From: Megasphaera sp.
Lineage (GTDB): Bacteria; Bacillota; Negativicutes; Veillonellales; Megasphaeraceae
Length of the DNA: 64,000 bases
Direction of reading: 5' to 3'
Assembly: GCA_050874545.1 (NCBI GenBank)
Contig: JBNMKW010000004.1
Location: 3,184-67,183 of the forward strand
Shown: piece by piece, positions 1 to 64,000 of the stretch
Position numbering within the stretch: position 1 is the stretch's first letter
How the letters are laid out: each line of letters begins with the position of its first letter
Program-made: the position numbers and the translations under genes
Notes under the pieces: generated by a model
What the model saw: only the letters and a program-made list of their open reading frames with translations
Told to the model about the DNA's origin: nothing
The model's database searches: none

Positions 1-1
1 G

Positions 2-304
2 TTGTCAGCTCAATTTGAGCTGTTGGCTAACCTGGCTGTCGTAACGAACGTCATCCCGTATATCCTTTGCGCTGCGGCATTGAAATCTATTTTGACTAAA
101 GAACATATTCCCAATGAAGTCTGTAACCGTAATTCGTCTATTTTCTTAGCCGGCGTATCTATTATTTATTGTATTTACGCCTTGACGACAACAGACGGTA
201 TTACCTTCTTCAGCGGCTGTCTGGCAGCTTTTGCCGGCTGGCTTATCTATATGGTTCGTTTCAATATTATGAAGCAGCCCATACTGCAGGAACAATCTAA
301 ATAA
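2..304 (+). CDS. potE: APC-family amino acid/polyamine antiporter, C-terminal part (5' truncated by window edge); PotE-like
   Basis: SAQFELLANLAVVTNVIPYIL resembles the PotE/CadB TM segment (QFNVLVNLAVVTNIIPYIL); hydrophobic helices up to the stop. Confidence 0.65.
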   Translation: MSAQFELLANLAVVTNVIPYILCAAALKSILTKEHIPNEVCNRNSSIFLAGVSIIYCIYALTTTDGITFFSGCLAAFAGWLIYMVRFNIMKQPILQEQSK

Positions 305-311
305 GTACATC

Positions 312-351
312 AAAAAGAGGCTTGTCTTAAACGACAAGCCTCTTACTTTTT
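312..351. terminator. Bidirectional intrinsic terminator between convergent transporters
   Basis: AAGAGGCTTGTC-ttaaac-GACAAGCCTCTT, perfect 12-bp stem with A- and T-rich flanks. Confidence 0.85.
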
Positions 352-364
352 AGTTATAGAAACG

Positions 365-1615
365 TTACCAAGCAGCCGGCAGCATACCGAAAATACTTAG
401 CACGGCATAGACACCAGCACTCAGAAATACAGCAACTACCAATCCTTGCATTATAGGATGCGCTGTCCAGCCGCATTTCCATAGGGGATGTTGGTCTCCA
501 TGCTTGCGAGCGCTGCGCAGCATGACAACAGGCAGTATCGACATGATAATGCCGCCAAAGGTTCCCGCGCAAAAAATAGCATTCACAAAGCTGACCAACC
601 CGCTGTATGCCAATATAAACGGCGGCACAGCTATAACAAGTAAGCAGCACGCACGGGTTTTTATATCCGTTTCAGACTTAAATCCCAACTGATCTACCAT
701 ATTGGTCAAAAAACTTTCTGCAATAGCCCAGTAGGACGTCAACATCGCACAAAAAGCGAATAAATTGACGACGATAAAGAATATCTGATGTCCTAAAGCC
801 TTGCCCCAAGCCAGAGAAGCAACTTCTGTAACGTCTTCTACTGGCAGCATCAAAAAAACGGCAAACGGTACAATAGCCAACATAACCAACGAAATCAAGA
901 AGGCTACGGCAATAGACGGCACGATTTGCTGCGGTCGATGGGACAGCCCTCGTGATAATTCTGGTACGATATACTGCACGGCATAGCAGAAAACCGTAAT
1001 GTTAAATACGGGAACCGCATATTTCCAGTTGGCATAGAGAATATCGGATACAGGGACATTTGCTGACAAAAAAGAGCCCCCTACCAATAAGACTAACAAA
1101 ACAACCATGCCGCTGCTCAGAAATTTTTCTGCTACTCCTGTCGCTTTCAGCCCCAGCCAGACAATGACTGTCGCCGGAACAGCAAACAGCAGGCTTCCCA
1201 TTTGAACAGAAATTCCAAATAACTCACTCAAAATTTTGCCGCAGCCGCTCGTATATGCAATTAAACTGCAAAACGATGTCGCTCCAACAGAAAAAAATAT
1301 GACCCATGAACCTGCCTTTCCTACATACCGCTGTGCCAGCCCCGAAAGCTGCATCGGCTGTTTCGTACGCATTGTCGTTTCTACGACATACAACATAGAA
1401 ACGAAAGAAAAGACGCCGGCTATCACAAGCCATGTCAATAATACAGGCCATCCGGCACTGCGGGACGCATAAGCCAACCCTAATACACCGGAGCCGATGG
1501 TAGACCCGACAACAAGCATCGTAGCCTCCCAAAACGTAAGACGATGAATTTTAAGTGCTGCTTCCTTTTTCGCAGCACCTACTGTGACTTTGTCCAACTC
1601 GTTCACATATTCCAT
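365..1615 (-). CDS. Aromatic/hydroxy amino acid permease (HAAAP, TyrP/Mtr/TnaB-like)
   Basis: 416 aa, about 11 hydrophobic segments; N-terminal LVVGSTIGSGVLGL motif typical of the family; SD-like GAAAGGGTG upstream. Confidence 0.8.
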   Translation of the reverse strand: MEYVNELDKVTVGAAKKEAALKIHRLTFWEATMLVVGSTIGSGVLGLAYASRSAGWPVLLTWLVIAGVFSFVSMLYVVETTMRTKQPMQLSGLAQRYVGKAGSWVIFFSVGATSFCSLIAYTSGCGKILSELFGISVQMGSLLFAVPATVIVWLGLKATGVAEKFLSSGMVVLLVLLVGGSFLSANVPVSDILYANWKYAVPVFNITVFCYAVQYIVPELSRGLSHRPQQIVPSIAVAFLISLVMLAIVPFAVFLMLPVEDVTEVASLAWGKALGHQIFFIVVNLFAFCAMLTSYWAIAESFLTNMVDQLGFKSETDIKTRACCLLVIAVPPFILAYSGLVSFVNAIFCAGTFGGIIMSILPVVMLRSARKHGDQHPLWKCGWTAHPIMQGLVVAVFLSAGVYAVLSIFGMLPAAW

Positions 1616-1668
1616 GATAAGAAAACACCCTTTCTGTGTAATATGTTACATGATGTCAGCATCGTCTT

Positions 1669-1697
1669 ATTATATACTAGTTGCCTTAAATGTGCAA
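1669..1697 (-). promoter_or_regulatory. Sigma70-type promoter of the permease
   Basis: Minus strand TTGCAC-N17-TATAAT. Confidence 0.65.
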
Positions 1698-1739
1698 TAA
1701 AGGCATTCTTTCCATTTCTGTCTACGGCTATATACACGT

Positions 1740-1790
1740 AAAAAAATGAATGGCCCAGCATACTGCATATATGCTGAGCCATTCATTTTT
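1740..1790 (-). terminator. Intrinsic terminator after the PLP lyase gene
   Basis: AAAAAATGAATGGCCCAGCATA...TATGCTGAGCCATTCATTTTT long stem with one mismatch. Confidence 0.85.
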
Positions 1791-1808
1791 ATATAGATAA
1801 TATTACTG

Positions 1809-3026
1809 TTACACGTGTTCCAAGGCTTGAGCCAAATCGGCAATAATGTCTTCTGCATCTTCCAAGCCCACAGACATTCGTATCATACCGTCTGTGATAC
1901 CAGCGGCTTCCCGCACTTCTTTCGGTATCATGGTATGTGTCATGGCAGCTGCCTGTTCTACCAATGTTTCTGTATCCCCTAAGCTGACAGCCAAGGTACA
2001 AAGTTTTAAGCTGTTGATAAACCGTTTGCCGGCTTCTAAACCGCCTTTGACATCAAAGGTCATCATACCGCCGCCGCCGCGCATTTGTCTCTTTGCCAAT
2101 TCATACTGCGGGTTGGACGGTAAAAAAGGATAACGGACAATATCAATCTTAGGATGCTGTTCCAAATACTGCGCTACTTTTAACGCATTTTCATTATATT
2201 GCTTCATGCGTACAGACAACGTCTTCAATCCCCGCGTTGCCAAAAATGCAACAAACGGCGACATAACAGCGCCAAAATGCATCAATGTACCCAAGCGGCA
2301 CTGCCGTAAAAATTCTTCGTCATTGGAAATAACAGCACCACCAAGCAAATCACCATGACCGCCGATATACTTCGTCACACTCTGTACGACCCAATCTGCA
2401 CCCAAATCCAGCGGTGTCGTATTATACGGCGTAGCAAAGGTATTATCAATGCCTACTTTTACGCCGTGAGCATGCGCGATAGCTACTACTTTTTCAATAT
2501 CTACCATAACCATCGTCGGATTAGCTGGCGATTCGATATAAATTAATTTAGTATTGGGTTTAATTTTTTCTTCTAATTCTTCCAAATGCAGCGGATCGAA
2601 CGTATCTACTTCTACGCCAAAACGCGGCAGAAAATCGCTGTTTACGTCTTCGGTGCCAGAATATTTAGCCTTACAGAAAATCGCATGGTCACCAGCACTG
2701 ACACTCATAAAAATCGCACCGGATACAGCCCCCATGCCAGACGCATACGACACGGCCCCTACCCCATGTTCTGCTTCTGCCAGCTTCTTTTCAAAATAAT
2801 CATTGCTGGGATTCGTAATCCGGCTATATGCAAAACTAGCTGCATAATCATCACAAGCCCGGACAGCATCATCCGTAGAATCAAAATAAAACGTAGATGT
2901 TTGGTAAATCGGCGGAATCAGTGAACCATACATATCCCGCGGTTCACCGCCATGGACATTCACCGTTGCCGGCCCATACTGACTCCGATCAAAATCCGGA
3001 TGCCTCATTTTGCTTAAACTCATCAT
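1809..3026 (-). CDS. PLP-dependent Cys/Met metabolism lyase, methionine gamma-lyase-like
   Basis: PPIYQTSTF, YSRITNPS, ESPANPT, DNTFATPY, SVTKYIGGHGD (PLP lysine), AVSLGDTETL; start moved to ATG 3026/3023 behind GGGGAG. Confidence 0.85.
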   Translation of the reverse strand: MMSLSKMRHPDFDRSQYGPATVNVHGGEPRDMYGSLIPPIYQTSTFYFDSTDDAVRACDDYAASFAYSRITNPSNDYFEKKLAEAEHGVGAVSYASGMGAVSGAIFMSVSAGDHAIFCKAKYSGTEDVNSDFLPRFGVEVDTFDPLHLEELEEKIKPNTKLIYIESPANPTMVMVDIEKVVAIAHAHGVKVGIDNTFATPYNTTPLDLGADWVVQSVTKYIGGHGDLLGGAVISNDEEFLRQCRLGTLMHFGAVMSPFVAFLATRGLKTLSVRMKQYNENALKVAQYLEQHPKIDIVRYPFLPSNPQYELAKRQMRGGGGMMTFDVKGGLEAGKRFINSLKLCTLAVSLGDTETLVEQAAAMTHTMIPKEVREAAGITDGMIRMSVGLEDAEDIIADLAQALEHV

Positions 3027-3046
3027 GCACTCCCCCCTATTGTACA

Positions 3047-3115
3047 TAGAACATAGTTCTAGAGCATCGCTCTAATTATGAATAAAATAATACGCTTTTC
3101 TTCCCAATATGTCAA
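3047..3115 (-). promoter_or_regulatory. Promoter of the lyase with two tandem palindromic operators downstream of the -10
   Basis: TTGACA (3115-3110) N17 TATTAT (3092-3087); TAGAAC-ATA-GTTCTA (3047-3061) and TAGAGC-ATC-GCTCTA (3060-3074). Confidence 0.75.
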
Positions 3116-3141
3116 TAGAAAAAAAGCGTTGTTTATATTTT

Positions 3142-3753
3142 TTAGGTTGTTGTTATAAAGGTGTGCAGCAGTCGCGGCATATATTTTTGGCACAAATACA
3201 CATGTTCATGTCTTGCTTTGGTTTGAGACCATTCATAAATAAGCATTCGTACCATCATAAATAAATAATCAGCCGTATCTTCAGCGGAAATAGAAACATC
3301 AAACGTTCCTTTCTGCTGTGCTTTTTCAATAAAGAGCAGCAGATTTTTATAAAAGGGAACGCCCATCCATGTATGTTCTGTCTCATAAATATATTCAAAG
3401 GTACCATAGACATGATAGGAAAATACTTCACCGGCATGTGCCCATATATCGCCATATGTATCTAAATATTGAAATATATAGGGATATGGATTTTTTACTT
3501 TTTCTTCCAAATTCTCTACGATATCCGGCTGTGCCGTTTTGGCAATACGCACACATATAGCCAGCAGCAATGCTTCTTTATTTTTAAAATGATAGTATAG
3601 TGACCCCATGGGCAGCTTTGCTTCTTCGCTAATGTCGCGCATAGATGTCATATCATATCCCTTTTCAGCAAATAATCGCTGTGCCGCTTTCATGATACGC
3701 TCTTTGTTTATTTCTGTTTGTTCACAGCGTCTTTTTATCTCTTTTTCCATCAT
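3142..3753 (-). CDS. TetR/AcrR family transcriptional regulator
   Basis: RIMKAAQRLFAEKGYDMTSMRDISEEAKLPMGSLYYHFKNKEALL HTH signature; GGAGG RBS. Confidence 0.92.
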   Translation of the reverse strand: MMEKEIKRRCEQTEINKERIMKAAQRLFAEKGYDMTSMRDISEEAKLPMGSLYYHFKNKEALLLAICVRIAKTAQPDIVENLEEKVKNPYPYIFQYLDTYGDIWAHAGEVFSYHVYGTFEYIYETEHTWMGVPFYKNLLLFIEKAQQKGTFDVSISAEDTADYLFMMVRMLIYEWSQTKARHEHVYLCQKYMPRLLHTFITTT

Positions 3754-3785
3754 GCAACCTCCCAAAGGGTATCTGCAGCATCTTT

Positions 3786-4640
3786 TTAAATGATTTTTCG
3801 TATGACCATGACAAGTATATTGCTGACAGCGATAGCCGCAACGAGCAGCACACTCACTGTCACAAAGGGCGTAATAAATACAAGTATATTATTTTGTGAA
3901 ATAGGCATGCATCGGAAAATGACCGTACTAAATACGTGCATATTACTGTTAAAAAGCATATATAAACTTCCCAGCCAAACGACAGCCATACCGACAATGC
4001 GAACGAGCTGAATCCCCCGTTCTTTCATCGGCAGTGTTTTAGCCGGAAAGAAATAAAACGCTATCACAGCTAACACAATGACCCCCATCGCCATAAACCC
4101 GAATCCAATAATGCCCAGCATGCCAATGACCAAACTCTGCGTAACATTGCCGGCTACGCTCGGAAATAAAAACATGCCCATCAAGGCGCACGGCAACGGA
4201 AAACTATATAATACAGGGTCTAAAAATTCAGAATACCAGCAGCTTCGCGTATGTGCCTGCCAATACGCCGTTGCCCAGGAAGCCAACGCCTGCAGCAGGA
4301 TGGTACCTGCCATCCAGCAAGTAAAGACTGTCACCCGCATCGCGTACTGCTGCCAAAACGGGTAGGACATCAATCCGTTTAAAATACCTATGGCTGCCAG
4401 CAAAACCACCAGACTGCCATAAAGAATGGAGCCGACAGGCGCATATACAGACTTATCATAACGTTTCATCTGCCGCAGCCGCATTGTCACAGGCATGCTC
4501 AACGATAAGACCAAAAATACAAGCAGCGACAACGGCGCAAAAAAACTTCGGTCTGAAGCAAATGCGCCAAAGGGAATGGGCAGTATCCAAATAGCCAGCT
4601 GTAATACAGCCCGTATATTAGGTTTTATACGCTGTATCAT
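3786..4640 (-). CDS. Hypothetical multi-pass membrane protein
   Basis: 284 aa with about 8 hydrophobic segments; AAGGAGG-like SD inside the upstream gene end; no recognised motif. Confidence 0.7.
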   Translation of the reverse strand: MIQRIKPNIRAVLQLAIWILPIPFGAFASDRSFFAPLSLLVFLVLSLSMPVTMRLRQMKRYDKSVYAPVGSILYGSLVVLLAAIGILNGLMSYPFWQQYAMRVTVFTCWMAGTILLQALASWATAYWQAHTRSCWYSEFLDPVLYSFPLPCALMGMFLFPSVAGNVTQSLVIGMLGIIGFGFMAMGVIVLAVIAFYFFPAKTLPMKERGIQLVRIVGMAVVWLGSLYMLFNSNMHVFSTVIFRCMPISQNNILVFITPFVTVSVLLVAAIAVSNILVMVIRKII

Positions 4641-4643
4641 CGT

Positions 4644-5066
4644 CTACCTTCTTTCTACGTGCCGCAGTCCCAAGCAGGATACGCCGTATGCCAACAACAT
4701 AATTACACAAACTTTGATATACATGCCAACGATAAAGAGAATGTCACGGCCAATGGTCGGCCATTCCCAGAATGACGAGTTTTTCCATATATCCCCCATA
4801 AACGCGCTAAACACGGCAAAAGCAACCGAAACAACAATCCACATAATGACAAAGGCTGTCCGGCTAATAGGTCGCTGCCGCGCGCCAAATGCTGCTTCTT
4901 TACAGCCCAAATACGCCCAAGGAATACATAAGGACAACACAGCATAGCTCACCAAGGCCACAACGGCACTGGAACCGTTATGTATCGTATACGCACCAAT
5001 GGGAATCGGGATAATAAAGAAACACATGCGCACGCATTGGCGCAAAATATCGCAACATCCACTCAT
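4644..5066 (-). CDS. Hypothetical membrane protein, apparent paralogue of the downstream gene's N-terminal half
   Basis: 140 aa, about 4 TM; GGAGG RBS; shares the I-x-PIP-x-GA...VLSL-x-x-P pattern. Confidence 0.7.
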   Translation of the reverse strand: MSGCCDILRQCVRMCFFIIPIPIGAYTIHNGSSAVVALVSYAVLSLCIPWAYLGCKEAAFGARQRPISRTAFVIMWIVVSVAFAVFSAFMGDIWKNSSFWEWPTIGRDILFIVGMYIKVCVIMLLAYGVSCLGLRHVERR

Positions 5067-5235
5067 GAAGCTACCTCCAAACTCGTTAGATACTCTTATT
5101 CTAATAGATAAAGTATATCATAGTTTTTCATCCATGGATAGGAGAATACCGCATGATGTCTATTGCGAAAAGCACAGGTCTTGTGTACAATATTTATAGA
5201 TAATCATTAGCATTGTACAGAAAGGTATACACATT

Positions 5236-6495
5236 ATGGCAAAAAATTTTCAATCACTCGGCATTTCTCCGCAAATTACAGACATGCTGTATAAACAAGG
5301 CATTCATGAACCGACTGCCGTTCAGTCACAGGCAATTCCGGCACTATTCAAAGGCCGCGATATCCTGGCACAGGCACAAACCGGCACAGGCAAAACGTAT
5401 GCCTTCCTCTTACCATCCCTGCAGCAAATCAAGACTGACGTTCATATGGAACAAGTATTAATTGTCGCACCTACACGGGAACTAGCAAAACAAATCGCTG
5501 ACGTAGCCGGCACATTGGCTCCTGCCCTGCAGGTCGATGTACTAAGCCTGATTGGCGGTAAAACTATTGAAAACCAACTGCAAAAACTGCAGCGCCATCC
5601 GCAGGTCATTATCGGTACGCCGGGCCGTCTTCTCGACCACTGCCGCCGCAATTCGTTGGATCTGCGCGGTGTCAAACGCGTCATCGTCGATGAGGCAGAC
5701 CAAATGCTGCAGGCCGGTTTTCTAGAAGATGTCGATACATTAATCGGCATGACGCCGAAACGCCGTCAAATCCTCTTTTTCTCTGCAACCGTACCGGACA
5801 AAATCAAAGGATTAGCTAAAAAACACATGCAAAATCCGTTGGTTTTACATATTTTAGAAGGTAACACGATTGCGCTGGAACAAATTGAACAGCGCATTTA
5901 TATGATACGTGAAGAACAAAAATTTCCCAAACTCTGCCAAATGCTCCGCGATATGAATCCGTATTTGGCCATTGTCTTCTGCAACACCAAAGAACGCACT
6001 TCCCAGCTGGCAGGCAAATTGATTGCCGAAGGCTTTAACATCGGCGAACTGCATGGAGATATGTCCCAAGGACGCCGCACGCAGGTTCTCCGCGATTTTA
6101 CCAAGGCCAAAACACAAATTCTGGTCGCAACGGATATTGCAGCCCGCGGCATTGATATTGAAGGGATTACCCATGTCTTCAACTACGACGTACCTCATGA
6201 CGTAGATTATTACATTCATCGCATCGGCCGTACAGGCCGTGCCGGTCATGAAGGTCTCTCCATTATGTTTGCCACTTCAGCCGATGAAAACTGGGTGCGC
6301 CGCATCGAACATAATATCCAAGCTACCATCACCAAGTATACGGCAAATGGCCAAGTAAAAGTGAAAGCCACTGCAAAGCCGCCCAAGAAAAAGAAAAAAT
6401 TTAAGGATAAACTCCCTGCCAGTACGTATCAGGCAACTAAAAGCAAACGTCATAAAACACGGCATAAAGGTGGAGATAATCGCCGCCGCCGTTAA
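5236..6495 (+). CDS. DEAD-box ATP-dependent RNA helicase
   Basis: Q motif, AQTGTGKT, PTRELA, TPGRL, DEAD, SAT, ARGID, YIHRIGRTGRAG; basic C-terminal tail. Confidence 0.95.
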   Translation: MAKNFQSLGISPQITDMLYKQGIHEPTAVQSQAIPALFKGRDILAQAQTGTGKTYAFLLPSLQQIKTDVHMEQVLIVAPTRELAKQIADVAGTLAPALQVDVLSLIGGKTIENQLQKLQRHPQVIIGTPGRLLDHCRRNSLDLRGVKRVIVDEADQMLQAGFLEDVDTLIGMTPKRRQILFFSATVPDKIKGLAKKHMQNPLVLHILEGNTIALEQIEQRIYMIREEQKFPKLCQMLRDMNPYLAIVFCNTKERTSQLAGKLIAEGFNIGELHGDMSQGRRTQVLRDFTKAKTQILVATDIAARGIDIEGITHVFNYDVPHDVDYYIHRIGRTGRAGHEGLSIMFATSADENWVRRIEHNIQATITKYTANGQVKVKATAKPPKKKKKFKDKLPASTYQATKSKRHKTRHKGGDNRRRR

Positions 6496-6516
6496 TTCCG
6501 ACAGGAGGGATTCTCT

Positions 6517-7062
6517 ATGAAGAAACAAGCTGTACTTCTCTTTGCCGTACTCACGATGCTTGTAAGTGCCGGCTGTACGCCGACGCCCACTACACAGCCC
6601 AAAGAACCGCCGGCTTCGCAGCAACAACCGTCATCGGCAGAACAAACCCAACGCAATGCACAAAAACAGCAGCATGTCGGTGCCGTCGTTTCGTTAGGCG
6701 ATACGATGACAGACTGGGAACAGGCATTAGGACATCCATTTTCTCAAGGAGATTCCTTAAAAGTATATAAAAACGGAACGTATCAAGTTGTCTTTGAAAA
6801 TCATAAAGCCGTAACGATTACGTTTATAAACAAAAACGGCAAAAACACGATACCGAATGACTTGCTTCCAAAAGATGGAAAAAAGCAGTCCTCATCTGCC
6901 AAAGATATCCGCGGTATGACGATGACCGTAGAAAAATGGCACAGTAATGCGTTAGCTGCTGCTATTCCGCAAACAAAGGGAATGTATACCATCATGAAAC
7001 ATAAAAAGGGAGATACGTACGACAATATCGTTGTCGATTGTTCACCTAATTTGAAAAAGTAA
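6517..7062 (+). CDS. Hypothetical lipoprotein
   Basis: Signal peptide with lipobox (VSAG-C), Gln/Pro-rich linker; GGAGG RBS. Confidence 0.75.
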   Translation: MKKQAVLLFAVLTMLVSAGCTPTPTTQPKEPPASQQQPSSAEQTQRNAQKQQHVGAVVSLGDTMTDWEQALGHPFSQGDSLKVYKNGTYQVVFENHKAVTITFINKNGKNTIPNDLLPKDGKKQSSSAKDIRGMTMTVEKWHSNALAAAIPQTKGMYTIMKHKKGDTYDNIVVDCSPNLKK

Positions 7063-7069
7063 TAGGACA

Positions 7070-7124
7070 AAAACTGGGTCTGTCACTTCGAAGTAAAAAC
7101 GCTTCGTGTGACAGACCCTTTTTT
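7070..7124. terminator. Bidirectional terminator between convergent genes
   Basis: GGGTCTGTCAC...GTGACAGACCC stem followed by a T run. Confidence 0.8.
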
Positions 7125-7881
7125 ATAAGACCGCCTGTAATAATTCTTGTGTATACATGCTCTTCGGATGGCGCAATACATCTTCAGTCTTGCCCTCTTC
7201 CACAATGTTGCCTTCATGCATAATCAAAAGACGCTGGCAAAATTGTTGTGCCAATGCTATATTGTGGCAAATGAAAAGACACGCCATGCCCTGACTGGCA
7301 TTAAACCGTTGTAAAAGAGATACAATCCGCTGCTGCGTAATGGTATCCAGTGCACTAGTTACTTCATCACAAATCAAAAGAGCCGGCGATACCATCAATG
7401 CCCGAGCTATCGCGGCCCGCTGGCACTGGCCGCCGCTGACTTCATGCGGATATTTCTGCAGGATGTCAGCGTCCAAGCCGCATTGCTGTATCATCTGCTG
7501 TACACGTTGTTCCCGTGCCGCTTTTTTGATTTCTTGATTTCTCAGACTTTCAGCAATACTGTATCCCAAGGTATGACGCGGGTCAAATGACTCCCGCGGT
7601 GCTTGAAATACCATCTGTATCTGCTGATAAACCGACTGCAGTGCTTTTCCCTTCAGACACGTAATATTGTGATGCTGTACATACAGCTCCCCTTCTGTCA
7701 CATCTGTAAGACGGACTATGGCGTGCGCTAATGTACTTTTCCCAGCACCGGACCGGCCAACAACGCCTACGATTTCTCCTGGATACACACAACAAGTTAC
7801 ATCATTCAATATATGTTTGGGCCTATGATTCCCCTGTACTATAGTCTTAGTAATATGACGCAATTCGATAAGTGGCTGCAT
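7123..7881 (-). CDS. Peptide/nickel ABC transporter ATP-binding subunit (OppF/NikE-like)
   Basis: GRSGAGKS Walker A, VSGGQCQR signature, ICDEVTSALD Walker B. Confidence 0.9.
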   Translation of the reverse strand: MQPLIELRHITKTIVQGNHRPKHILNDVTCCVYPGEIVGVVGRSGAGKSTLAHAIVRLTDVTEGELYVQHHNITCLKGKALQSVYQQIQMVFQAPRESFDPRHTLGYSIAESLRNQEIKKAAREQRVQQMIQQCGLDADILQKYPHEVSGGQCQRAAIARALMVSPALLICDEVTSALDTITQQRIVSLLQRFNASQGMACLFICHNIALAQQFCQRLLIMHEGNIVEEGKTEDVLRHPKSMYTQELLQAVL

Positions 7882-7884
7882 ATA

Positions 7885-8664
7885 CTATTTCCTCCATGTT
7901 GGCATGGCTTGAATCAACGCTTTTGTATCGTCTTGACGCGGCTCTTCCAGTATCTGCCGTACCGTCCCTTGTTCTACACACTGTCCCTGATGCAGTACAA
8001 GCACGGTATCGGCCGCTTTGCGTATGACAACCATATCATGCGTAACTAATACAACTGCCGTACCGTTTTCCTGCTGCAAAGAACGCAGCGTCTGCAATAC
8101 CTCTTGCTGCGCGCAAACATCCAAAGCGCTGGTCGGTTCATCAGCCAGCAATACCTTCGGCTGCAGGAGCATTGCCAAAACAATCGCCGCCCGCTGCAGC
8201 ATACCGCCAGACAGCATAAAGGGATAGCTGTGCCACACGGCTTCACCGTCCGGCAACGCTACTTTTTCAAATAATGGCAATGTTTTCTGTTTTGTCTGTC
8301 TTTCTGTCCATCCTTGATGTACTGCCAGTGCTTCACTAATTTGGCTGCCAATCGTCCGCATCGGAGCAAATGTCATCGTGCCGTCTTGAAAAATCATCGC
8401 GATGGCTGTACCATACAAGGTCTGGCGTTCTTTTGCCGTTCTGTTCAACAAGGATTGTCCCAAGAGCCAAATCTCTCCCTGCGATACCCAGCCTGCTGGC
8501 CCCAACAGGTGCATAGCCCCTTTGAGGAGCGTACTCTTGCCGCTGCCGGATGCCCCAATAATACCGACTGTTTCTCCTGGATGCACGGCAAACGATACAT
8601 CGTTGACAGCGATGTGACTGCCATATTGAATCGATACGTGCCGATACTGCAGTACAGCCTCCAT
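7885..8664 (-). CDS. Peptide/nickel ABC transporter ATP-binding subunit (OppD/NikD-like)
   Basis: [26 protein letters not shown]. Confidence 0.9.
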   Translation of the reverse strand: MEAVLQYRHVSIQYGSHIAVNDVSFAVHPGETVGIIGASGSGKSTLLKGAMHLLGPAGWVSQGEIWLLGQSLLNRTAKERQTLYGTAIAMIFQDGTMTFAPMRTIGSQISEALAVHQGWTERQTKQKTLPLFEKVALPDGEAVWHSYPFMLSGGMLQRAAIVLAMLLQPKVLLADEPTSALDVCAQQEVLQTLRSLQQENGTAVVLVTHDMVVIRKAADTVLVLHQGQCVEQGTVRQILEEPRQDDTKALIQAMPTWRK

Positions 8665-8683
8665 GTCTGCTCCATCCTTTCTC

Positions 8684-10234
8684 TTACTGTTTATCTAAAT
8701 CTGCTGTAATTTCATAAAAATCACACGGATGCGCCTGCAGCCCTGTCACATTTGCTTTGGAAATCAAGCTCATTTGCAGATGCGAACAAAATACATAGGC
8801 ATAGTCATCCAACACGACCTGGCTCATCTGCACGGCTAACTGACTGCGCTGCTTGGCATCTGCCGTTTGTGCCATTTGCTGTGCCAGTTGTTCCAATGCA
8901 TCACTGTGATACCCGCCTGCATTAGCATCAGACTGATCTAAACAGCAATACGAAAAGAAATACGCCGGGTCGCCCGTAGGTGCCGTGACCATCGCACTGG
9001 CATATACATCCCACGCCGTTTTATCTTGGCGCAGTACATTATGGCTGGCTGTATTATTGATTTCTACATCCATACCTATCTTTTTCAGTGAAGCTTGGGC
9101 CGATTCTGCCAGCAGCGGCAATTCCTGCCGGCTTGGGTACGTCAGCCAGCGGATTTGCAGTTTTTGACCGTCTTTTTCCCGAATACCATCTCCATCACTG
9201 TCAACCCAGCCGGCTTGTTCCAGCACTTGTTTCGCTTCTTCAAGATCATAGGGTGCGTTTTGTACGGCTTTGTCGCCACAGTCCATCGTATCGGGGAACG
9301 GCCCCGCTGCCGGATACCCATGTCCCAGCAGCAGCGTCTTCACAAATCCTTCTTTATCTATCGCCATGGCTATGGCTTTACGCACTGCTTTATCCTGCAT
9401 TACCGGACTGGCAAAATTCATCCAAGCAAAAAAAGTCCGACTTGTAGGCGTACTGCTTATCGTATAGGCATCATTAGAAAATAATGCGCAGCTGGCATAA
9501 GGAAGTCCATAGGCAGCATCAATTTCTCCGCTCTGCAGCGCCATCGTCAACGTATCGCCGTCTGTAATGGTTCGTACGACAACCCGATCCAGTTTAGGCA
9601 TGCCGTTCCAATACGTTTCATTTTTTACTAGCTCCAACTCTTTCCCGGAAGTCAGCGCGACTGGCATATACGGCCCAGTTCCCGTAACCAATCCTTGTGG
9701 AGAAATCCCATCTTTCATATCAATAATGCAACTGTACGGATCAGCTAAATAATGCAACATAGCAGGCACCGGCACTGTCGTGTGAATAATGACATCTTGT
9801 CCGGACACGCCAATATCGGCAATATGCAAATCATTGGTCGCTCTCTTGTGAACGGAAACCAAATGTTCCAAGCATTCTTTAACTGCGCCGCTGTCCATGG
9901 GCCGATTGCTGGTAAACGTAATATTGTCCCGCAGTGTAATTTTCCAAGTCAGCGGGTCGAGCTGTACGGCCTGCTTAGCCAGCCAAGGCTCTAATTTCAT
10001 ATCATCAGTATAGCGAAATAAGGTTTCACCAACACCATAGCGCAGACACGCCCAGCCGCCGCAGTCATGATGGGGATTGATATCCGCTTCATTATTTTCC
10101 GCATTAAATGTCGTATCCCCCAAGATAAACGTTTTTCCGCTTTTTTCATGGGTTTCCTGATCATGGCCGCAGCCGCACAGCATGGTAAGCACTACCAACA
10201 GACAGACGATGCCCCACCGTAGTTGTTTTGTCAT
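8684..10234 (-). CDS. ABC substrate-binding lipoprotein, family 5 (NikA/CntA/OppA-like)
   Basis: Lipobox MLCG-C after MTKQLRW start (ATGA overlap with the permease stop); EPWLA, WKITLRDNITF, ALQSGEIDAA family-5 motifs. Confidence 0.88.
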   Translation of the reverse strand: MTKQLRWGIVCLLVVLTMLCGCGHDQETHEKSGKTFILGDTTFNAENNEADINPHHDCGGWACLRYGVGETLFRYTDDMKLEPWLAKQAVQLDPLTWKITLRDNITFTSNRPMDSGAVKECLEHLVSVHKRATNDLHIADIGVSGQDVIIHTTVPVPAMLHYLADPYSCIIDMKDGISPQGLVTGTGPYMPVALTSGKELELVKNETYWNGMPKLDRVVVRTITDGDTLTMALQSGEIDAAYGLPYASCALFSNDAYTISSTPTSRTFFAWMNFASPVMQDKAVRKAIAMAIDKEGFVKTLLLGHGYPAAGPFPDTMDCGDKAVQNAPYDLEEAKQVLEQAGWVDSDGDGIREKDGQKLQIRWLTYPSRQELPLLAESAQASLKKIGMDVEINNTASHNVLRQDKTAWDVYASAMVTAPTGDPAYFFSYCCLDQSDANAGGYHSDALEQLAQQMAQTADAKQRSQLAVQMSQVVLDDYAYVFCSHLQMSLISKANVTGLQAHPCDFYEITADLDKQ

Positions 10235-11088
10235 TTGCTCCCCTTCTTTCGTATATCCCAATAATCACGCAGTGAATCACCCAGCAAGTTAAAAACGGAT
10301 ACGGCCATAAAAATAGCCGCTCCCGGCGCAAACACAACCCATGGATAAGTCTGCAGCATGCTGCGACCCACATTCATCATACTGCCCCATTCTGCCAATG
10401 GGGGCTTGGCACCGAGTCCCAAAAAAGACAACGCAGCCAGTTCCATCATAACCGTTCCGATATCCAATGCCGCTGTTGTTATAATCGTACTGCTAATATT
10501 GGGCAGTATATGCCGTATCATCATTTGTTTCGGCGAAGTACCGGCTAACTGGGCCGCCGCCATAAAAGGCTGTTCTTTAAGCATCAGTGTCTGGCTGCGG
10601 GCTAATCTGGCATATTTAGGCCAGCCAATGACCAACAAAGCCAACATGGCTGTTTCTATGCCGCCATGCAAGACAGCGGTCACGGCCAATGCAAACACAA
10701 GAGCCGGAAACGCCAGGCACATATCGGCCAGCCGCATAACAAGTGCATCTGTCCTGCCGCCAAAATAAGCGCAGTGTGCGCCGATACTGGTTCCTATAGC
10801 AGCCTCTGCCATGACTACGATCCCCGCTGACAATACGCTGGCCTGCGTTCCCATCACGACACGGGACAACATATCCCGTCCATACCGGTCTGTTCCCAAG
10901 AGATGTGCCATGCTCGGCGGCTGCAGTGCTGCTGCATAATCCTGTCCATTCGGGTCATAGGGACATAAAAAAGAAGCAAAAACTGCAATTCCCACAACAA
11001 GAACTGCCAATGCTGCAAATCCATATACTTTCTCTTTCGTATAGTCGTGATACACCATTTTTTGGTGAATTGGCACAATATCTTTCAT
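10231..11088 (-). CDS. Peptide/nickel ABC permease (OppC/NikC-like)
   Basis: HLLGTDRYGRDMLSRV, EAA-loop-like PFMAAAQLAGTS, HILPN, LSFLGLG, EWGSM. Confidence 0.9.
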   Translation of the reverse strand: MKDIVPIHQKMVYHDYTKEKVYGFAALAVLVVGIAVFASFLCPYDPNGQDYAAALQPPSMAHLLGTDRYGRDMLSRVVMGTQASVLSAGIVVMAEAAIGTSIGAHCAYFGGRTDALVMRLADMCLAFPALVFALAVTAVLHGGIETAMLALLVIGWPKYARLARSQTLMLKEQPFMAAAQLAGTSPKQMMIRHILPNISSTIITTAALDIGTVMMELAALSFLGLGAKPPLAEWGSMMNVGRSMLQTYPWVVFAPGAAIFMAVSVFNLLGDSLRDYWDIRKKGSK

Positions 11089-12032
11089 CGTTTACTGCCT
11101 CCCCAGCGAATAGTCGGCACAAGCAGATGATAGGATATATCTGCTGCCAAATTGACAATCATATAGATAAAGGCCATCCAAAACACATATGCCTGAATGA
11201 TGGGATAATCCCGCATAGCAATCGCATCGACTGCCAATTTACCGATACCGTCCCACATAAAAATAGTTTCAACTACTGCCGTACCGCCAAGAAGGCTGCC
11301 CATGGACAAGGCCAGCAGCGTTACCAGCGTAACTGAAGACGCACGCAGGATACTGCGATACAGTGTATAGTGAAACGGAATGCCTCTGGCACCGGCACCA
11401 GCTACATAAGGTTTGCTCATTTCTTCCAACACAGCTGTCCGTATTTGCCGTATATATTTGACAGACATCACAATCGCCAACGTACAAGCAGGCAGCAGCA
11501 GTGCTTCTCCTGTCGTTCCGACGGCCATGACAGGTACCAAGGCATAGCGAACAGCAAACACGTACAACAATAGCAATGCCATAACAAAGCCGGGAATACT
11601 GCTGCCGCAAAAGCTGAATATCCGAATGCCGTAATCCCAAAGAGAATTCTTTTTGACAGCCGCTAAAACGCCTAAGGGAATAGAAATACAAAGCGTCATC
11701 ATCAAAGAGGCCGCCATGAGTTCTAACGTAGCTGGCAGCTTAGAAAAAAACAGTCCTGCTGCCGATTGACCGGATACATAACTTTGTCCCATATCTCCAT
11801 GCAGCAGACGGTTCAGCCATTCTATGTACTGTATATAAAATGGCTGGTCTAAGCCCAATCTAGCTCTTTCACTTTCTAAAACGCTTTGGGATACAGCGAT
11901 GCCCGTCTGTTCATATTTTTGCATCACCGCATCACTGCCGGCCAAATACATGCAGGCAAAAGACACCAGCGTAATACCAAGCAGCACAGGAATCAGCTGC
12001 AGCAGGCGGCGTATCATATATTGCCTCATCAT
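11085..12032 (-). CDS. Peptide/nickel ABC permease (OppB/NikB-like)
   Basis: YMIRRLLQLIPVLLGIT, LGLDQPFYIQY, VVETIFMWDGIG, RDYPIIQ; start moved to ATG overlapping the methyltransferase stop. Confidence 0.9.
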   Translation of the reverse strand: MMRQYMIRRLLQLIPVLLGITLVSFACMYLAGSDAVMQKYEQTGIAVSQSVLESERARLGLDQPFYIQYIEWLNRLLHGDMGQSYVSGQSAAGLFFSKLPATLELMAASLMMTLCISIPLGVLAAVKKNSLWDYGIRIFSFCGSSIPGFVMALLLLYVFAVRYALVPVMAVGTTGEALLLPACTLAIVMSVKYIRQIRTAVLEEMSKPYVAGAGARGIPFHYTLYRSILRASSVTLVTLLALSMGSLLGGTAVVETIFMWDGIGKLAVDAIAMRDYPIIQAYVFWMAFIYMIVNLAADISYHLLVPTIRWGGSKR

Positions 12033-12817
12033 CACTGGGCCGCCTTTACTGCCTGAATGCAAAACATCGGTGTCGATGCATTGTTGATGCGTTCTGTCCG
12101 CGTCCATACGGTTTGCCAGATGTTAGTATCTGCTGCCGCTTCCATGCCTAATGCATTCAGTACTTGAATATCCCATTGCGGCCGTTCTGCCAGTGACAGC
12201 GGTACTTGCTGGGCAATGGCTTCCATGGCTGGAATATCTGTCCCGTCGTTTTCATTCACCACACCGTTTTTCTGAATTTCTTTTCTATCTGCCAAATACC
12301 CCTGACGAGCCGTTTCGTCATATAAATACCGATACCAGTTGGCATCAAAATTCAGTAATACGCCGCCGGGCTTTAGCACCCGCTGCCATTCTCGATACGC
12401 TGTCTGCGGATGCGGCAGATTCCACGTCACATTCCGGGTCACAATGACCTCAAACGAATGGGCCGCAAAAGACAGGTTTTCAGCATTCATGCACTGAAAA
12501 ACAATAGATTTCTGCCATTTCCCAGCATTCCGTTTGGCTTCCTGCAACATGGATTCTGTATAATCCACAGCCGTAACGGCATATCCTTTTTCTGCTAAAA
12601 GAATCGCAAAAAAGCCAGGCCCTGTACCAATATCCAACACATGGATATCCTGCCGCCGTTTGTCAGGATAGCAGGCATCTATCCGCGTCGTCAATACGCG
12701 GCTCCATATATCATGCTGTCTTGTCCGCAGCTCCTCTTGATTGACTTCTGAATACGAGGGGGCGCGCTTTGTCCAATAGGTTCTGTTTTCTTCTTCAAAT
12801 GCCGTACATGTTTCCAT
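12032..12817 (-). CDS. Class I SAM-dependent methyltransferase (paralogue 2)
   Basis: VLDIGTGPGFFA motif I, VTAVD, RVLKPGGVLL; GAGGAG RBS before ATG 12817 (ORF extends to 12835). Confidence 0.88.
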   Translation of the reverse strand: METCTAFEEENRTYWTKRAPSYSEVNQEELRTRQHDIWSRVLTTRIDACYPDKRRQDIHVLDIGTGPGFFAILLAEKGYAVTAVDYTESMLQEAKRNAGKWQKSIVFQCMNAENLSFAAHSFEVIVTRNVTWNLPHPQTAYREWQRVLKPGGVLLNFDANWYRYLYDETARQGYLADRKEIQKNGVVNENDGTDIPAMEAIAQQVPLSLAERPQWDIQVLNALGMEAAADTNIWQTVWTRTERINNASTPMFCIQAVKAAQ

Positions 12818-12827
12818 CGTCTTCTCC

Positions 12828-13541
12828 TCATGCATACGCCGCTATCGTAAATATAGGCGTTGGATTATAAAATTCATCTACTGAAGCATAGATTCGCTGC
12901 CAAACAGTCGTGTCCACCTGTACATCACGAAATCCGGCCTGCTGCAGCAATTCTATATCCCACTGCGGCCGCTGATATGGCTGCTGCAATTCTTTTTTCA
13001 TCACTTCATACTGACGCATTACTTGAGGAGCAATTTGTTTATGCGCATGGTTTTCCGGCAGTACAGCCCCTTCGTTTTCATGGCAGTAATCGGCATCAAA
13101 ATTTAACAGCAAACCGCCTTTTTTCAGCAGACGGTGCCAAGATGCATATGCCATCCCCAGATGCGGCAGCGCCCACGTCAAATTACGGGAAATAAGTACG
13201 TCAAATGACTGTGCCGGAAATGCCGGATGTTCTGCATCCATAACATAAAACGATGCCGGTATCCCATACTGCGCCGCTTTTCTTTTTGCTTCTTCAATCA
13301 TATGCGCTGTCAAATCAATCCCCGTCACATCATGTCCTGCCATAGCCAGCAGCGTAGCAAAAAATCCGGTACCTGTACCCAAATCCAGAATCCGCAGCCG
13401 TCTCTGCATAGGTATATATTTTGCAAATTCAGCAAGCCACAACTGTCTTTTAGCACTTTGAAATTCCCGGCAGCGCTGTGCCGAAAAAGATTCAACGCGT
13501 TGTGACCAATACTGTACCATCTCTTGTTTTATCGTTTCCAT
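12828..13541 (-). CDS. Class I SAM-dependent methyltransferase (paralogue 1)
   Basis: ILDLGTGTGFFA motif I, VTGID, RLLKKGGLLL; AGGTGG RBS before ATG 13541. Confidence 0.88.
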   Translation of the reverse strand: METIKQEMVQYWSQRVESFSAQRCREFQSAKRQLWLAEFAKYIPMQRRLRILDLGTGTGFFATLLAMAGHDVTGIDLTAHMIEEAKRKAAQYGIPASFYVMDAEHPAFPAQSFDVLISRNLTWALPHLGMAYASWHRLLKKGGLLLNFDADYCHENEGAVLPENHAHKQIAPQVMRQYEVMKKELQQPYQRPQWDIELLQQAGFRDVQVDTTVWQRIYASVDEFYNPTPIFTIAAYA

Positions 13542-13687
13542 ATGTCCCACCTATACTATATCTTTTATATATATTATACAAAAACATCATACTAGTTTTA
13601 AGCCCCCCATGGGGATAGAACCTTAATACAGAAACCTTTCTCCAACGTTTTGTTTATATTAGGCTGTCTTGCCTTCCTATTGGGCAC

Positions 13688-13721
13688 AAAAAAACAGCGC
13701 ATACAAAATGTATGCGCTGTT
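13688..13721 (-). terminator. Terminator downstream of tRNA-Arg
   Basis: CAGCGCATAC-N5-GTATGCGCTG perfect stem then T7 on the minus strand. Confidence 0.85.
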
Positions 13722-13724
13722 ATG

Positions 13725-13801
13725 TGGTGACCCGGTAGGGATTCGAACCCTAGACCTACTGATTCGTAGTCAGTCACTCTATCCAGCTGAGCTACCGAGT
13801 C
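13725..13801 (-). tRNA. tRNA-Arg (anticodon ACG)
   Basis: GACTCGG/CCGGGTC acceptor stem, D arm AGCTCAGCTGGATAGAG, anticodon arm ACTGA-CTACGAA-TCAGT, T loop GGTTCGAATCC, encoded CCA; upstream TTGACA...TATAAT promoter. Confidence 0.97.
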
Positions 13802-13907
13802 ATGTCTCCTGACGACTTTTATATTATACAAAATGCACTGCGTTTTGTCAAGAATTTATTATAAAAAAACAGCCCTGACATCATATCAGAGCTGTCGAAA
13901 TACTATA

Positions 13908-14789
13908 TTAAAGTTTTCCTACTGATTTTAAAAGTTTCGTGCAGATTTCCTTAATTTCCGGTGATGCTTCTACCAAAGGCAGACGGAATGGACCTGCTGG
14001 TAATCCCATCATATTAAGCACCGTCTTGACCGGTACAGGACTAACCGTGCAGAACATGCCTTTCATAAACGGCAGATATTTTTGGTGCATTTTAGCAGCC
14101 TTTTTCGTATCGCCGTCTTTAAATGCCTGAATCATTTCATTCATTTCTTTACCGATAACATGGCTCGATACAGAAATGACGCCTTCGGCACCGACTGCCA
14201 AAATAGGCACGGTCATGTTGTCATCACCGCTGTAATGATGGAACCCTTCCGGTGTACCTGCAATGACTTCTGTTGCAAAATCTACATCGCCTGTTGCGTC
14301 TTTAATGCCAATGATATTGGAAAATTCATTGGCTAACTTGCAAACTGTAGCCGCTTCAATCTTCCCGCCTGTCCGACCTGGTACGTTATAAATAAAAATC
14401 GGCAGTTTCGTAGACTTAGCAATAGCTGCAAAGTGCGCATAGCAGCCTTCCTGGTTTGGTTTATTATAGTACGGAACGATGCAGAGAATCGCATCAACGC
14501 CTGTTTTTTCTACGCGTTTGATAAATTCAATTGTTTGTGCCGTATCGTTAGAACCGGCATTTGCCATGACCAATGTTTTGTCTTTGAAAGCATCTGCCGT
14601 CATTTGATACAACTTAATCTTTTCATCGGCAGTCATTGTCGCACCTTCACCAGTTGTTGCGCCGACAAGAATACCTTGTCCTTCATCGGTATATCTCGAA
14701 GCTAACTGCAGTGCTGCTTCATAGTTGACAGAGCCATCTTCATGAAATGGCGTGACCATAGCAACGATTACGTTTGGAAATGTTAACAT
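13908..14789 (-). CDS. dapA: 4-hydroxy-tetrahydrodipicolinate synthase
   Basis: VAMVTPF, GATTGE, VPYYNKP, IYNVPGRTG, IGIKDATG, YSGDD. Confidence 0.95.
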   Translation of the reverse strand: MLTFPNVIVAMVTPFHEDGSVNYEAALQLASRYTDEGQGILVGATTGEGATMTADEKIKLYQMTADAFKDKTLVMANAGSNDTAQTIEFIKRVEKTGVDAILCIVPYYNKPNQEGCYAHFAAIAKSTKLPIFIYNVPGRTGGKIEAATVCKLANEFSNIIGIKDATGDVDFATEVIAGTPEGFHHYSGDDNMTVPILAVGAEGVISVSSHVIGKEMNEMIQAFKDGDTKKAAKMHQKYLPFMKGMFCTVSPVPVKTVLNMMGLPAGPFRLPLVEASPEIKEICTKLLKSVGKL

Positions 14790-14814
14790 AAAAAACCAAC
14801 TCCAGTCTTCAGTA

Positions 14815-15852
14815 TTATTTTATCATATCATGGGCAAGCATGTATTCTGCAATCTGCAGGGCATTCAAAGCGGCACCTTTGCGAATCTGGTCTCCAGATA
14901 CCCAAAGATTAATTGCTTTGGGGTTATACAAATCTTTGCGGATACGTCCTACATAGCAGTCATATTTTTCAGACGTATACAACGGCATTGGGTATTCCAT
15001 TTCTGCCAAATTATCCTGTACTTGAGCGCCTGGGAAGGCATCAATGGCTTTGCGTACTGCATCAACAGTCAGTTCATCTGCTGTTTCTACATAAATAGAT
15101 TCAGCATGGCTGCGGAATACAGGCACACGGACTGTCGTTGCCGTAATGGCAATGTTATCGTCATGAAGCATTTTATGTGTTTCATTGACCATTTTCATTT
15201 CTTCCTTACTGTAGTTATTGTCCAGGAATTTATCTATCTGCGGAATCAAATTAAAGGCAATGGGATAATGTTTCGGCAAGCTCTTGCTAGGCAAAATATG
15301 CGGAACCATTTCTTCCCCTTTAAGGTATGCCTGTGTTTCATCACGAAGTTCATCGATACCTTCTTTGCCGGCGCCGGAGACAGCCTGATACGTGCTGACA
15401 ATAATCTTTTTGATAGGAGAAAGGTCATGGATTGGTTTTAATGCCATCAACATGATAATCGTCGAGCAGTTTGGATTGGCAATAATGCCTTTATGCCATG
15501 CAATATCTTCCGGATTGACTTCCGGAACTACTAACGGTACATTGGGATCCATACGGAACGTGCTGGAATTATCAATAACGACACAACCCCGTTTCGCCGC
15601 TTCAGGGCCTAAGGTTTTGCTGACAGAACCGCCGGCAAATAAGCCGATGTCTACGCCATCGAATGATTCTGGTTTAGCTTCTTCGATAGTGTATTCTTCT
15701 CCATTGACAGTCATTTTTTTGCCTGCAGACCGTGAAGAGGCAAGCAGTTTTAATTTACTGTACGGAAATTTGCGTTCTTCAATCAATCGAATAAATTCTT
15801 GTCCTACGGCACCTGTGGCACCCAAAATAGCTACTACCGGTTCTTTTGTCAT
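14815..15852 (-). CDS. asd: Aspartate-semialdehyde dehydrogenase
   Basis: GATGAVGQ, VIDNSSTFRM, VVPEVN, IIANPNCST, DQIRKGAALNA. Confidence 0.96.
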   Translation of the reverse strand: MTKEPVVAILGATGAVGQEFIRLIEERKFPYSKLKLLASSRSAGKKMTVNGEEYTIEEAKPESFDGVDIGLFAGGSVSKTLGPEAAKRGCVVIDNSSTFRMDPNVPLVVPEVNPEDIAWHKGIIANPNCSTIIMLMALKPIHDLSPIKKIIVSTYQAVSGAGKEGIDELRDETQAYLKGEEMVPHILPSKSLPKHYPIAFNLIPQIDKFLDNNYSKEEMKMVNETHKMLHDDNIAITATTVRVPVFRSHAESIYVETADELTVDAVRKAIDAFPGAQVQDNLAEMEYPMPLYTSEKYDCYVGRIRKDLYNPKAINLWVSGDQIRKGAALNALQIAEYMLAHDMIK

Positions 15853-15870
15853 GTCTAAATTCCCCTTCTA

Positions 15871-16668
15871 TTATAAATAATTTTCCAGTCCAAATGTAAG
15901 GCCAGGCCGTGAGCTTACTTTTTTAACCGCTAATACGACGCCCGGCATAAATGATTTTCGATCCATGGAATCGTGGCGAATCGTCAGCAATTCACCATAG
16001 CCGCCGAATAATACCTGCTGATGTGCTACGTAGCCCGGCAGCCGCACACTGTGAATCGGAATATCATCGACTTTGGCACCGCGGGCACCGTCTAAGCTTT
16101 CATGGGTTTTATCTTCGGCAGGTACCGCATTCGCTTCTTTACGGGCAGCCGCAATCTTATTAGCTGTCATGATAGCCGTACCGGAAGGTGCATCCAATTT
16201 ATTATTATGATGCAGTTCAATGATTTCAACATCAGGCAGATACGGTGCTACTTCTGTTGATAATTTCATCATCAAAACAGCTCCGATAGAGAAGTTTGGG
16301 GCGATAAAAATGCTGGTTTTGTGTTCTTTAGCCATAGCATCGAGTTCATCGCGCTGCTGCGCTGTCAATCCGGTCGTACCTACTACCATGTTCACACCAT
16401 GGGCAATACACGTTTTGGCATTTTCAAAAATAACATGCGGTGTTGTAAAATCTACAACAACATCCGGTTTAATATCTTCCAAGGCCGCTGCCAATCCTTC
16501 ACGAATCGGCATATGCAGCGTACCGACACCGGCAAGCTCGCCTGCGTCTTCCCCTACATGTGTAATACTTACGCCGCCAACAAATTCTAATTCTTTATCT
16601 TCATATACGGCTTTAACGACCTGGCTTCCCATGCGGCCGTCTGCACCGTTTACAAGTACGCGAAGCAT
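15871..16668 (-). CDS. dapB: 4-hydroxy-tetrahydrodipicolinate reductase
   Basis: NGADGRMG, DFTTP, VGTTG, APNFSIG, ELHHNNKLDAPSGTA; start taken at ATG 16668 (ORF extends to 16680). Confidence 0.95.
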   Translation of the reverse strand: MLRVLVNGADGRMGSQVVKAVYEDKELEFVGGVSITHVGEDAGELAGVGTLHMPIREGLAAALEDIKPDVVVDFTTPHVIFENAKTCIAHGVNMVVGTTGLTAQQRDELDAMAKEHKTSIFIAPNFSIGAVLMMKLSTEVAPYLPDVEIIELHHNNKLDAPSGTAIMTANKIAAARKEANAVPAEDKTHESLDGARGAKVDDIPIHSVRLPGYVAHQQVLFGGYGELLTIRHDSMDRKSFMPGVVLAVKKVSSRPGLTFGLENYL

Positions 16669-16755
16669 ATAATTCACCATCCTATTTACTTTGTTAAAGA
16701 TTAACCTTAATATATACCTATTATTCTATTGCGTCAAGGATATGCCTCTAAAACT

Positions 16756-18435
16756 TTATTTTTTTACCTGTCGAACTAACTGCCGGGCCGTTTCCAAACT
16801 AGCCTGCGTTGTATCATTGCCGGCAAACATCCGGGCAATTTCTTGAATGTGCTCTTTTTCTGACAATGTACGAACTTGCGAAATAGTCCGGCCATCACAT
16901 TCCTTTTTATAAATAAAATAATGATGGTCCGCAATGGATGCCGTCTGCGGCAAATGCGTAATGCAAAAGACTTGTCCATACCGGCAAAGTCTCCGAATGT
17001 GATCCGCAACCTGCAGCCCGGTCTGTCCGCTGATGCCGACATCAATTTCATCAAAAATCATCGTCTGTCCCGTACTGATATTGCGGCTGCTCGTTTTGAG
17101 GGCCAACGCAATACGAGATATTTCACCGCCGGAAGCAATTTTTGCCAATGGCTTTTTTTCTTCCCCGACATTCGCCGAAAAGTACAGTTCAATAGACGCT
17201 GCCCCATCCGGTTCGATGCGCTCCATCGGCTCTATGTGAAACGTAATCGACGCATGCGGCATGCCTAACTCAGCCAACGCTGCTTCCATGGCATGGCGAA
17301 ACATCTGGTTTGCCTCACTGCGCAACGCAGACAATACATCGGCTTGCTGCCGCAGAGCTTTTTCTTTCTGTTTCATTTCCGCCTGCAGCGAAGCCAGCAC
17401 GCTTTCAGACTGATCCAACCGCGAAAAATCGGCTTTTGCTTTATCCAAAAATGTCAAAATATCCGTAATGGTAAGACCGTATTTACGCTTTAGTTTATCA
17501 ATCACAGCCAAGCGGGACTGCATCGCATCCAATGCTTTTTCATCAAAATCAAAGGAATCAGCATACCGCAGCAATCCGTCATGAATATCTTCCAGCTCAT
17601 ACGTCAGCGCTTCTATTTTTGCCGACATGGTCTTAAATATTTCGTCATATGCCGAGGCTTTTTCCAGATTGCGATGTACTGATTCCACTTGTTCCAATAT
17701 ACCCTTCTGGCGTTCTCCGCCTTCCAAGCTGAACAAGCTCTCTTTCAAATTATTTTTGATATGCTCTGCATGAGAAGACATGCGGACCTGCTTTTCTAAT
17801 TCATCGTCTTCCCCGACACGCAGCTGCGCACTTTCAATTTCTTTAATTTGAAATTCCAAAATACCAAGCAGCCTTGCTTTCTCGCTTTCGTCGCGCTGTA
17901 AATTTTTAACTTGTATCCCCAACGCATGCCAAGATGCATATAACGCGTCGTAATCAGCCCGTGCTTTCTGCAGCTGCGGCGTCAAATGATCTAGGATTTG
18001 TACATGATACGCCGGATCAAAAATCAACCGATTGTCAAACTGTCCATGAATATCTAATAGATATTCACCCAAATGCCGCAGCACCGTCAAGGGAACTATC
18101 GTTCCGTTGACCAGTGTCGTACCGCGTCCGCTGCGGTAAAACTGCCGTGAAATAACCAGCTGCGCTTCTTCACATTCGATGTGATTTTCCTGCAGCAGCT
18201 GCTGCAGCGGTGCAGGCAGAGCCGCAAAAAAGAACGCGCCTTCAACCAAAAACGAATCCGTGCCTTGACGCACGAATGCTGCTGAAGCGCGCTTACCTGC
18301 CAACATGCCAATGGCATCCAGCAGAATGGATTTGCCGGCCCCGGTTTCGCCTGTAAAAATGGTAACACCTTCACCGAACGTCAGATGTAAATCTTCAATT
18401 AAAGCAAAATTATGGATATGCAGCGATTGCAGCAT
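16756..18435 (-). CDS. recN: DNA repair protein RecN
   Basis: TGETGAGKS, coiled coil, ASGGEISR, IFDEID, CITHLPQ. Confidence 0.95.
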   Translation of the reverse strand: MLQSLHIHNFALIEDLHLTFGEGVTIFTGETGAGKSILLDAIGMLAGKRASAAFVRQGTDSFLVEGAFFFAALPAPLQQLLQENHIECEEAQLVISRQFYRSGRGTTLVNGTIVPLTVLRHLGEYLLDIHGQFDNRLIFDPAYHVQILDHLTPQLQKARADYDALYASWHALGIQVKNLQRDESEKARLLGILEFQIKEIESAQLRVGEDDELEKQVRMSSHAEHIKNNLKESLFSLEGGERQKGILEQVESVHRNLEKASAYDEIFKTMSAKIEALTYELEDIHDGLLRYADSFDFDEKALDAMQSRLAVIDKLKRKYGLTITDILTFLDKAKADFSRLDQSESVLASLQAEMKQKEKALRQQADVLSALRSEANQMFRHAMEAALAELGMPHASITFHIEPMERIEPDGAASIELYFSANVGEEKKPLAKIASGGEISRIALALKTSSRNISTGQTMIFDEIDVGISGQTGLQVADHIRRLCRYGQVFCITHLPQTASIADHHYFIYKKECDGRTISQVRTLSEKEHIQEIARMFAGNDTTQASLETARQLVRQVKK

Positions 18436-18442
18436 ACAAACC

Positions 18443-18898
18443 TCATTCTTTCATCAACGAGACAATTAATTTAACTAGCTGCGGCACAGTTTCCGCATTA
18501 TTAGTAATCACCAGAATCGTATCGTCACCAGCAAGCGTACCAATTACGCTTTCCCATTTAGCATGATCCACAGCAGATGCGACCATGCTGGCAGACCCCG
18601 GCAGTGTATGAATCACAATCTGATTGAACGCTGCATCTACACGCACAATGGAGTCTTGAAACAGGCGGGCCATGCGGTTTTTGGACATCAGCATATTTTG
18701 TTCCGGTGAGAGTGCATAGCGGTAATGGCCGTCACTCGTCGGTACTTTAATAAGCATCAATTCCTTAATATCACGGGACACCGTAGCCTGCGTAACTTCA
18801 ATGCCTTCTTCCTGCAGTGCCTTAGCTAATTCTTCTTGTGTTTCAATGGGACGTGACTGAACAATTTCTTTGATTTTCGTATAACGAAATCTTTTCAT
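18443..18898 (-). CDS. argR: Arginine repressor
   Basis: IETQEEL, VTQATVSRDIKEL, GTLAGDDTI. Confidence 0.96.
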   Translation of the reverse strand: MKRFRYTKIKEIVQSRPIETQEELAKALQEEGIEVTQATVSRDIKELMLIKVPTSDGHYRYALSPEQNMLMSKNRMARLFQDSIVRVDAAFNQIVIHTLPGSASMVASAVDHAKWESVIGTLAGDDTILVITNNAETVPQLVKLIVSLMKE

Positions 18899-18904
18899 AG
18901 TATC

Positions 18905-19480
18905 TTACCCTCTTTTCTGTACAATATATAATCGTGGCGGACAATGAATTTGATTCACTGGCTGCCATAAAGAAACGTCAAACTCTTTTTGCGGTACCGT
19001 CTGCAGAAACTGCCGCAGCGCTAATTCTTCTTCGGCTCCTGCCGGAGTTCCCGGATATGCCGCTATCATAATTATCCCATTTTTCGCAATTTTATTCAAG
19101 CATATTTTCACAGCTTTTACAGTAATTTCTGTTTTTGTATGAATTGTATGGTCTCCAGAAGGTAAATAACCGAGATTAAACACAATAATATCAGGGTTGC
19201 CATCTACCTGTTCCAGCAAAACATCATGAGACCCTTGCCGGCAAATAATCTTTTTATTGGCTGCATGCTGTTCCTGCAGCAGGTTCTTCGTCGCTTCCAC
19301 AGCACATGCCTGAATGTCAAACGCGTACAATACCGCCGTATCCGGCATACAGGCTGCTAAAAAAGCCGTATCATGCCCATTGCCGCAAGTCATATCCACT
19401 AGCAGTTTTGCCTGAGAAGCATACGGCTGTAAAAACATGTGCGACATGGTCACGGCATTTTTAAACGGATATACCTTCAT
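18905..19480 (-). CDS. Putative SAM-dependent rRNA methylase (YtqB-like)
   Basis: VDMTCGNGHDT, FDIQ, FNLGYLPSGD. Confidence 0.8.
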   Translation of the reverse strand: MKVYPFKNAVTMSHMFLQPYASQAKLLVDMTCGNGHDTAFLAACMPDTAVLYAFDIQACAVEATKNLLQEQHAANKKIICRQGSHDVLLEQVDGNPDIIVFNLGYLPSGDHTIHTKTEITVKAVKICLNKIAKNGIIMIAAYPGTPAGAEEELALRQFLQTVPQKEFDVSLWQPVNQIHCPPRLYIVQKRG

Positions 19481-19481
19481 A

Positions 19482-20363
19482 TTAATCCTTCCCCATTAAC
19501 TTCGTAAACAGATTCGTGTAAAAATAATTTTGGTTAAAGCGAATAATCTTTAATACATCATCCGCCTTGCGGATATGCAGCGTCATCGACCGCAGCAATT
19601 CCTGATCCATCATCCCGTCTACAGATACGCGGACGCCATTGCGGCTGTTCCCGATACTAAAGCTGATTTGGTCTGTATCACTGAGTACCAGCGGTACTTT
19701 CAGCAATAAATGCGGACATACCGGCGTAACCATAATACATTTTACCTTAGGAGAGACAATCGGCCCGCCGCTGGAAAACGTGTATCCCGTACTGCCCGTC
19801 GCAGTCGAAACAATAATGCCGTCGCCGGGATACTGTTGAATGAAATGTCCGTTAATACTCATATCAACGCGGATTAATTTGCCTACATTTCCGTGGGCAA
19901 TGACAATATCATTTAAAGCCGGCGGCAGCGATTGTACAATACCGTCTTCATCATAAATGACGCCTTGGAGCATCATTCGTTCTTCTGTAAAATAATGCCC
20001 CTGCATAATATCCAAAATGCGTTTTTCCAGTGTTTCCGTTTCTACTTCATAGAGAAATCCCAAGGAACCTAAATTCACACCGCAAATAGGAATACCTGTT
20101 TCAGCAAACTGTTTCGCCATTTTCAAAATCGTGCCGTCGCCGCCAAGTACTATCGCTACATCAATCGAACGATACATGGTCATATGGGGACGCAAATGTT
20201 CAGCACTAATATGCTGGTACAGTGACTGACAGCTTTCGCTGACATAGGCAGGCAAATAATATGCAATATGATGTTTTTGACAAATTTCAATGAGCTGCCG
20301 GACAATACCGGCACATTCCCGTTTGACTAAATTAGGAAAGATTCCGACTCGCATACGATTCAC
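19482..20363 (-). CDS. nadK: NAD kinase
   Basis: LGGDGTIL, GVNLGSLGFL, DGIIVSTATGSTGY. Confidence 0.93.
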   Translation of the reverse strand: MNRMRVGIFPNLVKRECAGIVRQLIEICQKHHIAYYLPAYVSESCQSLYQHISAEHLRPHMTMYRSIDVAIVLGGDGTILKMAKQFAETGIPICGVNLGSLGFLYEVETETLEKRILDIMQGHYFTEERMMLQGVIYDEDGIVQSLPPALNDIVIAHGNVGKLIRVDMSINGHFIQQYPGDGIIVSTATGSTGYTFSSGGPIVSPKVKCIMVTPVCPHLLLKVPLVLSDTDQISFSIGNSRNGVRVSVDGMMDQELLRSMTLHIRKADDVLKIIRFNQNYFYTNLFTKLMGKD

Positions 20364-21167
20364 CTACATTTCATGAGAACGGCTGACAACATCATCTACG
20401 ATATCATCTGTAATATCATTATGGCAGGACGTATCTTTTTTACTGTACAGCAAATATTCAATATTGCCGTCTGCTCCTTTGATAGGAGAAAACGTCAGCC
20501 CTACAGGCGATAAGCCGCAAGCTGCAATTCCGTCTGTCACATGCCGTATAACATCACGATGCACCGTAATATCGCGTACAATGCCGCCCTTTCCCACATG
20601 TTCACGTCCTGCTTCAAACTGCGGCTTAATCAGCGTAACCATAGTACCGTTTTCTTTCAAAAGCGGGGCTACAGCTGGCATAATTTTCAATAACGAAATA
20701 AATGATACATCAATAGAAATAAAATCAACAGGTTCTCCAATATCTGCTACCGTAACGTTGCGGATATTCGTCCGTTCCATGTTGACCACTCTTTCATCAG
20801 TACGCAGTTTCCATGCCAGCTGTCCATAGCCAACATCCACGGCAAATACCTTCACTGCGCCGTTTTGCAGCGCACAATCCGTAAAACCGCCTGTTGAAGC
20901 ACCAATATCCATCATGGTTTTGTTTGTCAAATCAATGGGAAACGTTTCCATTGCTTTTTCCAGTTTCAAACCACCGCGGCCTACATACGGAATCGGATTG
21001 CCCTTGACGGTAATTTCCACATCTAAAGGCAGTTTCGTACCTGCTTTATCGACACGTTGATTTTTAACAAATACCAGTCCAGCCATAATCGTAGCTTTGG
21101 CCTTTTCTCGGCTTTCTGATAAGCCACGATTAACTAATAATACATCCAGTCTTTCTTTTTGCTGCAT
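20364..21167 (-). CDS. tlyA: TlyA-family rRNA (cytidine-2'-O)-methyltransferase
   Basis: S4-like KERLDVLLV, YVGRGGLKL, DIGASTGGFTD, DVSFISL, LIKPQFEAG, GNIEYL. Confidence 0.95.
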   Translation of the reverse strand: MQQKERLDVLLVNRGLSESREKAKATIMAGLVFVKNQRVDKAGTKLPLDVEITVKGNPIPYVGRGGLKLEKAMETFPIDLTNKTMMDIGASTGGFTDCALQNGAVKVFAVDVGYGQLAWKLRTDERVVNMERTNIRNVTVADIGEPVDFISIDVSFISLLKIMPAVAPLLKENGTMVTLIKPQFEAGREHVGKGGIVRDITVHRDVIRHVTDGIAACGLSPVGLTFSPIKGADGNIEYLLYSKKDTSCHNDITDDIVDDVVSRSHEM

Positions 21168-21179
21168 TTCTTACTCCCC

Positions 21180-22064
21180 TCATTTTGTCCGAACCAGCAT
21201 ATAGGAAACCAAGTCCCGTAAAAACCATGCTTGTTCTCCCAACGGCGCAATCGCATCTATTGCCTTTTGAGCTGCTTCTTTCGCCATGTTTTGGGCTGCT
21301 TCTAATGAAAAAATAGTTACATACGTCGCTTTATCATTTTTTTCATCACTGCCGACGGGTTTGCCAATAACGGCCTCATCACCGACAACATCCAATATAT
21401 CATCTGTAATTTGAAAAGTCAGTCCCATGTTGACAGCATAGGCATCCAGCATCTGTTTTTCCTTTTCATCGGCATCGCCCAACAGTGCGGCTAAATCAAT
21501 AGCTGCTTTAAAAATCACGCCTGTTTTAGCCTGATGAAGCAATTCCAGTCCTTCCCGGCCAATGTGAAGATTCCCTTCCGATTCTAGATCAAATGCCTGT
21601 CCGCCAACCATACCAGCCGGTCCGGCTGCATGTGCAAAAATAGCAATACACTGTGCTAATTTTTCAGGAGCAATCTGCCGCTGTCCGGCCATTAATTCAA
21701 AAGCATACGTCAACAGCCCATCACCTGCCAAAATAGCAGTTCCTTCTCCAAAGATTACATGATTGGTTGGTTTTCCCCGCCGCAGGTCATCATTATCCAT
21801 AGCAGGCAGGTCATCATGTATCAGCGAATAAGAATGGACACATTCCAAAGCGCATGCCAAATCCAAATAAGGCGTACTGTCTTTACCTAATGCTTCCAGC
21901 GTCGCCAACAGCAAAATCGGCCGAATCCGCTTGCCGCCAGCCATCAGACTGTAATTCATGGCTTTGTACAACGTAGAAAACTGCGGCACATCAGTTTGCA
22001 GCAGCGTACACAGCCGGTCATCAATCTGGCTTTTTTTCTCTCTCATATATTCTTTAAAATTCAT
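21180..22064 (-). CDS. ispA: Geranyl/farnesyl diphosphate synthase
   Basis: GGKRIRP, SLIHDDLPAMDNDDLRRGKPT, FQITDDILD. Confidence 0.93.
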   Translation of the reverse strand: MNFKEYMREKKSQIDDRLCTLLQTDVPQFSTLYKAMNYSLMAGGKRIRPILLLATLEALGKDSTPYLDLACALECVHSYSLIHDDLPAMDNDDLRRGKPTNHVIFGEGTAILAGDGLLTYAFELMAGQRQIAPEKLAQCIAIFAHAAGPAGMVGGQAFDLESEGNLHIGREGLELLHQAKTGVIFKAAIDLAALLGDADEKEKQMLDAYAVNMGLTFQITDDILDVVGDEAVIGKPVGSDEKNDKATYVTIFSLEAAQNMAKEAAQKAIDAIAPLGEQAWFLRDLVSYMLVRTK

Positions 22065-22318
22065 ATGTCCAGCTTTCCTTCCTCTGTCAGCGAAGATACT
22101 CCTTCCTCCGAGTCAGCATGAATATCCGCCAACGCTTGGGCTTTTTGTTTGGCATATTCTAAAGCACTATCACATGTTTCTGATAATTTTACAGCCTTTT
22201 CATATAAATCCAACGATTCTTTCAACGTCAAATCCGGTGCTTCCAATGCAGCTACTACGGCAGCCAGTTTATCATAATTGGCTTCAAAATTTTTTAGTTT
22301 ATCTGTTGCTCTTGCCAT
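22061..22318 (-). CDS. xseB: Exodeoxyribonuclease VII small subunit
   Basis: FEANYDKLAAVVAALE...LKESLDLYEKA pattern; lies between xseA and ispA. Confidence 0.85.
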   Translation of the reverse strand: MARATDKLKNFEANYDKLAAVVAALEAPDLTLKESLDLYEKAVKLSETCDSALEYAKQKAQALADIHADSEEGVSSLTEEGKLDI

Positions 22319-23510
22319 ATATATCAACCTCTTTTACATCCGTTTTTACGCGTCCGTCCACTAATTGAATATATAATGCCTCATCTGTTTTGATTTGGGC
22401 AATCTGCGTGACAATCCGGCCGGACTGCTCCAATTGTCCATAACCGCGCTGCACCAGCATGCTAGGATTCATGGCTTTCAAAGAAGCCTGCGTTTTTTGC
22501 AGCTTTCCTTCTTTTTTAGCTGCAGCCAAATTAAAATTCTGTACAGCAGCATTTCTCAACTGGTTCACTTGACCTTGCTTGAGTGATAAAAACGCCGCAT
22601 ATCGCTGCGGTTGAATGCGGGCTTTTATCATGGCCATATCTTTTCTGCACCTATCAAACTGTGCTTCCAGTAATTCATAAGCCCGCTGGCTGTATGCTGC
22701 TATATCCATTTCTATATCCTGGATAGAAGGAAAGGCAAGTTCCGCTGCATGCGTCGGCGTGGCTGCCCGTACATCAGCAGCATAATCTGCCAGCGTCGTA
22801 TCCGTTTCATGTCCAATAGCAGAAATAATAGGAATGGAAGATTGATAAATCGCTTGGACTACCTGCGGATCATTAAAACACCATAAATCTTCTAATGAAC
22901 CACCGCCGCGAGCTAAAATAAGTACATTCAATTTCGTGTTTTTATCTGCCTTTTCAATCGCTGCCGCTATTTTAGGCGCAGCCCCTGTTCCCTGCACCGG
23001 AATCGGATACAGCTGGATGCGTATGTATGGATTTCGTTCCGCCGCAATCTTATAAATATCGTGAAGAACAGCTCCTGTTTGCGATGTCAGCACGCCGACA
23101 TGCCAAGGAAAGCGAGGAATATCCTGTTTATGTGCCGGAGAAAAAAATCCCTGCTCTTCTAATTCACGCTTGATTTTTTCATATTGTGCCTGCAGCACAC
23201 CCATCCCCTGCGAAAAAAGACGTTCAATAAGGAAAGAAACCGTGCCGCCTTTTTCGTAAACATTAACAGCACCTATGACGACAACATGATCTCCGTCCTG
23301 CACATGCTCCATGGAGCGCCCTGCCCGATTGCGGAACAGTATCGCGCGTATGGAACAGCTGTTATCACACAGCGTCATATAATAATGGCCGTTGGAAGCT
23401 CGTTTCAGCCCCATGATATTGCCTTCCATCGCAATACGTTGCAGTCGGTAGTCTTTTTCTATATCTGTTTTGATGCGTCGCACTACGTCTGTAACAGAAG
23501 CGTACTTCAT
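22299..23510 (-). CDS. xseA: Exodeoxyribonuclease VII large subunit
   Basis: GHYYMTL, GVLTSQTGAVLHD, ARGGGSLEDLWCFN, SAIGHETD, AATPTHAAE. Confidence 0.95.
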   Translation of the reverse strand: MKYASVTDVVRRIKTDIEKDYRLQRIAMEGNIMGLKRASNGHYYMTLCDNSCSIRAILFRNRAGRSMEHVQDGDHVVVIGAVNVYEKGGTVSFLIERLFSQGMGVLQAQYEKIKRELEEQGFFSPAHKQDIPRFPWHVGVLTSQTGAVLHDIYKIAAERNPYIRIQLYPIPVQGTGAAPKIAAAIEKADKNTKLNVLILARGGGSLEDLWCFNDPQVVQAIYQSSIPIISAIGHETDTTLADYAADVRAATPTHAAELAFPSIQDIEMDIAAYSQRAYELLEAQFDRCRKDMAMIKARIQPQRYAAFLSLKQGQVNQLRNAAVQNFNLAAAKKEGKLQKTQASLKAMNPSMLVQRGYGQLEQSGRIVTQIAQIKTDEALYIQLVDGRVKTDVKEVDIYGKSNR

Positions 23511-24458
23511 TTATTCTTTTCCTTCCTGCCAGGCAGCCCAAAAAGCCGCACCGGAACTATTATCCGCACTATATCCATCAGGTGCTAGATGGAGCTGGAT
23601 ATTTTTTTTTGCACAGTATTGTTTCAGCTGCTGCCGTAAATACCGGTTGGACATCACGCCGCCGGCAGCTACCAGCTGGCTTCCTGCGGAAATTTTCTGG
23701 TCCATCATACGGCGAAGCCCATCCCAAACCGTAGCCAGCGTCCACTGGCAAAGAACCGGTATATCTACATCTCCTTTAGCAATACGGCGCTGTGCCTGGG
23801 ATTCCGGCCCGGAATAGCTGATTGTCCCCTGCTGGCACCAAACATGTCCTGCTTTGACAGGAACCGCGACATCCTGAGACATTTTATCTACATATATTCC
23901 TGCTGGAAACGGAAATCCTAACGCAACGCCAATTCTATCAATAAATTGACCGGCACTAATATCATTCGTCCCGCCTATACATGTAATTTCCAGTCCTCGG
24001 GCATCCGGCACGGCTTGAAGCATATCCGTCGTACCGCCGGATAAATGCAGTCCATAAAACTCATGTTCCGGCACACTGCCAATATCACGCAAAACAGCCA
24101 GCAAATGATTTTCCTGATGACTAATCGCATGCAGCGGTACATGCAGAACCGCTGCCAAAGAACGGCCATAGCCAAGACCCGCTAAAAAAGCCGGCATATA
24201 CGAGTCTTCCCGTCGGCGCGGCTTATCCGTTACACCAATGGCACAAATGCGGGCATTGGCTAAATACGGCACCAATCGTTCAAACAAAACAGGAAGATTG
24301 CGCATATGCTGATACACCATATTCGACTGTGACAATCCCCGACTGCCTTGCTTAACCGATAAAATAATTCGTTCGTCTGCCACGACATGATACGAAGAGT
24401 CAACAAGGCACACTGATGTCGTATAGCAGCTCGTATCAATTCCTAAAAATAGGTTCAT
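23511..24458 (-). CDS. TsaD/Kae1-family (peptidase M22-like) protein, probable paralogue
   Basis: LGIDTSCYTTS, SHQENH (HxxxH), LSGGTT, DISAGQFIDR, AGGVMSN, ADNS. Confidence 0.8.
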   Translation of the reverse strand: MNLFLGIDTSCYTTSVCLVDSSYHVVADERIILSVKQGSRGLSQSNMVYQHMRNLPVLFERLVPYLANARICAIGVTDKPRRREDSYMPAFLAGLGYGRSLAAVLHVPLHAISHQENHLLAVLRDIGSVPEHEFYGLHLSGGTTDMLQAVPDARGLEITCIGGTNDISAGQFIDRIGVALGFPFPAGIYVDKMSQDVAVPVKAGHVWCQQGTISYSGPESQAQRRIAKGDVDIPVLCQWTLATVWDGLRRMMDQKISAGSQLVAAGGVMSNRYLRQQLKQYCAKKNIQLHLAPDGYSADNSSGAAFWAAWQEGKE

Positions 24459-24898
24459 TACGACCGCGACCTTACATAGGCACCCAGCACGCCATTAATA
24501 AAGCGAGCTGATGTTTCACCACTGTATTCTTTCGCCAATACAATCGCTTCGTTTAAAACAATCGATGGCGCCATTTCTTCTTGAGGATATACCAATTCAC
24601 ACAATGCCAATCTCATAATATTTTTGTCTGTGTTATTTAATCGGTCTATGTCCCATCCCTTGGCATAGGTCTGAATAATCGCATCCAATTCTTCTTTGTG
24701 TGCTGTTACAGTCTGTAAAATATATTCACCATATGCCGTGTCATTGGCCGTTGTTTTTGTTGTTTCTTTTAAGTCTTCTGCTGTTACCGTGTCTTTTTCA
24801 AAAATTTCTTTTTCACTGTACTGGATGTCATTTTCGTTGTGAAATTCACGAGAAAATAAACATTCCAATGCCATTTGGCGTGCTTTATGTCTGCTCAC
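24458..24898 (-). CDS. nusB: Transcription antitermination factor NusB
   Basis: SRHKARQMALECLF, DKNIMRLA, LNEAIVLAKEY, FINGVLG. Confidence 0.93.
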   Translation of the reverse strand: MSRHKARQMALECLFSREFHNENDIQYSEKEIFEKDTVTAEDLKETTKTTANDTAYGEYILQTVTAHKEELDAIIQTYAKGWDIDRLNNTDKNIMRLALCELVYPQEEMAPSIVLNEAIVLAKEYSGETSARFINGVLGAYVRSRS

Positions 24899-24899
24899 G

Positions 24900-25226
24900 C
24901 TAACCTCCTATAGTACCCTGTTCACAATTCGGCTTGATTCGTAAATCTTCAATCGTTACATGTACAGAAAGTTCTTTAGGCTCTGCCATGATACGAACCG
25001 CCTGCGCCACCTGCTGCTGTACTGTCAATGCCAGTGTACGCAGCGGTATGCCGTAATATGCCTGTATGTGAATATCAACTGTAATACTGCCGTTATGATT
25101 TTTAACGAGTATCCCTCGTCCTTTTTTGCCAGCTACTCCGTCTACATGTAAAGCAGCAGTTTCGGCAATTTGGACCAACGCACCCTCACTGACCATATAC
25201 GCAAACGGCTCCGTTTCGCTAGTCAT
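24900..25226 (-). CDS. Asp23/Gls24 family protein
   Basis: VDIHIQAYYG, VQQQVAQAV, VHVTIEDL; start moved to ATG 25226. Confidence 0.75.
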   Translation of the reverse strand: MTSETEPFAYMVSEGALVQIAETAALHVDGVAGKKGRGILVKNHNGSITVDIHIQAYYGIPLRTLALTVQQQVAQAVRIMAEPKELSVHVTIEDLRIKPNCEQGTIGG

Positions 25227-25599
25227 GACTGATCCTTTCTGCATTATTTTCTGGAAAAACGATGTCCTGCACAACAATATGAACCGCATGCACACGGCAC
25301 CCTGTCATTTCTTCTACCGCATCTTTTACTTTTTTCTGCACAGCCAGCGCCATATCCGGAATCCGGCAGTTGTACCATACCAAAAGCCGGACGGTAATGT
25401 CTGCATATATTCCGTCAAGGGTCGTATCCACGCCCTGGGCTGGATTTATCCTGCCGATTTTTCGGGCTGCTGTTTCTGCAATCGTAGCATCCAAAGCAGC
25501 AACTTCGGGTATAGAAGCTGCTGCCTGCGAAGCAATACTAGAAATAACGCGCTGTGTCATGTGTATGCTGCCTAATAGATTGGTTTCCGTCGTTTCCAT
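25219..25599 (-). CDS. Asp23/Gls24 family protein
   Basis: VISSIASQAA, VQKKVKDAVEEMTG, VHIVVQDI. Confidence 0.85.
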   Translation of the reverse strand: METTETNLLGSIHMTQRVISSIASQAAASIPEVAALDATIAETAARKIGRINPAQGVDTTLDGIYADITVRLLVWYNCRIPDMALAVQKKVKDAVEEMTGCRVHAVHIVVQDIVFPENNAERISHD

Positions 25600-25625
25600 G
25601 TCGATTCACCATTCATAAAATTCAC

Positions 25626-25654
25626 AAAAAGCGATGAGAAACTCATCGCTTTTA
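25626..25654 (-). terminator. Terminator after efp
   Basis: AAAAAGCGATGAG-AAA-CTCATCGCTTTT. Confidence 0.8.
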
Positions 25655-25671
25655 AAGTAATTTTTGTATGC

Positions 25672-26229
25672 TTATGCTCTGCCTGTATATTGACCTGTTC
25701 TCGTATCAATCTGGATAACTTCGTCCTGGTTGATGAAGAGAGGTACTTTAACTACATAGCCAGTTTCCAATTTAGCTGGTTTCGTAGCGCCTGTTGCTGT
25801 ATCACCGCGAACACCCGGTTCTGTTTCTACTACTTTCAATTCTACAGAAGCAGGAAGGTCAATACCGATGACTTTGCCTTTAAACATCATAACGGATACG
25901 GTCATATCTTCTTTCAAGAAGTTAACAGCTGTACCTAATGTATCTTTGTTCAATTCAATCTGTTCGTATGTTTCGTTATCCATGAAACAGTACATACCTT
26001 CATTTTCATAAAGGTACTGCATCTGACGGCGGTCTACATGACCATCCTGTACTTTTTCACCAGCATTCCAGGTACGTTCTACAACAGCACCCGTTTCGAG
26101 GTTTTTAATCTTAGCGCGAACAAATGCTGCCCCTTTACCAGGTTTTACATGCTGGAATTCAACTACCTGCCATACCTGGCCATCGATTTCGATGGTTACG
26201 CCTGGTCTAAAATCATTACTTGTAATCAT
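25672..26229 (-). CDS. efp: Elongation factor P
   Basis: [33 protein letters not shown]. Confidence 0.97.
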
Positions 26230-26241
26230 TTCTAATTCCTC

Positions 26242-27321
26242 CTATAACAGCTCCATCAATTCTTTTGATGTTTTGGTTAGTATTTCACAGCCAGTAGCTG
26301 TAACGGCAACGGAATCCTCTATACGGACACCGTATTTGCCTTCTATGTACAGTCCCGGTTCTACCGTGACTATCATATTTTTCTTCAGCACGCCTTGTGA
26401 ACGCGGTGAAAGAACAGGTTGTTCATGAATTTCAAGACCTGTCCCATGTCCCAATGCATGCGTAAAATATTGTGCCATGCCATGGTTGGCAAAATGCTGG
26501 CGGACAGCATCATCCGCTTCTTGGCAGGATATGCCTTCCTTGATTATCGATACGCCCAATTTCTGTCCTTCTAAGACAAGCGCATAGAAATCCTTTTGGG
26601 CCTGCGTCGCTTTACCCACGACAACAGTACGCGTCATATCAGAATGATAGCCATTCCAAACAGCTCCAAAATCAAAGGTCAGAAAATCACCTTTTTCTAC
26701 GACTTTGGTGCTAGCCGTGCCGTGCGGCATTGCAGACCGTTTGCCAGAAGCTGCAATCGTCGTAAACGATTTTTCTTCTGACCCCAAAAGCAGCATGCTG
26801 CTTTCCAAACGGGCCGCCAGTTCTTTTTCTGTAACACCCGGCTTGATGTACGGCAGCAGGTCGGCAAAAGCCTGATCGGCAATTTGACTTGCTTTGCGCG
26901 TAGCTTCCAGTTCATACGGTTCTTTGACAGCTCGCAGCTGCGTCAAATCTTCTGCCTGGAAATAACATTCACAGTCTGTGGCGATATTTTCATACATGTA
27001 ATGCGTCAAAAAGTTTTCTTCATACACCGCTACCTGTATGCCCATTTCTTCCAGTGACTGTCCTATACAGCCTGTAAGGCTGCCCATATGATTTTTCACT
27101 TCATACCAGGTTCCGGACTGCTGAACGGCTTGTTCCGTATAGCGGGAATCTGTCCATAAAACAGCTTGGTTTTCACTAAGCACCAAAGCGCCTTCGCCGC
27201 CTGTAAATCCACTGAAATACCGTAAATTTTCAGGCTGAACAATGACAACGCCGTCTGCTGTATGTTCGTGTAAAAACTGCCGCAGGCGGGCAATTCTTTC
27301 TTCTATCATACTATCACCCAT
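26242..27321 (-). CDS. Xaa-Pro aminopeptidase (M24B)
   Basis: WTDSRY, DFGA...YHSDMTRT, HALGHGTGLEIHE, TVEPGLY, GVRIED. Confidence 0.92.
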   Translation of the reverse strand: MGDSMIEERIARLRQFLHEHTADGVVIVQPENLRYFSGFTGGEGALVLSENQAVLWTDSRYTEQAVQQSGTWYEVKNHMGSLTGCIGQSLEEMGIQVAVYEENFLTHYMYENIATDCECYFQAEDLTQLRAVKEPYELEATRKASQIADQAFADLLPYIKPGVTEKELAARLESSMLLLGSEEKSFTTIAASGKRSAMPHGTASTKVVEKGDFLTFDFGAVWNGYHSDMTRTVVVGKATQAQKDFYALVLEGQKLGVSIIKEGISCQEADDAVRQHFANHGMAQYFTHALGHGTGLEIHEQPVLSPRSQGVLKKNMIVTVEPGLYIEGKYGVRIEDSVAVTATGCEILTKTSKELMELL

Positions 27322-27385
27322 ATTTATTCAATTATCTTTAATGATACCATACAACCGTCATTATTACAAACACTTTACGTTGTGA

Positions 27386-28102
27386 TTATTCGCAAAATGG
27401 CAAATCTTTCTCTTCCGGTGTGAGTCTGCGGTACTGTCCCGGCTGCAGTGCGCTATCCAGCACCAACGCGCCAATAGAACGACGGTGCAGTGCCGTTACA
27501 GTAAGGCCAACTGCCGCGCACATCCGCTTCACTTGATGAAATTTTCCTTCCTGTACCGTAATATCCAGTGTCTTTTCGCTGGTAGCAGCAGCATGCGCCG
27601 GCAAACATTGCATACCATCTGCCAGGACAATCCCTTTTTGAAACCGTGCTTCTATATCTGCCGGAATACAGCCGTCCACAACAGCCTCATATACTTTATC
27701 TATGTGCTTTTTAGGTGACGTAATACGATGGGCCCATGTGCCGTCATTAGTCAAAAGCAGCAGTCCCGTCGTATCTTTATCCAGCCGCCCAACAGGAAAC
27801 ATATCCGCTCCCTGATAGGACTGCGGCAGCAAGTCCAACACCGTTTTGGCAAATCGGTCTTCTGTTGCCGATAATACGCCCTGCGGTTTATACAGCATAA
27901 GGTAATAAAACTCTTCATAGCATACGGTTTCTCCGTCTACTTGAACGGTATCCTGCTGCGGGTTTATTTTCGCTGCGCTGTCCCTGCAGCATTGTCCATT
28001 AACAGATACATGGCCGCCTTTGCACAATTCTTTAAGCTGCCGTCTTGTTCCCCAGCCGCAGTGCCCGAGCAGTTTGTCCAATCGCATTGGTTTTATCATC
28101 AT
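27386..28102 (-). CDS. RsuA-family pseudouridine synthase
   Basis: S4 domain MRLDKLL, VGRLDKDTTGLLLLTNDG, EGKFHQVKRM. Confidence 0.92.
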   Translation of the reverse strand: MMIKPMRLDKLLGHCGWGTRRQLKELCKGGHVSVNGQCCRDSAAKINPQQDTVQVDGETVCYEEFYYLMLYKPQGVLSATEDRFAKTVLDLLPQSYQGADMFPVGRLDKDTTGLLLLTNDGTWAHRITSPKKHIDKVYEAVVDGCIPADIEARFQKGIVLADGMQCLPAHAAATSEKTLDITVQEGKFHQVKRMCAAVGLTVTALHRRSIGALVLDSALQPGQYRRLTPEEKDLPFCE

Positions 28103-28108
28103 ATCACC

Positions 28109-28759
28109 TCATAAACTCGGCATATCCCACTGTGCTTGATAGCCAGCCATTCCCTGCAAGTGCTGTGTACAATTCATCAGCGTCATGACATTTTTTTCGC
28201 CATAATAGTCAATAATATTAAATGCTGTATTATATTGCTGGAAACACCAAATCCGCTTCAAATCCAATCCCAGTAAACCAAAGAGAAGGCACCGGATGGA
28301 TGCACCGTGCGATGCAATCAACACCGTATCTCCGTCTTTATGATGACTCAAAATTTCTTTGGTCTTAGCCGTAATCCGCTGTTCTACTTCTAAAAACGAT
28401 TCACCGCCATGAGCCGGCAATTTTCCGTCAGAATCATAAAACGCTTCAATTTCTCCCGGCCATTTTTCTGTAATTTCTTGATACGTATGTCCTTCCCAGA
28501 CACCAAAATTAATTTCCTGCAGTTCATCATAGGACTGTACATCCAGTCCGTGCGGCTTCGCTATAATCTCTGCAGTCATTTTAGCCCGTTGCAGCGTACT
28601 GCTGTATATGCCATCAAAATGAACGGACTGCAAAAATTGACTCAAGCATTTGGCCTGCGCAATTCCCCGTGCATTCAACGGCACATCTGTCGAACCCTGA
28701 TACCATTGCTGCACATTGCCGTCTGTTTCGCCATGCCGAACCAAATATAATTTTATCAT
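28109..28759 (-). CDS. cobC: Histidine phosphatase, probable alpha-ribazole phosphatase
   Basis: LVRHGET, SSTLQRA, EINFGVWEG, ASHG; directly downstream of cobU-cobS. Confidence 0.72.
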   Translation of the reverse strand: MIKLYLVRHGETDGNVQQWYQGSTDVPLNARGIAQAKCLSQFLQSVHFDGIYSSTLQRAKMTAEIIAKPHGLDVQSYDELQEINFGVWEGHTYQEITEKWPGEIEAFYDSDGKLPAHGGESFLEVEQRITAKTKEILSHHKDGDTVLIASHGASIRCLLFGLLGLDLKRIWCFQQYNTAFNIIDYYGEKNVMTLMNCTQHLQGMAGYQAQWDMPSL

Positions 28760-28827
28760 ACTAACTGTTCCTCCTATAGGACTATGTTGTTATCTATATG
28801 TTTGAGCTGCCCCAAGCTTATGTTTTA

Positions 28828-29592
28828 TTATAACGAATTTCCTCCCAACTGAATAGACGCCACAGAAAGAAGAAATACCAGTCCCAGCAACGCCATTTCG
28901 CTGCCTTCCAATACTGCACCATAGGTATCTCCAGTAACACCGCCTAAAATACGGGTCAAATACCGATTGGCAGCCAAAGACAGCAGCATAGCTGCACCCA
29001 AAAGAACTAAGTATAAAAAACCGCTGTATATCACAGGCAGCAATGCCAAGACAAAGGCCCCTTTCATGGTATATGGCGGCGCATACTGCCGAAATGCTTT
29101 CCCCAGCCCCTGTTCTCTGGCATAGGAAAACTGAAAAATGCTAATAAGCGTACCAAACCGCGCAGCTGCTGGAATACCTGCCAGCGCCGCTAACGCCATA
29201 TCGGGAGCACAATTTGCCAAAAAGCAAATTTTTAACGACACTAAAAAGAAAAACGCAATAATACCGTTAGACCCAACACAGCTGTCTTTTAGTATTTCCA
29301 GCATCCGTTCTCGACTCCTGCCGGAAAATATACCATCCGCCGTATCCATGAAGCCATCGGCATGCAGTCCTCCTGTAATAAAAAGCCAAGCTAACACGAC
29401 AAGCAGCGACCGATACGGCTCACCCAAGATGACACTGCATCCTGTATACACCAAAGCAAGCAGGATACCGATAAGCCATCCAACTAAAGGGAACCATAAC
29501 ACAGCCCGCCCAAAATCCTCATTCGTCCAGACCGTTTGCTTAACAAGCTGGATGCGGGATAAAAACTGCAGTGCAATCAAAAAAGACTTCAT
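28828..29592 (-). CDS. cobS: Adenosylcobinamide-GDP ribazoletransferase (cobalamin synthase)
   Basis: ALQFLSRI, TGGLHADGFMDTADG, ILKDSCVGSNG, GGVTGDTYGA; start at ATG 29592 overlapping the cobU stop. Confidence 0.93.
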   Translation of the reverse strand: MKSFLIALQFLSRIQLVKQTVWTNEDFGRAVLWFPLVGWLIGILLALVYTGCSVILGEPYRSLLVVLAWLFITGGLHADGFMDTADGIFSGRSRERMLEILKDSCVGSNGIIAFFFLVSLKICFLANCAPDMALAALAGIPAAARFGTLISIFQFSYAREQGLGKAFRQYAPPYTMKGAFVLALLPVIYSGFLYLVLLGAAMLLSLAANRYLTRILGGVTGDTYGAVLEGSEMALLGLVFLLSVASIQLGGNSL

Positions 29593-30161
29593 ATCGTTCC
29601 TCCCAGCCGTACTTGCCGGCTTTTTAGTTCTATTGTAATGCCGCAAATGGTCGCGTATACTTCTGCCGCTTCTGCTGCCGCTTTCTGATTCACTGCGCCA
29701 ATCAATTCCCGATACAGTCGGCTGATTCGTCCCATCGGCACAATACCGCATCCCAATTCATTCGTAACAAACACGACTGTTTTTCCATTTGATGCGTGAA
29801 TGCACCGGCAAGTCTGCTTTATCTCCTGCAGTGCTTTTTCTATAATCACATCGTCTTCTTCAGCTTCATGGGCAAACAAAAAATTCGAGAAATACATTGT
29901 CAGACAATCCACCAACACCACATCGGCTTCCTGTAAAATCTGCGGCATCCGACGCGGCATGTCACACGGCATTTCTACCGTCTGCCAGCTGCTTGGCCGT
30001 CGTTTTTGATGCACAGTAATTTTCCGCTTCATTTCCTCATCCAATGCCTTGGCCGTTGCCACATAGATTTTGCGGCCTGCGCACGTTTTCAAATAGGTTT
30101 CTGCAAAAACGCTTTTGCCGCTCTTGGCTCCTCCCGTTACTAATATACATTTTCCTGACAT
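29589..30161 (-). CDS. cobU: Bifunctional adenosylcobinamide kinase / guanylyltransferase
   Basis: LVTGGAKSGKS, HQKRRP, LVDCLT, VTNELGCGIVP. Confidence 0.94.
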   Translation of the reverse strand: MSGKCILVTGGAKSGKSVFAETYLKTCAGRKIYVATAKALDEEMKRKITVHQKRRPSSWQTVEMPCDMPRRMPQILQEADVVLVDCLTMYFSNFLFAHEAEEDDVIIEKALQEIKQTCRCIHASNGKTVVFVTNELGCGIVPMGRISRLYRELIGAVNQKAAAEAAEVYATICGITIELKSRQVRLGGTI

Positions 30162-30303
30162 TATTAATTCCTCCCCAAAAAATATATCCTATATTATATC
30201 ATATCCCCCAACTCTCTTTTTTCTCCTTAGCCCTGTATATGCTATTTTCTATACATATGTACACGCTATCTGCCAATACCTCCATTAGTAACTAGTACGT
30301 CAT

Positions 30304-30351
30304 AAAAAAGCTGTAACAAAATGAACTCAAAATTTTCATTTTGTTACAGCT
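30304..30351. repeat. Long palindrome / terminator, member of a dispersed family
   Basis: Perfect 17-bp inverted repeat AGCTGTAACAAAATGAA-N9-TTCATTTTGTTACAGCT. Confidence 0.8.
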
Positions 30352-30364
30352 CCACAACATATGT

Positions 30365-30853
30365 CTATTTTCGTATTTCTGTATATAAATGGAACAGCTC
30401 CGGTAAAATAATTTTATCCATGCCTACTTTTATCAACTGCGGCAGTCCCGGCAAACAAAATACCAGACACTGATGTATAATGCCGGCAGCCGAGCGATAC
30501 GCCAACGCCTGTACACCACAAACACGGCGATATGCAAAATAAGTCATCATTTCCGAAAAACCTTGAATTTCTTTTTCAAACTGCGGCATAATCGTTTCCA
30601 ACGTGACATCCCGTTTGGGAAGCCCGGTGCCGCCGCTTGTAATAATCACATCCACACTGCATACCCATTCGTGTATATGGCGATTAATTTCATCTTTATC
30701 ATCTTTTACAATTTCATAATCTACGACTTGATGCCCACTATTTGCCAATGCTGACTGAATCATCAATCCGTTCGTGTCATCTGAAAAAGACCGGCTGTTG
30801 CTGATTGTCAAGATAGCCGCTCTTAAGGGATGTTCTTCTGTCGTTTTCCCCAC
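30365..30853 (-). CDS. MoaB/MogA-family molybdopterin adenylyltransferase
   Basis: IVKDD, ITSGGTG, RDVTLE, CLPGLP; GTG start with GGAGG RBS. Confidence 0.85.
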   Translation of the reverse strand: MGKTTEEHPLRAAILTISNSRSFSDDTNGLMIQSALANSGHQVVDYEIVKDDKDEINRHIHEWVCSVDVIITSGGTGLPKRDVTLETIMPQFEKEIQGFSEMMTYFAYRRVCGVQALAYRSAAGIIHQCLVFCLPGLPQLIKVGMDKIILPELFHLYTEIRK

Positions 30854-31115
30854 AATATTGCCTCCTTTTGCATACGAAATGTATGTTCCTTGTTCTTATA
30901 TAGTAATAATTCGACTTTCTATCATAAATTCCTACTTGCATTTTATAGAATCCTCTAAATCATATATCTCAATTTATCATAAAAGCAGCTGCAGGTGTTG
31001 TAAAATTTTTCCATTCCCGTATAATAGAAAAGGTATGTACAGTATGTAATATATTCTGTATGCATCATTCATTTATGGTTAGTAAAGATGGCATCTTGAA
31101 AGGAGATTTTGGCTT

Positions 31116-31565
31116 ATGCTACGAAAAATTACAGCGTTACTCGCCATGCTTACGCTCACAGGATCTATGCTGGTTTCAGCTATGTTCTTTGACGATAATC
31201 CCCGTTATATTCAAGTCGGCCATGACGATACGACAGAATCCTATATTGATACGACTTCCATTCAAAACGTTCGTTATGATCCGCCATATTATATGATTCG
31301 CGCAACTGTCATCACCTATGATTATACGACAAATACCGCTACCGGGTACGAAAATAATTTTTTCTACAACTTTAAAGGGCAAACTGTAAAAGCACAGACG
31401 ATTGCAACCTGTGTCTATAATGAAGACGGTACGCCGTCTCCCGCTGCACCGATAGCAAATCCAGAAGTAAATCTCTGTGACAGATATTCTGTCAATGGAA
31501 AAGCGGCAGACAATGCGTTCTTTAGCTGTTACAATATGACCTTTTATCATACATTTACCAACTAA
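31116..31565 (+). CDS. Hypothetical secreted protein
   Basis: Signal-peptide-like N-terminus ending in VSA; AAGGAG RBS; no recognised domain. Confidence 0.7.
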   Translation: MLRKITALLAMLTLTGSMLVSAMFFDDNPRYIQVGHDDTTESYIDTTSIQNVRYDPPYYMIRATVITYDYTTNTATGYENNFFYNFKGQTVKAQTIATCVYNEDGTPSPAAPIANPEVNLCDRYSVNGKAADNAFFSCYNMTFYHTFTN

Positions 31566-31600
31566 AGGCAACACCATTTTAACATAAAGGATTTGATAGC

Positions 31601-32563
31601 ATGGATTCATTACTTCACATCGGCGGTACGCTCGTCGCATTAATATTCTTTGGAGCTGTTATCTACTCACTTACGACTTCCTATCGCAAGCGGCAGCAAA
31701 AAGCACAGTACCAAAAAGACTTGACAGCCAAAAAACACGTACAGGTAAAACAACTGCACCAATACGATGTAACACCACAAAACGGATATTATATGTATCC
31801 TATTCCAGATGGAAAACAACTGAACCGGTATCCGCAGACATTTACAGCCATATCTGTCACGCTTGCCAGTAAACAGCCTTACTCTATCTGCTTAATTGGA
31901 TTTGCAGAATTTGAAAAAGGAGAACTAAAAGATACGCATTATTTCTATGTTCGTCCTCCTGAAGCCATTCACTCGATTAAAAACCATCCTGAATTGACAT
32001 GGGAAATTCTCAGCAAAGCCGATGAATTCGGCGAATATTGGAACGCCGGCATGAAAGACTATTTCACGACGCATACGCTGGTAGCTCATCATGCATCTTA
32101 TGTGTTAGGCTGCGTTGCCCATGCGCTAAAAATATACGGCATCGATATGCCGCCAGTTCATTATATTGATACGCTGGAAACAGCTAAGACTCTCTATCAT
32201 TTTTCTTCCAACCAACTTCCTGTAGTCTGCCAAGAAATGGACATCGAGCTAGATGAAAAAAACACCTTAAGTGCTGCCGCTGCTACCGGCCAATTTCTTA
32301 TCAAGGCTAAACAAGACTATCCCATGTATCTTCCTGCCATCCATTATCTATACAAAGATCCTGCAGAAAAGCAGCAACTGGCAAGTATTATTGCAGCTGT
32401 AGAACGGGAAGAATGCACACCGGAAGAAATGTTTGCACCCAATCCGGTAAATCAATCCATACTGCAGACACTGCTAGACAAAAAATATATCGAACCGGGA
32501 GAAAAAGAAGGCACATATTACGCCACCAATGAAGGGCTTGACTTTTCAGAATCTGTCAACTAA
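31601..32563 (+). CDS. Membrane-anchored DEDDh (DnaQ-like) exonuclease homologue with degenerate active site
   Basis: N-terminal TM; FTAISVTLA...SICLIG...VRPPE, LVAHHASY, YIDTLETAK align with the DnaQ-like fold. Confidence 0.65.
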   Translation: MDSLLHIGGTLVALIFFGAVIYSLTTSYRKRQQKAQYQKDLTAKKHVQVKQLHQYDVTPQNGYYMYPIPDGKQLNRYPQTFTAISVTLASKQPYSICLIGFAEFEKGELKDTHYFYVRPPEAIHSIKNHPELTWEILSKADEFGEYWNAGMKDYFTTHTLVAHHASYVLGCVAHALKIYGIDMPPVHYIDTLETAKTLYHFSSNQLPVVCQEMDIELDEKNTLSAAAATGQFLIKAKQDYPMYLPAIHYLYKDPAEKQQLASIIAAVEREECTPEEMFAPNPVNQSILQTLLDKKYIEPGEKEGTYYATNEGLDFSESVN

Positions 32564-32571
32564 CCGGTTGT

Positions 32572-32614
32572 AAAAAGACAATTGTTACATTTCAGTCACA
32601 ATTGTCTTTTTTTT
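32572..32614 (+). terminator. Intrinsic terminator
   Basis: AAAAAGACAATTGT-N12-ACAATTGTCTTTTT plus T run. Confidence 0.85.
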
Positions 32615-32672
32615 ATCGTTTTATATATCTTCTTCTGCTATCCTATATATAAACATTAAAGGAGGTCATACC

Positions 32673-33227
32673 ATGAAAAAATTCTCACATATGCTTGCCG
32701 TCGCAGCGTTAAGCATGTCTACTGCTGCCTTAGCCACACTATCCGTTGCCGCCTTGACAACACAAAAGCAACCATCGTCCATACAACAGCCAAGCCGTTA
32801 TGACATGCCAAATTATGTATTAACAGACAGTGCTTCCTATGCAGTATCCAAAGTGCTGATTGTCAACGGTAAAAAACTGGATGTACAGCCTTTGCAAATG
32901 AATACCTGTTTTCTTGTACCAGCTCGTGCTGTCAGTGATGCATTGGGATTTACGACACGCTGGGATGCCGCTGAACAAGCTGTAACGATAGTCGGCCCCT
33001 ACATGAAAACAACGCAGTATCTAGGCATAGATTTTTCCAGTGCCGTAACAACAATTCCCGGCGCAGTCGGCATGACAGCACCTGCTTCGTTTGGAGCCGC
33101 TCCACTATTAGTGAATAACACTGCCTATGTACCTGTAGAAATTTTTAAAATTATTCAGGGAAATGATCCTAACACACTCACTATCACTGACAAAACTATT
33201 GAATTAAAAACCATCACAACCAAATAA
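32673..33227 (+). CDS. Secreted protein with copper amine oxidase N-terminal (stalk)-like domain
   Basis: Signal peptide; LVPARAVSDALGFTTRWD and APLLVNNTAYVPV motifs; AAGGAGG RBS. Confidence 0.78.
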   Translation: MKKFSHMLAVAALSMSTAALATLSVAALTTQKQPSSIQQPSRYDMPNYVLTDSASYAVSKVLIVNGKKLDVQPLQMNTCFLVPARAVSDALGFTTRWDAAEQAVTIVGPYMKTTQYLGIDFSSAVTTIPGAVGMTAPASFGAAPLLVNNTAYVPVEIFKIIQGNDPNTLTITDKTIELKTITTK

Positions 33228-33467
33228 ACCAGCCGTCCCATATAATGTCTACAGTTGTGTTTTTCGTCCGCCTGGCAAACTACCAAATAATTTTGCGGAT
33301 AGATAATGCATACACTATGTTCTCCGTAATATGATATAGATTCACTATTTTCTATTAGACACTATAAGTCGTTCTTTTTCATACTAAACATTGACAATTT
33401 CTCCAAATGATGATACTATTTTGATGTTGCATGTATTTAAAATTTTTTTATATGAGGTGATGTATCA

Positions 33468-34055
33468 ATGGCAACGAGGAGAGAAGCACGTTTTAAGGAA
33501 TGTCGCCGGTTCGGACTCAATGTGTACGGACATCCTAAGGCATTAAAACGTGTGAAAAAAGAACAACGTCAGAAGAAAATGTCTGAATATGGCACACAGT
33601 TATTGGAAAAACAGAAACTTCGCGCATACTACAACTTGCTCGAACGTCAGTTTGTCCGTTATTATGATAAAGCCAAAAAGATGGACGGCGTAACTGGTCA
33701 GAACATGTTAAAATTGTTGGAATGCCGCTTGGATAACTTGGTATACCGTATCGGTTTTGCAAGCTCCATTCGCCAGGCTCGTCAGATGGTTAATCATGGC
33801 CACATCTTAGTTAATGGCAAACGTTGCGACATTCCGTCCGCACACGTAAAAGTTGGTTCTGTTATCGCTTTGAAAGAAGCTTCTCGTTCCAACGAAATGT
33901 ACAAAAAATCCTTCCAGGAATTAAAAACATTTGATGTTCCGTACATTGAAAAGAATTTCGACGGCTTCGAAGGCACACTTACACGTATGCCGGAACGTGA
34001 TGAAATTCCAGTAGAAATCAACGAAACACTTATCGTCGAATTGTACTCCAAATAA
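33468..34055 (+). CDS. rpsD: 30S ribosomal protein S4 (stand-alone, zinc-ribbon-less type)
   Basis: [45 protein letters not shown]; promoter TTGACA-N17-TACTAT upstream. Confidence 0.95.
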
Positions 34056-34068
34056 TATTGGAAATTTC

Positions 34069-34166
34069 AAAGGACGTCCCGTATGGGGCGTTCTTTTTTT
34101 TTACTTTTTCCCTTTTCCCTTTGCGGATACTAAAAAAGGATGCCTGCATAAGGCATCCTTTTTTTT
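34069..34166. terminator. Two terminators between convergent rpsD and dehydrogenase genes
   Basis: AAAGGACGTCCC-GTAT-GGGGCGTTCTTT plus T run; AAAAAAGGATGCCT-GCATA-AGGCATCCTTTTTT. Confidence 0.85.
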
Positions 34167-34178
34167 AGATAGCGAAAA

Positions 34179-35585
34179 TTATTTCTTTTCAAAATCAATT
34201 ACTTTTCCCGGATTCAGAATCCAATTCGGGTCGATTGCTTTCTTAATGGTTTTCATCAATTCCAGTTCGACAGGATCGGTGTATTCTTCCATATATGCCA
34301 AGCGTTTGAGACCAATCCCATGTTCTCCCGAAAGGCGGCCGCCCAACCCGTATACGTATTTATATGCCGTAGCACGGAATTCTTTTAACTGTTTTACCCA
34401 TTCTTCATCGCTCATATCACATTTTAAAATTTGGAAATGCAAGTTGCCATCACCGGCATGAGCTAAACAAAATACTCGGAAATCGTATTTTTTGCTTTCT
34501 TTTACTAATGTTTGAATGCAGTCAGCAATCTTAGTTACTGGTACAACTAAATCTTCCGAAGTAGCTACTTTTGAAAAAACGCGCGTACTTTCCAAGCAGT
34601 TACGGCGAACTTTCCAAACGCGGTCATCGGCTTCTACTACATCCGTAGCCCCGCATTCTTCACAAATAGCTGCCAATTTTTCCATTTTATCATCTAATTC
34701 ACCTTCATTAAATGTTTCAATAGAAATAATATCATAACAGCCGTCTTCATAATGAGGCAAACGCAGTTCACTATAATCGCTGGCACTGCGAACAAAGTTA
34801 TTATCCATAAATTCAACCGATGTAGGATTTAAACCTGCTTTGACTAATTTAGGTACCAATGCCGTTGCCTTTGCCAAATCCGTAAAGACAGCCAATACAT
34901 CCAAACGGTACGGGCAAAGCGGCACTAATTTCAACGTCGCTTTAGTAATAATCCCTAAGGTACCTTCTGAACCAATAATCAGCTGATCCAAACAAAAGCC
35001 TGTAGAACATTTTTTCAGCGTAGCTCCCAAATGAGCAATTTTACCAGTCGGCAGTACGACTTCAATAGAATATACTTGGTGGCGTGTCGTGCCATATCGA
35101 ACAGCTTTATTGCCGCCGGCATTAGTTGCTAAATTGCCGCCAATCAAGCAGCTGTCTGAACTGCACGGGTCACCGGCGTACATAAGGCCTTTGGAATTTG
35201 CCAAATTTTGAATGTCAATCGTACGAACACCAGCTTCAACAGTCATATACATACCGTCTTCATTCAATTCCAAAATTTTATTCATTCGTTCCATCAATAC
35301 TACAATGCCTTCATATGCAGGAACGGCTCCACAGCTGACACTCGTACCGGCACTGCGCGGTGTAACCGGTACATGATATTGATTGGCTAATTTCATGATC
35401 GCTGCTACTTCTTCTGTACAGCCCGGCAACACGACTACTTCCGGTGTATGCCAAAATGAAGGAGCCAAACTTTCATCGGATTTATATACATCCAATACAT
35501 CGGCATCGGTTTTTACATTTTTATCACCAACAATATCTTTTAATGCTTGTATTACTTCATCTGTAACTTTATTATAGGGTTTCAT
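34179..35585 (-). CDS. FAD-linked D-2-hydroxyacid (D-lactate) dehydrogenase, GlcD-like
   Basis: GGNLATNAGG, IGSEGTLGIIT, HAGDGNLH, SGEHGIG, LNPGKV; GAGGAG RBS. Confidence 0.88.
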   Translation of the reverse strand: MKPYNKVTDEVIQALKDIVGDKNVKTDADVLDVYKSDESLAPSFWHTPEVVVLPGCTEEVAAIMKLANQYHVPVTPRSAGTSVSCGAVPAYEGIVVLMERMNKILELNEDGMYMTVEAGVRTIDIQNLANSKGLMYAGDPCSSDSCLIGGNLATNAGGNKAVRYGTTRHQVYSIEVVLPTGKIAHLGATLKKCSTGFCLDQLIIGSEGTLGIITKATLKLVPLCPYRLDVLAVFTDLAKATALVPKLVKAGLNPTSVEFMDNNFVRSASDYSELRLPHYEDGCYDIISIETFNEGELDDKMEKLAAICEECGATDVVEADDRVWKVRRNCLESTRVFSKVATSEDLVVPVTKIADCIQTLVKESKKYDFRVFCLAHAGDGNLHFQILKCDMSDEEWVKQLKEFRATAYKYVYGLGGRLSGEHGIGLKRLAYMEEYTDPVELELMKTIKKAIDPNWILNPGKVIDFEKK

Positions 35586-35739
35586 TATACTTCTCCTCAC
35601 TAATTCGCAACTTAAGTTTCTTCTAGTGCAACACTAGGTTGCAACATAACTATTATAGTACAAATTAAGCGATTTGTCTTCCCACCTTTTTTTATTTTTT
35701 TGCATATGTAGCTTATATTTTTTATATTTTTGCATACAG

Positions 35740-35788
35740 AAAAAAGGTAGAACGTATAAACAAAGAAATTATACGTTTTACCTTTTTT
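35740..35788 (-). terminator. Terminator after larA
   Basis: AAAAAGGTAGAACGTATAA...TTATACGTTTTACCTTTTT. Confidence 0.8.
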
Positions 35789-35816
35789 CGTATTTCTTTT
35801 AATTATTGAAATAAAT

Positions 35817-37115
35817 TTATTTTAATACAGGGAATGTCGCCGCAGCATGACCCATAATCGTAACTGTATAGTCCTTCTTGCCTTCGCTGGCTAATTCAGC
35901 CTGTGCCATGTTCCAAGCCTCTTCCAATGTCGCTGCCGGAATTTGGCCGCTCTGCCGAATAATGTCAAAATTTTCCGGACGCGTAACGATGTATACCTGT
36001 TTCATCGAATTGATAATACAATGTGTCTTAAAAGCAACAAAGGCCGGAATGGAAAAGTCTGCACGCAAGTCTTTTTCAAAGGCACTCATATCACTGCGGA
36101 AAAACCAATCTGTAAAAATAGCCGGTTCCTTGATGTCCGGGCAATCCAGTGTAAAAATCATAATACCGCCGGGTTTAGTCGCAAATACTGCGTTCATATG
36201 GGCTTTCGTACTTTGGTACAGATTCATGTCCTTAGGATAGCCACCGGCAGAACCAATCGTTACGTCCGCTTGTTTTTGAATGGTCACGCTGGCAATACGC
36301 AGCAAATCTTCGCAGCCTTTTTTCCATGCTTCATACCAATGACCGCCCACTACTTCGTATAAATCTCCGTCAGCAGTAAACACGGTGTTAACTAAAAATG
36401 CTGGATTGAGCAGTGCTGCGGCCTGACGCATATCATCATGCAGCGGATTATGTTCCAATAAACTCGTTTCACACAGGGGGTTGCAGCCGCCGCCAATTTC
36501 ATCAGTCAACGCCAAGGCATGATTGCGCATAATCGTTTCATAACTGGAAATTCCAGGAAGCACGCTTTTGCGGCCGCCACCAAATCCAGCCATCGGGTGG
36601 AATGATACGGCACCCGTTAAAATGACTTTGTCTGCTTCTACAGCGCGTCTGTCCAAGAAAATATCATTTCCATGTGTTGTCGTGCCGACTTTGACTAAAT
36701 TGGCTTCGTCACGGCAGTCATGATTGACAATGCGAAGACGCTGAACCATTTCTTTGCCGCAAACGACGACATTTTCTTCCGGTGTATGTGCCCGGTGCGT
36801 CCCCTGCGCAGTAATGACTGTAATTTGTTCATCTTTTACGCCTATGGCATTGAGTTCTTCTACAATAACAGGCAGCATTTGTGCTGTATGAACGATGCGT
36901 GTAATATCACTGACAACAATGGCCACCGTATCCGTCGCTTGGATGACTTCCCGAAGCGGCGCACTGCCAATAGGATGACGCAGGGCCTGACGTACGGCTG
37001 CCGCTTCATCTTTTACGGTTTCTACTTGATTACCGTGTAAATCATATAATATATGCGATTCATCCAACGATACTGTTTGGATACCTTTTCCACAAGGGAG
37101 AGAAAATGTTTTCAT
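35817..37115 (-). CDS. larA: Nickel-pincer-dependent alpha-hydroxyacid racemase, LarA family
   Basis: SDITR, GTHR, NHD, AGFGGGRKSVLPG, NH, GGYPKDMNLYQSTKA; start at ATG 37115 with AGGAG RBS. Confidence 0.85.
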   Translation of the reverse strand: MKTFSLPCGKGIQTVSLDESHILYDLHGNQVETVKDEAAAVRQALRHPIGSAPLREVIQATDTVAIVVSDITRIVHTAQMLPVIVEELNAIGVKDEQITVITAQGTHRAHTPEENVVVCGKEMVQRLRIVNHDCRDEANLVKVGTTTHGNDIFLDRRAVEADKVILTGAVSFHPMAGFGGGRKSVLPGISSYETIMRNHALALTDEIGGGCNPLCETSLLEHNPLHDDMRQAAALLNPAFLVNTVFTADGDLYEVVGGHWYEAWKKGCEDLLRIASVTIQKQADVTIGSAGGYPKDMNLYQSTKAHMNAVFATKPGGIMIFTLDCPDIKEPAIFTDWFFRSDMSAFEKDLRADFSIPAFVAFKTHCIINSMKQVYIVTRPENFDIIRQSGQIPAATLEEAWNMAQAELASEGKKDYTVTIMGHAAATFPVLK

Positions 37116-37153
37116 TTGGTTAGCTCCTAACTGCATTACATATCAAAAATTTT

Positions 37154-37891
37154 TTAGTCACTCATATGGTGGTCAGGAAATAATTCATGGATTTTACGCG
37201 CCGATTCTTCGTCCTGCTGTATTCCCTTCAATAACGTTTTTTCTGAATTTTCCATATGTTTTTTAGCCACTTTGCGCGCCATAGCACTATTATGCTGCGC
37301 AATATTTTCTACCATCTGGCGATGTTCTTCCCAGGTGGCAGCCAATCGTCCCGGATAATGCATAGAAATAGAACGGAAACGCAGCATTTGTTCTCGCAAA
37401 TTATGAAGAATATCTACTAAGCGTTGATTACGGCTGGCATGATACAATATATCATGAAAGCGAACATCGGCATCAACGATTTTATCAAACTTATCGTTAG
37501 CCATGTACTCATTAATTTCTACTAAAATGCGTTCCAAACATTCTAATTCATCCGGTGTAATTCGTTCTGCTGCTAAACCCGCAGCCAATTCCTCCAAGGC
37601 ACCTCGGATTTCAAAAACTTGAGAAATATCTTTCAAGGATATATCTGCCACATACGTGCCGCGCCGCGGCACCATGACTACAAATCCTTCCAATTCTAAT
37701 TTACGAATAGCTTCGCGTATCGGCGTACGGCTCACGCCTAATTCATCTGCCAGCTGGATTTCCATAAGTCGTTCACCCGGTTTTAATACGCCGTCTTTAA
37801 TGGCCTGCCGCAAAGCCTCACTAACGACATCCCGCAGCGGTTTATAGGCATCCAGCTGAATAGGTTCTAATTTATATTTCTTATTTTTCAT
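37154..37891 (-). CDS. GntR/FadR-family regulator (FCD domain)
   Basis: LKPGERLMEIQLADELGVSRTPIREAIRKLE; ADVRFHDILYHASRN. Confidence 0.92.
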   Translation of the reverse strand: MKNKKYKLEPIQLDAYKPLRDVVSEALRQAIKDGVLKPGERLMEIQLADELGVSRTPIREAIRKLELEGFVVMVPRRGTYVADISLKDISQVFEIRGALEELAAGLAAERITPDELECLERILVEINEYMANDKFDKIVDADVRFHDILYHASRNQRLVDILHNLREQMLRFRSISMHYPGRLAATWEEHRQMVENIAQHNSAMARKVAKKHMENSEKTLLKGIQQDEESARKIHELFPDHHMSD

Positions 37892-37898
37892 ACGTTCT

Positions 37899-38756
37899 TC
37901 ATTCACTCCTGACAAGTCTGCTTATATATACATCCATGGGCTGGGTACTTGCCTCATCCCGTATTTTATCATACAACTGCTGCCCTTTTTCCTGCGGCGG
38001 CACAAGGGCAAAAACCGTCGGTCCGCTGCCGGCCATCAAGGGACGAAGTCCATGCGCCTGCAAAAGATTGCGGCATGCTTCAATGAGCGGTACATCCGGA
38101 ATGACTAATTCTTCAAATGTATTTCCCATCGCATCTGTCAGCATGGTAAAATCATGCTGTCGCACAGCCTGCACCACTTTTTCTACTGCCACCGGCGTAA
38201 TCTGTTCGGACTGATCAAATAACCCGTATGCTTTACCCGTGTAGACAGGCACACGGGGATGAACAATCACTACTTCCCATGCAGGCAGGGACGGCAGTAC
38301 TTCTAATTGGTCTCCAATGCCTTGGCCGCGCCTGCTGCCGCCGCAAATACAAAAGGGAACATCAGCCCCCAGCGATGCACCGATTTGGCACAGCATTTCT
38401 TGTGATAAACCCAGCTGCCATAAGCGATTTAAGCCTCTCAATACAGCTGCACAGTCTGTACTGCCGCCTGCTAATCCGGCAGCAATAGGAATATGTTTTT
38501 CTATATGCACATGAGCACATCGCCCCTGACTGTACGGCTGCAGTGCTTGATAGGCTTTATAGGCCAAATTAGACTCATCACACGCAAGTCCCGGTACGGA
38601 ACAGGTCAACAGCCAATCGTCTGCTTCTTCCAGCTGGACAATATCATGCAGTGCAATGGATTGAAATACCGTATCGATATCATGATACCCATCATCTCGT
38701 TTTCCTGTTATCGCCAATGCCAGGTTAATTTTCCCGTAGCCAATTTCCTCTATCAC
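37899..38756 (-). CDS. ispE: 4-(cytidine 5'-diphospho)-2-C-methyl-D-erythritol kinase
   Basis: KINLAL, GYHDIDTVFQ, KHIPIAAGLAGGSTD, GADVPF, MAGSGPTVF; GTG start. Confidence 0.95.
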   Translation of the reverse strand: MIEEIGYGKINLALAITGKRDDGYHDIDTVFQSIALHDIVQLEEADDWLLTCSVPGLACDESNLAYKAYQALQPYSQGRCAHVHIEKHIPIAAGLAGGSTDCAAVLRGLNRLWQLGLSQEMLCQIGASLGADVPFCICGGSRRGQGIGDQLEVLPSLPAWEVVIVHPRVPVYTGKAYGLFDQSEQITPVAVEKVVQAVRQHDFTMLTDAMGNTFEELVIPDVPLIEACRNLLQAHGLRPLMAGSGPTVFALVPPQEKGQQLYDKIRDEASTQPMDVYISRLVRSE

Positions 38757-38968
38757 ACTGCATCCCCATCCTAAATACAAAATATAGGTTTCTATATTGA
38801 ATTAAATTTTGCTTATGTTATAATGATGAAACAACTAGGATACTGCGCATCGTTTTCTCTGCTTAGTATCCTGTCTCAATGCACATAGATACCATTGTGC
38901 CAATTTAAATTATACCGTTTTTTCTTTTATTTTACAATTGTTTCTGTATACTGTAGGAGCAAAGAAAT

Positions 38969-39907
38969 ATGAAATCAAATCAAAAAACATCGTTAAAGAA
39001 ATTCTCCATTCCGTATCTCGCCTCGTTTATCGGCGGTCTGATTGTCGCGATTGGCATGAATGCCTTTTTTGTTCCCCATCATCTGCTGAGCAGCGGCATC
39101 GGCGGTATTGCTATTATGGCTTATTTTGCAACTGGATTTCCTATTGGTATTGGCATTTTTGTATTGAATATTCCTATTATGATCGCCTGCTATAAATACA
39201 TGGGACGGCAGTACACCATTCTAAGCATTGTCGGTACCGTACTATTTTCAGCACTAGTCGATGGAACCGCCTTTATGTCGGACTGGAACCTCATCAAAGA
39301 CCCTATGATTTCCTGTATCACCGGCGGCTTAGTTTCTGGGTTGGGTTTTGGCATCCTATATAAATACAACGGCAACAGCGGCGGCCTTGATGTCGTCGGT
39401 GCTATCGTCAAGAAATATTATTCTCTGGAAATGGGAAATGTTGTCATGGCTATCAATTCGATTATCCTAGCAGCTGCTGCTTATATGTTTTCTCTGGAAA
39501 TGGCCGTGTTGACGTTTGTCGGTTCCTATATTACCGCTTTTATTACTAACAAAGTAGTTATCGGCTTGAAACAGCGTAAATCCGTATTTATTATTTCCAA
39601 CCGCGCAGATGACATTGCCCATTTAATCATGCGGTATGTCGGACACGGCGCTACGTACTTTTATGGTCAAGGAGCCTATACGATGCAGGACAAACGCATT
39701 ATTTACGCTGCTATTAAACTAACTGAAATCGCCAAAGTCAAAGAAATCGTCAATAAGATTGACCCAGGAGCTTTCATGATTATCAGTGATGCTTCAGAAG
39801 TTGTCGGCCGCGGTTTTACCGCCCCATCAGTCAAATACCACACTTATCCCGGCGATTCCTTAGCTATGCCCCATACACGCAAACATATGCCGCCGGAAAT
39901 TAAATAA
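38969..39907 (+). CDS. YitT family membrane protein
   Basis: SSGIGG, NIPIM, SGGLDVV, GATYFYGQGAYT, IDPGAFM. Confidence 0.88.
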   Translation: MKSNQKTSLKKFSIPYLASFIGGLIVAIGMNAFFVPHHLLSSGIGGIAIMAYFATGFPIGIGIFVLNIPIMIACYKYMGRQYTILSIVGTVLFSALVDGTAFMSDWNLIKDPMISCITGGLVSGLGFGILYKYNGNSGGLDVVGAIVKKYYSLEMGNVVMAINSIILAAAAYMFSLEMAVLTFVGSYITAFITNKVVIGLKQRKSVFIISNRADDIAHLIMRYVGHGATYFYGQGAYTMQDKRIIYAAIKLTEIAKVKEIVNKIDPGAFMIISDASEVVGRGFTAPSVKYHTYPGDSLAMPHTRKHMPPEIK

Positions 39908-39924
39908 AAAAATTCGTTACTCAA

Positions 39925-40053
39925 ACAACAGGGCTGTCGCACAAAGCGACTAGCCCTGTTTTATTATTTCTTTTAAGTTTGTTCTTTTAATAATGCATAC
40001 GTTCTAAAAAAAATCCCCTGTATCAGCTTGATTTCAAACCAATACAGGGGGTA
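39925..40053. terminator. Two terminator hairpins between convergent yitT and lactate permease genes
   Basis: AACAGGGCT-GTCGC...GCGAC-TAGCCCTGTT plus T run; CCCCTGTAT...ATACAGGGG. Confidence 0.75.
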
Positions 40054-40073
40054 TCAATTACAATATTATTATC

Positions 40074-41690
40074 TTAGTGAAGGAAAATGCTTTGACCAAC
40101 GAAGCACACGATACCAGCTACTACAATGAAGAGAATGAAGTAACCAGCTACATTTTTCATAATCGTGCTAGGAAGAATGCTGTCACGCAATTCTTTGGCT
40201 TTGCCTTCATCTACTTTATTGGCACTGATATATGCTTCCAATGCCGGAGCAACAGCACCTACGCCGATAGCAATACTCTGCGGGGAGAACATTTTGCCAA
40301 TGCCTGCACCGCCGGAGTTAGTAGCTGCCAGCCACAAGGACAAGAGGCCGCTGTCGTACGAAGTCATACCCGTTGCTGCCATCTGTGTTGCAGCTGCAGT
40401 TTGCAGCGGCCCAAAGAGGACGTTCGCATTGGTACCAGAACCAGTAATAAATGCGCCCAACGCACCAACAAGCGGTGCAAATGCCGGGTAGAAGGAACCC
40501 GTTGCAGCAACAAGAGCGTTTGCAATCGTAGCTGTCATGCCGCTGTACGTCATCAATTTAGCGGTAACAACAACAGCGATGATAGTAATATACGTAAATT
40601 TCAAACCTTTAAATGTGTTTCCTAATACGCCAAGCATTTCACCTAAGCCTGTCTTTTGGACAGCACCGCCAATAAATGCGGAGAGGAAAATCATAATACC
40701 CGGTGTTGCAATCCAAACAAATGTGTACGGTTTTGCACCTTCACCCATGTAAATAGGAATAGATGTCTTGATGGAAGCAAGCGGTGCGTTAATAGCCGGG
40801 AGCAGTTTGGATGTAACGATTAACAGTACGAAAATCAAGATAAACGGCATCATAGCTGTAATGGCTTCACCCATTGGAACTTGACGAACTTCTGCATCCA
40901 CTTTGTATTCCGGATCGTTAGCAGGGAATACTTTAGCACATACAGCAATCGCACCCATAATGATGATGGACGGAACGATAACAGACAGTTCCGGACCCAT
41001 TGCCATGTTGATACCCAATTCCGGTAAAGACAATGCCAAGCCGGAAATTAACGTCGGAATGAATACGCCTTTCAGTGCTTTCGGACCGCCGCCCATAATC
41101 ATGACAACGAAGAACGGGCTGACTGTGTTCAAAATGAACAACTGAATGGCAATGAACTGACCTAAATGTACAGAATCCAAACCAGTCAAGGAAGCCAATG
41201 TTGTCGTCGGAATGGCAATAGAACCAAATGTCGTCGGAACGGAGTTAGCAACCAAGCAAGCCAAGATAGATTTCAGCGGGTGGAATCCTAGGCCAACCAT
41301 CATAGCTGCCGGAATAGCAACGGCAGTACCAAAACCAGCCATGCCTTCCATGAATGCGCCGAAGCCCCAAGCTAAGAGCAAGGACAAGATACGCATATCT
41401 GAGCTTACAGATGTCAAAATCGTTTTAATGGTTTCCATTGCTTTCGTATGTACTACCAAATTATACGTGAAAATAGCCGATGTGATAACCAGTAAAATTG
41501 GCCAAATTGCCAAGGCAACGCCTTCTAATGCCCCGGAGAGCATAATCCCCGATTCTTTACCGAACGGAACAACAGCAACGATAAATGAAATAATAGCTGC
41601 AATCAAGCAGGCTTTCCAAGCCGGTACTTTTAAAATAGCTAAGCCAACAATGAGCCACAGAAGCGGCAATACTGCAAGTAATACGTCCAT
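40074..41690 (-). CDS. lctP: L-lactate permease (LctP family)
   Basis: GFGAFMEGMAGFGTAVAI, ANSVPTTFGSI, GAFITGSGTNANVLFG, GKMFSPQSIA. Confidence 0.92.
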   Translation of the reverse strand: MDVLLAVLPLLWLIVGLAILKVPAWKACLIAAIISFIVAVVPFGKESGIMLSGALEGVALAIWPILLVITSAIFTYNLVVHTKAMETIKTILTSVSSDMRILSLLLAWGFGAFMEGMAGFGTAVAIPAAMMVGLGFHPLKSILACLVANSVPTTFGSIAIPTTTLASLTGLDSVHLGQFIAIQLFILNTVSPFFVVMIMGGGPKALKGVFIPTLISGLALSLPELGINMAMGPELSVIVPSIIIMGAIAVCAKVFPANDPEYKVDAEVRQVPMGEAITAMMPFILIFVLLIVTSKLLPAINAPLASIKTSIPIYMGEGAKPYTFVWIATPGIMIFLSAFIGGAVQKTGLGEMLGVLGNTFKGLKFTYITIIAVVVTAKLMTYSGMTATIANALVAATGSFYPAFAPLVGALGAFITGSGTNANVLFGPLQTAAATQMAATGMTSYDSGLLSLWLAATNSGGAGIGKMFSPQSIAIGVGAVAPALEAYISANKVDEGKAKELRDSILPSTIMKNVAGYFILFIVVAGIVCFVGQSIFLH

Positions 41691-41747
41691 AATCTACATT
41701 CACCCTTTCTTTTTACTACATACCCTTATTAAATACATAACCACGAT

Positions 41748-41789
41748 TCATATTCCCTTTATACCTTGTAAGGGATTTTCCGTTTTCAT
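41748..41789 (-). other. Candidate 13-codon upstream ORF (MKTENPLQGIKGI) in the lctP leader
   Basis: AAAGGAG 4 nt before ATG; lies downstream of a TTGCTT-N16-TATAAT promoter. Confidence 0.35.
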
Positions 41790-42219
41790 TAGACTCCTTT
41801 CTTTAATTTAGTAGTGTAAAGAACAACCTTTGTTATTATTATAATGCATTTTGCGAATAAAGCAACATTCTATTCAATTATTGCAACAAAGTTTTTTATT
41901 TATTCTTTTTTCGCATTTGACATAGAATCTATGCTTAAATGTTTAGATATCTGCTCAATGATATTTATATTACATCAACCTGTATCAAAAATAACATCTA
42001 TCCAGGCTATTCTATTTTTCTTATTTTTTCATAATGTACTATCCTATATATTATGAATATATCATATTTATAAATAAGCAAATGCGTATATGCATTTTAT
42101 TTTATGCTTTTATATCATAATAAATAGACTCATACAAACCAAAAAAATATGGTATAATAAATGCAATCCGGAAGTTCTTTCAAAACATACGGAAATGAAT
42201 CTACAAGGAGGACATCTCA

Positions 42220-42429
42220 ATGGCAGTAATTACAAAAGATACGGGTATTATTGCAGCTGTTCAAAAATATCCGCAAATCATCGAAATTTTCCAGCAGTAT
42301 GGTCTGGGCTGCGTAGGCTGCATGGCCGCTCATTTTGAAACAATCGGTGAAGGTGCCGGCGCACACGGCATTGATGTAGACGCACTGATTGCTGATATCA
42401 ATGACTGCATTGCTGATAAACAGGATTAA
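42220..42429 (+). CDS. DUF1858-family small CxxC protein
   Basis: IIEIFQQYGLGCVGCMAAHFETIGEGAGAHGID; AAGGAGG RBS. Confidence 0.85.
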   Translation: MAVITKDTGIIAAVQKYPQIIEIFQQYGLGCVGCMAAHFETIGEGAGAHGIDVDALIADINDCIADKQD

Positions 42430-42438
42430 TTTTTTATG

Positions 42439-42488
42439 TAAAAAAGCTGTAAGAAACGGATTTTTCATCCATTTCTTACAGCTTTTTC
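42439..42488. terminator. Bidirectional terminator
   Basis: AAAAAGCTGTAAGAAA...TTTCTTACAGCTTTTT. Confidence 0.85.
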
Positions 42489-42501
42489 TATATAACAGCC
42501 A

Positions 42502-42732
42502 TTATTTTACTTTTTCAAACCGATACGACTGTTCTGCCCGCGGATATTTTACTTTATCTACTTCACTCATAAAATCTTTGAGTGGACGCGCATAGGTTTT
42601 CATGGTGTCTTCCAACGCTTTATAAATAACAAATTTTTCGCCTGTTTCAGTATGTTCGGCAATCGTAATAATTTGATACGTCTTGTTTTTAAAGTGATGC
42701 CAAATTTCATTGGCTTTTGGTAATTCTCTCAT
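42502..42732 (-). CDS. DUF1653-family protein
   Basis: [29 protein letters not shown]...FMSEVD...YP...YRFE. Confidence 0.85.
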
Positions 42733-42854
42733 AATATGTCTTTCCCTCCTAATATGATAACCTGCTGTGTATTCAACACGACATGTTGAATGCTGTCTGA
42801 TATTATACCATACAATGCGCCAAAAATGTCATAGATACCGTAAAAACTTTTTCA

Positions 42855-43487
42855 TCACAGACTATGACTCTTACTATTTTTATCTAGCGCTGCTCTGCCT
42901 GCAGCCAAAGATTGCTGAGCCTGCGCGATGTTAATGCATTTACATTCTTTTTCCGCTACATCTACGCCCAATCGCTGCTTCGCTTCTTTTTTGATATATT
43001 TATACAAGCCATTAGGAAAATCCGGAACATTTACTGTCACGCCGCGCGGAAAAACAGCTTCCCGTTCCAGCGTATATTTGTCCGGATAAAGCCGCGTCGC
43101 CCGCGGATGATACATATCCACATACAAATAATCAACAAATTTTCCGCTCACATTCACAAGTTCAAACAAGTCAATCGTCCCAATAGTCTGTATTTTATGA
43201 AAAAAGACCATAGAACCCGTGCTCCGCAGCCGCAGTCGTGATAGATATGTAAATTCTCCAAACGGCCCATTGACAGGAATGGGATTGGTAATATCATGCC
43301 CAAACCGCCCCGATGCACTGCTGACTACATCACAATCTTCGCCGGCTTCTATTTTTTCTTTTAATGATGACGGCAATGTCTGATTTTGCATCGCAGCGGA
43401 ATTAAACAGCTGCAGCGCATCATCGTACATTTTTTCACTGCGCGTCTGATTCATCTCTTTACTAAAAAAATTTTCAAAGAATCCCAT
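42855..43487 (-). CDS. Conserved-looking hypothetical protein
   Basis: GGAGG RBS; motif GRFGHDITNPIPVNGPFGEFTYLSRLR; no function recognised. Confidence 0.7.
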   Translation of the reverse strand: MGFFENFFSKEMNQTRSEKMYDDALQLFNSAAMQNQTLPSSLKEKIEAGEDCDVVSSASGRFGHDITNPIPVNGPFGEFTYLSRLRLRSTGSMVFFHKIQTIGTIDLFELVNVSGKFVDYLYVDMYHPRATRLYPDKYTLEREAVFPRGVTVNVPDFPNGLYKYIKKEAKQRLGVDVAEKECKCINIAQAQQSLAAGRAALDKNSKSHSL

Positions 43488-43538
43488 GGTCATATCCTCC
43501 TAAAGCCGGACGCGGCTTATTTTTATCTATTATACCAT

Positions 43539-43572
43539 AAAAAACAGCCTGACGACGAGATGTCAGGCTGTT
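43539..43572 (-). terminator. Terminator after phoU
   Basis: AACAGCCTGAC-N8-GTCAGGCTGTT with T run on the minus strand. Confidence 0.8.
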
Positions 43573-43589
43573 CCATATATAGGAGAGGC

Positions 43590-44237
43590 TTAAATATGAA
43601 TTTCGTTTTTTTCGCGGTAAATAATCCATTCTGCAATATTATTGGCATGATCTGCCATGCGTTCTATATACTTGACAACCATGACAAAGGCGATATAATC
43701 ACGAGAATTTTCCGGATGCGCCGTAATTTCTGTAGAAATGACTTCCATCATATGGTTAAATGACATATCGACAATATCATCTTTGTCTTTCATCAATTCT
43801 GCCTGACTGCTGTCTTCGCCACGGTAAAAATCAAGAACGTCACTGACCATGGAAGACATGACGCCATACATTTCTTTTAAGCCCTCTGGAATTGGCACAT
43901 GATGGTGCGTTTTTTCCAAATGCATCACATAGTGGCATATATCTGCACAGTGATCTGCAATTCGTTCTAAATCAGACAAGATTTTTAATGTTGCCATCAA
44001 ACTGCGCCAATCCGAGGCTGCCGGACTTTGAAGCATGCTGATATTCAAATCTTTACGCATGCATTCTTTGACAAGACTATCTATTTCATCATCGCCTTTA
44101 TATATGGCATCAGCCAGCTCTACATCCATAGTTTCCAATGCTTTCCAGGATTTTTCAATGGCTGCTTCTATTTTAATCCCCAACGTCGTTACATCTTTAT
44201 TGAGTTCGGTAACAGCCGTTTCATAATTGCTTAACAT
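43590..44237 (-). CDS. phoU: Phosphate signalling protein PhoU
   Basis: SDLERIADH, DDIVD, YIERMADHANNIAE. Confidence 0.93.
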   Translation of the reverse strand: MLSNYETAVTELNKDVTTLGIKIEAAIEKSWKALETMDVELADAIYKGDDEIDSLVKECMRKDLNISMLQSPAASDWRSLMATLKILSDLERIADHCADICHYVMHLEKTHHHVPIPEGLKEMYGVMSSMVSDVLDFYRGEDSSQAELMKDKDDIVDMSFNHMMEVISTEITAHPENSRDYIAFVMVVKYIERMADHANNIAEWIIYREKNEIHI

Positions 44238-44258
44238 CGTCGCTGCAAGCCTCCTTTA

Positions 44259-45116
44259 TCAGCCAAACCGGCCAGTAATATATTCTTCCGTTTTAGGATT
44301 GGACGGGTTGGTAAACATATCTACAGTATTATTATATTCGATCAATTCTCCCAGCAGGAAGAAGGCCGTCTTGTCCGAAATGCGGCGTGCCTGCTGCATG
44401 CTGTGCGTTACAATAACAATCGTATATTTGTCTTTCAGCTCTAATGCCAAATCTTCAATTTTTTGCGTAGAAATCGGATCCAATGCCGATGTCGGTTCAT
44501 CCATCAAAATCACAGACGGATTGGCCGCCAGTGTCCTGGCAATGCACAACCGCTGCTGCTGGCCGCCGGAAAGACCTAAGGCACTTTTGTTCAGGCGATC
44601 CTTCATTTCATCCCAACAAGCAGCTTGACGCAGACTTTTTTCCACAATTTCTTCTAATTGTTTTTTATTGGAAATACCCTGAATACGCGGGCCGTAGGCA
44701 ACATTTTCAAACACACTTTTAGGAAACGGCGTAGGCTGCTGAAAGACCATGCCAACGCGATACCGCAGTGCCAGCGGATCTACTTCTGTAAAAATGTCTT
44801 TGCCTTCAAACAGAATTTTACCACTGACATGACAACCTTCTACCCAGTCATTCATCCGATTCAATGTCTTTAAAAAGGTAGATTTGCCGCATCCTGACGG
44901 GCCGATAAGTGCTGTAATTTCATGTTTTTTTATTTTTAGATTGATGTCTTTCAAAGCTTGCACTTTATCATAAAATAAATCCATGTGAGAAACATCAAAC
45001 GTGTATTCTATATTTTTTGTATTTTCCATCGCATTCACTTTGACAGCATCTGCTGTTTTCTCCTTTTTTGCAGATACGGCCCCAAAACCAGCCATTGTTG
45101 TTGTTATTTCAGCCAT
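44259..45116 (-). CDS. pstB: Phosphate ABC transporter ATPase
   Basis: [44 protein letters not shown]. Confidence 0.96.
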
Positions 45117-46000
45117 TATCTGTTACCTCCCATTTTCTTATCAATACGATAACTCAAATACCGCGCAGCTAAACTAAACGATACAACGAGAATCATCAAG
45201 ATAGCCGAAGATGCTGCTGCTTGCTGAGCCGCATCCGCATGCAATGCTTCGGTACGAAGCGCCCAAATATGAAGTGCCAGCGTTTCACCGGGACGGAATG
45301 GGTTCAGCGGACAAGAAGACGCTGTAATATCCCAATTTTCCCAATCAATATCCGTGGACATACCGGCCGTAAACATCAAGGCTGCTGCTTCGCCAAAACC
45401 ACGGCCTGCTGCCATAATCAACCCAGTCATAATGCGCGGAAAACATGCCGGCAAGAGAATTCTCCAAATTGTCTGCCAATGAGAGGCTCCCAGTCCCAAG
45501 CTGCCGTTACGATAGCTGTCCGGCAAATTGCGCAGCGCATCTTCCGTAACGGATGTAACCAAGGGTAATGTCAAAATAGATACGGCTAAGGCGCCTGCAA
45601 ATAAATTCCATTGCGAACCCGTCATCACAATGAAGACCAAATAGCCGAACAGCCCTACAACGATAGACGGTAAAGAAGCCAACGTTTCAACGGCCATGCG
45701 AACCCAGCGGGTCATTCTGCCTTTTTTGGCATATTCGGCTAAATAAATGCCTGCCGGAATCCCCGTAATGGTGCTGGCAAGTAATGCCAAGAATACTAAG
45801 TAGAGCGTATTGAAAAACATATTGCCAAGTCCACTGCCGGAAAAGGATAACATCGACATATTCATGCCGCTAAAGCCTTCAACGACAACAAACGCAATAA
45901 ATGCAATCAAGAGAACAACCGCAAAACCAGCTCCGGCGATAAAAAGATTGGTCATAAACCGATCCATGCGTTGTTTCTGTTGAACACGCGATCCCATCAT
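45116..46000 (-). CDS. pstA: Phosphate ABC permease PstA
   Basis: [33 protein letters not shown]. Confidence 0.94.
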
Positions 46001-46920
46001 TTTCTTCCCCCCTTGATGCTAAAGGCTGCATTGAGTTGATGAATCAGGAAAATAAATAAGAAGGAAAGGCAAAATAGAAGTAATGCCAATGTCCATAAGG
46101 CAGCGCTATATTCGCCGCCTTCCATAGCACCGCCCATGTCAGCAGAAATAGCAGTCGTCATCGTACTTGCCGGTAAAAACAAGGATGTTGGAAATACTTT
46201 CATCTGACCGATAACCATGGCAACGGCTAAAGCTTCCCCTAACGCACGAGCCAAGCCTAAAATAATACCGGTAAAAATGCCGCTTTTTGCTGCCGGCAAC
46301 ACGACATGGGCAATGGTTTCCCAGCGCGTCGCACCTAGACCAAATGAAGCTTCCCGCCACGATTTAGGAACAGCTGCCATGGCATCGGCAGCCATCGTCG
46401 TAATCGTCGGAAAAATCATAACCGCCAGTACAATACCTGCAGCTAACACAGAAAAGCCAAAGGGCATGGGGAAAATTTTACGTAAAAAGGGAATGAGTAC
46501 GGTCATGCCTACAAAGCCATAGACAACCGATGGAATCCCTGTAAATAATTCAATAGCCGGCTGAATCAGACGCCGTGTTCTTGGTTCGGCAATTTCTGTC
46601 ATGAAAATTGCCGACGCAATACTAAACGGTAAGGTAATGAGTAACGCCAATGCACAGGTTGCCAGTGAACCGGCAATATACATACCAGCCCCGACTTGTC
46701 CTCCTCCTTCGGCGGTATCACTCGGATTCCATTGACCGGAAAAGATGAACTCCATAATACTATGTCCAAATTGAAAAAATGTATCTGTTCCTTTGATAAA
46801 GAGAAAGGCCCCAATGAGAAACGGCACCAGTGCCATACCGATGCCGCATATTGTAATGAAGGTCCGGGCTGCTTTCTCATTACGGTGGGCTTTAATCACC
46901 GCCGTATCGATTGCATTCAT
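45997..46920 (-). CDS. pstC: Phosphate ABC permease PstC
   Basis: ELFTGIPSVVYG, EASFGLGATRWET, ARALGEALAV; start at ATG 46920 with GGAGG RBS. Confidence 0.94.
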   Translation of the reverse strand: MNAIDTAVIKAHRNEKAARTFITICGIGMALVPFLIGAFLFIKGTDTFFQFGHSIMEFIFSGQWNPSDTAEGGGQVGAGMYIAGSLATCALALLITLPFSIASAIFMTEIAEPRTRRLIQPAIELFTGIPSVVYGFVGMTVLIPFLRKIFPMPFGFSVLAAGIVLAVMIFPTITTMAADAMAAVPKSWREASFGLGATRWETIAHVVLPAAKSGIFTGIILGLARALGEALAVAMVIGQMKVFPTSLFLPASTMTTAISADMGGAMEGGEYSAALWTLALLLFCLSFLFIFLIHQLNAAFSIKGGRK

Positions 46921-46938
46921 TACGTGTCCCTCCAACGA

Positions 46939-47814
46939 TTAGTGAACTTCTTTTGTTTGCATTTTAGAGCTTACGCCATAGCCAAGTTCTTCAATACGTT
47001 TGCCGTATTCATCGCCCGTTACGTATTCAATAAATGCTTTAACGGCTGCTTTGGGTTCTTTACTGGTATAAATATGTTCATACCCCCATACGCCATATTT
47101 GCCGCTGTATGTATTTTCCAATGTCGGTTCTACGCCATCAATAGAAACAACGTCAACAGATTTATCGTTAATCAAGTACGGAAGAGCTACATAACCAATA
47201 GCACCTGGGTTTTGAGCTACGCTCTGAATCAAAATACCGGAATTATCTGTTTCCAAGGATTTATTATCTGCTTCTTCAGCACCGTTGATAGCATACTGTT
47301 TAAAGAGCGCTCTAGTGCCGGACGTTTTCGGACGTGTTACCAAAACAATTGGCGTATCCTTGCCGCCAACATCTTTCCAGTTTGTAACTTTAGCCGTAAA
47401 AATATCTGCCAACTGCTGCCGTGTCAAATTCTTGACGCCTACATCTTTATTAATAATCGCAGCAACGGTCATGACGCAAACTTTATGGTCTGTCAATTTT
47501 TCAGCTTTTGCCTTATCCAGTTTAGTTTCAGCCGGTACATCAGAGTTGCCCATGTCAACGGAACCATCCGAAACTTGTTTAAGACCTGTGCCGGAGCCGC
47601 CTGCATTCAGCGTAATCGTTACATCTTTATTATTTACTTTGAATTTTTCTGCTGCATCTTTAACTAACGGCAATAATGCAGAAGAACCGGAACCGGTAAT
47701 ACTGCCTTTCACAGCAGCCTGTTTGCCGCCGTCACCTTGCTGACTGCCGCAGCCCGCTGCTCCTAATACCATCATAGCAGCCAATGCTGTGAGTATAACT
47801 TTTTTCAATTTCAT
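46939..47814 (-). CDS. pstS: Phosphate-binding lipoprotein PstS
   Basis: Lipobox AAG-C; GSGSSAL, GGSGTGL, SGTRALF, IGYVAL. Confidence 0.94.
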   Translation of the reverse strand: MKLKKVILTALAAMMVLGAAGCGSQQGDGGKQAAVKGSITGSGSSALLPLVKDAAEKFKVNNKDVTITLNAGGSGTGLKQVSDGSVDMGNSDVPAETKLDKAKAEKLTDHKVCVMTVAAIINKDVGVKNLTRQQLADIFTAKVTNWKDVGGKDTPIVLVTRPKTSGTRALFKQYAINGAEEADNKSLETDNSGILIQSVAQNPGAIGYVALPYLINDKSVDVVSIDGVEPTLENTYSGKYGVWGYEHIYTSKEPKAAVKAFIEYVTGDEYGKRIEELGYGVSSKMQTKEVH

Positions 47815-47871
47815 TATAAATCCGCTCCTTTAACACTTACCTGTATGTCGTCTTTTCTTAAGTACAACTTT

Positions 47872-47923
47872 ATCCTACCAAGTGTATGTAAGTTTCTTAT
47901 GTAAACAATGTAAAGTTTTGTAA
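47872..47923 (-). promoter_or_regulatory. Pho-box-like repeats and extended -10 upstream of pstS
   Basis: Four TTACA repeats on the minus strand (47887-47923) upstream of TG-G-TAGGAT. Confidence 0.65.
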
Positions 47924-47955
47924 AATATTTCTCTTTACGATTTCCTATAAAAAAT

Positions 47956-48031
47956 GGACTGCAGCAAAATAGACTAAAAAATCTCATTTTGCTGCAGCCC
48001 GTTTTACGATGCGATGTTAAGCGCATCGTAT
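47956..48031. repeat. Dispersed-family palindrome plus a second hairpin between phoR and pstS
   Basis: CTGCAGCAAAAT...ATTTTGCTGCAG; TACGATGCG-N8-CGCATCGTA. Confidence 0.7.
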
Positions 48032-48114
48032 ATCACATTGCTATTCATTTTCTTTACACTTCAAACTAAAAACTCTCACAGGAAGGAACATCGTGCATAA
48101 TAAAAGACGTTATA

Positions 48115-49842
48115 TTACAGTTGTTCTTTTTGCTTTGCCGGTAATTGTACCGTAATAGTTGTACCTGTATTTTCTTTGCTTTTCAACATAATCGTGCCAT
48201 GATGGCGTTCTGCTATATGCTTAACAATAGACAATCCTAAGCCGCTGCCGCTAATTTTTTGAGACCGGCTGGAATCTGCCCGGTAAAACCGTTCAAAAAC
48301 CCGTTTTTGCTTATCTTCCGGAATACCGATTCCCGTATCCTGTACGATAAAGAAAACAGTATTTCCTTTTTTTTGCAAACTGACATATACATGGCCTCCC
48401 GGCAGATTATACTTGACAGCATTATCAATCAGGTTCATTGCCATTTCCCGCAACAGCCCTTTGTTTCCTATTATGGCAACTTCTTCCATCGTACAATGAA
48501 TCGTTACTTTCTTTTCTATTAGTACCGGTTCCATAAATTCTACAATATCATTTACAATGTCTTTTAGAAAAACAACTTCTTGTTTTTCATCACCGCGATG
48601 TTCTTCAATCCGCGTCAAATGCATGATTTCTTCAATCATTCCCAGCAATCGCTTTGCTTCTTTCCGAATCAACGTGCCAAAATGTACTACATCGTCATTG
48701 GTTTGAAACAAACCGGCTGATAACACTTCCGCAAAGCCGCTAATAGACGTAAGCGGTGTTTTTAATTCATGAGAAACATTAGATGTAAATTCACGTCGCA
48801 GCTGTTCACGATGTTCCTGTTCGGTAATGTCATCAATAATAAACAAAATACCGTAAAATTCATCTTCTTTATATACAGATTGTACCGTTAACTGATACAA
48901 TAAATGGTCTCGGCTAATTTTTTCCTCAAATACTGTATCCGAATGCTTATGATCATGAATAAGCTTCCAAGAAGCTTCTGACAGCAACGGTTCCAATGCC
49001 TGGCCAATACATGAAAATCCTTCTTTTTCATGTAAAATTGTTTTAGCACATTGGTTCATCCCTAAAATACGATACGTATTATCCGTAAGGATAACCCCTT
49101 CCTGCAGATTTTCCATCATCATTCGCATCATATTGCGCTGTTGTTCCAAGGTATGAATCGTTTCTTTAATCACTTTGCTCTGTGTCACAATTTTATCTAC
49201 CAACGGCCGCAGTTCCGGATCTACATCCATATTTTGATGCGGATCCATACTGTCTGGATCCCGCAGCTGCCGTATCAGCAAGACGGTCTGTCGCAAAGGG
49301 TGCAGCAAACTAGCCGTCAGCATACGCGATGCCTTGACACACCCCAATGCTGCCAACAACAATAAGACAATGACCATCGGAAGCAATGACAAAAAGTGTG
49401 CATACAGTGTATCACGTTCCATGCTGATTCGTAAAATGGTGTCGTCCGGCATTTTTTCAGCTGTATAATACAAGGCACGTGACAGCGTAGAAGAATCGCG
49501 AACGGCACTGCCATATCCCTGTTGTATCGCTTCCTGCACTTCCGGCCGGGCTAAGTGATTTTCCATTTGTCCTTGATAATCTGATTCAAAGCGCACCGTT
49601 CCATCTGGATTAATCCACGTAATTCGGATATTTCCGCTGCGTGCTGCCGCAATCTGCCGCAAACAGTCTTCCGGCTGGTCTGTATGCTGAATAGATTGGG
49701 AAATAACAGTCAATGCGACTTCCATTTCTTCTGCCGCCTGACGTTGCATAGCTCGCCAAAACAGCCAACCGGAAATAACGATAGTCACAACCATACAGGC
49801 AAATCCTAGTGCCACTAAGCTGGCATATATTTTTCGTCTCAT
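48115..49842 (-). CDS. phoR: Sensor histidine kinase PhoR
   Basis: Two TM segments, PAS-like region, FTSNVSHELKTPLT, NLIDNAVKYN, DTGIGI, GSGLGLSIVKH. Confidence 0.9.
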   Translation of the reverse strand: MRRKIYASLVALGFACMVVTIVISGWLFWRAMQRQAAEEMEVALTVISQSIQHTDQPEDCLRQIAAARSGNIRITWINPDGTVRFESDYQGQMENHLARPEVQEAIQQGYGSAVRDSSTLSRALYYTAEKMPDDTILRISMERDTLYAHFLSLLPMVIVLLLLAALGCVKASRMLTASLLHPLRQTVLLIRQLRDPDSMDPHQNMDVDPELRPLVDKIVTQSKVIKETIHTLEQQRNMMRMMMENLQEGVILTDNTYRILGMNQCAKTILHEKEGFSCIGQALEPLLSEASWKLIHDHKHSDTVFEEKISRDHLLYQLTVQSVYKEDEFYGILFIIDDITEQEHREQLRREFTSNVSHELKTPLTSISGFAEVLSAGLFQTNDDVVHFGTLIRKEAKRLLGMIEEIMHLTRIEEHRGDEKQEVVFLKDIVNDIVEFMEPVLIEKKVTIHCTMEEVAIIGNKGLLREMAMNLIDNAVKYNLPGGHVYVSLQKKGNTVFFIVQDTGIGIPEDKQKRVFERFYRADSSRSQKISGSGLGLSIVKHIAERHHGTIMLKSKENTGTTITVQLPAKQKEQL

Positions 49843-50522
49843 ATGTTGCCGCCAATCACATAGCCTACACCGCGGACAGTCCGGATAATATGCCCTCCAT
49901 CGCCAAGTTTTTGGCGCAGGCTTTTGATATGCATGTCAATTGTACGGCTTTCTCCTTCGTACGTAAATCCCCAAACAGCTTCCATGATCTGTTCTCTCTT
50001 GAGCACAATATCGGTATTTACCAATAAATACCGCAGCAATTCAAATTCTTTTACCGTTAAATGGCAAATTTCTCCATCGACAGTAACCATATGCTTTTCA
50101 CTGTCCAATGTCACCGGCCCAAACGAATAGGTATTTTTTTCTGTCTGTTGTGGTTTGCTGCGCCGCAGCACAGAACGAATACGGGAAATAAGTTCTACAA
50201 TGCCAAATGGTTTGCAAACATAATCATCGGCACCACCGTCTAATCCTTTTACAATATCATATTCACTTGTTTTCGCCGTCAGCATAATGACAGGCATCGT
50301 TTTTAATTGATTATTTTTTCTGATTTTATCTAATATTTCTGTTCCGCTTTCGCCAGGAAGCATAATATCCAATAAAATTAAAGACGGAATCTTTTTTTCT
50401 ATGCCCTGCCAAAATTCTTTGCCGTCTGCAAAGGTTTCTACTTCAAAATTTTGGCTTCGCAGTGCATACCCTACTAATTCGCGTATGTTTTCATCATCTT
50501 CCACACAATAAATCAATGGCAT
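49839..50522 (-). CDS. phoP: OmpR-family response regulator PhoP/PhoB
   Basis: YCVEDD, LLDIMLPG, MLTAK, GADDYVCKPF, SRTIDMHIKSLRQKL; start at ATG 50522. Confidence 0.88.
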   Translation of the reverse strand: MPLIYCVEDDENIRELVGYALRSQNFEVETFADGKEFWQGIEKKIPSLILLDIMLPGESGTEILDKIRKNNQLKTMPVIMLTAKTSEYDIVKGLDGGADDYVCKPFGIVELISRIRSVLRRSKPQQTEKNTYSFGPVTLDSEKHMVTVDGEICHLTVKEFELLRYLLVNTDIVLKREQIMEAVWGFTYEGESRTIDMHIKSLRQKLGDGGHIIRTVRGVGYVIGGNI

Positions 50523-50562
50523 TTCACTACAACCTCTTTTCATCGTATAGACTTTTCTTTAT

Positions 50563-50617
50563 ATTATACCTGCAAATACACATAATACCTATGTATATTA
50601 TGTAAAAAGTATGTAAA
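50563..50617 (-). promoter_or_regulatory. Pho box and -10 upstream of phoP (probable autoregulation)
   Basis: TTTACAT direct repeats exactly 11 bp apart (50600-50606 and 50611-50617) upstream of TATAAT (50568-50563). Confidence 0.7.
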
Positions 50618-50661
50618 AAAGCTGTGACGGCATGGCCGCAGCCATTCCATCACAGCTTTTT
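50615..50661 (-). terminator. Terminator after the lptD-like gene
   Basis: AAAAAAGCTGTGA...TCACAGCTTTTT. Confidence 0.8.
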
Positions 50662-50671
50662 GTCTATGCAG

Positions 50672-52189
50672 CTAATCAAAATCCTTAGCTCTTAACTTAA
50701 CTTCCCAACTTTTATCAACTTGTTTGTACGTAATAACAGCAATGAACGAATGCAAATCCCGAACCCACGTATAATTTCTATCCGAAATATCCCGCGTATC
50801 CAAGTTTTGAGCAAGCGTAAAAATAAACGTGTCGCGAGGCGTCAATACATATCCCAACGAAAATCCCTGCTGCCGGGGATCATCCAGCGTATCAAACCGA
50901 TACGGCGTATAGCCGCTGACATTGTGTTTCTTATACCAAACACTGGCCCACATATGGTCGTTAATTCCCTGGTTGACAATCACGCCGCTGTAGGGATCGC
51001 GCCGTTCTGCATCCTGAATAGAATACCAATCCCGGCGATACCCGGCAAAGAAGCGAATATTGGCACGTTTCCATAGCGGCAGCGGCACGTGGGTAATTTC
51101 GGTACGATATCCTTTGTGCGAACCCGTACCAATGCCGTCTTCAGACCAACGGCCCCAGTTAGCACTGCTGTCCACATACATACCCGTGCTTCCCAAGTGA
51201 AGCCGCGGTGCAAAATATTCCAATTCCGGCCATTTAGTAGCCCAAATGTTATTATCATTATCTGTACTTTCTTCTTTGCTATAACCTAAACGGAATGTTC
51301 CTGCCCGTGTTTCTTTTACTAAGCGGGCTGCCGGCTTAAACCCTCTTTTAGATGTTAACATATATTCAACATCCAAATGCAGGTCTCCGCTTTCATTCAT
51401 AGGAAATGCAGCATGACCATGCAAACTAAAGCCGTCGGATTTATTATAATTAGGACGAGGGAATAAGGTAAACAGCCAGCTTCTGCTAGATTCATGATTG
51501 CCTAATTTTCCTTCATAATGTCCATACGTAAAGAGACAGATATGCTTAAACCAAAGCTTTGTGTTTTCTGCCGTAAATTTATCACCCGGATATACGCGGA
51601 TATCATCACCCGTTAAATAATAATCCGGCGTTTTAGCTACAGCATGGGGCGTCGTAATCAAGCCATGTTTTAAATAATACGTGCCATCCAGCATTTCCGC
51701 ATCCGTACCGCGTATATAATAATCCGGTCCCATAAATCCTTCTACAGAACGCAGCATAGCCCCGCCGGTCTTACCACTGTAGGTCATATCCGTACCAGTA
51801 AAAGCGGTATCTCCACTAATATACACATAGTCGCCTGCTGTACGGTATACTTGGGTCTGCGTATTTCCTTCTACATAGTGTGCATGGATTTCATCCATTC
51901 CCTGCTGTAAATCCACATTGCCGCGGCTTTGTACATACCCATCTTTACCTCGCACCAGCATAGAATCTGCTGCAACGTGTATAGGCTGCGTCGGCAGGAC
52001 AACATCTTTTTGCTGCGATGCTTTATCCAAATCGACAGGAACAACCGTTGTTTTCTCTACAGGAATTTTTATCGCCGTTTCCGTATGCAATTTTTTTGCC
52101 GTATGTCCTGTTTGAGCTGTTTCACCCGCTGCCATAACAGAAAAGGGCACTAATGCCGCCAATACAGAAGCAACCCACGTTTTATTCAT
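50672..52189 (-). CDS. lptD: LPS-assembly outer membrane protein LptD-like (compact)
   Basis: Signal peptide; OstA-like IHVAADSM...GNVDLQQG; ITTP...PDYYLTGDDIRVYPGDK; aromatic-rich alternating C-terminal strands; start at ATG 52189. Confidence 0.7.
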   Translation of the reverse strand: MNKTWVASVLAALVPFSVMAAGETAQTGHTAKKLHTETAIKIPVEKTTVVPVDLDKASQQKDVVLPTQPIHVAADSMLVRGKDGYVQSRGNVDLQQGMDEIHAHYVEGNTQTQVYRTAGDYVYISGDTAFTGTDMTYSGKTGGAMLRSVEGFMGPDYYIRGTDAEMLDGTYYLKHGLITTPHAVAKTPDYYLTGDDIRVYPGDKFTAENTKLWFKHICLFTYGHYEGKLGNHESSRSWLFTLFPRPNYNKSDGFSLHGHAAFPMNESGDLHLDVEYMLTSKRGFKPAARLVKETRAGTFRLGYSKEESTDNDNNIWATKWPELEYFAPRLHLGSTGMYVDSSANWGRWSEDGIGTGSHKGYRTEITHVPLPLWKRANIRFFAGYRRDWYSIQDAERRDPYSGVIVNQGINDHMWASVWYKKHNVSGYTPYRFDTLDDPRQQGFSLGYVLTPRDTFIFTLAQNLDTRDISDRNYTWVRDLHSFIAVITYKQVDKSWEVKLRAKDFD

Positions 52190-53312
52190 GTACGTCACCT
52201 GTTGTCTGCGTATCTGCTGCCGCATGTTGGCCATGATATGCCGTTGTATCATCCGTATTGCCTGCATGGGCCGTATCGGATAAATCAACAGGTGTAACAT
52301 CACCATGATATCCAGTTACACTGGCATCATCCGTAACCGCTGACGGTACCGTCACACCGCTGGCAGCCATATTGGCCGTTTTTAAATTTTCAACAGTCCC
52401 ATTCTGTTTAAAACCTACAACTTCTGTATCTTTTGCTGTTTCTGCATACATAGTCGTGCCAGCCGGAATATCTACTTCATTACCATGAACAAACAAACCG
52501 CCAACTAATCCTACAGGTCCTAAAATAATCGCGCCGGCTGCAGAAGCACCGACAGCACCTGCCGTCCGTTTGTATTCTTCTTTCGTTTTTTCGCCGACAG
52601 TCAAATCAACAGGTGTACTGTCTGCTGCCCGTACAGAATGGAATGTAATTTCAATCTTGCCGTCTTTACCAAACCGGCCGGATTTACGGGCTTTGGTAAT
52701 CGTCCCTGTCGCTTCCATACCGCGCGGAATGACTACAACACCGTCCACAACGACATCATCTGCTACGGCAAAACGCACTGTATCTCCTTCTTGAGCCGTC
52801 TTAGAATTTAATTCTTCCAATGTTTTCATCGAAACAATAGTCGATACGGGAATCAGTATTTCCTGAGAAATATATTTTTTATTTCCCAGCATACTGTAAC
52901 GCAGTGACTGAATCCGACTATTCAATGAACCCGTTTGCACTTTGCCGTCAATCCCTTCTTCCAAGGCACCGACACGTACCAAAATCGGTTCATCTGTAAT
53001 TTGGCCTGAATATTGCCACTGCATCAGATTTGTTGCTGCCAACAATGATAAATCCGAACCGGTATTGCCGTATACATCTTTATATAATGCATTCGTTTTA
53101 TCCTGAAGACTGCCTGCAACTGTAGATTTGCCATTCAGCAAGGTATCCAAAGCCGCTACGCGATCATTTAAAGACCCCGTCTGCGTCGTGCCATACACGG
53201 TCGTTTCTACTTTATCCGCTTTTTCCAAAATTGTATAATCAGCTGCACTGACAGCCATAGAGCCGCATAACGCAACAACAGCCATCAATCCCGCCATCTT
53301 ATTTTTCCACAT
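52182..53312 (-). CDS. Hypothetical secreted protein with repeated helical N-terminus and beta-rich (TrbI/VirB10-like) domain
   Basis: Signal peptide AVSA-A; two QTGSLNxR repeats; LNSKTAQEGDTVRF...GTITKARKSGRFGKDGKIEI. Confidence 0.65.
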   Translation of the reverse strand: MWKNKMAGLMAVVALCGSMAVSAADYTILEKADKVETTVYGTTQTGSLNDRVAALDTLLNGKSTVAGSLQDKTNALYKDVYGNTGSDLSLLAATNLMQWQYSGQITDEPILVRVGALEEGIDGKVQTGSLNSRIQSLRYSMLGNKKYISQEILIPVSTIVSMKTLEELNSKTAQEGDTVRFAVADDVVVDGVVVIPRGMEATGTITKARKSGRFGKDGKIEITFHSVRAADSTPVDLTVGEKTKEEYKRTAGAVGASAAGAIILGPVGLVGGLFVHGNEVDIPAGTTMYAETAKDTEVVGFKQNGTVENLKTANMAASGVTVPSAVTDDASVTGYHGDVTPVDLSDTAHAGNTDDTTAYHGQHAAADTQTTGDVHE

Positions 53313-53488
53313 ACAATATTCCTCCTTATATTCGCTATTCTTATTATTAATGTATATAAAGGATAGATATATTCATCTTTCATACTTAAGTAATATTATA
53401 TATAAGTAAGTATGAAAAAGCAACTCTGCTATACTGCCGCTATTTTTTCTAGCTGTGCTGTCTTTCTCAAAGTTTTTACAAAATTCCC

Positions 53489-53560
53489 TTGCTTTTATAA
53501 ATTTTGTCTGCTATAATAAAGTCATGACAAATAAAGATTATTTGTTGATAGTAATTAATA
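53489..53560 (+). promoter_or_regulatory. Rubrerythrin promoter with Fur/PerR-like 7-1-7 box
   Basis: TTGCTT-N17-TATAAT (53489-53517, extended TG); TGATAGT-A-ATTAATA at 53546-53560. Confidence 0.5.
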
Positions 53561-53609
53561 TTCAATTTCACTTTGAAAATGATATAACTAATTTTAGGAG
53601 GTATTCACT

Positions 53610-54158
53610 ATGAAAAAATTTGTATGCGGTATCTGCGGTTATGTTTATGAAGGTACGGAAGCTCCGGAAAAATGTCCACAGTGTGGCGCTCCCAAATCTA
53701 AATTCACAGAATTAAAAGAAGGCGTAAAAGAATACGCTGATGAACATAGAGTAGGCGTAGCCAAAGGCGTTGATGAACGCATTTTAGAAGGTTTGCATTT
53801 AAACTTCACTGGCGAATGCTCTGAAGTAGGCATGTACCTTGCAATGAGCCGTGTTGCTGACCGTCAGGGATATCCTGAAGTAGCAGAAGCTTACAAACGC
53901 ATTGCGTTTGAAGAAGCTGAACATGCTGCAAAATTTGCTGAACTTCTCGGCGAAGTCGTTACAGATGACACAAAGACTAACCTTGAAATGCGCGCTGCTG
54001 CTGAACAAGGTGCCTGCGCTGGTAAAAAAGAATTGGCTACATTGGCTAAACAGCTCAACCTCGATGCTATTCATGATACCGTTCATGAAATGGCAAAAGA
54101 TGAAGCCCGCCATGGCCGTGTATTCGATGGCTTGCTCGCTCGTTATTTCGCAAAATAA
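53610..54158 (+). CDS. Reverse rubrerythrin (NADH peroxidase)
   Basis: N-terminal CGICGY...CPQCG rubredoxin-like domain, then ferritin-like GECSE, EEAEH, DEARH. Confidence 0.92.
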
Positions 54159-54178
54159 GAACTATTACACTACTATAC

Positions 54179-54208
54179 AAAAAGCTGCATCGTTCGATGC
54201 AGCTTTTT
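54179..54208 (+). terminator. Intrinsic terminator
   Basis: AAAAAGCTGCATCG-TT-CGATGCAGCTTTTT. Confidence 0.85.
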
Positions 54209-54276
54209 TGTATATCCAGAACAATGTATATGCTATAATATAGGCAACATACTTACTTTGGAAAGGAGGTTTTGGT

Positions 54277-55134
54277 ATGGCCCAACCGTTTTTTTCTCGT
54301 GTATGCATCCTGCTGACCATATGCCTGATTCCGCTAGCAGTTTATGCAGAAAACTATGATACTTGGAGCGATTCAGCATATGATTTTTCTTCTGTGCATA
54401 CAATATATGTAGATACGTTAGATACCTCTTCACTGCAAACAGATACCCCTTTAAAAGTATATCGTCTAAAAAAAGACTTTCAAAAAAAAGCTGCCGCAGT
54501 AAAAGGCGTTGCAGTAGTCATGCCTGCACTGGAACCGCCTGCGCCTTCTGCATTACGTCAAGAATCCAGTAAAAAAGAAGCGGCAAAAAAAGAAGCGCCC
54601 GTTCCCCAGTCTGTAGAAATCAAACACGCTACAACCAGCGACCCAGCAGCAAATATGCCCTCGGAAAATATCTCCGCCGAATCTGCTAACACTGCTGCTG
54701 CCGCCTTACCGAAAAAATCAGCGGCAGCGATATCAATGTCTTCCCCTATGCCTGTCGTCATTCCGCAAGCAGCTGTCAATGCCAACGCAGATGCATACGT
54801 CACGGCTCAGCTTCTTACGTATCACGTCGGCACGGGGCTGATTCCGGCTCATACCGAATGGAATTCCTATTCTGTGCGTGATGTTTATTATGACCGAAAC
54901 GGGCATCCCCATTGGTTTTATCATGATGTGTCCTATCCAGTCTATGTACCGGATGCCTATGTTCCAATGGCAACTGTCCGTGTTCGCTTTGCTGTCTATG
55001 ACATAAAAACAGGCAAATTAGTTTTCTGCAGTGAAGACATGCGCACACGAGGTTCTTCCGATGATTTGCGCGGCGTATACCAACGCATCATTGACCGTTT
55101 TTTCAAAAATCTAAAAAAAGAGCTGAAAAAATAG
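54277..55134 (+). CDS. Hypothetical secreted protein with Ala/Pro/Ser-rich insertion
   Basis: Signal peptide VYA-E; AAGGAGG RBS; low-complexity centre. Confidence 0.7.
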   Translation: MAQPFFSRVCILLTICLIPLAVYAENYDTWSDSAYDFSSVHTIYVDTLDTSSLQTDTPLKVYRLKKDFQKKAAAVKGVAVVMPALEPPAPSALRQESSKKEAAKKEAPVPQSVEIKHATTSDPAANMPSENISAESANTAAAALPKKSAAAISMSSPMPVVIPQAAVNANADAYVTAQLLTYHVGTGLIPAHTEWNSYSVRDVYYDRNGHPHWFYHDVSYPVYVPDAYVPMATVRVRFAVYDIKTGKLVFCSEDMRTRGSSDDLRGVYQRIIDRFFKNLKKELKK

Positions 55135-55140
55135 TATTAT

Positions 55141-55183
55141 AAAAAATCAGCCATTCCCCCAAAATCGGAATGACTGATTTTTT
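55141..55183. terminator. Bidirectional terminator
   Basis: AAAAAATCAG-CCATTCC...GGAATGA-CTGATTTTTT. Confidence 0.8.
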
Positions 55184-55196
55184 ATGATGCCCAAAC

Positions 55197-56366
55197 TTAA
55201 TACCAACGTGTCATAGGCAAATCATTTTTAGTTCCTTTTGTCATCAAAATTTGATGCAAGTCAATATTGCCAATATAGAAGGATACGGCACAGCCGCAGA
55301 GATATAAATCCCACATGCGGACAAATTCTTCTCCCTTATCAGCAGCTACTTTATCGCGTACTCCTTGGAAATTATGATACCAACACATTAACGTCTTGTA
55401 ATAATGACGGCGCAGGCTTTCAATATCAATAACCTGGAAGTCATTATCATATGCTAAGTTGACCATTTCCCGCAGAGACGGCAGCGTACCGCCTGGGAAA
55501 ATATACTTGCGCATCCACGGATTGCCTACACTTTCATCATGTCCGCTGATATAGTGCAGTAAAAACATGCCGCCATCTTTCAAAAGATGTTCTGCTGTTT
55601 CCATATACAGCGCATAGTTAGATCGGCCTACATGTTCCAGCATGCCGACACTGACAATACGGTCGTACTGCCGTCCTTCGTCTACTAAATCGCGATAATC
55701 AATCAAATCAATCTGAACCTGGCCCTGCAGTCCCAGTTTTTCAATGCGTTCTTGTCCTTTTTTCCACTGTTCTTTGCTTAACGTACAGCCATAGCCTTGA
55801 ATACCGTACTTTTTAGCCGCTTCGATTAATAAATACCCCCAGCCGCAGCCAATATCCAACAAGCTCATGCCTTTTTCCAAGTGTAATTTTTCCAAGATAT
55901 AATGAACCTTGTTATGCTGTGCTTGTTCCAAAGTGTCATCATCATGTTTAAAATAAGCACAAGAATAACTCATCGACGGATCCAGCCACATAGAATAAAA
56001 GTCATTGCCCAAGTCATAATGAGATGATACCTGTTTCTTTTGTACAGATTTAGATTCCGATGTATATAAAATGCGGCCCAACGCGCTTTTATCTAATGAA
56101 AATTGGCTGGTCTGGCTCAAAATACACTGCAGAGCTGTAAATAAATCGCCTTCAATTTCCAAATCCTTGCGCATATATGCTTCCCCCAGCGCCAATGACG
56201 TGGAAGACAACAATTCCTTTTTAGGAATATCTTTGTTAATTCGAACGTGAAATAACGGTTCTCCTTCTCCAATCGTATACGTTTTATTATGAAGTTCAAC
56301 TGTAAAGCAGTTTTTATCAAATCGACGTAAATAATGAATTAAAAAACTATCCAAAATATGCAACAT
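55197..56366 (-). CDS. cfa: Cyclopropane-fatty-acyl-phospholipid synthase
   Basis: HYDLGNDFY, MSYSCAYF, LDIGCGWG, SVGMLEHVG, YIFPGG, RMWDLYL. Confidence 0.95.
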   Translation of the reverse strand: MLHILDSFLIHYLRRFDKNCFTVELHNKTYTIGEGEPLFHVRINKDIPKKELLSSTSLALGEAYMRKDLEIEGDLFTALQCILSQTSQFSLDKSALGRILYTSESKSVQKKQVSSHYDLGNDFYSMWLDPSMSYSCAYFKHDDDTLEQAQHNKVHYILEKLHLEKGMSLLDIGCGWGYLLIEAAKKYGIQGYGCTLSKEQWKKGQERIEKLGLQGQVQIDLIDYRDLVDEGRQYDRIVSVGMLEHVGRSNYALYMETAEHLLKDGGMFLLHYISGHDESVGNPWMRKYIFPGGTLPSLREMVNLAYDNDFQVIDIESLRRHYYKTLMCWYHNFQGVRDKVAADKGEEFVRMWDLYLCGCAVSFYIGNIDLHQILMTKGTKNDLPMTRWY

Positions 56367-56393
56367 GATATAAATCTCCTACATTTTATCGTT

Positions 56394-57239
56394 TTAATCT
56401 CGCTGTACAGCGCCGCAAACTGTATTTTCTAACACCATCATAGTCGTCACTGCGCCAACGCCACCCGGAACAGGGGTAATCGCACCGGCAACTTTTGCTA
56501 CTTCGTCAAATGCCACATCGCCTACGGTCTTGCCGTTGATGCGGTTAATACCAACATCAATAACAATTGCGCCGGGCTTTATCATATCTGCCGTCACCAA
56601 ATTTGCTTTTCCGGCAGCAGCGATGACAACATCTGCCCGCTTTGTCAGGGATTTTAAATCCCGTGTTCGCGTATGGCAGTGTGTCACTGTCGCATTGCGG
56701 CCCAGACACAGCTGTGCCAGCGGCTTTCCAACAACATTGCTTCGTCCAATAATCGCTACTTCTTTACCAGTCAGCGAAATATGGTAGTAGTCCAAAATCG
56801 CAATAACAGCTCGCGGCGTACAGGGTATAAAACCAGGTCTTCCTGTAAATAAGCGAGCTGCACTGCTGTCTGTCAGTCCATCTACATCTTTGTCCGCATC
56901 AATACAATTCAGAATTCGCTGTGTATCTACATGAGACGGCAAAGGCATCATCGGCAAAATGCCAAAAACAGCCGGCTGATGATTCAGCATGTCAATCAAC
57001 GCGATTAACTCTTCTTCAGATACAGTCGTATCCCGATGATAGATTTCTGCTGTCAATCCGGCAGCCTGTGCCACTTTCTGCATAGATTTTGCATACATAG
57101 CAGACGGCTTATCTTCACCTACTAAAATAATAGCCAATTCCGGCTGCACGTTTTTTTCCTGCCATGCTGCCAGCCGGCGTTCTACCTGTTCGCGATGAAA
57201 ATCGGCTACTTCTTTACCACGTAATAGCTGCACACACAT
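56394..57239 (-). CDS. folD: Bifunctional methylenetetrahydrofolate dehydrogenase/cyclohydrolase
   Basis: KDVDG, PCTP, IGRSNVVGKP, VIDVGIN, TPVPGGVG. Confidence 0.95.
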   Translation of the reverse strand: MCVQLLRGKEVADFHREQVERRLAAWQEKNVQPELAIILVGEDKPSAMYAKSMQKVAQAAGLTAEIYHRDTTVSEEELIALIDMLNHQPAVFGILPMMPLPSHVDTQRILNCIDADKDVDGLTDSSAARLFTGRPGFIPCTPRAVIAILDYYHISLTGKEVAIIGRSNVVGKPLAQLCLGRNATVTHCHTRTRDLKSLTKRADVVIAAAGKANLVTADMIKPGAIVIDVGINRINGKTVGDVAFDEVAKVAGAITPVPGGVGAVTTMMVLENTVCGAVQRD

Positions 57240-57244
57240 TCCTC

Positions 57245-59221
57245 CTATCGCATAAATGTTACTTTTACATTACTGCCGGGGGCCGCATACGTACCTGCCG
57301 GCGGGTCTTGATGTACGGCACGGCCAGTGCCATTAGGTACAAAGCCAAGATTTGCCTTGTCCAGCCAATCATTGACTTCGCGAGTATCCCAGCCCATAAA
57401 GGAAGGCATCCATATGCCCTCACTGGTATGCCGGACTTCCGGAATCACACGCTGTTTTTCCGGTTCTTCTTTAGGAAGTTGTGCCAGCTGCCGTTCTATC
57501 GGCTGGGACGGCCGTATGCCCTTATAATGAACAATTTCTGTCATCATTTCTTTAAATACAGGTGCTGCAACCTGCGCTCCATAAAATACACCTTGGGGAT
57601 TATCCACAACAATCAAAACCACGTACTGCGGATCTTCCAATGGGCCAAACCCCATAAAAGATGCGATATACTGTCCTTCTGCATAGCCGGCCCGCCCATG
57701 ATTAATGCGCTGGGCTGTCCCGGTTTTCCCGCAGAACGTATATCCATCTACCTTAGCACTTTGCCCGCCGCCGGAATTAATTTCTTCTGACAGGATTTTG
57801 CTGATTGTCTGTGCTGTTTCTTCCTTAATGGGCTGGCCTACCTCTATGGGATCATGCTTTTCATATACGGAGCCATCCGGGTTATCGATTTCTTTGACCA
57901 AAAACGGCTTCATCATATGTCCTTTATTGGCAAGCGCACTAAATGCCTGTACCATCTGCAGCGGCGTAACAGCAATACTTTGTCCAAAGGACATGGCCGC
58001 TACATCTACAGGACTCATGGTTTTCGGGTCAAATAAGATACCCTCTTGTTCGCCGGGCAGTCCAATATCCGTCGCTTTGCCAAATCCAAACCGTTTTGCA
58101 TATTCAGTCAGCGTTTCACCGCCAGTTGTCAATCCCAATTCTACCATGCCGGTATTAATCGAAAACTTTAATATTTCAGTCAGCGTAACATTTCCCATAC
58201 CCCGTTTGTCCCAGTTATAAAATGTTCTGTCCGCTACTTGGATATGTCCTTCATCATGATAGACGCGATGAATATCCCATTTTCCTGAATCGACAGCTGC
58301 CGCTGCCATAATAGGTTTAAATGTCGAGCCCGGTTCATAGGTGTTAACGACAGCCCTGTTTTTATATTTATCCGCATTGCCTTTATAGTATTCATTCGGA
58401 TCAAAATTAGGCCGGCTGGCCATAGCCAATATTTCTCCCGTTTTGGGATCCATCACAATAATCGCGGCGCCTTCCGGATGATTGCGGTTCATAACGCCAT
58501 CCAAGCTTTTTTCAGCAATGTATTGAATCGTACTGTCAATAGTCAATTGAACAGCGCGTTCTTTATCAGGCAAACTGCGTTCCAACACAGAATTAAAAAT
58601 AGGAATTTTATTAGTATCTGTCCACAGCCGCTGCAGCTGCTGGCTGCCCCTAATCTTTTTATCTAGTACCAATTCCAAGCCTTCCATACCCTTATCTTCT
58701 TTGTTGACAAACCCTAAAAGCTGCGAAGCAAGTGCTCCATTAGGATATAAGCGATGAATTCCCATTTTAAATGCAATACCTGTCAGTTTTTGGTCTTTAA
58801 TGACTTTTTTTACTTGGTCCGCCTTATCATGGTCCATCATTTCTTCCAGCCAGACAAAACTGGTATCTTCCTGCAGCCGTGCTTCAATTTCCGGCTCTTT
58901 GATTTTCAAATAGGGTGCCAAGATATGCGCTATTTCCTGCGGAGATTTCGTAATCATTGTCGGATCGGCATACAGCGACGGCGCTTCTTCACTAATAGCC
59001 AATATCTTGCCGTTTCTATCATAAATCGTGCCACGCGGAGACTGCAGCACGCGTTTATTTATATTTTGCATTTCTGATTTTTTTAAATAATCCGCATACT
59101 CTATAACTTGCAGATAAACCATTTTCCCTACTAAAAAAACAAATGGGATAAAAAAGATTACCATACAAATTTGTATCCGATGCCGTAATTTATGTTGATT
59201 TCTCTCCTTATCGGTCTTCAT
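57245..59221 (-). CDS. Class B penicillin-binding protein with C-terminal PASTA domain (FtsI/SpoVD-like)
   Basis: N-terminal TM, PRGTIYDRNG, EPGSTFK (SxxK), SIN (SxN), KTGTAQ; start at ATG 59221 with GGAG RBS. Confidence 0.9.
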   Translation of the reverse strand: MKTDKERNQHKLRHRIQICMVIFFIPFVFLVGKMVYLQVIEYADYLKKSEMQNINKRVLQSPRGTIYDRNGKILAISEEAPSLYADPTMITKSPQEIAHILAPYLKIKEPEIEARLQEDTSFVWLEEMMDHDKADQVKKVIKDQKLTGIAFKMGIHRLYPNGALASQLLGFVNKEDKGMEGLELVLDKKIRGSQQLQRLWTDTNKIPIFNSVLERSLPDKERAVQLTIDSTIQYIAEKSLDGVMNRNHPEGAAIIVMDPKTGEILAMASRPNFDPNEYYKGNADKYKNRAVVNTYEPGSTFKPIMAAAAVDSGKWDIHRVYHDEGHIQVADRTFYNWDKRGMGNVTLTEILKFSINTGMVELGLTTGGETLTEYAKRFGFGKATDIGLPGEQEGILFDPKTMSPVDVAAMSFGQSIAVTPLQMVQAFSALANKGHMMKPFLVKEIDNPDGSVYEKHDPIEVGQPIKEETAQTISKILSEEINSGGGQSAKVDGYTFCGKTGTAQRINHGRAGYAEGQYIASFMGFGPLEDPQYVVLIVVDNPQGVFYGAQVAAPVFKEMMTEIVHYKGIRPSQPIERQLAQLPKEEPEKQRVIPEVRHTSEGIWMPSFMGWDTREVNDWLDKANLGFVPNGTGRAVHQDPPAGTYAAPGSNVKVTFMR

Positions 59222-60644
59222 GATTTCTTTCTCCATTATGACGTGCATACCATTTTTTTGCTGCAGCAGCCAACGTATCCGCATCATTAGCCAAGTCTTG
59301 ATTTTGTACCCGCTTCAATAATACGCGCAGACATGCACCGGTCTGCCGCTGACATATAGCAGGAACTCGTTTGTCATACTGTAAATCTTTCGTACTGACA
59401 GGCATCCTGCCAGCCAGCTCTGCCATGTATTCTCCAAACGAAACGGTGCCGCTCGTATCTGCATCGGCATGACCGCAGCCCAGCACATCGCCGCAGGCTA
59501 ACACCGTCGCCTGTTGTACGGCTTCTACCAATTCTGCCGTTCGACCAAACGGTCCTTCCAAGGCTTCGCGGCGCAGCCATTTTTCTACATCGCCTAGGCC
59601 CGTATTGGCAAAATAATGAAATTTCATATGCGTTTTTACCAGCCAGACAATCCGCTTCGCCATGTTGGGATTTTTATGCCAGCGCAGCAAAATAGCTTCT
59701 GCCAGTTCCGCGCCTTTGGCATCATGTCCATAGTCCGTATAGCGTCCTTTATGGATACCTCGAATCCCCGGCATTCCTTTAGCAATATCATGGAATAAGG
59801 CAGCATAGCGAATCGTCAAATCCGGCGGCGTATTAGCAACCACTGCCAAAGTGTGAAACCAAGCATCAAATAGATGAAACGGCTTAGACTGCGGTGTATC
59901 CGGCAAATGGCTGCATTCCGGCAAGATAGGGATTTCTTCATACTGTCCGTTTTCTTTGCGGCGGCAGCTGCATGCGCCTAGTCCGGAACGCACTAATACA
60001 TCCAGCCCTTTATATGCAGCTTCCGTAACCATGAGCCGGTCTAATTCCTGCATCACTCGTTCCAACGACAGCCCTGACACTCTGCCAAATGCCAACGGCA
60101 TAGCACGAGTTAGCTCCTTGACTGGTAAAAAGTCTAGCTGTCCCGTAAAACGACAGGCACGAAACAGCCGCAGGGCATCTTCCTGAAACCGCTTTTTAGG
60201 ATCGCCGACAGTTACTAACCGTTTCTTTTTCAAATCTTTTTGCCCGCCCACATAATCATATATCTGGCCGTCTTTGTCCATAGCAAGAGCATTGACCGTA
60301 AAGTCTCGGCGCAGCACATCTTCACGCAGCGAATCCGCATACCACACTTCTTCCGGTCGATGACTGTCTGCACCATACGATTCACCTCGAAATGAAGCCG
60401 TTTCAACGGTCAAGCCATCGACGACTAAAACGACAATGCCAAAACGTTCACTCTGTATTTTTACTGTATGCCATCCCTTAATAGCTGCTACCCGCTGGAT
60501 ATCTTCCGGTCTGGCCGATGTCGTAACATCATAATCATGAGGCTGCCGCTTCATCAGCAAATCACGCACAGCACCGCCAACTACATATGCTTCAAAACCA
60601 TTTTCATTTAACGCTTCCAATACGCTTCGTACTCTCGGTTCCAC
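59208..60644 (-). CDS. cca: CCA-adding tRNA nucleotidyltransferase with HD domain
   Basis: YVVGGAVRD, DYDV, RRDFTVNALA, FQEDALRLFRA, ALFHDIAK; GTG start with AAGGAGG RBS. Confidence 0.88.
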   Translation of the reverse strand: MEPRVRSVLEALNENGFEAYVVGGAVRDLLMKRQPHDYDVTTSARPEDIQRVAAIKGWHTVKIQSERFGIVVLVVDGLTVETASFRGESYGADSHRPEEVWYADSLREDVLRRDFTVNALAMDKDGQIYDYVGGQKDLKKKRLVTVGDPKKRFQEDALRLFRACRFTGQLDFLPVKELTRAMPLAFGRVSGLSLERVMQELDRLMVTEAAYKGLDVLVRSGLGACSCRRKENGQYEEIPILPECSHLPDTPQSKPFHLFDAWFHTLAVVANTPPDLTIRYAALFHDIAKGMPGIRGIHKGRYTDYGHDAKGAELAEAILLRWHKNPNMAKRIVWLVKTHMKFHYFANTGLGDVEKWLRREALEGPFGRTAELVEAVQQATVLACGDVLGCGHADADTSGTVSFGEYMAELAGRMPVSTKDLQYDKRVPAICQRQTGACLRVLLKRVQNQDLANDADTLAAAAKKWYARHNGERNHEDR

Positions 60645-60828
60645 GCCAGCCCCTCCTTAAAAACTATAGTGTTGCAATATAGTATTATACCACGATTAGA
60701 ACAGCCTGAGTAGTTGTAACTTCAGCAATGAAAGGATAGGTTGTATCTGTCCACGCCCTGCAACCTATGCTATACTTATAGCGTACAACCAGTATAGTAT
60801 AGGTATAAATAATGGAGGAGGTGCCCGT

Positions 60829-61359
60829 ATGGTTGATACTGGCTTGATTCACCTGTATTGCGGCGACGGCAAGGGCAAAACAACTGCAGCCATCGGCCTA
60901 ACGATTCGCTGTGCCGGCCGCGGCGGCCGTATTTTATTCTGCCAATTTCTAAAATCAAGACCTACTGGTGAATTGACTATTTTACACACATTGCCGACAG
61001 TTACCGTGCTGCGCAGCCATGCGATTGCTAAGTTTACCTTTCAAATGACTCCAGAAGAATTAGCCGAAACCAAGCAGCAACAGGAACTATTTTTTAAACA
61101 AATAATCCGACACTGCCAAGAGATACAGCCAGATATGCTCGTGTTAGATGAAATCATCCCAGCCTGCCGACTGCAGCTGGTACCTGAGACAGCTGTTCTT
61201 TCCTTTCTGCAGCATAAACCGGTTTCCTTGGAAGTGGTTCTTACAGGGCGCGCCCCTTCTCAGGCTCTTTTACAGGCCGCTGATTATGTCTCAGAAATTT
61301 GTAAGCGAAAACATCCCTATGATCGAGGCATTACAGCCCGTCTGGGAATTGAAGAATAA
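60829..61359 (+). CDS. Cob(I)yrinic acid a,c-diamide adenosyltransferase (CobO/BtuR/CobA type)
   Basis: LYCGDGKGKTTAAIG, QFLK, LVLDEI, EVVLTGR, ADYVSE, GIEE. Confidence 0.92.
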   Translation: MVDTGLIHLYCGDGKGKTTAAIGLTIRCAGRGGRILFCQFLKSRPTGELTILHTLPTVTVLRSHAIAKFTFQMTPEELAETKQQQELFFKQIIRHCQEIQPDMLVLDEIIPACRLQLVPETAVLSFLQHKPVSLEVVLTGRAPSQALLQAADYVSEICKRKHPYDRGITARLGIEE

Positions 61360-61380
61360 GATAAAGGAGAGAGTATCCGT

Positions 61381-62643
61381 ATGTTAAAATCCGTATTGCA
61401 AGCTGTACAACAGAACCAAGCAGCGCTCACAGCTATCCGTCGCCACTGCCATGAATATCCAGAATTATCCTGTCAGGAAACGCAGACTCTTGCTTATATT
61501 CAAGAAAAACTCACTGCCTATGGCATTGCTCATCGCTATGTAGAAAATGGCGGCATCATTGCCTGGATTGACGGCAGCGCCGTCGGCAGGACCTTGCTGC
61601 TCCGCGCAGATATCGATGCACTTCCCATTGAAGAAGGAGAAAACAATCTGTCCTGCCCCCGTGTCTGCCGCTCACACCATCCCGGGGTCATGCACGCCTG
61701 CGGTCACGACGGCCATATTGCAATGCTGCTGACTGCCGGAAAGATTTTGCAACAATGGCACAACTCTTGGCAGGGCCGCATCATTCTCATGTTTGAACAA
61801 GGGGAAGAAGAATCCGGTCCCCTGCCGTATTTACTGCGATTTTTGGAAAAAGAAAGCGGCTGGCATATTGACGGCTGTTATGCCACACATGTCCGCTGGG
61901 ATATTCCTACCGGAAAAATTGCAGTCTGCCATGAAGCTCCTATGGCCGGAGGATTTGGCTTTGAAATCGAACTCAAAGGCCATGGTGGCCATGGATCCCG
62001 TCCCGATTTAGCCCAAAGTCCTATTGACTGCTTTCATTCCTTCTACAGCGATTTACAGGCTCTACGCATGCGTACCGTTTCTCCGCTTAACGGATTGACA
62101 GTTTCCATCGGCTCCTTGCATAGCGGCACGACACTCAACGTCATTCCCGATACGTTAACCTTTTCCGGAACGAGCCGTTTCTTTAGTTACGACCAGGCAG
62201 GCAAACGATTTTACGAAGAATTTCTTCATATCCTAAAAAATGCTTGTGACACCTATCAGTGTTCCTATGAAATCAAACATCTGCTCAAGCCATTATTTGA
62301 AGTACATAATGATCCCCATTGCGTTGCTCTTGCAGAACAAGCGATTACTGCCAGCATGGGAAACGATGTGTTGTATTCCTGCTCGCCCTGGATGGCGTCC
62401 GAATCTTTTGCTATTACAACACGGCTCTATCCAGGCGTACTAACATTTACAGGCATTGCGAATCCTGCCAAAGGATGCGGCGGCAACCATCATACACCGG
62501 AATTTGACTTAGATGAAGACGGCCTTATCTATGGTGCTGCAGCCTGCATCAGCTATGCCCTCACCTTTTTAGCTGATAAGACGCCGATAGATTTCACGCG
62601 TCCTGATGAACCGTTTGAAGAACTCATTCAACACAATATTTAA
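61381..62643 (+). CDS. M20 family amidohydrolase
   Basis: HEYPELS, LRADIDALP, MHACGHDGH, EQGEE, HHTPEFD. Confidence 0.92.
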   Translation: MLKSVLQAVQQNQAALTAIRRHCHEYPELSCQETQTLAYIQEKLTAYGIAHRYVENGGIIAWIDGSAVGRTLLLRADIDALPIEEGENNLSCPRVCRSHHPGVMHACGHDGHIAMLLTAGKILQQWHNSWQGRIILMFEQGEEESGPLPYLLRFLEKESGWHIDGCYATHVRWDIPTGKIAVCHEAPMAGGFGFEIELKGHGGHGSRPDLAQSPIDCFHSFYSDLQALRMRTVSPLNGLTVSIGSLHSGTTLNVIPDTLTFSGTSRFFSYDQAGKRFYEEFLHILKNACDTYQCSYEIKHLLKPLFEVHNDPHCVALAEQAITASMGNDVLYSCSPWMASESFAITTRLYPGVLTFTGIANPAKGCGGNHHTPEFDLDEDGLIYGAAACISYALTFLADKTPIDFTRPDEPFEELIQHNI

Positions 62644-62788
62644 CGACACTACTGAACGGTATAACCCAACGAACTACACCGTAATAAATCCGTTTTGTCG
62701 TTCGTTGGTCGAAAATTTTTCCAACTGATACAAATACACGCGCTGCAAAATAAACGTATAAAAAATAAATTTCTACGACTAACACCAT

Positions 62789-62848
62789 GCAAAAAAGGTT
62801 GCGATAAAATGAGAATGGTTAACTCATTTTGTCACAACCTTTTTTTGC
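62789..62848. repeat. Dispersed-family long palindrome / bidirectional terminator
   Basis: AAAAAAGGTTGCGATAAAATGAG-N9-CTCATTTTGTCACAACCTTTTTT. Confidence 0.75.
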
Positions 62849-62948
62849 TGTTTATTTTCTGCAAATTAAAAACTATATACTGTAAAAGAAAGCGCGTTAT
62901 ATATTGACAACAAAAAACTTGCGATTCCGTCCCGCTATTGTCATCCCC

Positions 62949-64000
62949 TTACTGTTTGTGTGCCGGATAAATCATGCCATAAAAAGTAAGCAACGCACCG
63001 ACTTCCCCAACGACCATAACAATTCCCATAGGAATGGCAGTATAACTGCCGGCAATACCTACGACAGGTGCCATGACGGCACCGGAAATCATCGAGAAGA
63101 AACCGATAAGAGCCGAAGCACTGCCAGCATTTCGTCCTTGAGCCTGCATAGCCAAGGAAAAGCTGCTCGTTGCCATGCAGGATAATGTAGAAACTGTAAA
63201 AAATAAAATAACAATTACAGCTAAAAGCGGTATATGTACTATAAAGCCAGCTAATAATAAGATACTCCCCACAACAGCTACCAATAAAGCTGTCCGCAAA
63301 ATTTTCCAATCGGCTACGCGGCCAGCCAATCGACCCGTCAAGGCACCGCTGAGCATAAGACCAATCCCGTTAACACCAAAAATAATACTAAAAACTTGCG
63401 GTGAAACATGGTAAATATTTTGAAACACAAAAGAAGATCCGGAAATATACGCAAAAAAAGCAGCGAATCCAAAACACTGCATGATGCAATGTCCCATGAA
63501 ATACGTCTGTCCAAATAATCCTTTAAATCCTTTGAGACTAGCAAATATACCGCCTTCTACGCGTCTGCGTACAGACAGTGTTTCGGTCATGCTAATGGCA
63601 CTGATAGTCAATACGACACCAATAACCGTCAATAAGACAAACACACCTTCCCATTCAGAAAAGCGTAAAATTTGACCGCCAATAACAGGCGCAATAATCG
63701 GAGCTAACCCATTCACCAGCATGAGCATCGAAAAGAAACGCGTCAATGCCGGTCCTTTGCAGACATCACGAGCAATCGCTCTAGCAATGACAATGCCGGC
63801 CCCGCCGGAACAGCCTTGAATAAATCGAAATACCAAAAAAATATAAATGGATTTGACAAAGACGCAGGCCAAAGAAGACACGGCAAAGATCAACATACCG
63901 GCTATCAACGGCTTGCGTCGTCCCTTTTCATCACTAATCGGTCCGGCCACAATCTGCCCCAAGGCCATGCCCGCCATGGAAGCCGTCAGTGTTAACTGTA
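62949..64000 (-). CDS. Bcr/CflA family MFS efflux transporter (5' truncated by window edge)
   Basis: GPISDEKGRRKPL, FRFIQG, APIIAPVIGG, AYISGSSFVFQ, AGSASAL. Confidence 0.9.
   Translation of the reverse strand, partial: QLTLTASMAGMALGQIVAGPISDEKGRRKPLIAGMLIFAVSSLACVFVKSIYIFLVFRFIQGCSGGAGIVIARAIARDVCKGPALTRFFSMLMLVNGLAPIIAPVIGGQILRFSEWEGVFVLLTVIGVVLTISAISMTETLSVRRRVEGGIFASLKGFKGLFGQTYFMGHCIMQCFGFAAFFAYISGSSFVFQNIYHVSPQVFSIIFGVNGIGLMLSGALTGRLAGRVADWKILRTALLVAVVGSILLLAGFIVHIPLLAVIVILFFTVSTLSCMATSSFSLAMQAQGRNAGSASALIGFFSMISGAVMAPVVGIAGSYTAIPMGIVMVVGEVGALLTFYGMIYPAHKQ

Follow-up and report, generated by a model that had tools for sequence, protein, structure and literature searches.

Three co-directional minus-strand ORFs listed in the window (the whole 64,000-nucleotide stretch of Megasphaera sp. 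DNA analysed here) encode a TetR-family regulator, a PLP-dependent lyase resembling methionine gamma-lyase (MGL) and an amino-acid permease. The locus raises the question of which substrate this lyase acts on and whether the three genes work together. A sequence-only reading had proposed an importer-lyase-repressor module for a substrate other than methionine, citing the loss of the hallmark MGL cysteine. On balance, we think that the lyase is an intact PLP-dependent gamma- (or beta-) lyase of an MGL sister subfamily, probably expressed as a TetR-controlled, ligand-inducible single-gene unit from which the permease is separate.

Identity and active site of the lyase

The lyase gene and its motifs are arranged as follows.

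1809..3026, minus strand: PLP-dependent lyase, 405 aa; probable ATG at 3026, RBS GGGGGGAG; reading frame open from 3047
2889–2927, minus strand: lyase motif GSLIPPIYQTSTF, position checked
2643–2693, minus strand: lyase motif GDHAIFCKAKYSGTEDV, position checked
2652..2663, minus strand: YSGT codons; Tyr129 kept, Ser130 for Gly115, Gly131 for Cys116
2370..2372, minus strand: codon of the PLP-binding Lys226, inside QSVTKY (2367–2384); invariant in the YSG and canonical sets
2277..2285, minus strand: Leu255-Met256-His257, replacing Lys240-Asp241-Met/Ile of canonical MGL; kept across the clade
1962–1991, minus strand: lyase motif AVSLGDTETL, position checked
1935–1943, minus strand: lyase motif MTH, position checked

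The protein matches the Pfam family Cys_Met_Meta_PP (PF01053) from profile position 2 to 381 of 381 (3e-138, 461 bits) and aligns in HMMER with Citrobacter freundii MGL end to end and gap-free (E 1e-116). It is also matched by the P. putida MGL structure 1gc0 at 1.4e-97, and MGLs make up all of its top sequence matches among solved structures, with 393 bits versus ~302 for cystathionine gamma-lyase. This sequence match is decisive for the predicted fold, which is that of the solved MGLs. The MGL-type motifs, YSGT, QSVTKY, AVSLGDTETL and MTH all lie where the sequence-only reading had placed them, and the change of Cys116 to Gly that it derived from an ungapped alignment is borne out on C. freundii MGL: AKYSGT of the lyase sits on AIYGCT, so that Tyr114-Gly115-Cys116 becomes Tyr-Ser-Gly with the stacking Tyr retained, and VVQSVTKY aligns on VVHSVTKY. 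A further change, absent from that reading, is found in the MGL-specific segment GLKDMTGA, which carries Lys240 and Asp241 and is GTLMHFGA in the lyase.

Compared with canonical MGL (EC 4.4.1.11; P. putida MdeA, C. freundii MegL, E. histolytica MGL1), the lyase likewise has all of the PLP- and carboxylate-binding residues and shares the stacking/acid Tyr and the VSLGD.ETL and MTH blocks. The YSG clade and the canonical MGLs share, without variation, Tyr74, Arg76, Ser103-Gly104, Tyr129, Asn176, Asp201, Ser223, Thr225, Lys226, Ser355-Leu356 and Arg390, and the cofactor and carboxylate machinery of the subfamily would be wholly kept. Canonical enzymes differ in having YGC, Lys240-Asp241, HPASMTH and HS.TKY where the lyase has YSG, Leu-Met followed by His, EQAAAMTH and, in Megasphaera, QSVTKY. 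Enzymes with a YGGT motif (human and yeast CGL, S. aureus CGL/homocysteine desulfhydrase, E. coli MetB) belong to the same fold and family and, like the lyase, carry Gly at the MGL Cys position, but the lyase has Ser before this Gly; they score about 265–302 bits versus 393 for MGL and read AESLGG or SLGGVES where the lyase reads AVSLGDTE.

MGL has been defined by four specificity residues, three of which are Cys116, Lys240 and Asp241, and YGC together with the Lys240-Asp241 pair has served as an MGL filter (PMC11568061). In the lyase, this polar network beside the leaving group would be replaced by Gly, Leu and Met, with Ser before and His after. Plant MGLs were set aside as a possible precedent for an enzyme without the cysteine. 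The motif of the Arabidopsis enzyme is reported as YGC (PMC10248269). Loss of the cysteine alone does not exclude methionine, since the C110G and C110S mutants of E. histolytica MGL1 retain 40% and 77% activity, respectively (PMC5501846), and the step taken earlier from a missing Cys to a different substrate is for this reason not supported by the missing Cys on its own.

Against TIGR01328, the NCBI curated model for MGL, the lyase scores 453.3 bits, 97 under the equivalog cut-off of 549.7 bits; canonical Megasphaera MGLs, which are about 46–49% identical to the lyase, reach 596–621 bits. This missed cut-off and the absence of the whole Cys116-Lys240-Asp241 triad support the view that the enzyme is not a canonical MGL.

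Relationships and distribution of the YSG clade

Close homologues of the lyase (38 sequences) come from Megasphaera, Oscillospiraceae, Lachnospiraceae, Peptococcaceae and Terriglobales. YSG is present in 37 of the 38 and KAKYSGTE in 36, the variants being KTLYSGTH (L047) and YSAV (L045), and LMH is conserved alongside YSG from Megasphaera to Terriglobales. The clade is abundant, with one Oscillospiraceae sequence found on 436 contigs. In our trees it is monophyletic (SH-aLRT 97 and 96) and the canonical clade, with YGC and the Lys-Asp pair, stands apart (94–99), so that the placement of the lyase outside the canonical MGLs, which the phylogeny was meant to check, is upheld. A sister relation between the two clades was not rejected by an AU test under LG+G4 on 40 rows (p 0.83), and canonical MGL is probably the sister of the YSG clade, in trees whose backbone is poorly resolved (29 of 74 branches open) and which were built without canavanine gamma-lyase and MetZ. 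Our literature search found no paper characterising the YSG clade or an MGL of Megasphaera or Oscillibacter.

The lyase might instead be a working MGL isozyme that tolerates the loss of Cys, has methionine as its physiological substrate and passes its 2-oxobutyrate on to propionyl-CoA and valerate formation, a reading that we hold to be possible rather than probable. The source genome lacks a canonical MGL, and its methionine lyase could be none other than this enzyme. The best matches are to MGL models and structures, the general acid Tyr and the VSLGD.ETL block are retained, and the E. histolytica mutants offer a precedent for activity without the cysteine. As with canonical MGL, a LysR regulator of a related subfamily adjoins the gene in relatives, and the LysR beside the canonical Megasphaera enzyme is 33–34% identical over its full length to those beside YSG lyases, a relatedness that hints at related effectors. 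However, Cys116, Lys240 and Asp241 are replaced together, and across phyla, although all three are specificity residues (PMC11568061). The 97-bit shortfall and the generic name given to the clade by NCBI also argue against an isozyme, as do four related genomes (G005, G016, G031 and G032) that carry both a YSG lyase and a canonical YGCT MGL, a coexistence that suggests a distinct role for the former. In the sister-subfamily reading that we prefer, the lyase would act on an amino acid by eliminating a group from its gamma (or beta) carbon. The substrate is most likely an imported amino acid resembling methionine or homocysteine, which would be broken down to 2-oxobutyrate and ammonia with release of a thiol or another leaving group, and the specificity probably differs from that of canonical MGL.

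Predicted transcription units within the inserted block

The three genes lie in a block inserted between two neighbours, with the following features.

305..3785, minus strand: TetR-lyase-permease block, about 3.4 kb, between the core gene memb284 and a convergent PotE-like antiporter gene
3142..3753, minus strand: TetR-family regulator; probable ATG at 3753, RBS GGGAGG; reading frame open from TTG 3765
3087..3115, minus strand: lyase promoter-like site, TTGACA-17-TATTAT, 11/12 matches; conserved at loci L010–L013 and L015
3047..3074, unstranded: putative TetR operator, two adjoining 6-3-6 palindromes, TAGAGC-N3-GCTCTA and TAGAAC-N3-GTTCTA
1744..1788, minus strand: intrinsic terminator 21 nt past the lyase stop, stem of 20–22 bp and a T run
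1669..1696, minus strand: permease promoter-like site, TGCACA-16-TATAAT; conserved at loci L010–L015
1620..1668, minus strand: conserved permease leader (GACGATGCTGACATCATGTAACATATT...), with no TAGAGC palindrome
365..1615, minus strand: polytopic amino-acid permease of a divergent Trp_Tyr_perm/HAAAP type (PF03222, 6.8e-33, 114.8 bits)
315..344, unstranded: bidirectional terminator hairpin between permease and PotE-like gene

All three genes occupy the site between memb284 and the PotE-like gene in only six genomes (G000, G015, G028, G029, G031 and G032). At four loci elsewhere (L120, L122, L124 and L125, in G034, G024, G030 and G017) a terminator and the PotE-like gene follow within 60–80 bp of memb284. 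GC content falls to 34% in 3001–3500 versus about 45% around it.

The regulator carries the N-terminal helix-turn-helix domain TetR_N (PF00440; 5.3e-18, 65 bits). Its orthologues of at least 73% identity occur only in the six genomes with the lyase cluster (6/6 co-occurrence), and in G006 and G023 the genes for its nearest relatives beyond these (50–56% identity) lie immediately behind that of a BrnQ transporter. The palindromes at the lyase promoter follow the -10 box and precede the RBS, and two or three copies are kept in every TetR-bearing Megasphaera locus; the lyases of M. hexanoica and AM44 have neither a TetR gene nor palindromes upstream. No TAGAGC palindrome was found near the permease, TetR or memb140 genes at up to 2 mismatches. 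This strict co-occurrence and the conserved operator-like palindromes support an action of TetR on the lyase gene, and TetR probably binds the tandem palindromes. In the source Megasphaera lineage the lyase would form a single-gene transcription unit with its own near-consensus promoter and terminator, and binding of the upstream TetR to palindromes taken to overlap that promoter would permit ligand-induced expression. Tandem palindromic operators are also known for TetR/tetO and QacR; here two or three adjoining 15-bp palindromes lie past the -10 box, and the putative target is a downstream, co-directional gene for a breakdown enzyme whereas in those systems it is a divergent efflux pump.

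The TetR gene itself starts 32 nt past the memb284 stop with no terminator and no detected promoter between them, so it may be read with the membrane-protein genes upstream, and read-through transcription from the memb140-memb284 unit is possible. An origin of TetR as part of that unit was considered and rejected, as memb284 is core (36/39 genomes) and TetR occurs only with the lyase.

The permease, the sole PF03222 gene in the genome, is well above the gathering score of 22 for this family, which it matches over its whole length (~415 aa) like the HAAAP permeases (TC 2.A.42: Mtr, TnaB, TyrP, SdaC, TdcC, CyuP/YhaO). The Aa_trans family also matches it, and a crude hydropathy scan gives about 10–12 hydrophobic peaks, some of them overlapping, eleven transmembrane segments being the number for HAAAP permeases. 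It lies far under the NCBIfam cut-offs for aromatic amino-acid permeases (TIGR00837, 97 bits against 350) and TyrP (56 bits against 482), and no characterised close relative was found. With 97 against 350 bits on the aromatic model, the family name does not predict the substrate, and the earlier argument that a HAAAP permease speaks against methionine is accordingly weak.

It is doubtful, in our judgement, that importer, lyase and repressor form one dedicated module for a single amino acid other than methionine, of which cystathionine, S-substituted cysteines and non-protein amino acids would be examples. The three genes do constitute one inserted block shared by an identical set of six genomes, all three residues of the active-site triad have changed, and clade lyases stand beside importers of other families elsewhere, such that a lyase-plus-importer design recurs. 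However, lyase and permease are separated by a strong terminator (-32.7 kcal/mol, z -9.2), whose place is taken at L011 by a different hairpin and T run, and by a separate permease promoter, and the TAGAGC palindrome is absent before the permease. The leader element also follows the -10 box of 75%-identical permeases in Megasphaera without lyase and TetR, and unlinked orthologues with this common leader include those of G002, G003, G008 and G019, which lack any MGL-like gene. In Acidaminococcus, Phascolarctobacterium and 9–10 lyase-free Megasphaera, too, the orthologues lie elsewhere with no lyase neighbour. A possible permease gene after C. freundii megL was left out of this comparison. The permease-lyase link is weak, the two being neighbours only in one narrow six-genome lineage and not conserved as such beyond it. 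Of the module proposed from the sequence, the TetR-lyase pairing stands by co-occurrence and palindromes, and the permease falls away by its terminator, its own promoter and leader, and its unlinked orthologues. In the single-gene-unit reading, the permease would be separately regulated and may supply substrate without being dedicated to the lyase.

Genomic contexts and candidate substrates

Across the 38 loci, a LysR gene lies directly upstream of the lyase in 28 and 10 have a LIVCS/BrnQ importer close by, and the presence of LysR regulators and other importers beside clade lyases fits an inducible breakdown enzyme. In the sister clade of the YSG lyases (P0244), a LysR gene precedes an array of lyase, RidA, AbgT/DcuC transporter and two M20 peptidases, a context from which this sister clade is predicted to be catabolic. 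For the canonical MGL representatives P0247 and P0252, the contigs were too short or told nothing of the gene context. Recruitment of the YSG clade appears repeated, beside different importers (HAAAP, LIVCS, AbgT/DcuC) and regulators (TetR, LysR).

A role of the lyase in trans-sulfuration for biosynthesis or salvage, in the manner of a cystathionine gamma-synthase, a beta-lyase or a sulfhydrylase, is very improbable: PF01053 includes such types, but their models score 300–375 bits here, all far below their own cut-offs and below the MGL scores, the MetA and MetY-like route already present in the source genome leaves no biosynthetic need for the lyase, its contexts pair it with a regulator and importer or with RidA and peptidases and not with met-biosynthesis genes, and an Rfam scan of 1–8000 (E up to 1) gave chance-level matches only, with no S-box, T-box or other riboswitch leader and hence no leader clue to the substrate.

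The sequence features, the clade membership, the gene contexts, the insertion of the block and the terminator are established by the analysis; from them we infer the reaction and substrate class of the lyase, as well as TetR binding and induction. A tentative extension is that the YSG/Leu-Met-His enzymes are a widespread lyase family of gut Firmicutes acting on a substrate new to the fold, for which gamma- or beta-substituted amino acids from the diet or the host, or their conjugates, would be candidates. Such a family would be a hidden source of gut thiol, H2S or 2-oxobutyrate, distinct from MGL. At stake is whether YSG-clade genes should be tallied with those for methionine degradation or assigned a new activity: gut methanethiol and H2S surveys count MGL-annotated genes, and automatic pipelines label the clade methionine gamma-lyase (JGI) or, generically, 'trans-sulfuration enzyme family protein' (NCBI). 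MGL is under development as an anticancer agent, and the natural swap of Cys, Lys and Asp bears on the role of that network in MGL. Motif-based screens discard YSG-type sequences (PMC11568061). The TetR gene and its putative operator offer a simple route to the inducer and thence to the substrate.

The lyase and its subfamily

A row of minus-strand genes converges with a PotE-like antiporter gene at the start of the window, which is part of a Megasphaera genome.

Genes of the row in the window
365–1615, minus strand: permease gene
1809–3026, minus strand: PLP lyase gene
3142–3753, minus strand: TetR gene
3786–4640, minus strand: membrane-protein gene, 284 aa (memb284), ~6 hydrophobic segments, no Pfam or NCBIfam match
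4644–5066, minus strand: membrane-protein gene, 140 aa (memb140), ~3 hydrophobic segments, no Pfam or NCBIfam match

Pfam and NCBIfam profile searches placed the lyase in the Cys/Met-metabolism PLP family (461 bits). The best specific model was methionine gamma-lyase (MGL; TIGR01328), with a score of 453 bits that lies below the curated cut-off of 549.7 bits. All motifs named in the sequence-only reading were found in place, including YSGT (codons 2652–2663), and the replacement of the hallmark Cys is borne out by a gap-free alignment of AKYSGT with AIYGCT of C. freundii MGL (E 1e-116), in which VVQSVTKY aligns with VVHSVTKY. The MGL-specific Lys240-Asp241 pair (KD) is also replaced, the lyase having GTLMHFGA where MGL has GLKDMTGA. 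The complete residue set for PLP chemistry is intact: the Schiff-base Lys226, Asp201, the stacking/acid Tyr129, the carboxylate-binding Arg390, and Tyr74 and Arg76, which the partner subunit contributes.

A scan of species genomes yielded 40 loci, 38 of them with a full-length lyase. KAKYSGTE and the Leu-Met-His segment are kept among Megasphaera homologues (85–99% identity), in Oscillospiraceae, Dysosmobacter and Lachnospiraceae-labelled MAGs (~77%), and also in one MAG each from Peptococcaceae (64%) and Terriglobales (57%); Gln in QSVTKY is more restricted, with His in most members outside Megasphaera. Judged by this conservation, the altered active-site motifs are clade characters and not gene decay. 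In trees that included 50%-identity cluster representatives, these YSG enzymes grouped with one sister representative, P0244 (YSS...IHF; support 96–97), and the YGC+KD enzymes, among them the canonical Megasphaera MGLs, formed a separate clade (support 94–99). Since the backbone is star-like and a constraint uniting the two clades was not rejected and in fact scored better (p-AU 0.83), the YSG enzymes are best described as a sister subfamily of MGL, of which the window lyase is a real and intact member. NCBI names members of the clade only 'trans-sulfuration enzyme family protein'; the automatic JGI label is methionine-gamma-lyase.

The lost Cys and the substrate

The lost Cys had been taken to signify a different substrate. 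The replacement is real, but alone it is a weak argument because E. histolytica MGL1, in which this Cys belongs to a proton-relay network with Tyr and Lys, keeps 77% of its activity as C110S and 40% as C110G (PMC5501846). In a published screen that takes YGC plus KD to mark a true methioninase, 22.4% of model hits lacked this signature (PMC11568061). Joint, conserved replacement of the triad, taken with the coexistence of paralogues, is a stronger if indirect argument. Canonical MGL (TLYGCTFAL, 596–621 bits) is present in 18 of 39 family genomes and the YSG enzyme in at least eight; G005, G016, G031 and G032 carry both, which argues for different roles. The window genome has the YSG enzyme only, plus a MetY-like gene adjoining metA, and with no canonical MGL present, the YSG enzyme could itself serve this organism as methionine lyase. 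Methionine is a plausible substrate, if somewhat short of an even chance; a compound other than methionine, homocysteine or cysteine is a tentative possibility, and homocysteine or cysteine is rather unlikely.

Gene context elsewhere in the YSG clade points to a breakdown role. A LysR gene lies immediately upstream of the lyase in 28 of 38 loci and a LIVCS/BrnQ importer nearby in 10 of 38; these LysRs share 33–34% identity, over their full length, with the LysR beside canonical Megasphaera MGL. The compact P0244 locus (L126, 768–7653) reads LysR / lyase–RidA–AbgT/DcuC transporter–two M20 peptidases, an arrangement suggestive of degradation of a conjugated amino acid taken up by the cell; RidA fits an enamine-releasing reaction.

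M. hexanoica, AM44-1BH and several Oscillospiraceae also carry a second, very different MGL-like paralogue, 35–38% identical to the window lyase and below all NCBIfam cut-offs, with Glu at the Cys position (YGE[AT]FYF), YSATKYLGGHDD and TLAG..TTLTYPP.ASHR. This paralogue and a LIVCS/BrnQ transporter adjoin the YSG lyase at L014 (3293–5996), L026 (3416–5968), L016, L020, L030, L042 and L044. Some 5–16 nt downstream of the YSG lyase, many loci of Oscillospiraceae encode a stand-alone B3_4-domain protein, whose fold is that of the PheRS editing domain, and then a protein of 254 aa without family (for example L128/L129, 6228–7695; L027, 3260–3955).

TetR and the three-gene block

In G034, G024, G030 and G017, a terminator and then the PotE-like gene come straight after memb284, a core gene of 36 of the 39 Megasphaeraceae genomes. 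The same gap is filled in six genomes by the TetR-lyase-permease stretch (~305–3785), and TetR, lyase and permease therefore travel together in the window's lineage. Horizontal acquisition of parts of the block is suggested by low GC in the TetR region (34% at 3001–3500, ~45% in flanking genes) and by the 77–79% identity of the lyase to Oscillospiraceae proteins, a high value across a class boundary. The memb140–memb284 pair adjoins a DEAD-box helicase gene in each locus examined.

The proposed link between TetR and lyase held up well. Each of the six genomes with the cluster, and no other, has a TetR orthologue of ≥73% identity. Downstream of a near-consensus lyase promoter (TTGACA-17-TATTAT, 3115–3087) lie two adjoining 6-3-6 palindromes (3047–3074); all TetR-bearing Megasphaera loci retain this promoter together with two or three copies of the palindrome, and the arrangement is absent at lyase loci without TetR. 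We infer that TetR binds these palindromes, and the lyase is very probably under its control in the window's lineage. In G006 and G023 the next-nearest relatives of TetR (50–56% identity) are encoded just downstream of a BrnQ transporter gene, which hints weakly at a ligand related to amino acids. The order at L110 (3–2115) and L113 (8–2103) is BrnQ branched-chain amino-acid transporter gene, TetR relative, dnaE.

The permease

The permease had been proposed as a dedicated partner of the lyase, a view that gained little support. A hairpin of 20–22 bp with a T run (−32.7 kcal/mol, z −9.2) starts 21 nt past the lyase stop, and the stretch from there to the permease holds a promoter-like site of its own and, strongly conserved, the leader GAC.ATGCTGACATCA.GTAACATATT. 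The same leader follows the −10 box of 75%-identical permease genes located elsewhere in the genomes of nine to ten other Megasphaera. Several of these genomes (G002, G003, G008 and G019; 99–100% complete) gave no MGL-model match at E up to 1e-100, and no lyase neighbour was found beside the permease orthologues of Acidaminococcus (65%) and Phascolarctobacterium (59%) or beside one further 75% homologue. Given the leader shared with unlinked orthologues and these orthologues without a lyase neighbour, the permease keeps its own inherited regulation, with a distribution largely independent of the lyase; it is a loosely associated neighbour. What still speaks most strongly for a functional lyase-permease link is the joint block, although shared descent alone would produce the same picture. 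The permease family name says little about substrate, since the aromatic transporter model scores 97 bits against a cut-off of 350 bits.

The leader element (~27 nt, GACATGCTGACATCAGGTAACATATT; window 1620–1668), directly after the permease −10 box, is kept across Megasphaera species (L094, L096, L097, L099–L101 and L103) with permease coding sequence only 75% identical, and may be the binding site of some regulator. In Phascolarctobacterium faecium (L052/L053, 5001–7128) an FmdA/AmdA-type amidase gene lies 13 nt downstream of the permease orthologue (59%).

Follow-up and report, generated by a model that had tools for sequence, protein, structure and literature searches.

Two five-component ABC importers of the peptide/nickel family serve as reference systems, NikABCDE of Escherichia coli and NikA (Opp5A) with NikBCDE (Opp2) of Staphylococcus aureus. 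In the staphylopine system of S. aureus (CntKLM-CntABCDF-CntE), the genes of an Opp/Nik-type importer are immediately preceded by those of SAM-using enzymes, and control is exerted by Zur and Fur rather than through a CsoR-family site. Siderophore uptake operons, which encode soluble enzymes such as the Fes esterase or siderophore-interacting reductases together with a chelate importer, provide a functional analogy only. Among regulators, nearly all characterised members of the CsoR family leave DNA upon effector binding (PMC7055735; PMC11672702). InrS of Synechocystis PCC 6803 promotes the nik uptake genes (PMC7055735; PMC11672702) and is the one CsoR/RcnR member reported as promoting nickel uptake genes (PMC11672702).

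We analyzed a 64-kb stretch of DNA (the window) from a gut bacterium, Megasphaera sp., in which seven genes form a single operon (13541..7123, minus strand). Like the Nik systems, this cassette encodes a five-component importer with two short ATPases that lack the OppD/F C-terminal extension, and its closest models and structures are those of nickel transporters. Unlike NikABCDE, its gene order is B-C-A-D-E and it carries a predicted CsoR-family operator instead of being under NikR control; unlike the E. coli and S. aureus Nik systems, it co-transcribes two SAM-dependent methyltransferases. The placement of the SAM-enzyme genes and the best-scoring ATPase models recall the Cnt system, but the cassette enzymes are ordinary Methyltransf_11/25 proteins, and no CntL-type nicotianamine-synthase domain, CntM-type opine dehydrogenase, racemase or exporter was found, with no Pfam domain expected of a Cnt-like opine metallophore pathway in the seven genes or their conserved neighbors. 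A preliminary description of this DNA knew of no characterized pathway with such a layout, and our literature search likewise found no paper describing it.

Results

Gene calling placed all seven genes, tightly packed, on the minus strand and bore out the order given in the preliminary description, namely MT1, MT2, a NikB-like and a NikC-like permease, a SBP_bac_5 lipoprotein, and NikD-like and NikE-like ATPases. Adjacent genes overlap or are separated by at most 19 nt. MT1 (12828..13541) is a cytoplasmic class I SAM-dependent methyltransferase of 237 aa (Methyltransf_25/11 at 5e-21); the formal reading frame opens at GTG 13550, and the start is ATG 13541, preceded by an AGGTGG Shine-Dalgarno sequence. 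The paralogous MT2 (12032..12835, 267 aa) matches Methyltransf_11 at 1.4e-23. The NikB-like frame (11085..12107; BPD_transp_1 and BPD_transp_1_N) opens at 12107 with a likely start at 12032/12029, adjoining the MT2 stop (12032..11085), and is followed by the NikC-like gene (10231..11088; BPD_transp_1 and OppC_N). The family-5 substrate-binding lipoprotein of the NikA/Opp5A type (8684..10261; SBP_bac_5 at 3.4e-70) has the lipobox LCGC and a frame that opens at 10261 with a likely ATG start at 10234. The NikD-like (7885..8664) and NikE-like (7123..7881) genes, both ABC_tran, complete the cassette, and the gene beyond them is convergent. For expression, the evidence consists of no more than a few short metatranscriptome contigs.

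A tRNA-Arg (ACG) gene lies upstream, outside the operon (13725..13801, minus strand; ARAGORN, with an Rfam tRNA score of 65.6 bits). It has its own consensus promoter (13851..13823) and an intrinsic terminator (13693..13721, minus strand) consisting of a 13-bp stem and a T-run, which sets its transcript apart from the cassette. These positions confirm that the cassette begins directly after the tRNA terminator, and, as had also been stated, neither an integrase nor an att duplication is present. The further hint that the tRNA 3′ end served as an insertion site found no support. In a sister species (MT1 79% identical) the cassette keeps its dapA/DEAD-helicase synteny, the GC content of the cassette is only 3-6 points above that of its flanks, and there is no tRNA-derived repeat.

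MT1 and MT2 are 34% identical (E = 2e-51), and the motifs that they had been said to share (YWxxR, LDxGTGxGFFAxLLA, RNxTWxLPH and LKxGGxLLNFDA) are present in both exactly as given. Each has the hallmarks of a class I enzyme, with motif I reading ILDLGTGTG in MT1 and VLDIGTGPG in MT2 and an acidic residue after strand 2 (GIDLT and AVDYT, respectively). An AlphaFold2 model of MT1 (pLDDT 93) has a Rossmann-type fold that Foldseek matched to class I enzymes with a probability of 1.0. MT1 has relatives in more than 1175 clusters; MT2 falls in a clade separate from the MT1 clade (100/99 support) and lacks a histidine conserved in the latter. No NCBIfam model reached its cutoff for MT1, and none of the named families UbiE/MenG, BioC, ArsM, CpaM, DVU_1556, Tam and TehB did so, the best scores being 60.9 against a cutoff of 155 for DVU_1556 and 61 against 180 for CpaM. 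The Foldseek and PDB matches (PMT, LahSB, RebM) are generic enzymes that methylate small molecules or peptides.

The importer has the components of the PepT family (TC 3.A.1.5), namely a family-5 binding protein with a lipobox, two OppB/OppC-type permeases and two ATPases. Every NCBIfam Nik and Cnt equivalog model, including those for NikABCDE and Opp2-Opp5A, scored below its curated cutoff. The permeases came close, with 328 bits against 350 for Opp2B (NikB-like) and 294.5 against 300 for Opp2C (NikC-like), and 3t66 and 4ofj (NikA of S. aureus) are the solved structures closest to the binding lipoprotein; we therefore read the transporter as nickel-type. The lipoprotein itself scored 348 bits against 600 with the Opp5A_nikA model. 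The best models for the two ATPases were CntF/CntD (238 and 235 bits); the NikD-like protein scored about 235 bits with the CntF, CntD and NikD models, each under its cutoff (NikD, 234 against 319), and the NikE-like protein 222 against 333 with the NikE model. The binding protein also has the clade-specific motifs NPH..GWAC.RYG, DPYGCIIDM and GHYH. Arg137 and His416 of E. coli NikA, which contact Ni-(His)2, are replaced by Pro and Gln, and Trp398 and Tyr402 by Val and Thr, in an alignment to chain 2noo whose loops are uncertainly aligned. Since Arg137 and His416 are not conserved, a metal complex is a presumed cargo of the binding protein. The window encodes LarA (Lar_N and LarA_C, 37136..35817), as the preliminary description had noted, accompanied by a lactate permease and an FAD-linked oxidase, and this combination points to a demand for nickel.

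Five loci (L001, L003, L005, L024 and L090) have this gene order too, between other flanking sequences. Of 28 loci of the methyltransferase family, 14 have Nik-type permease or binding-protein genes next to them; among 52 loci of other class I methyltransferases the number is 0 (Fisher p = 2.7e-8). Given this recurrence and this linkage, the arrangement is not due to chance, and the coupling of methyltransferases to the importer that had been proposed is genuine. As to the proposed check, whether the methyltransferases always stand beside this binding-protein clade, half of the loci are linked, and MT1 also occurs without a neighboring importer (L007, L012/L013, L023 and, in Veillonella, L014/L016/L017). 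Many loci, such as L008, L009 and L022, have MT1 and no MT2. Distant relatives of the methyltransferase from archaea and bacteria are found inside Nik/Opp operons, at L025 (Methanocaldococcus), L029, L030 (Methanosarcinales) and L032.

The most informative feature is one that the preliminary description had missed, an operator joined to a -10 element. A promoter scan placed the cassette promoter at 13573..13601 (minus strand), with a weak -35 (TTAAAA), a 17-nt spacer and an extended -10 (TGTATAAT; hexamer at 13578..13573). A predicted operator, ATCCCCATGGGGGGCTT (13600..13616, minus strand), is a 17-bp G/C-tract pseudopalindrome at the promoter, as is typical of CsoR/RcnR sites, and resembles the CsoR type 2 consensus ATATACCCCTNAGGGGTATAT (PMC3902906). 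The palindrome, ATCCCCNNNGGGGGCTT (13616..13600), has its center near -42, overlaps the -35 position and is followed after exactly 21 nt by the -10 box. It has a single exact copy in the window, and in the sister species the operator is kept while the flanking spacer has diverged. In 1.1 Mb of related loci we found 13 copies with at most one mismatch against 0.18 expected, all of them upstream of methyltransferase/nik operons. The spacing to the -10 is 21 nt at 12 of these 13 sites (20 nt at the other) and at 28 metagenome sites, and the module is conserved in Megasphaera, Veillonella, Lachnospiraceae and Oscillospiraceae. An extended -10, which might function without an activator, is present at four of six promoters.

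No homologue of a CsoR-family regulator is encoded in the window, but such genes are linked to the cassette elsewhere. In Veillonella (L021, L087) the nik operon ends with the gene for a predicted His-rich, InrS-like regulator, the place that nikR takes in E. coli, and in L001 the regulator gene is two genes away from the cassette. Like InrS, the linked regulators combine C-H-C ligands with an N-terminal extension that contains His, and they match InrS (5fmn) at 7e-20 compared with 1e-10 for CsoR. They differ from InrS in their far longer His-rich N-terminal tail (about 40-90 residues) and in their hosts, which are Firmicutes.

An unbiased operator scan of the metagenome yielded 28 promoter-type sites, of which 23 precede uptake-type targets, a DUF364 protein or the regulator gene. 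The targets are methyltransferase-Nik cassettes, CbiM-PDGLE/CbiQ/CbiO genes, FecCD/Peripla_BP_2 importers, DUF364 (annotated as a ‘heavy-metal chelation’ protein) and the regulator gene, which has the same operator architecture in L132, L147 and L169. We saw no efflux gene at any of the 28 sites, a further difference from InrS. The CbiM matches, all below cutoff, put cobalt on a par with nickel as the metal of the regulon. The FecCD-type importers carry a different, unrelated class I methyltransferase, and no methyltransferase lies within 6 kb of the ECF operons; in this regulon, methyltransferases accompany binding-protein-dependent importers and not ECF importers. Characterized relatives of the latter take up the free ion (PMC3945884). 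The InrS-like operator and its regulon strengthen the nickel-type reading that had been offered before.

Discussion

On balance we favor the view that the cassette is an uptake operon for a nickel (or cobalt) complex with an organic ligand, under an InrS-like operator, with methyltransferases that process the imported ligand. One promoter would drive the operon, its -35 region covered by the 17-bp operator for an InrS-like CsoR/RcnR member. Because the operator targets found were all uptake systems or the gene for the regulator, the operon would be on during metal shortage and off once the supply suffices. The sensor might repress in a metal-dependent manner, or its apo form might activate from a position near -42, a mode reported for InrS at the nik operon of cyanobacteria. 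The lipoprotein would bind the metal complex outside the cell, and the NikB/NikC-like and NikD/NikE-like proteins would carry it into the cytoplasm. There the imported ligand is probably processed by MT1 and MT2, which are predicted to be soluble SAM-dependent enzymes and share one transcript with the importer. We propose that they methylate it by two different reactions, which would weaken chelation, release the metal to LarA and other enzymes that need it, and keep the ligand from binding it again. The enzymes of siderophore operons presumably serve metal release after import in an analogous way; the cassette chemistry, SAM-dependent methylation, and the protein family are different.

It is unlikely, though conceivable, that the methyltransferases instead make a secreted chelator whose metal complex the Nik-type system re-imports, as in the staphylopine model, by transferring a methyl or possibly an aminocarboxypropyl group from SAM onto a common metabolite. 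The layout is that of cntKLM-cntABCDF, with SAM enzymes first and an Opp/Nik-type importer next in one metal-regulated operon; the two paralogues could work in sequence, and the pair occurs without an adjoining transporter in L012/L013. However, no exporter or other biosynthetic gene is part of the cassette in any locus compared, which argues against a biosynthetic role. Dehydrogenase, racemase and ligase genes are likewise missing from every locus, as are the nicotianamine-synthase and opine-dehydrogenase domains, and many loci have MT1 only. Methylation, moreover, usually lowers chelating power and does not create it.

We also doubt that the cassette responds to metal excess, with a classical CsoR/RcnR repressor site, induction by surplus nickel, cobalt or copper, and methyltransferases and transporter that lessen toxicity, perhaps through the uptake or modification of a protective ligand. 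Release from DNA upon effector binding is the rule in the family (PMC7055735; PMC11672702), known members mostly derepress on binding metal, which would imply induction by an excess, and the overlap of the operator with the -35, repeated at the regulator gene in a manner typical of negative autoregulation, would suit a repressor, as would the extended -10 at several promoters. Nevertheless, the other regulon members found are importers of the CbiM/Q/O, FecCD and Nik types, with no efflux pump among the 28 sites, and inducing three kinds of nickel/cobalt importer under excess would be self-defeating; positive control of nik genes, moreover, is already known from InrS (PMC7055735; PMC11672702).

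Methylation of a macromolecule is similarly improbable, whether the target is the transporter, a chaperone for nickel or a maturing nickel enzyme. MT1 stands alone in some genomes (L007, L023 and the Veillonella loci L014/L016/L017), and LahSB, the closest solved relative by sequence, methylates a peptide C-terminus, but the fold and the closest families are those of small-molecule methyltransferases. In addition, the presence of an unrelated methyltransferase with FecCD-type importers and of none with ECF importers ties methylation to chelate-type import and not to a shared protein target.

A non-metal importer of peptides, opines or nutrients, with methyltransferases that detoxify or assimilate the organic import and a palindrome that serves an unrelated regulator, is very improbable: family-5 systems have many non-metal cargoes, the nickel equivalog models all score below cutoff and the metal-complex residues of E. 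coli NikA are not kept, but CbiM/Q/O genes have the same operator, as does the gene for the His-rich InrS-like regulator, which lies in the same operon in Veillonella, and it is consistently nickel models and NikA structures that the transporter matches best.

Returning to the uptake reading that we favor, we suggest more tentatively that SAM-dependent methylation of the incoming ligand may be a general, hitherto unrecognized cytoplasmic step in the handling of chelated nickel and cobalt by anaerobes, organized in Firmicutes as a regulon under a CsoR branch dedicated to uptake. If so, methyltransferases would have been recruited independently from at least two unrelated families, with one family now serving Nik-type importers and another FecCD-type importers, and the new CsoR branch, as apo-activator at -42 or as metal-dependent co-repressor, would reverse the usual logic of its family. 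The methyltransferase pair and the nickel-type pump behind a conserved operator point to an undescribed chemical step in the uptake of chelated nickel or cobalt by anaerobes.

Organization of the cassette

The ORF list together with Pfam and NCBIfam scans confirmed seven consecutive genes on the minus strand between 13541 and 7123, in the order given in the preliminary description. The methyltransferases MT1 (13541..12828, 237 aa) and MT2 (12835..12032, 267 aa) head the cassette and are followed by a NikB-like permease (12032..11085, in an ORF that opens at 12107), a NikC-like permease (11088..10231), a family-5 binding lipoprotein (starting at 10234 or 10261 and ending at 8684, lipobox LCGC), a NikD-like ATPase (8664..7885) and a NikE-like ATPase (7881..7123). 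At the junctions, stop and start overlap or are separated by at most 19 nt, and MT1 and MT2 are predicted to be co-transcribed with the importer. Matches in RNA data came from a handful of short metatranscriptome contigs and from runs of unspecified type, and they do not delimit the transcript. The four motifs that had been quoted for the methyltransferases are all common to MT1 and MT2, which are 34% identical (E = 2e-51).

The cassette starts ~150 nt beyond the strong terminator (13721..13693) of a tRNA-Arg(ACG) gene that has its own consensus promoter, and the tRNA 3′ end had been suggested as an insertion site. Integration there is not supported: the tRNA 3′ end is not directly repeated, the ORF list of the window contains no integrase, as had already been remarked, and the order dapA, cassette, 182-aa gene, DEAD helicase, TetR, PLP lyase is kept on a sister-species contig whose MT1 is 79% identical. 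The GC content is 46-51% in the cassette versus 43-47% in its flanks. The cassette is not a tRNA-linked island. An identical 14-nt extended −10 segment, TTTTGTATAATATA (minus strand), is present in the cassette promoter (13570-13583) and in the tRNA-Arg promoter (13820-13833).

Conservation and linkage of the methyltransferases

More than 1175 relatives of MT1 were found at E ≤ 1e-10, with names absent or generic in all. The same seven genes occur in the same order, among wholly different neighbours, on three contigs with 61-65% identical relatives (loci L001, L003 and L005), and a scan of species-representative genomes added a further instance (L024). Other loci carry the transporter with MT1 alone (L008, L009, L022), or divergent arrangements (L020, L021), and in some (L007, L012/L013, L014/L016/L017, L023) no transporter accompanies MT1 or the MT1-MT2 pair. 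Nik-type permease or binding-protein genes were present at 14 of 28 MT1-family loci versus none of 52 loci of other class I methyltransferases taken from the same scan (Fisher p = 2.7e-8). The coupling to the importer raised in the preliminary description is supported. Distant MT1 relatives also lie inside Nik/Opp-type operons, some of them between transporter genes, in Methanocaldococcus (L025), Methanosarcinales (L030), Bacillota (L029) and Clostridiaceae (L032).

In a maximum-likelihood tree the MT2 clade (100/99), the MT1 superclade (96/88) and an archaeal-type clade (100/100) are separate from one another. Because MT1 and MT2 branch alike (the window with L003; L001 with L024 and L005; L012 with L013), the duplication must be old and the pair must travel together. 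The cassette is a conserved unit.

Several loci had features of their own. Closely similar MT1-MT2 pairs were found in an Acutalibacteraceae genome (L012, 9941-11647) and in a Coriobacteriaceae (Actinomycetota) MAG (L013, 26-1701); in the tree MT1 pairs with MT1 and MT2 with MT2 on short terminal branches (0.02-0.23), which points either to a horizontal transfer in the recent past or to an error in binning. In L005 (13486-14805) and L006 (16602-17401) an IS110-family transposase gene separates the NikC gene from the binding-protein gene in an otherwise intact cassette; in L006 the NikD gene is additionally split into two ORFs. A few kb upstream are the remains of a Tn916-like element (integrase, Xis, MobA). 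On a very common Veillonella contig (L087, 281-1913) only 136 aa of the divergent methyltransferase remain, beside a Transposase_mut gene; the nik operon and regulator gene are intact. In another Veillonella locus (L016, 7386-9524) a 712-aa Prismane/CO-dehydrogenase-family gene immediately precedes MT1, but the L003 neighbour, of 728 aa, matched no Pfam model, and a general link to CO dehydrogenase was rejected. Transporter-less Veillonella MT1 has a sulfite/nitrite-reductase-like gene on its downstream side.

Properties of the encoded proteins

The transporter proteins scored highest against nickel models, with Opp2B and Opp2C just below and NikA/Opp5A, NikD and NikE well below the NCBIfam cutoff. 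The solved structures nearest to the binding lipoprotein are 3t66 and S. aureus NikA. The residues of E. coli NikA that contact Ni-(His)2 are not conserved in it, and its close homologues have motifs of their own, including conserved His and Cys residues; the cargo is therefore predicted, by homology, to be nickel-like.

Both methyltransferases keep the SAM-binding motifs, and neither reached the NCBIfam cutoff of any named methyltransferase family. The confident MT1 model (pLDDT 93) matched only generic class I small-molecule or peptide methyltransferases, at TM ~0.6, and the structure search does not point to a substrate. We also considered a metal site formed by Cys and His residues of MT1 (DYC...HAH), which looked invariant in close homologues; the idea was dropped because, across the wider clade, Cys153 and His165 are variable and only His167 persists. 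Since His167 is retained by the whole MT1 superclade and MT2 lacks it, the two enzymes probably catalyse different reactions. Their sequences contain no signal peptide or membrane segment, and we therefore took both to be cytoplasmic. No exporter or other biosynthetic partner of MT1 or MT2 was found in the compared loci.

A conserved operator and promoter

The Rfam search of the window matched the tRNA only, with no riboswitch or leader RNA there or in seven related loci. When the regions upstream of homologous cassettes were compared, they proved to have a palindrome in common; in the window this putative operator is ATCCCCATGGGGGGCTT at 13616..13600, the sole exact copy in the 64 kb. The complete module consists of ATCCCCNNNGGGGGCTT, 21 nt and a −10 box. 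At one mismatch or fewer, 1.1 Mb of related loci contained 13 copies versus 0.18 expected, all in sense orientation upstream of a methyltransferase/nik operon and all with a −10-like hexamer 21 nt (once 20) downstream. The operator is centred near −42, and of a −35 hexamer just the TT remains. The sister species has an intact operator and −10 but a diverged spacer. The predicted operator resembles published CsoR-family operators, G-tract pseudopalindromes of which ATATACCCCTNAGGGGTATAT (PMC3902906) is an example. In one variant locus (L009) a second exact copy lies just past the NikE stop (15784-15800), with a TATTCT hexamer 21 nt downstream, and precedes an unannotated 308-aa ORF.

The operator marks an uptake regulon

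A metagenome scan with ATCCCCNNGGGGGGCTT fetched 83 sites on 80 contigs. We defined promoter-type sites as those whose operator is followed, at a distance of exactly 21 nt, by a −10 hexamer with 5 or more of its 6 positions matching. There were 28 of these, and 23 precede uptake-type genes or the regulator gene: MT1/MT2 with Nik-type genes (9), FecCD plus Peripla_BP_2 importers (7), CbiM-PDGLE/CbiQ/CbiO ECF importers (3, with 4 more at 20-nt spacing), an InrS-like gene itself (3) and a DUF364/DUF4213 'heavy-metal chelation' protein (1). The remaining five have less than 1.5 kb of sequence downstream. No efflux gene was among those seen downstream of the 28 promoter-type sites. Sites without a −10 at 21 nt were mostly unrelated, with regulon-type genes downstream of 9 of 48; five of the nine precede CbiM genes, four of them at 20-nt spacing. 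The operator marks an uptake regulon. All CbiM matches fell below NCBIfam cutoffs, which means that the metal of the regulon could be nickel, cobalt or both.

A class I methyltransferase is visible in three of the seven FecCD-type operons, sharing motif I alone with MT1. These operons (L127, 8327-14213; L096; L159), in which the operator-promoter module precedes siderophore/B12-type importers with their own methyltransferase, are a second, independent pairing of methyltransferase and chelate-type importer. At a further locus (L163) the stretch 2973-3353 nt downstream of the operator, behind a FecCD-type importer, encodes an FmdE-domain protein with the Cys/His-rich motif HHGHECPG.

A candidate InrS-like regulator

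No CsoR-family regulator gene is present within the 64-kb window. One lies two genes away from the cassette in L001, and in two Veillonella loci (L021, L087) it is the last gene of a nikBC-A-DE operon with the operator at its promoter. The linked regulators combine the C-H-C ligand set with an N-terminal tail that is long and rich in His, and score 7e-20 against the nickel sensor InrS (5fmn) versus about 1e-10 against copper CsoRs. In Lachnospiraceae a homologous gene stands alone amid housekeeping genes, which fits cassettes that have no adjoining regulator. At four loci (L132, L147, L169, L168) the InrS-like gene either is preceded by the identical operator, 21 nt and −10 module or follows cbiO in an operon, and it is therefore predicted to be autoregulated with the geometry seen at its targets.

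Discussion

Known CsoR-family proteins leave DNA when metal-bound; InrS is the exception in that it additionally promotes nik uptake genes (PMC7055735, PMC11672702). Because the targets here are uptake genes, the sensor must shut them off when metal is plentiful, and it is in this way that we infer the direction of control. A site at −42 beside a weak −35 would fit activation by the apo-protein. Given the extended −10 in 4 of 6 promoters and the same architecture at the regulator gene, control may instead be by repression.

Binding-protein-dependent importers of both types found here typically carry metal-ligand complexes; characterised relatives of ECF importers carry the free ion. Within the regulon, methyltransferases accompany both binding-protein-dependent types and none accompanies the ECF type. 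This pattern is circumstantial evidence that an imported ligand is processed, and makes synthesis of a chelator or modification of a protein less likely; MT1 and MT2 would then process the ligand imported with the metal. We consider it likely that the cassette serves nickel/cobalt uptake as a metal-regulated operon of which the methyltransferases are an integral part. That ligand methylation serves metal release is a tentative proposal, and the explanation as a whole we hold with slightly more confidence than doubt.

The importer is of a known kind. The literature searched (nickelophores, Megasphaera nickel, CsoR and nickel uptake) yielded no description of the methyltransferase and nik layout with its obligatory-looking enzyme pair, nor of the operator or its uptake-only regulon. 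Nickel demand had been proposed from a LarA in the window, and this lactate racemase gene is indeed present (37136..35817). It belongs to a lactate-utilisation cluster (34179-41690) with an FAD-linked oxidase (34179-35600), two unannotated ORFs (37154-38780) and an L-lactate permease (40074-41690), which indicates a demand for the nickel-pincer cofactor.

We know of no described step that releases metal from the ligands of binding-protein-dependent nickel/cobalt importers, including the E. coli and S. aureus systems. A conserved enzyme pair tied to a nickel-type importer is a concrete, testable candidate for this step, and relatives in archaea, methanogens among them, show the same methyltransferase-importer pairing. 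For gut Firmicutes that are abundant (Megasphaera, Veillonella, Lachnospiraceae and Oscillospiraceae), the operator defines a regulon of uptake genes with a CsoR-family sensor, which would be just the second case of CsoR-family control of import. Because nickel supply affects the activity of lactate racemase, CO dehydrogenase and hydrogenase, it also matters for how gut and rumen communities turn over lactate and gas.

What the first reader, a model, noticed from the sequence alone, without database searches (positions are those of the whole stretch)
31601..32563. Membrane-tethered, catalytically dead DEDDh exonuclease with a winged-helix-like tail
Seen: one N-terminal TM helix followed by a basic stretch (YRKRQQK), which implies a cytoplasmic C-terminus by the positive-inside rule. 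A DnaQ-like domain follows in which every catalytic position is altered: ExoI AIDFETA is AISVTLA (31841-31867), ExoII AHNxxFD is AHHASYV, and ExoIII HxALxDA is NTLSAA. Flanking scaffold motifs (SICxIG, VRP, IDTLxxAK) are kept. The last 60 or so residues (LQTLLDKKYIEPGEKEGTYYATNEG) fit a winged-helix recognition helix and wing. The ORF is intact and has its own terminator. Established: DEDDh activity needs the four acidic residues plus His. Inference: a pseudo-nuclease repurposed as a nucleic-acid end or nucleotide sensor or scaffold at the membrane, for example a one-component regulator, DNA-uptake accessory or defence sensor. This is my best candidate for an undescribed system.
Basis: partly seen in the sequence, partly recalled or inferred. 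Interest (0 to 1): 0.7.

Follow-up and report, generated by a model that had tools for sequence, protein, structure and literature searches.

The report
Membrane-tethered dead exonuclease, phage-derived
This gene encodes a membrane-anchored copy of a DNA-trimming enzyme that lost its catalytic residues long ago yet is strictly conserved in Megasphaera gut bacteria, and its closest working relatives sit in the immunity region of dormant viruses, so it looks like a viral defence-type nuclease that the host kept for a non-cutting job still unknown.

Summary
ORF 31601-32563 (+) encodes a 320-aa protein with four parts: an N-out/C-in TM helix, a basic juxtamembrane stretch, a DnaQ/DEDDh-fold domain and a winged-helix-fold tail (AF2 pLDDT 89). 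The DnaQ-fold domain passes the Pfam RNase_T gathering cut-off, and Foldseek matches it to DinG-exo, PolC-exo and ε.

The catalytic site is dead across the family. The ExoI Asp is Ser/Ala and the ExoII Asp is Val/Leu in all 32 sequences, and the other three catalytic positions drift.

The gene is not decaying. dN/dS is 0.04-0.15 in every domain. There is one copy at a fixed locus beside mog in 28 of 30 Megasphaera/Anaeroglobus/Colibacter reference genomes. RNA contigs cover it.

Three things are new:
- All five sampled catalytically intact, TM-anchored relatives lie in prophage lysogeny modules, in the order repressor, exonuclease, integrase.
- A lineage-specific secreted 149-aa protein gene lies directly upstream in 26 of 30 genomes and is probably co-transcribed.
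- The winged-helix tail is strongly acidic (pI 4.4), so classical DNA binding by it is doubtful.

Best reading: a domesticated, non-catalytic binding module derived from a prophage immunity-region exonuclease. Its ligand and role are unknown. I rate it a new variant of a known kind, of moderate interest.

The parts
30998..31025 (+). Candidate sigma-70-type promoter (TTGTAA-16-TATAAT) upstream of the two-gene unit
   Evidence: Consensus scan, 10 of 12 matches. The number of such sites in the region is not above the shuffle expectation, so this is only a candidate.
31116..31565 (+). Upstream partner gene: 149-aa secreted protein. It has a signal peptide ending ..VSA before MFFDDNPRY and no known domain. 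It is lineage-specific.
   Evidence: ORF. No Pfam, PHROG or PADLOC hit and no PDB profile hit. Homologues are found only in the same lineage. It lies directly upstream on the same strand in 26 of 30 reference genomes at 55-97% identity (alignments A2 and A4). An RNA contig bridges the two genes in a M. elsdenii-like locus.
31586..31591 (+). Ribosome-binding site AAAGGA, 9 nt before the ATG
   Evidence: Read directly from the sequence.
31601..32563 (+). Pseudo-exonuclease ORF, 320 aa plus stop
31616..31681 (+). Single TM helix (about residues 6-27) with family-invariant A19, Y22 and S23
   Evidence: Hydropathy 2.0-2.5 in all members. AF2 predicts a continuous helix over residues 2-43. Invariant columns. 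dN/dS is about 0-0.1 in most pairs.
31682..31750 (+). Basic juxtamembrane stretch (residues 28-50, net +7). It sets the N-out/C-in topology.
   Evidence: family mean +6.7, range 3-9.
31751..31834 (+). Conserved linker (residues 51-78, LHQYD..P..GYY.YP). It corresponds to the LP..NGFAR linker of intact TM-anchored relatives.
   Evidence: Alignment A1. Relatives' sequences. Profile matches of the relatives start at profile positions 18-60.
31835..32320 (+). DnaQ/DEDDh-fold domain (residues 79-240), catalytically dead
   Evidence: Pfam above the gathering cut-off. Foldseek PDB and viral library, where the best hit is a gut siphovirus exonuclease (E 1e-12, rmsd 1.6 A). Catalytic positions tabulated.
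31847..31867 (+). ExoI remnant AISVTLA. The Asp position is S85 (Ser 20, Ala 12 in the family). The Glu position is T87 (Glu kept in 17 of 32).
32084..32104 (+). ExoII remnant AHHASYV. The Asp position is V168 (Val 30, Leu 2). The H-N/H-A-x-F/Y residues are retained.
32258..32278 (+). ExoIII remnant KNTLSAA. The His position is K220 (variable; His kept in 7 of 32). The Asp position is A225 (Q, A, E or K).
32366..32560 (+). Acidic winged-helix-fold tail (residues 256-320: three helices, a beta-hairpin wing, then a terminal helix)
   Evidence: AF2. Foldseek hits are all winged-helix proteins. HTH_45 hits 22 of 25 members at sub-threshold scores. Net charge -8, pI 4.4. No homologue outside the family.
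32572..32611 (+). Intrinsic terminator hairpin followed by a U-run
   Evidence: dG -20.1 kcal/mol, z -6.8.

Best explanation
WHAT IT IS (shown). It is a single-pass inner-membrane protein with its bulk in the cytoplasm. The bulk consists of a DnaQ/DEDDh-fold domain that cannot carry out two-metal catalysis, followed by an acidic winged-helix-fold tail. The ExoI Asp and the ExoII Asp are replaced by Ser/Ala and Val/Leu in every member. It is a vertically inherited, single-copy core gene of Megasphaera, Anaeroglobus and Colibacter under strong purifying selection. In most species it is preceded by, and probably co-transcribed with, a lineage-specific secreted protein gene.

WHERE IT CAME FROM (inferred from phylogeny and context). 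It descends from membrane-anchored, catalytically intact DEDDh exonucleases. In other Firmicutes these sit in the prophage lysogeny module between the CI-type repressor and the integrase. Genes in that slot are expressed in the lysogen and typically exclude or attack incoming DNA.

HOW IT MOST LIKELY WORKS (inference). It binds instead of cutting. The old substrate cleft keeps its non-catalytic lining: H163, N/H164, A165, F/Y167, the QPYSIC motif and the IDT motif. It can therefore plausibly still hold a nucleic-acid 3' end or a nucleotide at the inner face of the membrane. The features that are newly and strictly conserved in this family are the TM helix residues A19, Y22 and S23, the linker, and the acidic winged-helix tail. 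These probably couple that binding to other proteins in a membrane complex. I consider it an exapted, non-catalytic adaptor with a lineage-specific housekeeping-type role rather than a mobile defence gene. The ligand is not identified.
For: - Fold and homology.
- Dead site in all members, with drift at the remaining catalytic positions while neighbouring scaffold residues stay fixed.
- Purifying selection in all domains (NG86 dN/dS 0.04-0.15, 14 pairs).
- Restricted to 30 Megasphaeraceae species representatives.
- Divergent mog gene upstream in 28 of 30 genomes.
- Transcribed pieces in four gut metatranscriptomes.
- RNA contig bridging partner and pseudo-exonuclease.
- Partner gene present in 26 of 30 genomes.
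- The dead clade is sister to TM-anchored DEDHD clades in an NJ tree.
- 118 of 135 nearest representatives keep DEDHD, and 28 of those have an N-terminal TM.
- Five of five sampled intact TM-anchored relatives lie in the repressor-exonuclease-integrase slot, on different phage backbones and with both serine and tyrosine integrases.
- Soluble relatives occupy the same kind of slot in S. pneumoniae and C. tetani phages.
- Precedent that prophage DEDDh exonucleases with auxiliary domains can defend without nuclease activity: PMC13344964.
- Precedent for bacterial pseudo-exonuclease domains (pExoDinG): PMC11981726.
Against: - No binding, localisation or phenotype data exist, so the ligand is a guess.
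- The cytoplasmic part is strongly acidic (exonuclease domain -8, tail -8). This is unfavourable for extended nucleic-acid binding, although catalytic DEDDh enzymes are often acidic too (own knowledge).
- Conservation of the H-N-A-x-F/Y residues could be purely structural.
- The partner gene is absent in the basal M. micronuciformis/Anaeroglobus clade and in L019, so it cannot be essential to the core function.
- The partner is predicted to be a cleaved periplasmic protein, while the pseudo-exonuclease exposes only about 5 residues outside. A direct contact is therefore not obvious.
- The NJ tree is a quick distance tree with midpoint rooting and no support values.
- The RNA evidence comes from assembled contigs, which can contain DNA.
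Confidence: 0.4

Rival explanations
1. Rival 1: pure protein-protein scaffold or sequestering factor. The dead DnaQ fold and the acidic winged-helix tail bind a protein rather than nucleic acid, for example a basic DNA-binding protein, a polymerase or clamp subunit, or a regulator. This holds or releases the protein at the membrane, in the manner of an anti-sigma factor or membrane-tethered adaptor.
For: The tail is acidic (pI 4.4) and the exonuclease domain is acidic, across the family. Many winged-helix domains in the Foldseek list are protein-interaction modules, such as the cullin WHB domain, the MotA activation domain, the RIO2 wH and methyltransferase dimerisation wH domains. Family-specific invariant residues are concentrated in the TM helix, linker and tail, not in the old cleft. 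The gene is a core, syntenic, housekeeping-like gene.
Against: No partner is identified. The only conserved neighbour is secreted and so lies on the other side of the membrane. The non-catalytic residues lining the cleft remain conserved.
Confidence: 0.3
2. Rival 2: it is still an exclusion or defence factor against incoming DNA (phage, conjugative or transforming). It works without catalysis, for example by capping or trapping the entering 3' end at the inner membrane, possibly together with the periplasmic partner.
For: The ancestry lies in the prophage repressor-integrase slot, the classical place for superinfection-exclusion genes. There are weak matches to the PADLOC candidate PDC-S48 and the cas-associated DEDDh model. 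Nuclease-dead mutants of some prophage DEDDh 'TONDO' proteins still protect (PMC13344964). A membrane-anchored exonuclease, Mpr, defends mycobacteria (PMC12596739). A pairing of one periplasmic and one inner-membrane component fits a DNA-entry checkpoint.
Against: Defence genes are usually patchy, mobile and fast-evolving. This gene is single-copy, at a fixed locus in 28 of 30 genomes, and has dN/dS around 0.05-0.1. There is no defence island or mobile element around it in the window. In Mpr, nuclease activity is required for defence.
Confidence: 0.2
3. Rival 3: a cryptic enzyme. The domain still hydrolyses nucleic acid, or another phosphoester, using non-canonical residues.
For: Glu at the ExoI position survives in 17 of 32 members, His in 7 of 32, and an acidic residue at position 225 in 8 of 32. 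Some degenerate DEDD proteins, such as yeast Pop2/Caf1 and the MAEL domain, are reported to keep activity (own knowledge).
Against: The two Asp residues at ExoI and ExoII are hydrophobic or small in all 32 sequences. In characterised DEDD enzymes their substitution abolishes activity (established knowledge, for example ε D12A and Klenow D355A/D424A). The remaining catalytic positions vary freely, which is the opposite of what an active site shows.
Confidence: 0.05
4. Rival 4: a non-functional relic or pseudogene of a prophage exonuclease.
For: The catalytic residues are lost.
Against: The 318-322-aa ORF is intact in almost all of the 30 species, with a 356-aa form in two. dN/dS is 0.04-0.15 in every domain, 43 columns are invariant, and RNA contigs cover the gene.
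Confidence: 0.01

Closest known systems
DnaQ-like DEDDh 3'-5' exonucleases (Pfam PF00929 RNase_T; Pol III ε, PolC exonuclease domain, DinG N-terminal exonuclease, ExoX, RNase T)
   Same: Same RNase H-like fold and the same order of the ExoI, ExoII and ExoIII segments. The sequence match is above the Pfam gathering score. The scaffold motifs are retained (SIC.IG, PPE, AHNA.F, IDT).
   Different: All five catalytic positions are substituted in the window protein. Two of the four acidic residues are lost in every family member. The protein also has an N-terminal TM anchor and a winged-helix tail.
Unnamed group of TM-anchored, catalytically intact DEDDh exonucleases in prophage lysogeny modules of Firmicutes (for example WP_301874428.1 from Dialister, 'exonuclease domain-containing protein'; DAZ49939.1 and DAQ37646.1 from Caudoviricetes MAGs)
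   Same: N-terminal TM helix followed by a basic stretch. A homologous linker before the exonuclease domain. The same exonuclease sub-clade motifs (Q-P-F/Y-S-I-C after ExoI, G-C after ExoII, PPE). These are the nearest sequence relatives (E 1e-39 to 1e-35).
   Different: They keep D-E-D-H-D. They carry a different tail (a SAP-like motif, BRCT or TPR-like) with no detectable similarity to the winged-helix tail. They lie between repressor and integrase in prophages, not at a fixed chromosomal locus.
PRK06195 / NF004844-type 'DNA polymerase III subunit epsilon' (exonuclease plus BRCT tail), including the pneumococcal prophage IPP43 exonuclease
   Same: It is the best NCBIfam match for the exonuclease domain (E 1e-16). 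It belongs to the same exonuclease sub-clade and also occurs in prophage lysogeny modules.
   Different: The score of 61 is far below the cut-off of 373. There is no BRCT tail, and the window protein is dead and TM-anchored.
Pseudo-exonuclease domains: bacterial pExoDinG (PMC11981726); eukaryotic Exuperantia, the ESRP1 N-terminal domain (PDB 7wrn, which appears in the fold hits) and the PML PXL module
   Same: A DEDD fold retained without its catalytic residues and reused as a binding or scaffold module.
   Different: Unrelated lineages and architectures. None is membrane-anchored or fused to a winged-helix tail.
TREX1 (ER-tethered DEDDh exonuclease) and mycobacterial Mpr (TM-anchored 3'-5' exonuclease phage defence, PMC12596739)
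   Same: The concept of a cytosol-facing exonuclease tethered to a membrane by a single TM helix to deal with foreign or misplaced DNA. This is relevant to the intact relatives and the inferred ancestry.
   Different: TREX1 is anchored by a C-terminal TM and is active. Mpr is not a DnaQ-fold protein by sequence, and it needs its nuclease activity. The window protein is catalytically dead.
TONDO prophage DEDDh exonucleases (bioRxiv 2026, PMC13344964)
   Same: Prophage-borne DEDDh domains with variable auxiliary domains. For some of them, defence persists in nuclease-dead mutants.
   Different: They were defined as ISG20-like proteins acting on RNA phages in gammaproteobacteria.

Membership tests
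DEDDh / DnaQ-like exonuclease superfamily (PF00929) | Sequence match at or above the Pfam gathering score | tested here: met
   27.3 bits against a cut-off of 24, residues 91-218.
DEDDh / DnaQ-like exonuclease superfamily (PF00929) | RNase H-like exonuclease fold | tested here: met
   AF2 pLDDT 89. Foldseek hits: DinG-exo 8zef E 3e-9, PolC, ε, ExoX, RNase T. Viral exonuclease hit at rmsd 1.6 A.
DEDDh / DnaQ-like exonuclease superfamily (PF00929) | Four invariant acidic residues (D, E, D, D) that bind two metal ions | tested here: not met
   S85, T87, V168 and A225 in the window protein. The ExoI Asp and the ExoII Asp are absent in 32 of 32 family sequences.
DEDDh / DnaQ-like exonuclease superfamily (PF00929) | General-base His in ExoIII (the 'h' subtype) | tested here: not met
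   K220 in the window protein. His is kept in only 7 of 32 members.
NCBIfam NF004844 (PRK06195, Pol III ε-like exonuclease plus BRCT) | Whole-protein score above the curated cut-off, with the C-terminal BRCT-type region present | tested here: not met
   61.1 bits against 373. Only profile positions 3-163 of 309 are matched.
Winged helix-turn-helix DNA-binding domains (for example Pfam HTH_45, Sso10a, PadR, MarR) | Three-helix bundle plus beta-hairpin wing | tested here: met
   In the tail-only model, every top Foldseek hit is a winged-helix protein (TM 0.56-0.68, rmsd 2.4-4 A), though E is only 0.02-0.1.
Winged helix-turn-helix DNA-binding domains (for example Pfam HTH_45, Sso10a, PadR, MarR) | Sequence match above a family threshold | tested here: not met
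   HTH_45 scores 16.1 bits against a cut-off of 25.5. It hits 22 of 25 members, best E 0.0012. Sso10a NCBIfam E 0.18.
Winged helix-turn-helix DNA-binding domains (for example Pfam HTH_45, Sso10a, PadR, MarR) | Basic DNA-contacting surface and actual DNA binding | tested here: inconclusive
   The tail has net charge -8 and pI 4.4. The H3-wing segment is about neutral at -1. Binding itself cannot be tested here.
Prophage lysogeny-module TM-anchored DEDDh exonucleases (unnamed) | N-terminal TM anchor, basic stretch and homologous linker, followed by an exonuclease domain of the same sub-clade | tested here: met
Prophage lysogeny-module TM-anchored DEDDh exonucleases (unnamed) | Intact DEDDh site | tested here: not met
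   Relatives read DEDHD and the family does not.
Prophage lysogeny-module TM-anchored DEDDh exonucleases (unnamed) | Location between the CI-type repressor and the integrase of a prophage | tested here: not met
   The window neighbours are mog, cobU, cobS, rpsD and an FAD-linked oxidase. The mog neighbour is found in 28 of 30 genomes.
PADLOC candidate defence system PDC-S48 | Full-length match to the PDC-S48 protein model | tested here: not met
   E 3.5e-9, covering only profile positions 78-227 of 411. No paper on PDC-S48 was found.
Superinfection-exclusion / anti-phage function | Reduces infection or DNA entry when expressed | not testable with these tools
   Needs phage or conjugation assays.

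The most novel reading that the evidence does not exclude
The membrane-anchored DEDDh exonucleases found in the repressor-integrase slot of many Firmicute prophages may be a new class of prophage-encoded superinfection-exclusion nuclease. They would degrade incoming DNA at the inner membrane, a bacterial counterpart of TREX1 or Mpr. On this reading, the Megasphaeraceae protein is a domesticated version that the host fixed in its core genome together with a periplasmic partner. It would still gate DNA entry by holding, not cutting, the entering 3' end, which would make it a catalysis-independent, two-compartment DNA-entry checkpoint.
Probability: 0.2. Interest if true: 0.75.

Novelty: new variant of a known kind. 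Interest (0 to 1): 0.55.

Why it matters
Conserved pseudo-enzymes are good pointers to non-obvious functions. In this case a nuclease fold has been kept for a very long time, across Megasphaera, Anaeroglobus and Colibacter, without its chemistry, and it is tethered to the membrane. The link to catalytically intact relatives gives an evolutionary route from a phage-borne immunity gene to a host core gene. It also flags a widespread, uncharacterised candidate class of prophage exclusion nucleases that could be tested directly. Megasphaera species are abundant rumen, gut and vaginal bacteria with few genetic tools and few known phage-host determinants. A lineage-specific membrane protein pair of this kind is therefore a useful handle on envelope or DNA-entry biology in diderm Firmicutes.

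Tried and rejected
- Relaxed selection or pseudogene: rejected (dN/dS 0.04-0.15).
- Tail shared with the intact relatives: rejected. hhalign of the tail profile against their post-exonuclease regions gives probability 0.15%. The apparent extension of HMM matches to profile position 302 and of PDC-S48 to residue 303 is therefore not evidence of homology.
- Tail domain in other architectures: a word-indexed profile search found only fragments of the same family.
- Partner protein identity: no Pfam, PHROG, PADLOC or PDB hit, and no homologue outside the lineage.
- Cap15 cyclic-dinucleotide receptor (E 0.034), COX14 and other weak Pfam hits: treated as noise.
- Rfam: nothing near the locus. The only hit in the window is a tRNA at 13728-13801.
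- Prophage remnant around the window gene: none seen.
- Downstream 184-aa gene as a conserved partner: rejected. It is found in 7 of the 30 reference loci, the six nearest relatives plus L022 at 45% identity.
- Literature: no paper on PDC-S48, and no paper on bacterial TM-anchored DnaQ-type exonucleases among those searched.
Full report
1. THE OBSERVATION

The ORF at 31601-32563 (+) is intact, starts with ATG and encodes 320 aa. An AAAGGA ribosome-binding site lies 9 nt upstream. A strong hairpin with a U-run follows at 32572-32611 (dG -20.1 kcal/mol, z -6.8).

The protein begins with a hydrophobic helix. The best 19-residue window is residues 3-21, and AF2 predicts a continuous helix over residues 2-43. 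An acidic N-terminus (MD) precedes the helix. Residues 28-50, just after it, carry net +7, and this charge pattern is conserved in all relatives. By the positive-inside rule the bulk of the protein is cytoplasmic.

Residues 79-240 are a DnaQ-type domain:
- Pfam RNase_T scores 27.3 bits against a gathering score of 24.
- NCBIfam PRK06195 gives E 1e-16, far below that family's own cut-off.
- phmmer against the PDB finds the PolC exonuclease domain and ε.
- A high-confidence AF2 model (pLDDT 89.3, pTM 0.82) superposes on the S. aureus DinG exonuclease domain, PolC, ε, ExoX and RNase T.
- It fits a gut-siphovirus exonuclease even better (E 1e-12, rmsd 1.6 A).

Aligned to intact relatives, the five catalytic positions D-E-D-H-D read S85, T87, V168, K220 and A225.

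2. THE FAMILY

A search of 5.8 billion proteins found 49 relatives at 46-92% identity. Nearly all are 318-322 aa, and the only source names given are Megasphaera.

In the GTDB species representatives, the gene occurs once per genome in 30 species of Megasphaera, Anaeroglobus and Colibacter.

Across 32 sequences, the catalytic positions behave as follows:
- ExoI Asp position: Ser (20) or Ala (12).
- ExoII Asp position: Val (30) or Leu (2).
- ExoI Glu position: Glu survives in 17.
- ExoIII His position: His survives in 7.
- ExoIII Asp position: Q, A, E or K.

The neighbouring scaffold residues stay fixed (A89, Q92-P-Y-S95, H163, A165, F/Y167, G170-C171, D190). This is the signature of a site whose chemistry was abandoned while the fold was kept.

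Nei-Gojobori dN/dS for 14 informative pairs is 0.04-0.15 overall. It is similarly low in the TM region, linker, exonuclease domain and tail. The 'relaxed selection' refutation therefore fails.

The locus is fixed. The divergent mog gene lies 0.2-1.3 kb upstream in 28 of 30 genomes, and rpsD is often downstream.

Contigs from four gut metatranscriptome runs cover parts of the ORF, for example 32137-32453 at 100% identity.

3. THE TAIL

AF2 gives helix 256-266, helix 274-278, helix 285-293, a beta-hairpin (297-299 and 306-308) and a last helix (310-318).

A tail-only model (pLDDT 80) returns only winged-helix proteins from the PDB: Sso10a (TM 0.65-0.68, rmsd 2.4-2.5 A), PadR-like, ArsR, MarR, TubR and SSV1 F-93. 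E-values are modest (0.02-0.1), as expected for 78 residues. Pfam HTH_45 matches 22 of 25 family tails at the same helix-wing position but below threshold. The winged-helix fold is supported.

The tail is strongly acidic, however. Net charge is -8, pI is 4.4 and the family mean is -8.8. I therefore do not accept it as a DNA-recognition module without experiment.

The tail has no detectable homologue outside the family. It shows no profile-profile similarity to the post-exonuclease regions of the nearest intact relatives.

4. WHERE IT COMES FROM

An exhaustive HMMER profile search of 1.84 billion cluster representatives gave 3832 hits at E no greater than 0.001, but only 20 at E below 1e-30.

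Immediately beyond the family lie three groups:
- Two short, tail-less, half-degenerate proteins (P0055 and P0059).
- Proteins of 340-354 aa (P0060, P0063, P0066, P0071) with an N-terminal TM helix, a basic stretch, a homologous linker (LP..NGFAR), an intact DEDDh domain with the same sub-clade motifs, and a tail with a SAP-like motif.
- Relatives with or without a TM helix that carry BRCT-like or TPR-like tails.

Of 135 representatives of at least 180 aa, 118 keep D-E-D-H-D, and 28 of those have an N-terminal TM helix. In a quick NJ tree, the dead family plus P0055/P0059 form one clade next to the TM-anchored intact clades.

Cluster members of the intact relatives come from Dialister, Acidaminococcus and 'Caudoviricetes sp.' MAGs.

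Their genomic context is very consistent. In all five TM-anchored intact relatives examined, the gene follows a CI-type repressor on the same strand. These were P0212, P0198, P0096, P0149 and P0126, which lie on different phage backbones. The repressor is HTH_3 with Peptidase_S24, or HTH_3 plus an ImmA-like M78 peptidase, or Phage_CI_repr. The gene lies opposite the Cro-like gene and the early genes. It precedes the integrase, which is a serine recombinase in three cases and a tyrosine integrase in one. The fifth contig ends before an integrase could be seen.

A soluble exonuclease-plus-BRCT relative occupies the same place in pneumococcal prophage IPP43. Another is the last gene before attR in C. 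tetani phage phiCT9441A.

From established phage biology, this is the slot of genes expressed in the lysogen, including superinfection-exclusion and defence genes. I infer that the intact proteins are prophage-borne, membrane-tethered exonucleases aimed at incoming DNA. I also infer that the Megasphaeraceae gene is a domesticated, inactivated descendant of such a gene. Neither inference is tested.

5. THE PARTNER

A 149-aa ORF (31116-31565) lies 35 nt upstream on the same strand. It has a typical signal peptide and no known domain.

A homologue at 55-97% identity sits directly upstream of the pseudo-exonuclease in 26 of the 30 reference genomes. It is absent in the basal M. micronuciformis/Anaeroglobus clade, where the intergenic space is only 194 bp, and in L019. 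L037 lacks the flanking sequence needed to tell. The partner occurs nowhere outside this lineage.

In a M. elsdenii-like locus, one RNA contig spans the junction of the two genes (L029 3871-4243). This is consistent with co-transcription, but these are assembled contigs that may include DNA.

6. HOW IT PROBABLY WORKS

Shown: the protein cannot perform canonical two-metal DEDD catalysis, it is membrane-tethered with a cytoplasmic body, and it is functionally constrained.

Inferred: it acts by binding. Two observations guide the guess. First, the non-catalytic lining of the old cleft (H-N-A-x-F/Y, QPYSIC, IDT) is conserved. Second, the residues that are newly invariant in this family lie elsewhere: in the TM helix (A19, Y22, S23), in the linker (H46, D56, R76, P78) and in the tail (VEREE, TYYAT, GL). 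These are the places where new protein contacts would be made.

I therefore favour a non-catalytic adaptor that may still hold a 3' end or a nucleotide and is wired into a membrane complex (confidence 0.4).

The rivals are:
- A pure protein scaffold or sequestering factor (0.3). The acidity of the exonuclease domain and tail favours this.
- A still-operating, catalysis-independent DNA-entry exclusion factor (0.2). The ancestry favours this, as does the report that some prophage DEDDh 'TONDO' proteins protect even when nuclease-dead (PMC13344964). The core-gene behaviour of the locus argues against it.
- A cryptic enzyme (0.05).
- A dead relic (0.01).

7. COMPARISON WITH WHAT IS KNOWN

The protein is a structural member of the DnaQ/DEDDh superfamily. 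It fails the defining catalytic features, so it should be called a pseudo-exonuclease, not an exonuclease or 'Pol III epsilon'.

It is not a member of PRK06195 (score 61 against 373, and no BRCT tail) or of PADLOC PDC-S48 (partial match only).

Pseudo-exonuclease domains are known, for example bacterial pExoDinG (PMC11981726) and eukaryotic Exuperantia, ESRP1 and PML-PXL. None has this architecture.

Membrane-tethered exonucleases are known too: TREX1, and mycobacterial Mpr, whose defence requires nuclease activity (PMC12596739). These are analogues of the intact relatives, not of the dead protein.

I found no publication on this family or on the prophage TM-anchored exonucleases.

8. VERDICT

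This is a real, conserved and uncharacterised protein: a new variant of a known kind.

The most useful new facts are the prophage lysogeny-module ancestry, the fixed chromosomal locus and the co-inherited secreted partner. Interest is moderate (0.55). It would rise if the intact relatives prove to be exclusion nucleases and the dead protein proves to gate DNA entry.

Noticed in passing
L007-L011, L048-L050 (for example L007 7093-11096; L050 5564-8822): Catalytically intact, N-terminally TM-anchored DEDDh exonucleases occupy the repressor-exonuclease-integrase slot of at least four different prophage backbones, with both serine and tyrosine integrases. They look like an uncharacterised class of lysogeny-module (superinfection-exclusion?) genes.
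   Followed up: partly
window 31116-31565: A lineage-specific 149-aa secreted protein with no known domain. It is more conserved than the pseudo-exonuclease in near relatives (up to 97% identity) and is co-inherited with it in 26 of 30 genomes. Its function is unknown.
   Followed up: partly
window 32673-33227: A 184-aa secreted protein with a copper amine oxidase N-terminal-like domain (PF07833, E 1e-11). Among the 30 reference loci it lies downstream of the pseudo-exonuclease in seven (the six nearest relatives plus L022 at 45% identity), so it is not part of the conserved unit.
   Followed up: partly
window 28828-29751 (-): The longest cobS ORF is 307 aa. The Pfam CobS match starts at residue 60 and orthologues in related contigs are 241-253 aa, so the real start is probably an internal Met (around MKSFLIALQF).
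   Followed up: no
P0055, P0059 (L044 5001-5753): Two 250-aa, tail-less, TM-anchored relatives with partly degenerate sites (S-E-L-H-H and E-V-T-E-Q). P0059 is chromosomal, divergent from an FAD-linked oxidase gene. They may represent an independent or intermediate stage of inactivation in another lineage.
   Followed up: partly
L028, L041 (M. paucivorans, M. sueciensis), 4001-5071: In these species the orthologue is 356 aa. It carries about 36 extra residues at the C-terminal end, after the winged-helix tail.
   Followed up: no
L029 4982-5016: A stretch of about 35 nt just downstream of the M. elsdenii orthologue recurs inside many unrelated RNA contigs of several runs, with loose ends on both sides. 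It looks like a short dispersed repeat or shared terminator element. The very high RNA depth beyond about position 5040 is the adjacent rpsD gene on the minus strand.
   Followed up: no
window 34179-37136 (-): An FAD-linked oxidase (probably D-lactate dehydrogenase-like) lies next to a LarA-type lactate racemase. This is an ordinary lactate-utilisation pair for Megasphaera.
   Followed up: no
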